A program made the translations under genes and the position numbers. Below, in pieces: positions 1-16,526 of a stretch of DNA of 16,526 bases; position 1 is the stretch's first letter, and each line of letters starts with the position of its first letter. The notes under the pieces are model-generated. The model was not told the origin of the DNA. It made no database searches and saw only the letters and a program-made list of their open reading frames with translations. Origin of the DNA: Octopus sinensis (taxonomy: Eukaryota); the NCBI RefSeq assembly GCF_006345805.1, contig NW_021825164.1, positions 1 to 16,526 on the forward strand, read 5' to 3'.

Positions 1-625
1 GATCGAATAAGCTTGTTAGCTAGATATTCAATCAATTTACTAACAACAGAGATGTGATATTGAACCAGTGCATGTGTTGTTGTTAATATTATTGACATAA
101 TGTCTCTACAAAGACAGTAGAAGAATATATATTATATATACAAAGTGAGTTGCAAGGTACATATAAGGTGTATATATAATATATTATATTAATATATATA
201 TATATTATCTTTATTTGTGAACTTCCAACACTACTTGAGATTTGATGGAGTTTCCACTTAAGAAATGAAATATCTTAAACATTAGCGCAGCTAGAGTGTG
301 AGAAACTAATGCACACGACACATTTGCATCTTTATGTGCGCTTATTGTTAGTCACCGCTTCTTCGGGGTGGAAACAACTGTATCGTTTAACCGCAGAAAC
401 ATGCGTAAGTGCAGAAATGAAAAGGAGTAACTAACTGCTGTATAAACTGAATATAAATCTCTGTTATCCTTTATTATAAATCCACTCTATATACATCTGT
501 GTGTGTGTGTGTGTGCGTGCGTGTGTGTGTTGTGCATTTTCTCGTGATTAACACGCGTTCTCGCCTCTCGCATAAAATGCTCCTCTATTTTACAAGTATA
601 TCTTGTGAGGAGAAATCAAATTCAA

Positions 626-883
626 TAGAGTAAAATCTATTTGCCAACGTAAATTGGCAGTCCTGGTTAGGACGATGTTACTATCTTTCTTTTAACCCCA
701 GGAAAACATCTTTTCTAGTTGGCTACCGACGCACAACTGCATCCTCGAACAAGGGAGCTAATATCTCCACGCAGTTGTGGGTTTGTAGCCAACTGGAAAA
801 TATTTTTTCCTGGGGCTAAAAAAGATAGTAACATTGTCCTAACTAGGACTGCCACTTTACGTTGGCAGATAGACTTTACTCTG
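626..883. mobile_element. MITE-like hairpin element with ~115-bp terminal inverted repeats, probably Tc1/mariner type
   Basis: The left arm 626-740 (tagagtaaaatctatttgccaacgtaaattggcagtcctggttaggacgatgttactatc...) is an imperfect reverse complement of the right arm 771-883 (...gatagtaacattgtcctaactaggactgccactttacgttggcagatagactttactctg). The spacer is ~30 bp. The right end reads ...CTCTG|TA, i.e. a CAG terminus plus TA as in Tc1/mariner; the left end is degenerate. Confidence 0.8.
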
Positions 884-1543
884 TAGTTCTGTTACTACTT
901 ACTTCTCGCTCAGAGATTTAAAACAAATTCAATAGTTTTCATCAAACACTTATTGAAAAATATTTTAATGTTTTGTAGGTAAATATATGATTCTGCGCAT
1001 GACATACTATGCATACAATGTTATGACAGTAAACGAGAATAAAGTATAAAATGAGAAACTTATTGGATATAAATTGCATTATACGAGTGGAGTATTTCAG
1101 TATTATCTTCTTTCAGATCAAGTATATAGTTGTCCATATTTTGGTCCAAAGAATGCCATATTGGATGTAAAACTCATGCTTGTCAATGATGCTTTTTGTT
1201 ACCGCAATCAGCAACCAGAACAATGCTCCACCGATTTGGTTTTATTATCATCAATTTATTGCAAATGGCCCATAGACGAATTAAGGTTTCAAATTCATCT
1301 TTCTTGGAGTATTTTCATCTACCTAATTAAAAAAAAGGATGCTGGGCGAGGAACTATAATGAGTTCATTCAAGGCAATGTTTTGCATGAGCAGATGTATA
1401 CAGAAATTTGAAATGGCAATTTAAGAAAATTTCTATGAAAATTTGTATACAAATACTTCCTCAAAGTAACAGAATTTATATGAGGCCAGTGCTACAAACA
1501 TGAAATGCTTGTCACTTATATAATAACACAAAGGGACAAGATA

Positions 1544-1558
1544 TGTGCGTGTGTGTGT

Positions 1559-1613
<55 letters not shown>
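1544..1613. repeat. (TG)n microsatellite
   Basis: Seen directly in the sequence. Confidence 0.95.
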
Positions 1614-1614
<1 letters not shown>

Positions 1615-1615
<1 letters not shown>

Positions 1616-1830
1616 GAGGCGCATGGTTTTGTAGGTAGGATGTTGCACACATGATGATTTCCTAGACCGGGCAATGCGTTGTTTTTGAGCAAGACACTTC
1701 ATTTCACATTGTTCCCGTCCATTCTGCTAGGAAAAATAAGCAATCCTCTGATGGACTAGTGTCGCGCCCAGGGAGAAATATATACGATAGAGAACTCAGG
1801 AAAAGGACCTATGTTCCTTACAGAGTAATG
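1615..1830 (+). mobile_element. Diverged tRNA-derived SINE (octopus-type; central segment resembles Meta/V-domain SINEs)
   Basis: It begins ggaggcgcatgg directly after a (TG)n tract and contains ttgagcaagacacttcatttcac and cctctgatggactagtgtcgcgcccaggg, which resemble recalled SINE core motifs. The family assignment is from memory. Confidence 0.6.
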
Positions 1831-1849
1831 TGGACTAATTATAAGTGTA

Positions 1850-1852
<3 letters not shown>

Positions 1853-1880
<28 letters not shown>

Positions 1881-1975
1881 CTATATATATATGTATATAT
1901 ATATTATATGTATATCGATATATATATGTATATATAATATATATTATATATATATATTATATATATATTATATAT

Positions 1976-2008
<33 letters not shown>

Positions 2009-2016
2009 ATATATAG

Positions 2017-2068
<52 letters not shown>

Positions 2069-2108
2069 CAAATATATATATATATATATATATATATTAC
2101 ATATATAT
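1853..2108. repeat. Long imperfect (TA)n microsatellite
   Basis: Seen directly; it produces the spurious poly-IY ORF. Confidence 0.95.
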
Positions 2109-5100
2109 AGTATGTAATATATACACGCATATATGTGTATATGCGTACGTACACATTATATGTGTGTGTGTGTATGTATGTGTAGAACGGTACTTACTGA
2201 TCACATCTAGTAAAAGAATTCAGTTTTCCTATGAACATTTTCCTACCAAACGCATATATTTCTGCAACACGAGAATCTGCGTGTGGTACTCTATTAAAAG
2301 ACTGTTCAATGAAAGGTTTGAACTTCAGCAAGAGCTGTCTTGATGGGAATCTTAGTCTGCAGAATGTATTTTGATATAAGTTAAGTATACTATTTTCACA
2401 AAATCAGAAATGGAGTTTCTCTGTTCTTTATCTGCTCTCCACATATATTGCAGACAGAATCTGGATGATTTAAAACACTTTCTTCGTGAGGAATCCATGT
2501 CTTCATCTCCAGCTAAGAAGAAAAAGGAGAAAAAAAGGTTTGAAAGTGAGAGAAGTAAAATACGCCATACTGATGTAATACTAGTGTTGGGATCGCTAAC
2601 GATTAAAACTTTGTTTATTGCTACATTGTGCAACAGAAGAGTTTTTCAGAAAGAAAAATTATAGTTACACACCAATTAAATGGCAATCTCGTGTAATGCT
2701 ATCGGTATTACATGAGAACGCACACTGTGATATGCTCGTGAGCGTTACATTTGTTGATAAGTGCATTATCATAAGACATAGGGCTGCTAGAAACAAATGC
2801 AGGGCGCATTCTTATTCAGTAGCGTGAATATACCTCAAATCGGGTCTAAACTTCGAAGCACCAGTGAACGTTTTTAGAATTTATTGCCCAATTTAATCAT
2901 ATGTCTGGATAAAGTGTTATCTCATTCGCTGTAGAGTTTCATAAGACACTTATTCAACCAACTGACCCACTTCTATTAATGAAAATCAGCCTGGCTGATG
3001 CTTTACGGATGCACTATTTCAAGCTTTCATAAAATATTGCTGGAACGATCTGTCTGTAATATACGTGCATAAAAGTAAGAATGGAGTGAATTATCTGAAA
3101 TTAATCCTAATATGTATAAAATCGGTACTATATATTTGAATATACTTTTCTTATGTTTGTAAACAAAATCATAAATATTTCTACGCACCTACATATGCAC
3201 ACACACGCACAGACATACACATATAGATACGCACACATTTACATATGTACACTTAGACACACACACACACACACACACATATTCAAATATATGTGTGTGT
3301 ATGTGTGTGTATACATCTGTATATGTGAGCATGTCTAAGTGTGTGGTATGTATGTGTTTGCAATATTTTTTCACACCACTTCAAGATCATTTCAATCCAA
3401 CACCTTACAGGAAAACCATTAATGTCAAAACTTTAATAGTCGTTCTTTTATCATTTTTTCCCAACCAACAAAATATTTAAAACAAATATTCACGAATTTA
3501 CATCAAATTAATGTTATTCAATTTATAATACAAGAAACGGAACTTTAGAGTAGGTTCTATGTAAAAATGTTAATTTAACTAGGTGAGATACTTTATAATT
3601 TAATATTGGAATATCAAGAATTTTATCTTAAATTATTACCATAACCACATTCGCCAATATTTCAATAAACTTCATTTATTTCCACTGCATTCGTCTACAT
3701 TTAACTATATCAACTAATTTTCTCATTTCTTATTTTCCTTGCATTCTGCTTAGTATTCATAAAACGCGGAAAGCTTATATTTATGACGTCAGCACCTGCA
3801 TCTTGAAAACAGCAGGAGCTTCTTTCTGTACTTACTGTAATTATCTTCTGATAACTTTTGTATTTTTTTGTAGGTTTGTATTTTTCATCACCAAAAGAGA
3901 AAAACACAAAAACATTGAAAATATAATAGAATGAATATTAGAATAATTAAGCACACTCTTGTGCATATATGTATGTTTCAAGTGAATAAATTTAAGTAGC
4001 GCCCGCCTTATACTTAGAATATATCACTACTCATTTCATGCACTATTGTTACTAAGCAACATGCAAGCATACTGTAATCGTGAAACAACTGTTTTTAGCA
4101 CTGGCACTAAATCTATAATGAAAAAGTTCAGTCAAGAATGACTTGTGCTAAAGTTTTGTGTATTTAATGATTTATGGTGTTAACACAATACCAAGAATTT
4201 GGAGGTGTGTGTATAAAGATGTTTGAATTCATTTTGGGAAAGAAAGAGTTTAAAGATAACTTGATGACAAGTTTAATTTCGAAAGTGATTAATAACATAA
4301 CCAAGGAATTGATATTTCGGTTTAGGTGCCCCAGCATGGCTGCAGCTATCGAGTTGAAACTGGTTAAAGAGTTAAAAAGTGTAAAATGATGTAGTAGACA
4401 GGAATGTAATTTACTTGCTTCTAAATAACGACGATTGACGTCGAACAAAATTTAATCTCCCATGCAGCATGAAAGCAACATGGTCATAAATTTTAGTCGA
4501 AGCTATTTCTCTTAATTAACACCACTAAAACCATTAAAAAGTATGCTCATTCCCTTTTCCCTAAAATATAGCATATTTTATGGCTTAGACGAAAATGATT
4601 TAATTTAGCATTACACATTTAGATAAAATCGAAACCTCGACCATCATTCTAACTTCAATTAATATAAAGTTACCTAAAAGTCATGCGTGAAAACAAAGAA
4701 AAAACAAGGCAGAACGTGTAAGAGAGAGAGAGAAGAATTCTGTAGAACGAGTTTTTGATGATTTTACTTTTATTTCAGGGGAAATATTTCGAGCTAATTG
4801 TTTGCTTTTCTGTGGTTACACGACCTGCGAAAGATCCAGTTAAATTTTCCTCAATTTACGACTGATCGTCTTAAAAAGAGGACACATTGGATAAATGCCG
4901 AGACAAAATCTGGAAAGGTCATAGTTGAAACGAATTTTATTATGAGTAAAATTCAGTTAGGATAGATCTAGGATTAAGCAACTACAATTTGTTAATCTCA
5001 CATTTCCGTCCACTTATGATAATGTGACAATCCCGGAAGATGTAAGTACTACTTAATGGTTATTGTAATCAATACACTTTTTCTTACTTTGGTTCATGGA

Positions 5101-6700
5101 ATTGTCACCGAATTAAGAAGAATTCGTGAAGCAAAATAAACATCAATGTATTGATTTTATTATTCAGCCATTCAGTAAATATTATTATTATTCAGGAATT
5201 TTTTAATGAACCTCATTATTTTGAAGTGATTTCCAGCTACTTTGCATTCAACTGATTATTTTGTTTCATGCCTAAAAAATCTTTCCACTTAATACCAAAT
5301 TTTCTATAAGATTTATAGTACATCTTCTTATCCTAATTAGCGATCTCTTTTTGCTTTCATTTAATCAACTTTTCATTATTTAATATTCACTCATTATCTA
5401 GCTTTCATTTCAGTATATAAATTTTCTCAAGCTTTTCTTTAAACTGATTTTTATGACCTAATATTTACCAATTTGTTCCTCGATAACAAATTGTAGTTTA
5501 CACATAGACAATATGAATTTGACATGACCCTGTAAAAGCTAGCAGTATCTTGAGACGCGTTTTATTTCAGTCAACTAGCTATATATTCTGCAAACTGATT
5601 ATGTATTAGGAGCCCTTATTTCGAACGCACACCAATTACTAGTCATTAGAATAATTGAGAAACAGACAAATTGTTGAAATCCAGTGTTTGAAATATAGGT
5701 TCTGTGTTTCGATCTAAGCATTAGGGGAAACCTATGTAAGAATTGAATAACTAATGAAATCACTGATTCAAACACTCGAAACCCCAAACTCTGTCTCTTA
5801 ATTCCTTGATGCGATGCATTTTATATTTGCATTTTTGAAAATAAAAGTGTGTCATATATAGTTTATTTTATTGCAGTCTTTCTGATTTTTTAAAAACAAA
5901 TTTATATTTTTATGAGATTTTAACAAAAAAAAAAGATATTGAGAACAGAAATATAAAATGCAATAAAAAATTTTGCTTTATCAATATTTTTCTTTCAACT
6001 TTGATGCATGCTTTAGGAGAGATTAAACTCGGCTCAATCACCAATCACAATCAATCATCTTACTAAAGTATCATTGATATTAATACTTTTTTTATATATA
6101 TAAAATGTTTATTTTCCTCTTTGTTGTATTTGGCATAGTTTACTGAAAAATAGATAATATGAAAAGCATAGGAAGTGCAGTTTTGTTTTATATATTTCTT
6201 GCATTCATGTTGATAAAATTTATCGGGTTTCAAATAGTCGTTTTTAATCGGGAACTTTTACATTTCGAAGAAAGTTTCGAGTAGCAGATTTAAGGGTTCA
6301 CAAGGCCTTCAAATAAAGTGTTTTCGAAAATCATATCGTTGATAATTTTTGCAAGTTAAGATTGGTTGAACTAATTTATGGGACTAACTTTATTAGATAT
6401 GGTGAATGACTACTTTTTCTTAGATCTACCACAGGAATTCAATAACATTTAAAAACTTGTAGGAAACAAATTTTTGGATGGCCAACTTTTTAATAAAATG
6501 TTAAGTTAGCCTTGGAATCCCATATGTATAGAAAACTGAATTTCTTTAAAGATTTAGCTATACAATTATTAGTGCTACTTCTTTTAAATCAGCATAAACT
6601 AACCAAATATAATTGCAATAATCTTAACTGTATTTAGTTGTTTCATTTACGCCACACCTTATATCGTAAAGAAACAGTATATGTACCCATATATGTACAA

Positions 6701-6936
6701 GGCGGCGAGCTGGCAGAAACATTAGCACGCCGGGCGAAATGCGTAGCCGTATTTTGTCTGCCGTTACGTTCTGAGTTCAAATTCCGCCGAGGTCGACTTT
6801 GCCTTTCATCCTGTCGGGATCGATTAAATAAGTACCAGTTACGCACTGAGGTCGATGTAATCGACTTAATCCGTTTTTCTGTCCTTGTTTGTACCCTCTG
6901 TGTTTAGCCCCTTGTGGGTAGTAAAGAAATAGGTAT
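6701..6936 (+). mobile_element. Full-length tRNA-derived SINE (abundant octopus family, Deu/Nin-like central domain)
   Basis: It has the head ggcggcgagctggcagaaacattagc (A-box-like), a B-box GTTCAAATTCC at 6775-6785, the central motif gactttgcctttcatcctgtcgggatcgattaaataagtaccag, and the 3' end gtaaagaaataggtat. A possible 9-bp target-site duplication is tatatgtac (6690-6698 and 6934-6942). Confidence 0.85.
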
Positions 6937-7017
6937 ATGTACCTATAGATATGGCGCACGCGTGTATATATAGTATATATATATGTGTACCCATAAGAAA
7001 CTGTATAATCAAATTTT

Positions 7018-7053
7018 ATATATATATATATATATATGTTGTATATATATTTT

Positions 7054-7110
<57 letters not shown>

Positions 7111-7113
7111 ATA
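7018..7113. repeat. (TA)n microsatellite
   Basis: Seen directly in the sequence. Confidence 0.95.
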
Positions 7114-8452
7114 TGTACCCATAAAAACTGTATAATCAAATTTTATTTAGCCCCATAACTAACTCCATCTACCAGTGGAAACGACCTAAGAAGCTGTATG
7201 ATAACCCTAATGAATTACACCAAAACAAAGTCAAAAACGACAGCGAAAAGCAAGGAAACAAACTACTGGACAGCACCGAGAAGTGACATAACAGCAGACT
7301 GAAATCCAATTTAACACAGCTAGAAAATTTCCTTCATCAGCTCCCTCGCGGATATCAATGTGGTTTCAACTCCAAAAACAGAATCGCTACTTCTGTTGAG
7401 TCAAATTGTCTTCGGAAAATCTCCATACTGTTTGAGAGGACACATGCTAAATTTTGTAACCTGTTCACAAATCATAAACATGCACATTCCAAACATTAAA
7501 ACTGAGACATAGACACAAACCTGATTCTTTTTATTAATAAGCATGTCATAAGAACACACTATGATCAACTAACAAATCGGATATACCACGATGAAAAATA
7601 AAATAATAATTAACTAATATGTGTTAGGAATAAATTACTTATTAATAAATATAATAAAAATATATTTTTAATCGATGGGCGACATACACATGAGATTAGA
7701 TCACCAGCTTACAGTCATAGATCATACAGTCAATGAGCTACTATTTCCTCATTCAAATTGTAAGAGTTCTTATGTGCTAAATAAAGATTCCGATTAGTAA
7801 GTGGGACTCGCAGAGGAAAATTAAGCACAAAGCGAAAGTGAACTTATTATCCAATGAGAAATTGAAAGACAATGTATTCCATGGGTAACGTTTTTCAAAC
7901 AGCCCAAGCAAACATCCTCTCGAATTATTCAAAAGCAATTACAACATTGCTCAAAACTTCTAATTTACAACCGAATTTACTTAATAAGTCATCGCGTAAA
8001 TCAAGACTACATTCAAATTGCCTGTTTAACCTTGAAGCTTTAAAACTTGCTTTAACACACGTCTAATATGATTGTATGTAAAGTCAAACAGTAAATCTCT
8101 TTTCTATTACTTATTTTTCAAAAAAAAAAAACACACTCAATAACCTATAATCTAGAATGACAAGATCATGTAAACACATATTTTGTGTGTGTATGTATTT
8201 ATTCTCACTTTACCGAATAGATATTTTTCTGTTTATATTTGACAATATTTGTATTTCTATTTATTCGTCTTTGCAAAACTTGCTATTGTTTTATATTTTG
8301 AATTGCTTTCCAACTGATGGCTCTTGTCTGTATTACACAGGTTTCATTGTTTTTCAAATAAGTCTTGAAATATATGCTTTAATTTCTCCATAATACATTT
8401 ATAATTGACTATCTCCGCTCTTCTATCTATCTCTAGACCTATCACTTTCACC

Positions 8453-8700
8453 CTTTCTCTCTCTCTCTCTCTCTCTCTCTCATTCTCTCTCATCTCAGCT
8501 TACGACTTCCACCTCCTCCACGCTCTCTCGCCTTCCAATCACTTCTACTTTCTCTCTCTCTCTCTACCTCTTCTCTCTATATCTTACTCCCTCTACTTTA
8601 TTATACTGTTTTCATCTTTCTCTGTCTCTCTCTTTGTCTCTCTGTCCCTCTCTCTCTATAAGTATTTTGTCATTTACTCCTTCTCTTCCTCCCTCTTTCT
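8453..8700. repeat. Degenerate (CT)n polypyrimidine low-complexity tract
   Basis: Seen directly in the sequence. Confidence 0.9.
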
Positions 8701-8996
8701 ATGGGTCTTTCTCTGTCACTGTGTGTGGTGTGCTTCACTCATTGCTTCTCACCCATTCTAGTATGTGCACTCAGCACCTCTCATATTAGCTCTCCTTATA
8801 CCTCTCATCCCGTCAATCTATACAACATAAAGCGCTACTGGACAAAGCAATCAGTCAAGCAACATTTATATCGTTTACTATAATACTGATGCATTTGCTA
8901 AGAACAAACTGGCGAAATAGACCTTTTCTCACTAATTAATGCTATTGATGCTTCTCTGTTTAAACAACAGATTATAAAAGTTTCTCAAATCCATCA

Positions 8997-9023
8997 GTCT
9001 GTCTGTCTGTCTATCTATCTATA

Positions 9024-9105
<82 letters not shown>

Positions 9106-9124
9106 GCTAGCTAGCTAGCTATTC

Positions 9125-9155
<31 letters not shown>

Positions 9156-9187
9156 TGTATGTATGTATGTATGTATGTATGTATGTA
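8997..9187. repeat. Compound tetranucleotide microsatellite (GTCT)n-(ATCT)n-(AGCT)n-(ATGT)n about 110 bp upstream of the eag exon
   Basis: Seen directly in the sequence. Confidence 0.95.
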
Positions 9188-9295
9188 TTATAGTATGGAC
9201 CCAATTTTAATTAAATGTTAATCAAACGAGAGTGTTTCAAAGAAGAAAAGAAATCTAAACTGTTGCCTTTCTTTTTTTTTCTTTTTTCTTTTCAG

Positions 9296-9424
9296 AAACA
9301 CCATTATGGCTTCTTTTGCATATAGCTCCTGTTCGAAATGAAAAGGACCAAGTAGTTCTTCTTCTTTGCACCTTCAAAGACATAACAGCATTGAAGCAAC
9401 CATTGGATGATGAAGCCGGAAAAA
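9296..9424 (+). CDS. eag: Internal coding exon of an ether-a-go-go (EAG/Kv10, KCNH1/5-like) voltage-gated K+ channel; PAS domain C-terminal (PAC) segment
   Basis: A long polypyrimidine tract (ttgcctttcttttttttcttttttcttttcag) ends in AG at 9294-9295, and the donor GTAAAT begins at 9425. The exon is 129 nt, phase 1-1, and translates as (x)[42 protein letters not shown]. This matches the EAG subfamily as recalled (Drosophila [36 protein letters not shown]; human KCNH1 [36 protein letters not shown]) and not ERG or ELK. Length and phases also match my recollection of human KCNH1 exon 4. The ORF track missed it and shows only the antisense ORF 9255-9455. I found no flanking constitutive exons in the window. 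Confidence 0.96.
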
Positions 9425-9879
9425 GTAAATTTGTTAGAATTCTTTCCTTTACCATTCCTTGAAAACCATAATGAGTCTGTTAATGTAGTGTGATATAGAA
9501 TTTTTTTTAAAATTACTTTTCAGATAATTAATTTAGAACTACAGCACTTATATATGAGGTATTTGTAAGAAGGGTATTTCTAAGGTTTATAAAAAATTAT
9601 TGTGAGCTTTGCAAATCGCCATCTTTCCTATATTTGTCTCCTTTTAGTAAAAAGCAAACCCTACGTTAAATCTACTAATTCAATGTTAGTTAAATCATTC
9701 TCTTTTACCAAAATGTTTATTGAAATAATGCAGGAAACACCAAAACACGTCAATATTTTAAAACATTGTGTATGTATGAGTGTAGGGTGGCAGTCATTTC
9801 GGGCGTGATAAGTACATTATATATGTTCTTCTCCTTTGCACCCTCAAAAACATAACAGGTTTGAAGCAAACCACTGGAT

Positions 9880-9931
<52 letters not shown>

Positions 9932-10003
9932 TATATATATGCTTTCGGTGCAAATGGTTTTTTTATTACAGCGCCGTCATTACAATCCTGTAAATAATAA
10001 TTA

Positions 10004-10301
10004 TGGTATTTTTATATAGCTTAAAGCTTATGGCAATCACTGGGCAATGACTAAAGAAAATAATCTAATAAAGGGGCATATAAGCCCTCGGCAGAAAAAA
10101 AAGCGTTTCCTATCAGCTGATTCGCTGATGCAAAGGTGACATACTTGGTCACGTTAACAAAGGGATGTGGGTTCCACTCCCATGCGGATATGAAAACTTT
10201 CTTTTTCTGCCGCGGGCTTATATGCCCCTTTATTAGACTATTTTCGTTAGTCTTTGCACGGTGATCGCCATAAGCTTTAAGCTTATATAAAAAAAATACC
10301 A
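10004..10301. mobile_element. MITE-like fold-back element with ~115-bp inverted arms
   Basis: The left arm 10004-10117 (tggtatttttatatagcttaaagcttatggcaatcactgggcaatgactaaagaaaataatctaataaaggggcatataagccctcggcagaaaaa...) pairs with the right arm 10184-10301 (...tttttctgccgcgggcttatatgcccctttattagactattttcgttagtctttgcacggtgatcgccataagctttaagcttatataaaaaaaatacca). The spacer is ~66 bp. No clear TSD was found and the superfamily is unknown. Confidence 0.8.
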
Positions 10302-10302
10302 G

Positions 10303-10350
10303 ATATATATATAGTATATATATATATATATATACACATCATATATATGC

Positions 10351-10425
<75 letters not shown>

Positions 10426-10467
10426 TATATATATATATATATATGCATCTATATATACATAGATACC

Positions 10468-10511
<44 letters not shown>

Positions 10512-10513
10512 TA
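10303..10513. repeat. Compound (TA)n-(GA)n-(TA)n-(CA)n microsatellite between two fold-back elements
   Basis: Seen directly in the sequence. Confidence 0.95.
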
Positions 10514-10515
10514 TA

Positions 10516-11163
10516 CGAGAAGTCAACAATTATCTGCATTTCGTCATAACATTATTGCCACACTGCCTTCTGCGCATGCGTGTTTATGTTTGATACTATT
10601 GTGATCACGTGATCAATGTTTGAACCTGATTGCGCCATTTTTCTTTCTGGCTTTACAGTGTAAACATGGCCGCTCCACTAGCAATGTGCACCAAAGAAGA
10701 GTCAAAGAGCAGTGATCCGAGAGATGGTAATGGGGAACCGGTTCACCATCACCATGCCTCCAGCTTGCTGACTCTTCTCGTCAGCGGTGGAGGTTGACGG
10801 GCGTCCCGCTCCTTCTTCGTCCGTCACGCTTTTCAAACTTCTAGATCCACTCGTACACACTTCTATGCAGCAGCGCACTATCCCTGTATCATGCTAAAAG
10901 CCTCCGATGAAATTCAGCACGTGACACACCTTCCGACCAATTGAAATTGGATCGCTGCTCTCGTTCTTCTTTGATGCACATTGTTAGTGGAGCGGCCATG
11001 CTTTATACTGTAAAGCCAGAAAGAAAAATGGGGCGATCTGGCTCAGACTTCGATCACGTGACCACCATAATACCAACTAATAAGCACGCATGCGCAGAAA
11101 GCAGTGTAACAATGATAAAGATATGTTATGGTGAAAGTGCAGATAATTTTTGGCTTCCCATCG
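10516..11163. mobile_element. Non-autonomous mariner derivative made of two inverted copies of the element's 5' end
   Basis: The ends are mariner-like: TA|CGAGAAGTCAACAATTATC on the left and the reverse complement CGATGGGAAGCCAAAAATTATC on the right. The ~200-bp arms 10516-10718 and 10949-11163 are reverse complements. The minus strand from the ATG at 10999 encodes a degenerate mariner transposase N-terminus: MAAPLTMCIKEE..WSEGVSRAEFHRRLLA*YRDSALLHRSVYEWI*KF..SVTDEEGAGRPSTSTADEK..MVMVNR. The plus strand from the ATG at 10666 gives MAAPLAMCTKEE/QRAVIR. Confidence 0.9.
10740..10999 (-). pseudogene. Mariner transposase N-terminal (HTH DNA-binding) fragment with stops and frameshifts
   Basis: It contains the motifs WSEGV, RSVYEW and EEGAGRPSTS typical of mariner-family HTH regions, with two in-frame stops and frameshifts. 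There is no DD34D catalytic region. Confidence 0.85.
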
Positions 11164-11397
11164 GATACGTACATACATATACTTATATATGTACACATGT
11201 GTGTGTGTGTGTGTTTGCGTGAGTATATGTGGCTGTCTATGTATATACATATGTATATATATGTATAGTTTTCAAATGATTGTGATGCGAAAACTTAATA
11301 ATACTCTTTTTCATCACGGTCAGCAATTGATTGAAAAGATAATTTCTAATATTTTTATTACCTGCTCCATGTTTTATGGCTTTTTTCTCATTTGCAG

Positions 11398-11409
11398 CTC
11401 CTCATCGAG
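11398..11409 (+). CDS. eag: Candidate 12-nt alternative microexon of the eag gene (CTCCTCATCGAG)
   Basis: The acceptor ttttttctcatttgcag (AG 11396-11397) is followed 12 nt later by the donor GAG|GTATAT (GT 11410-11411). The length is a multiple of 3 and the phase-1 frame has no stop: A|CT CCT CAT CGA G| = T-P-H-R plus the first base of the next codon. No transcript evidence is available. Confidence 0.5.
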
Positions 11410-11711
11410 GTATATGTTCCTTTATTACTTTCGTCTGTATTAATTTTTTATGCTGAATGCGCGTTGCTTTTAATGCACTTCGCAAATATGTCAAAAAGTG
11501 AAAATATATTAGATTGGTGCAAAACTGCAGTTTTGAGATTCTTCGGGAGGTAATTATTACAGATATTCTATAGTTAGGATTATTAGGAACGATACAATAT
11601 TTTCGGAAGCATGAAAATCATATGGAATATATGTATACAGCTGGAGGAATTTAAATTCATTATGGAAACGTAAACTAAATATGGGAACATTGGAATGTTG
11701 GAATGTAATGC

Positions 11712-11712
<1 letters not shown>

Positions 11713-11744
<32 letters not shown>

Positions 11745-11862
11745 CGTGTATGTGTTGCGTGTGCGTGTGTATGTGCATGTATGTATGCATATGCATGTAT
11801 GTGTTTATATATAATATATAATATATATATATATAATATATATATATTCAATATATTTTATA

Positions 11863-11894
<32 letters not shown>

Positions 11895-11905
11895 AATTAT
11901 ATATA
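11713..11905. repeat. (TG)n/(TA)n microsatellite
   Basis: Seen directly in the sequence. Confidence 0.9.
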
Positions 11906-12559
11906 GAGGGCATTATACATACATGCCAGAGAGCATATATACATACATGCCACACGCTAAGAGGGACAATTAGTCATTTCTACCAAAAATATTACTAATC
12001 CCACCGAATGCAATTTTCAAAATAAGACATTTAAAAATATAGACCTGTATCACAGTGATTTCATACTTACGTATTCATCAGCAGGCCTGAATGTATCATA
12101 ATTATATATATATATATAATATATATATATATATATTATCAAATTCGGGTATACAGTTTGTAGTGTGCCATTTAAAGCCCGCTCACTGTCTTCAGCCGCC
12201 TGATGTTATGAACAGCATGGATGTAAATTACCACTGGATTTAACTTCAGAAATTCCTTCATATCCATAGATTTTATAAAGTATGAGAAAGAAAATGAAAT
12301 TCAAGAGACTCTTTATTATTCACTCCGATCGTTCGACCCATTGTACACTGGTGTCTCGCGAAATAAGTCGCTGTACAAACAGCATCTTGTGAGATGTGTC
12401 TTGTCGGATGTCTTGGCAAAAGGTAGACGTCATTTAATCTCCGTTTCGGCTATTTCGATTAGAACTCATTTCCATGGTTGTGTGTACACTACTTGTATAC
12501 ATGAGAAACAAGAGATATCTAAGTAAGTGTGGAGATGGAGGAGTGTGTGGCATGGAAGC

Positions 12560-12750
12560 GCATCTGCACGCATTTTTTCTCTCTCCTTGTTGTCTCTCCG
12601 TGTTTTTTTCTGTGTATCTTTCTGTCGAAGAGCGTAGGCTCGAAACGTAAAAGACTTGTTATTTATATTCTGAGCGCCATACTATACAATTGTTTGTTTG
12701 TACTCCACCTGCCTTCGTCTTTTGTTTATTTTCATAAAGCTTCCCGTTAT
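12560..12750 (+). mobile_element. Penelope-like retroelement terminal-repeat fragment
   Basis: It carries the motif tttctgtcgaagagcgtaggctcgaaacgtaaaagac, of the CTGNNGA...CGAAACG type typical of PLE termini, embedded in a pyrimidine-rich stretch that I recall as a recurrent octopus repeat. Boundaries are approximate. Confidence 0.55.
12617..12654 (+). ncRNA. Minimal type-I hammerhead-ribozyme-like motif (variant core)
   Basis: Stem I is UCUUU 12617-12621 / AAAGA 12650-12654. The core is CUGUCGA(A) 12622-12629. Stem II is GAGC/GCUC with a GUAG loop (12630-12641). GAAAC lies at 12642-12646 and the GUA cleavage triplet at 12647-12649. The core deviates from CUGANGA at position 6 (U for A), so activity is uncertain. 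Confidence 0.55.
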
Positions 12751-13113
12751 ATATATGGAGATGTACGTTGCGTTGTATAAGAATATATGTTTATGTACTT
12801 ATGTGTGCGAGTGCATGCGTCTGTCTAAGTGTATATGCATGTATGCGTGCATCTGCACACATACATTGTTTGTAAGTCACATACATTGTTTGTAAGTCAT
12901 TTTATTACTTATACAAGACGTATAAGAAGTAACATCTAAACGAAATAAGTGAAACGAATTGAAAAGCAAAATACGTTTTGACCATTCACGTGACAAGAAA
13001 TGTCTGCAAATATGATCTACCACGACTGTTTGTACAGCATCTCACCCGCGAGGAACCGATTCACGATTGGTCGAAACGGTTGTAGTGAATAATAAAGTCT
13101 CGTAGATTTCCTT

Positions 13114-13270
13114 TTCTTGCTCACATACACGCACACACTCACACACACACATACACACACAATCACACACACACATACACACACAATCACACACACACGC
13201 CCACACACACATACATACACACACACACGTACACATATATATATACACACACACACACACACGCATATAT
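13114..13270. repeat. (CA)n-rich microsatellite
   Basis: Seen directly in the sequence. Confidence 0.9.
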
Positions 13271-13289
13271 ACGGACATATTTATTCGTT

Positions 13290-13480
13290 TAAGGTTTCAG
13301 TGGGTCAAATCTGAACCAGTACTTATTGTACTGGTTTCCTTCTCATTTGGCAAAAAGCTAATTTACTTGAACAAACCAACAGCGATAGTCAAGCGCAGGC
13401 ACATGCACCCATATATGTAGATACTGACGAGGCAGAGGATCTTGCTCAAGGTGGCATGCAGCGATACTAATTTCGAAACT
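13290..13480 (-). mobile_element. Degenerate octopus-type tRNA-derived SINE fragment
   Basis: The reverse strand shows accttgagcaagatcctct, cgcttgactatcgctgttggtttgttc and aataagtactgg..gatttgacc, which resemble a recalled abundant octopus SINE. Confidence 0.55.
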
Positions 13481-13496
13481 ACACACCTGTTCATAC

Positions 13497-13653
13497 CATA
13501 TATATATATTTATGTTGGGGTGAGTATGTGTGAGTGTGTGTGCATGTGTACGTGTGCATGCATATTTATATGTACGTATGTACATATATGTATATGTTTG
13601 TGTGTATATATATATACATATGATTATATGTATATATATATATATGTATGTAT

Positions 13654-13711
<58 letters not shown>

Positions 13712-13780
13712 TGTGTGTATATATATGTACGTATATATGCAAGTTTATATACACATACGTATATATAAATACATGTGTGT
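13497..13780. repeat. (TG)n/(TA)n-rich microsatellite
   Basis: Seen directly in the sequence. Confidence 0.9.
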
Positions 13781-14049
13781 GTGTTTATTTTCTGTTATGT
13801 TAAGAAGCATGCACGTTACCAGAATTTCCGATCGAGTAAATCCTTTTATCGTATCCATGTGAATGGATTCAGGATTGGCTAGCTTTTACTGGCAGAGTAT
13901 GTATGATGTATAAGAGTGAAAGCCACCCAAATAATGTTATTCTGAATACTTACGTTTTAAATAAGTGTGAAATAGATATAAAAAATAGGTATTTCATCTC
14001 TTACGTAAAATCTTCACCAATCAAAACATATAAAAACATAAAAATAAGG

Positions 14050-14483
14050 AGAAAAAGTTGGAGAGCGCCCTTATATAAAGACTGACAGAGTAATAGAAGC
14101 TAGAAACCCTGATTTAGTAGTGGGAGACAAATAGAATAGAAAGAACCAGATAATTGACTTTACAGTCCCAAATGATGAAAACATTAATGTGAGAAGTATA
14201 GAAAAAATAGTAAAGTACCAGGACCTAGCCATTGAATTACAAAGATTATGGAAAGTGGCGGTAAAATGTATCCCAGTAGTTATAGGTGCATTGAGAACTA
14301 TCCCTAAAGATCTGAACAGATGGATAGAAGGAATACAACTCAGTTTAGTACAGCTGCAGAAAACAGTGTTGTTAAGGACAGCTAGGATACTTAGGAGGGT
14401 TCTTGGCATTTAAGGTTATTTGTTGTAGCCCTATATTAGGACTTTTTCTTTTCCAACAGTTTAATCTGTTGTCTGTATATGAA

Positions 14484-14541
<58 letters not shown>

Positions 14542-14542
14542 T
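14050..14542 (+). mobile_element. 5'-truncated non-LTR retrotransposon of the R4/Dong clade (copy 1): restriction-like endonuclease C-terminus, 3' UTR and (TAA)n tail
   Basis: 14075-14413 translates IKTDRVIEARNPDLVVGDK*NRKNQIIDFTVPNDENINVRSIEKIVKYQDLAIELQRLWKVAVKCIPVVIGALRTIPK...LQKTVLLRTARILRRVLGI*, a PD-(D/E)xK RLE pattern with one in-frame stop. The (TAA)n tail spans 14487-14542. The 5' boundary is approximate. Confidence 0.9.
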
Positions 14543-15355
14543 GGTAAATACTGGACTAAACTAAATGCAAAAGAAATAGACAAAGAAAAATCCCAGCAAT
14601 GGTTGAGAAGCTCAGGACTCAAAGCAGAGACCAAAGCCTCCCCACCAGAAATTACCAAAAACATGTAATGAAAAGAAATATAACAAATAACTGCAGAATA
14701 TGTGGAGATGGACAAGAAACAATAAATCAATTATCTCTGGCTGCCCAGTCCTGGCTAAGAAGGAATATATTCACAGACATGACAGAGTTGGAACCTACAT
14801 ACACATGGAAGCTATGCCAACATTATGGATAACAACAGAAAAAAGATGGTATAGGCACACACCAGAAAAGGTCACAGAAAACGAGAAAGCAACTATACTC
14901 TGGGATATGCCGATACACACAGATAGAGAAATTAAGGCCAACAGACCAGATATAGTTGTCAGAGATCATGAAGAAAAAATGCTTTCTAATTGATGTATCA
15001 ATACCGGCAGATGACAACGTGTCTCTAAAGAAATGGAGAAACTTTCAAAATACAAAGACCTGGAAATAGAAGTAACCAGATTGTGGAATCTAAAAACAGA
15101 AACAATCCCTATCATAGTAGGTGCATTAGGCATGATAAAAATATTCAGACAAATACATAACAAAAACACCAGGACTTACAAACACATATAACATAAGAAA
15201 ATTGCACTACTAGGCACTGCACACATCCTATGCAGAACACTTTCCATACAATAACCATCAGAGCATCACAACAAATCACAGCACATACCCAGGCACACAG
15301 AGCTGCGCTCGGTAGTGAAGTGAAAGCACGCTATAAAAATAAAACTACTGAATAC

Positions 15356-15391
<36 letters not shown>
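14543..15391 (+). mobile_element. 5'-truncated R4/Dong-clade LINE (copy 2): zinc knuckle, RLE domain, 3' UTR and (TAA)n tail
   Basis: The frameshifted translation reads GKYWTKLNAKEIDKEKSQQWLRSSGLKAET/DQSLPTRNYQKHVMK..CRICGDGQETIN/IISGCPVLAKKEYIHRHDRVG..ILWDMPIHTDREIKANRPDIVVRD..LIDVSIPADDNVS..KYKDLEIEVTRLWNLKTETIPIIVGALG..LLGTAHILCRTLSIQ* (stop 15252-15254). The (TAA)n tail spans 15356-15391. Confidence 0.92.
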
Positions 15392-15393
<2 letters not shown>

Positions 15394-15412
15394 GCAACAA
15401 CAACAAAAATGA

Positions 15413-15470
<58 letters not shown>

Positions 15471-15496
15471 CAGCATTAGCAGCAGCAGCAGCAGCA
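15356..15496. repeat. Compound trinucleotide array (TAA)n-(CAA)n-(TAG)n-(CAG)n
   Basis: Seen directly; it forms the tail of LINE copy 2. Confidence 0.95.
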
Positions 15497-15499
15497 ATA

Positions 15500-16083
15500 A
15501 ATGCCCTGATGCAGTACCAGACAGTGGCTCTCATGGCTTCTGTTCTTAACTGATTGGAAGTGTTATCATGTACATTGTTTTGTCTTAGTATAAAAGATGG
15601 GTTAACAACAAATATTCTGCTCAATACCACAGATTTGCTTGTCAGTTGTTTGACCTTAACCAGTTGAGCATGTCCCTTAGTGGCTGACGATATGTGCATC
15701 TCTGATCACGAGCAGAAGTAGTGGGGGAGCATCATAGCCGTGTGTTGAAAGGAATTTTTGGAGGTTTGGATAATTCACCTTTGGAAACATGGATGGTTCG
15801 TTCAACATCCTTAAACAACCCTTATTCAGGGACCTTTTGAGCAGGATAGGTTACTCGACCAGAAGAAAATTCTAACTGGGCCCCACCTGCAAGGTTATGC
15901 GCTGTTTATCTTGATATGAGATCACCATGTCACGTACATATGGTTGTGATGCATGTGCCTATTGTATCTTTATCAGATGGGTAGTCATGATGAGTATACT
16001 GGGCTTCGTGTATTTGCACCCCAGTATCACTTTGATGGCATGCACTGCTCTCTCACTCAATAATAATAATAATAACAATAATA
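15500..16083 (+). mobile_element. Non-coding retroposon ending in (TAA)n (probable long LINE 3' UTR or non-autonomous element)
   Basis: About 560 bp run from atgccctgatgcagtaccag to gcactgctctctcactc, followed by (TAA)n at 16059-16083. I recall it as a high-copy octopus repeat. It has no coding motif. Confidence 0.65.
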
Positions 16084-16377
16084 GTATCTGTTAAAATTTG
16101 AAATAGTGACAAATTGGAGTATGAAAACTGTATTGGTTGTGCGTGTAATAGTTGGTGCATTGGGAACTGCAAGTAAAGATTTAGACAAATGGTTGAAGCA
16201 GATTGGAATGGTATTCTACAGAAAGTTTGCCTCTTGGTGACAGGAAAGATTATCAGAGGGGTTTTAAGTTCTTGAAAGATTATGAAAATCTTGTGGATCC
16301 TTATGGTTAGAGGTACTAACCAGCTATCCACATTTGTTCAACCAGGAATAAGAACGAACCTGAGTCAATAATAATAA
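16084..16377 (+). mobile_element. Short 3' fragment of an R4/Dong-clade LINE (copy 3, different subfamily)
   Basis: It translates LKFEIVTNWSMKTVLVVRVIVGALGTASKDLDKWLKQIGM/ILQKVCLLVTGKIIRGVLSS* (stop 16273-16275), followed by a short 3' UTR and an aataataataa tail at 16367-16377. Confidence 0.8.
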
Positions 16378-16526
16378 GTGTATGGTCGAGCCGTTGTTGA
16401 CAAAACCGGTCCTCTTACAAAGTGCTCTCCTGCCTTCTGCTTCTGATTAGATATTTTATTGAACAGCGTTGGTGTCCGGTTCAATTATGGGGCTTTGTGA
16501 TAGTATCAGCGGGAACAACCACGCAC

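Follow-up and report, generated by a model that had tools for sequence, protein, structure and literature searches.

A 12-nt microexon-like sequence in a long intron of an octopus EAG potassium channel gene: a probable splice-site look-alike

Background

The described systems closest to the sequence reported here are the neural microexons of the Srrm234 / SRRM3-SRRM4 type. In Drosophila, eMIC-dependent exons have long AG-free stretches, a UGC near the 3' splice site, long UCUC-rich tracts and strong CUAAY branch sites, and they combine weak 5' splice sites of their own with strong upstream 5' sites (PMC8797185). Mammalian microexons show the same 3' layout, but their 5' sites are strong (10.1101/2024.09.17.613571). 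A second point of comparison is the EAG1 (KCNH1) channel, whose calmodulin site BD-N is placed at residues 151-165 in PMC2877719. Our literature search returned no paper tying KCNH/eag to a microexon.

The work described here concerns a stretch of 16,526 nucleotides of Octopus sinensis DNA (contig NW_021825164.1), hereafter called the window, to which all coordinates refer unless another sequence is named. A sequence-only reading of this DNA had proposed a neural microexon of 12 nt, inserted just after the PAS domain of an EAG channel. We consider the 12-mer to be most probably an unused splice-site look-alike, or pseudo-microexon, in a long and repeat-rich EAG intron, and give this reading a probability of about 0.6.

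Methods

Splice sites were scored with a rough matrix, which is neither MaxEnt nor species-specific. The scores were used to rank frame-preserving, stop-free AG..GT pairs of 3-27 nt, and dinucleotide shuffles of the 7-kb segment were scored likewise.

A composite filter was modelled on the published eMIC-exon code, with thresholds that were set after the candidate had been seen. On the acceptor side, the 40 nt upstream had to be free of AG, the pyrimidine content had to be 75% or more, and a TGC had to lie within 15 nt. A CTAAY was required at a distance of 15-70 nt on the upstream side, the exon had to be 3-27 nt long, in frame and without a stop, and its 5' site had to score 0 or higher. Since the thresholds were post hoc, the rarity of the composite was taken as perhaps 5-10 times less extreme than its raw value.

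The prior for a real microexon in the visible intron was set at 1-2%; this assumes that the gene encodes a neuronal channel and that the intron is one of roughly twelve, and it includes some credit for the variable linker described below. The likelihood ratio allowed for the composite, after the post hoc discount, was about 10-50.

Results and discussion

The host gene and its PAS exon

One coding exon was found in the window (Table 1). It is flanked by ttttcag/ and /gtaaat (here and below a slash marks an exon border) and consists of 2 nt, 42 codons and 1 nt (A). Among solved structures, its translation matches residues 105-144 of KCNH1 (E 5e-14), in an alignment to EAG1 residues up to 146, and residues 103-143 of KCNH5 (E 2.4e-13). 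The Pfam PAS_9 model reaches 24 bits, under its cut-off of 27, and this exon was the sole match in Rfam and Pfam scans of the window. By homology the host gene is thus identified as an EAG (Kv10, KCNH1/5-like) channel gene. The exon is homologous to EAG1/EAG2 and its intron lies at the conserved phase-1 position, which must be old, since in relatives with reading frames that continue into the intron the similarity breaks off at an identical place. The intron is absent, and the exon fused, in one contig (L015, 495-755) and in many arthropod-like sequences (among P0164-P0183).

The host intron is longer than 7.1 kb, and the candidate lies 1973 nt into it. A neighbouring EAG exon, previous or next, was sought inside the 16.5-kb window and is absent from it; the exons for voltage sensor, pore and CNBHD thus fall beyond its ends. 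That more than 7.1 kb of intron is visible while the next exon lies outside the window supports a look-alike on the base rate.

Two further observations were made beside the PAS exon. A 55-nt intronic copy of its 3' half (9358-9412) lies at 9825-9880 on the forward strand, with 48/55 identical positions and one 1-nt indel. It begins about 400 nt past the exon, is frame-shifted, has no acceptor and passes directly into (CA)n(TA)n microsatellite sequence; it resembles a degenerate, incomplete duplicate of the exon. Readthrough of the PAS exon 5' site on the same strand (9425-9462) gives GK-SKFVRILSFTIP-stop, which resembles the way in which the true next exon begins in relatives, with G-LSKFARLARSVTR. 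The S-K in this readthrough is nearly forced by the splice consensus, and the F-V-R-I that follows would be either a coincidence without explanation or a remnant.

Table 1. Features of the PAS exon and of the candidate microexon in the window
Feature	Coordinates	Strand	Basis or remarks
Coding exon, C-terminal end of EAG (KCNH1/5-like) PAS domain	9296-9424	+	Structure matches, Pfam PAS_9
Candidate 3' splice region	11339-11397	+	AG-free stretch, pyrimidine tract and TGC
CTAAT	11346-11350	+	Match to CUAAY branch-point consensus, 47 nt 5' of candidate AG; motif class as in PMC8797185
TTTGCAG	11391-11397	+	TGC (11393-11395) directly abuts AG (11396-11397)
Candidate 12-nt microexon CTCCTCATCGAG	11398-11409	+	AG..GT pair ranking, shuffles, composite filter
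Candidate 5' splice site GAG/GTATAT	11410-11415	+	GT at 11410-11411; consensus mismatches at +4 and +5
Cluster of four TGC/YGCY motifs	11451-11476	+	40-65 nt 3' of candidate 5' site

Layout of the candidate

The core of the candidate, TTTGCAG/CTCCTCATCGAG/GTATAT, occupies 11391-11415 and reads, with its surroundings, ...ttctaatatttttattacctgctccatgttttatggcttttttctcatttgcag/CTCCTCATCGAG/gtatatgttcc... on the forward strand. The 12-mer preserves the frame, has no in-frame stop, is bordered by a canonical AG and GT, and falls within the 3-27 nt of microexons. The preceding AG is found at 11337, which leaves an AG-free stretch of 59 nt before the acceptor, and the T/C-rich tract ATGGCTTTTTTCTCATTTGC (11376-11395) contains 15 pyrimidines in 20 positions. 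Six TGC lie around the candidate, at 11363, 11393, 11451, 11458, 11465 and 11474; UGCAUG is absent from the downstream cluster.

Read together with the A that ends the PAS exon, the 12-mer gives A/CT CCT CAT CGA G, i.e. T-P-H-R and a leftover G. Inclusion would thus create the junction GCCGGAAAAA/CTCCTCATCGAG, a read across which would contain GCCGGAAAAACTCCTCATCGAG, and a protein ...DDEAGK-TPHR-G. The sequence-only reading described this layout accurately: the branch-like CTAAT, the tract, TTTGCAG, the 12-mer and GTATAT all lie where it had placed them, UGC/YGCY motifs do occur on both sides, and its claim that the candidate is in phase with the 1-1 PAS exon, giving DDEAGK-TPHR-, is confirmed by the composition of that exon. 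Its assignment of T-P-H-R to the CDK/Cdk5 consensus also agrees with our result, as the hypothetical peptide matches [ST]-P-x-[KR], an established proline-directed kinase consensus. We regard gene identity, exon, phase and motif layout as shown.

Other uses of the same acceptor were rejected. A zero-length recursive splice site does not fit, the bases after the AG being CT and not GT; a longer exon would meet TGA in frame at 11452-11454; and the GT at 11416, as alternative donor for a longer exon, scores -8.9.

Comparison with known microexons and with decoys

Like the Srrm234 / SRRM3-SRRM4 microexons (PMC8797185; 10.1101/2024.09.17.613571), the candidate is 12 nt long and frame-preserving, with a UGC abutting the AG (UGCAG) and a CUAAY motif. 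Its long AG-free stretch and a pyrimidine tract with a CUC element belong to the same likeness, so that every 3'-side feature of the eMIC code, as PMC8797185 gives it, is present. The candidate also resembles these exons in its location, in a neuronal ion-channel gene and at a predicted surface linker beside an interaction site. Its own 5' site, GAG/GTATAT, appears weak, as in fly eMIC exons and unlike in mammalian microexons. Together, the 3' layout and the weak 5' site would fit the invertebrate eMIC-exon code, which speaks against a look-alike.

On these grounds the 12-mer may be a genuine, alternatively spliced neural microexon of Srrm234/eMIC type, a reading that we regard as possible but doubtful. 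A splicing factor would then bind the UGC abutting the AG and assist the recognition of so small an exon in neurons. The layout is complete, down to the apparently weak 5' site. However, the upstream 5' site, AAA/GTAAAT of the PAS exon, is weak by the rough matrix and not strong as in flies. Measured against the microexon signature, the apparent weakness of both 5' sites supports the look-alike. As in intronic pseudo-exons, the candidate lies deep in a long AT-rich intron and its splice sites are ordinary to weak; unlike them, it outscores every other pair in about 190 kb and brings several microexon-specific motifs together.

Chance expectation

Among the 124 AG..GT pairs of 3-27 nt in the downstream intron that keep the frame and contain no stop, the candidate has the highest summed score by the rough matrix, 7.3 versus 1.1 for the runner-up. 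It also leads over both strands of the entire window, the second pair there reaching 4.9 by the same matrix. Such wide leads count against a look-alike. Among dinucleotide shuffles of the 7-kb segment, 7% attain the summed score and 1.2% attain both scores. By this matrix, which is not species-specific, the candidate 5' site GAG/GTATAT scores 0.30, compared to -1.18 for that of the true exon (AAA/GTAAAT).

Gaps between AGs are as long as 59 nt in 6.3% of cases, for 24% of AGs a TGC can be found no more than 25 nt away, TGCAG is found at 2.1% of AGs, and six TGC per 141 nt are attained by 2.5% of windows of equal size. The full composite filter was passed by the candidate alone in 33 kb of window strands and 159 kb of other eukaryotic loci, and by 2/3000 shuffles. 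This rarity is in favour of a neural microexon and against a look-alike, with the post hoc discount given in Methods. When the two motif terms were left out, real DNA yielded 2 further matches in about 190 kb. This core pattern, made up of a long AG-free stretch, a pyrimidine tract, an in-frame AG..GT pair and a passable 5' site, thus occurs about once per 90 kb, so that several decoys of this sort would be expected in a gene whose introns are long.

Repeats around the candidate

The candidate lies in a unique island of 240 nt (11268-11507) between repeats. Upstream, an inverted repeat (10421-10718 / 10949-11266) has arms of about 300 nt that are 74-80% identical and enclose some 230 nt of loop; its GC content, 47%, is relatively high, (AT)n and (TG)n microsatellites lie at its borders, and it may be a foldback or MITE-like insertion. 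It ends 130 nt before the candidate. The downstream repeat is 100 nt away: the sequence TTAGATTGGTGCAAAA / TTAGATTGGTGCAAAACTG at 11509-11527, which we take to resemble a terminal inverted repeat of mariner/MADE1 type. No partner for it was found in the window. A nearly identical stretch of 17 nt ends one cephalopod-like contig (L001, 1460-1476), as expected for an assembly break at a repeat.

Repeats so close on both sides set the candidate apart from Srrm234 / SRRM3-SRRM4 microexons. They argue mildly against strong constraint on the flanks, and with repeats only 100-130 nt off on either side the case for a neural microexon is weakened. Constrained microexons do not usually sit in a 240-nt island between repeats, which again supports the look-alike.

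The same surroundings raise the alternative that the pattern has another origin, as part of a transposon remnant or of some opposite-strand feature. Besides the repeats that flank the island, retrotransposon-like reading frames are present in the window. They are found on the forward strand at 14189-14413, 14599-14993 and 16118-16198 (...VVIGALRTIPKDLNRWIEGI...LLRTARILRRVL; ...ILWDMPIHTDREIKANRPDIVV...) and resemble the C-terminal end of ORF2 proteins from non-LTR retrotransposons of invertebrates; a Pfam search did not match them. The segment 11268-11507 itself is single-copy, with no second occurrence in the window or in any fetched locus, it has no Rfam match, and no homologue was found for the reading frames across it. 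We consider this alternative very improbable, and the least likely of the rival readings weighed here.

The junction in relatives

Across relatives, the PAS exon junction is followed by a Gly, found before [LM][SG][KR]F... in 38/38 sequences that span it. In two compact invertebrate contigs (L004 and L005) the next exon begins (G)LSKFARLARSVTRNRS. The number of residues between LKQP[IL] and this invariant Gly varies, from K-G through KV-G, KA-G, KT-G and KG-G to the longer forms KGGDLLA-G, NTAVSNKV-G and KDVGVA-G. The linker between PAS and BD-N is thus a hot spot of length change across animals, and an insert of four residues directly before the Gly would be of a kind already accepted there. 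In other animals 1-8 extra residues are taken up, always before the Gly, which favours a neural microexon and counts against a look-alike. Two sequences apparently of the same gene, P0177 and P0185, differ by a segment of 17 residues at the junction.

The last base of the PAS exon is A in the window (9424) and G in every relative with a readable exon end, including two cephalopod-like species (L001 and L009). In those relatives the G is the first base of the invariant Gly codon. If the candidate were simply skipped, the codon would therefore become AGN, for Ser or Arg, and the Gly would be lost, unless the next exon has its start one codon earlier; inclusion would let the candidate's last G restore the Gly codon. 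We take this as mild support for the exon and as a point against the look-alike; it is mild because G is the usual last exon base and K-x-G forms are common.

The exon might, in consequence, be genuine and present in most or all transcripts of this lineage, its G completing the Gly codon after a G-to-A change at the end of the PAS exon. The Gly in 38/38 relatives and the final G of their PAS exons are what this constitutive use would explain. Against it, the next exon may begin one codon earlier (K-x-G-LSKF), as in the relatives with KV-G, KA-G or KT-G; the fit costs little, G being the consensus last base of any exon; and 12 nt with such weak splice sites would be an unusual constitutive exon. 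We judge constitutive use to be improbable.

A difference of 12 nt at exactly this junction was found in amphioxus. The KCNH5-like protein KAI8480449.1 (Branchiostoma belcheri) has four extra residues, AAPA, at the same phase-1 position and, like the octopus candidate, directly before the Gly. The genomic sequence (L017, 19690-19712; GCA_025402995.1) contains tandem acceptors 12 nt apart, ttccag/ccgcccccgcag/GAATGAGC, of which the annotation takes the upstream one. The amphioxus case was therefore rejected as a microexon: it consists of two AGs at the start of the next exon, not of a separate exon, and is known from gene prediction only. That a 12-nt difference arises there by tandem acceptors is in line with the look-alike.

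The junction maps to EAG1 residues 146/147, and the BD-N site (residues 151-165 in PMC2877719) starts four to five residues further on. This agrees with the sequence-only reading, which had placed the N-terminal calmodulin site just past the junction, and it is a further point for a neural microexon. T-P-H-R would then follow the PAS domain and precede the Gly with which the BD-N segment, (G)LSKFARL, begins, making the linker four residues longer. At the BD-N position invertebrate relatives have LSKFARLARSVTR; calmodulin regulation of the mollusc channel is assumed here. The insert may also create a proline-directed kinase site. The match of T-P-H-R to [ST]-P-x-[KR] speaks for this, although it is a match of four residues noticed after the fact.

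Searches for transcripts and for related DNA

No octopus-like transcript was found when the exon peptide was searched against 5.8 billion proteins and 1.84 billion cluster representatives; the matches were confined to single-exon reading frames and, from other phyla, a small number of predictions. A junction query of TPHR and the expected next exon found no protein with TPHR. Neither isoform of this species is in the database searched, so that this absence is uninformative. None of the relatives collected has TPHR at the junction of the PAS exon, which goes with the look-alike. In a search for orthologous DNA, concatenated reading frames across the candidate gave 186 word matches, none of them significant. 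Metagenome contigs were scanned at the DNA level for exact copies of the candidate and of the end of the exon, with no match, and exact protein look-ups of four reading frames of the window and of P0019 gave no record.

The cephalopod-like contigs (L001-L003 and L009-L014) represent two species that share 90% identity. Their alignment to the window is confined to the exon (77% nucleotide identity), short repeat matches aside. The candidate has no match in L001 and L009, which cover at most 1.5 kb of the intron, compared to the 1973 nt at which the candidate lies.

Weighing the readings

With the prior of 1-2% and the likelihood ratio of about 10-50, the posterior for a real microexon comes to about 0.15-0.45. 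The prior for a microexon in any single 7 kb of intron, about 1%, weighs against the neural reading. That the 12-mer is a real microexon of any kind we regard as a possibility well short of even odds.

The look-alike, which we prefer, would work as follows. A T-rich tract ending in TGCAG would happen to sit 12 nt before a GT; the spliceosome would pass over it, or splice there at noise level only; and the PAS exon would be joined directly to an exon beyond the window that encodes (G)LSKFARL.... That the candidate splice site is not used is what we infer from the base rate, the splice sites and the repeat setting.

Conclusions

The most far-reaching proposal would be a lineage-specific neuronal microexon in which phosphorylation of the Thr, or the longer linker as such, alters the inhibition of EAG by Ca2+/calmodulin. 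This builds one supposition upon another and we hold it to be quite improbable, because the exon would have to be real, the Thr phosphorylated and the channel responsive. If it were true, a cephalopod K+ channel would couple kinase to calcium signalling under the control of splicing. Should the exon alone be real, a gene of cephalopod excitability would contain a microexon specific to this lineage, placed at the linker that clamps the PAS domain to calmodulin, and this would provide both a concrete case of splicing that tunes the Ca2+ regulation of a K+ channel and an example of an exon missed by standard annotation. In either case, the locus would represent a new instance of a known mechanism, neural microexon or intronic pseudo-exon, and no new mechanism. 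If the 12-mer is a look-alike, as we consider probable, a full eMIC-like set of motifs can arise in long, repeat-rich introns such as that of this octopus EAG gene, which bears on the prediction of microexons from sequence only.
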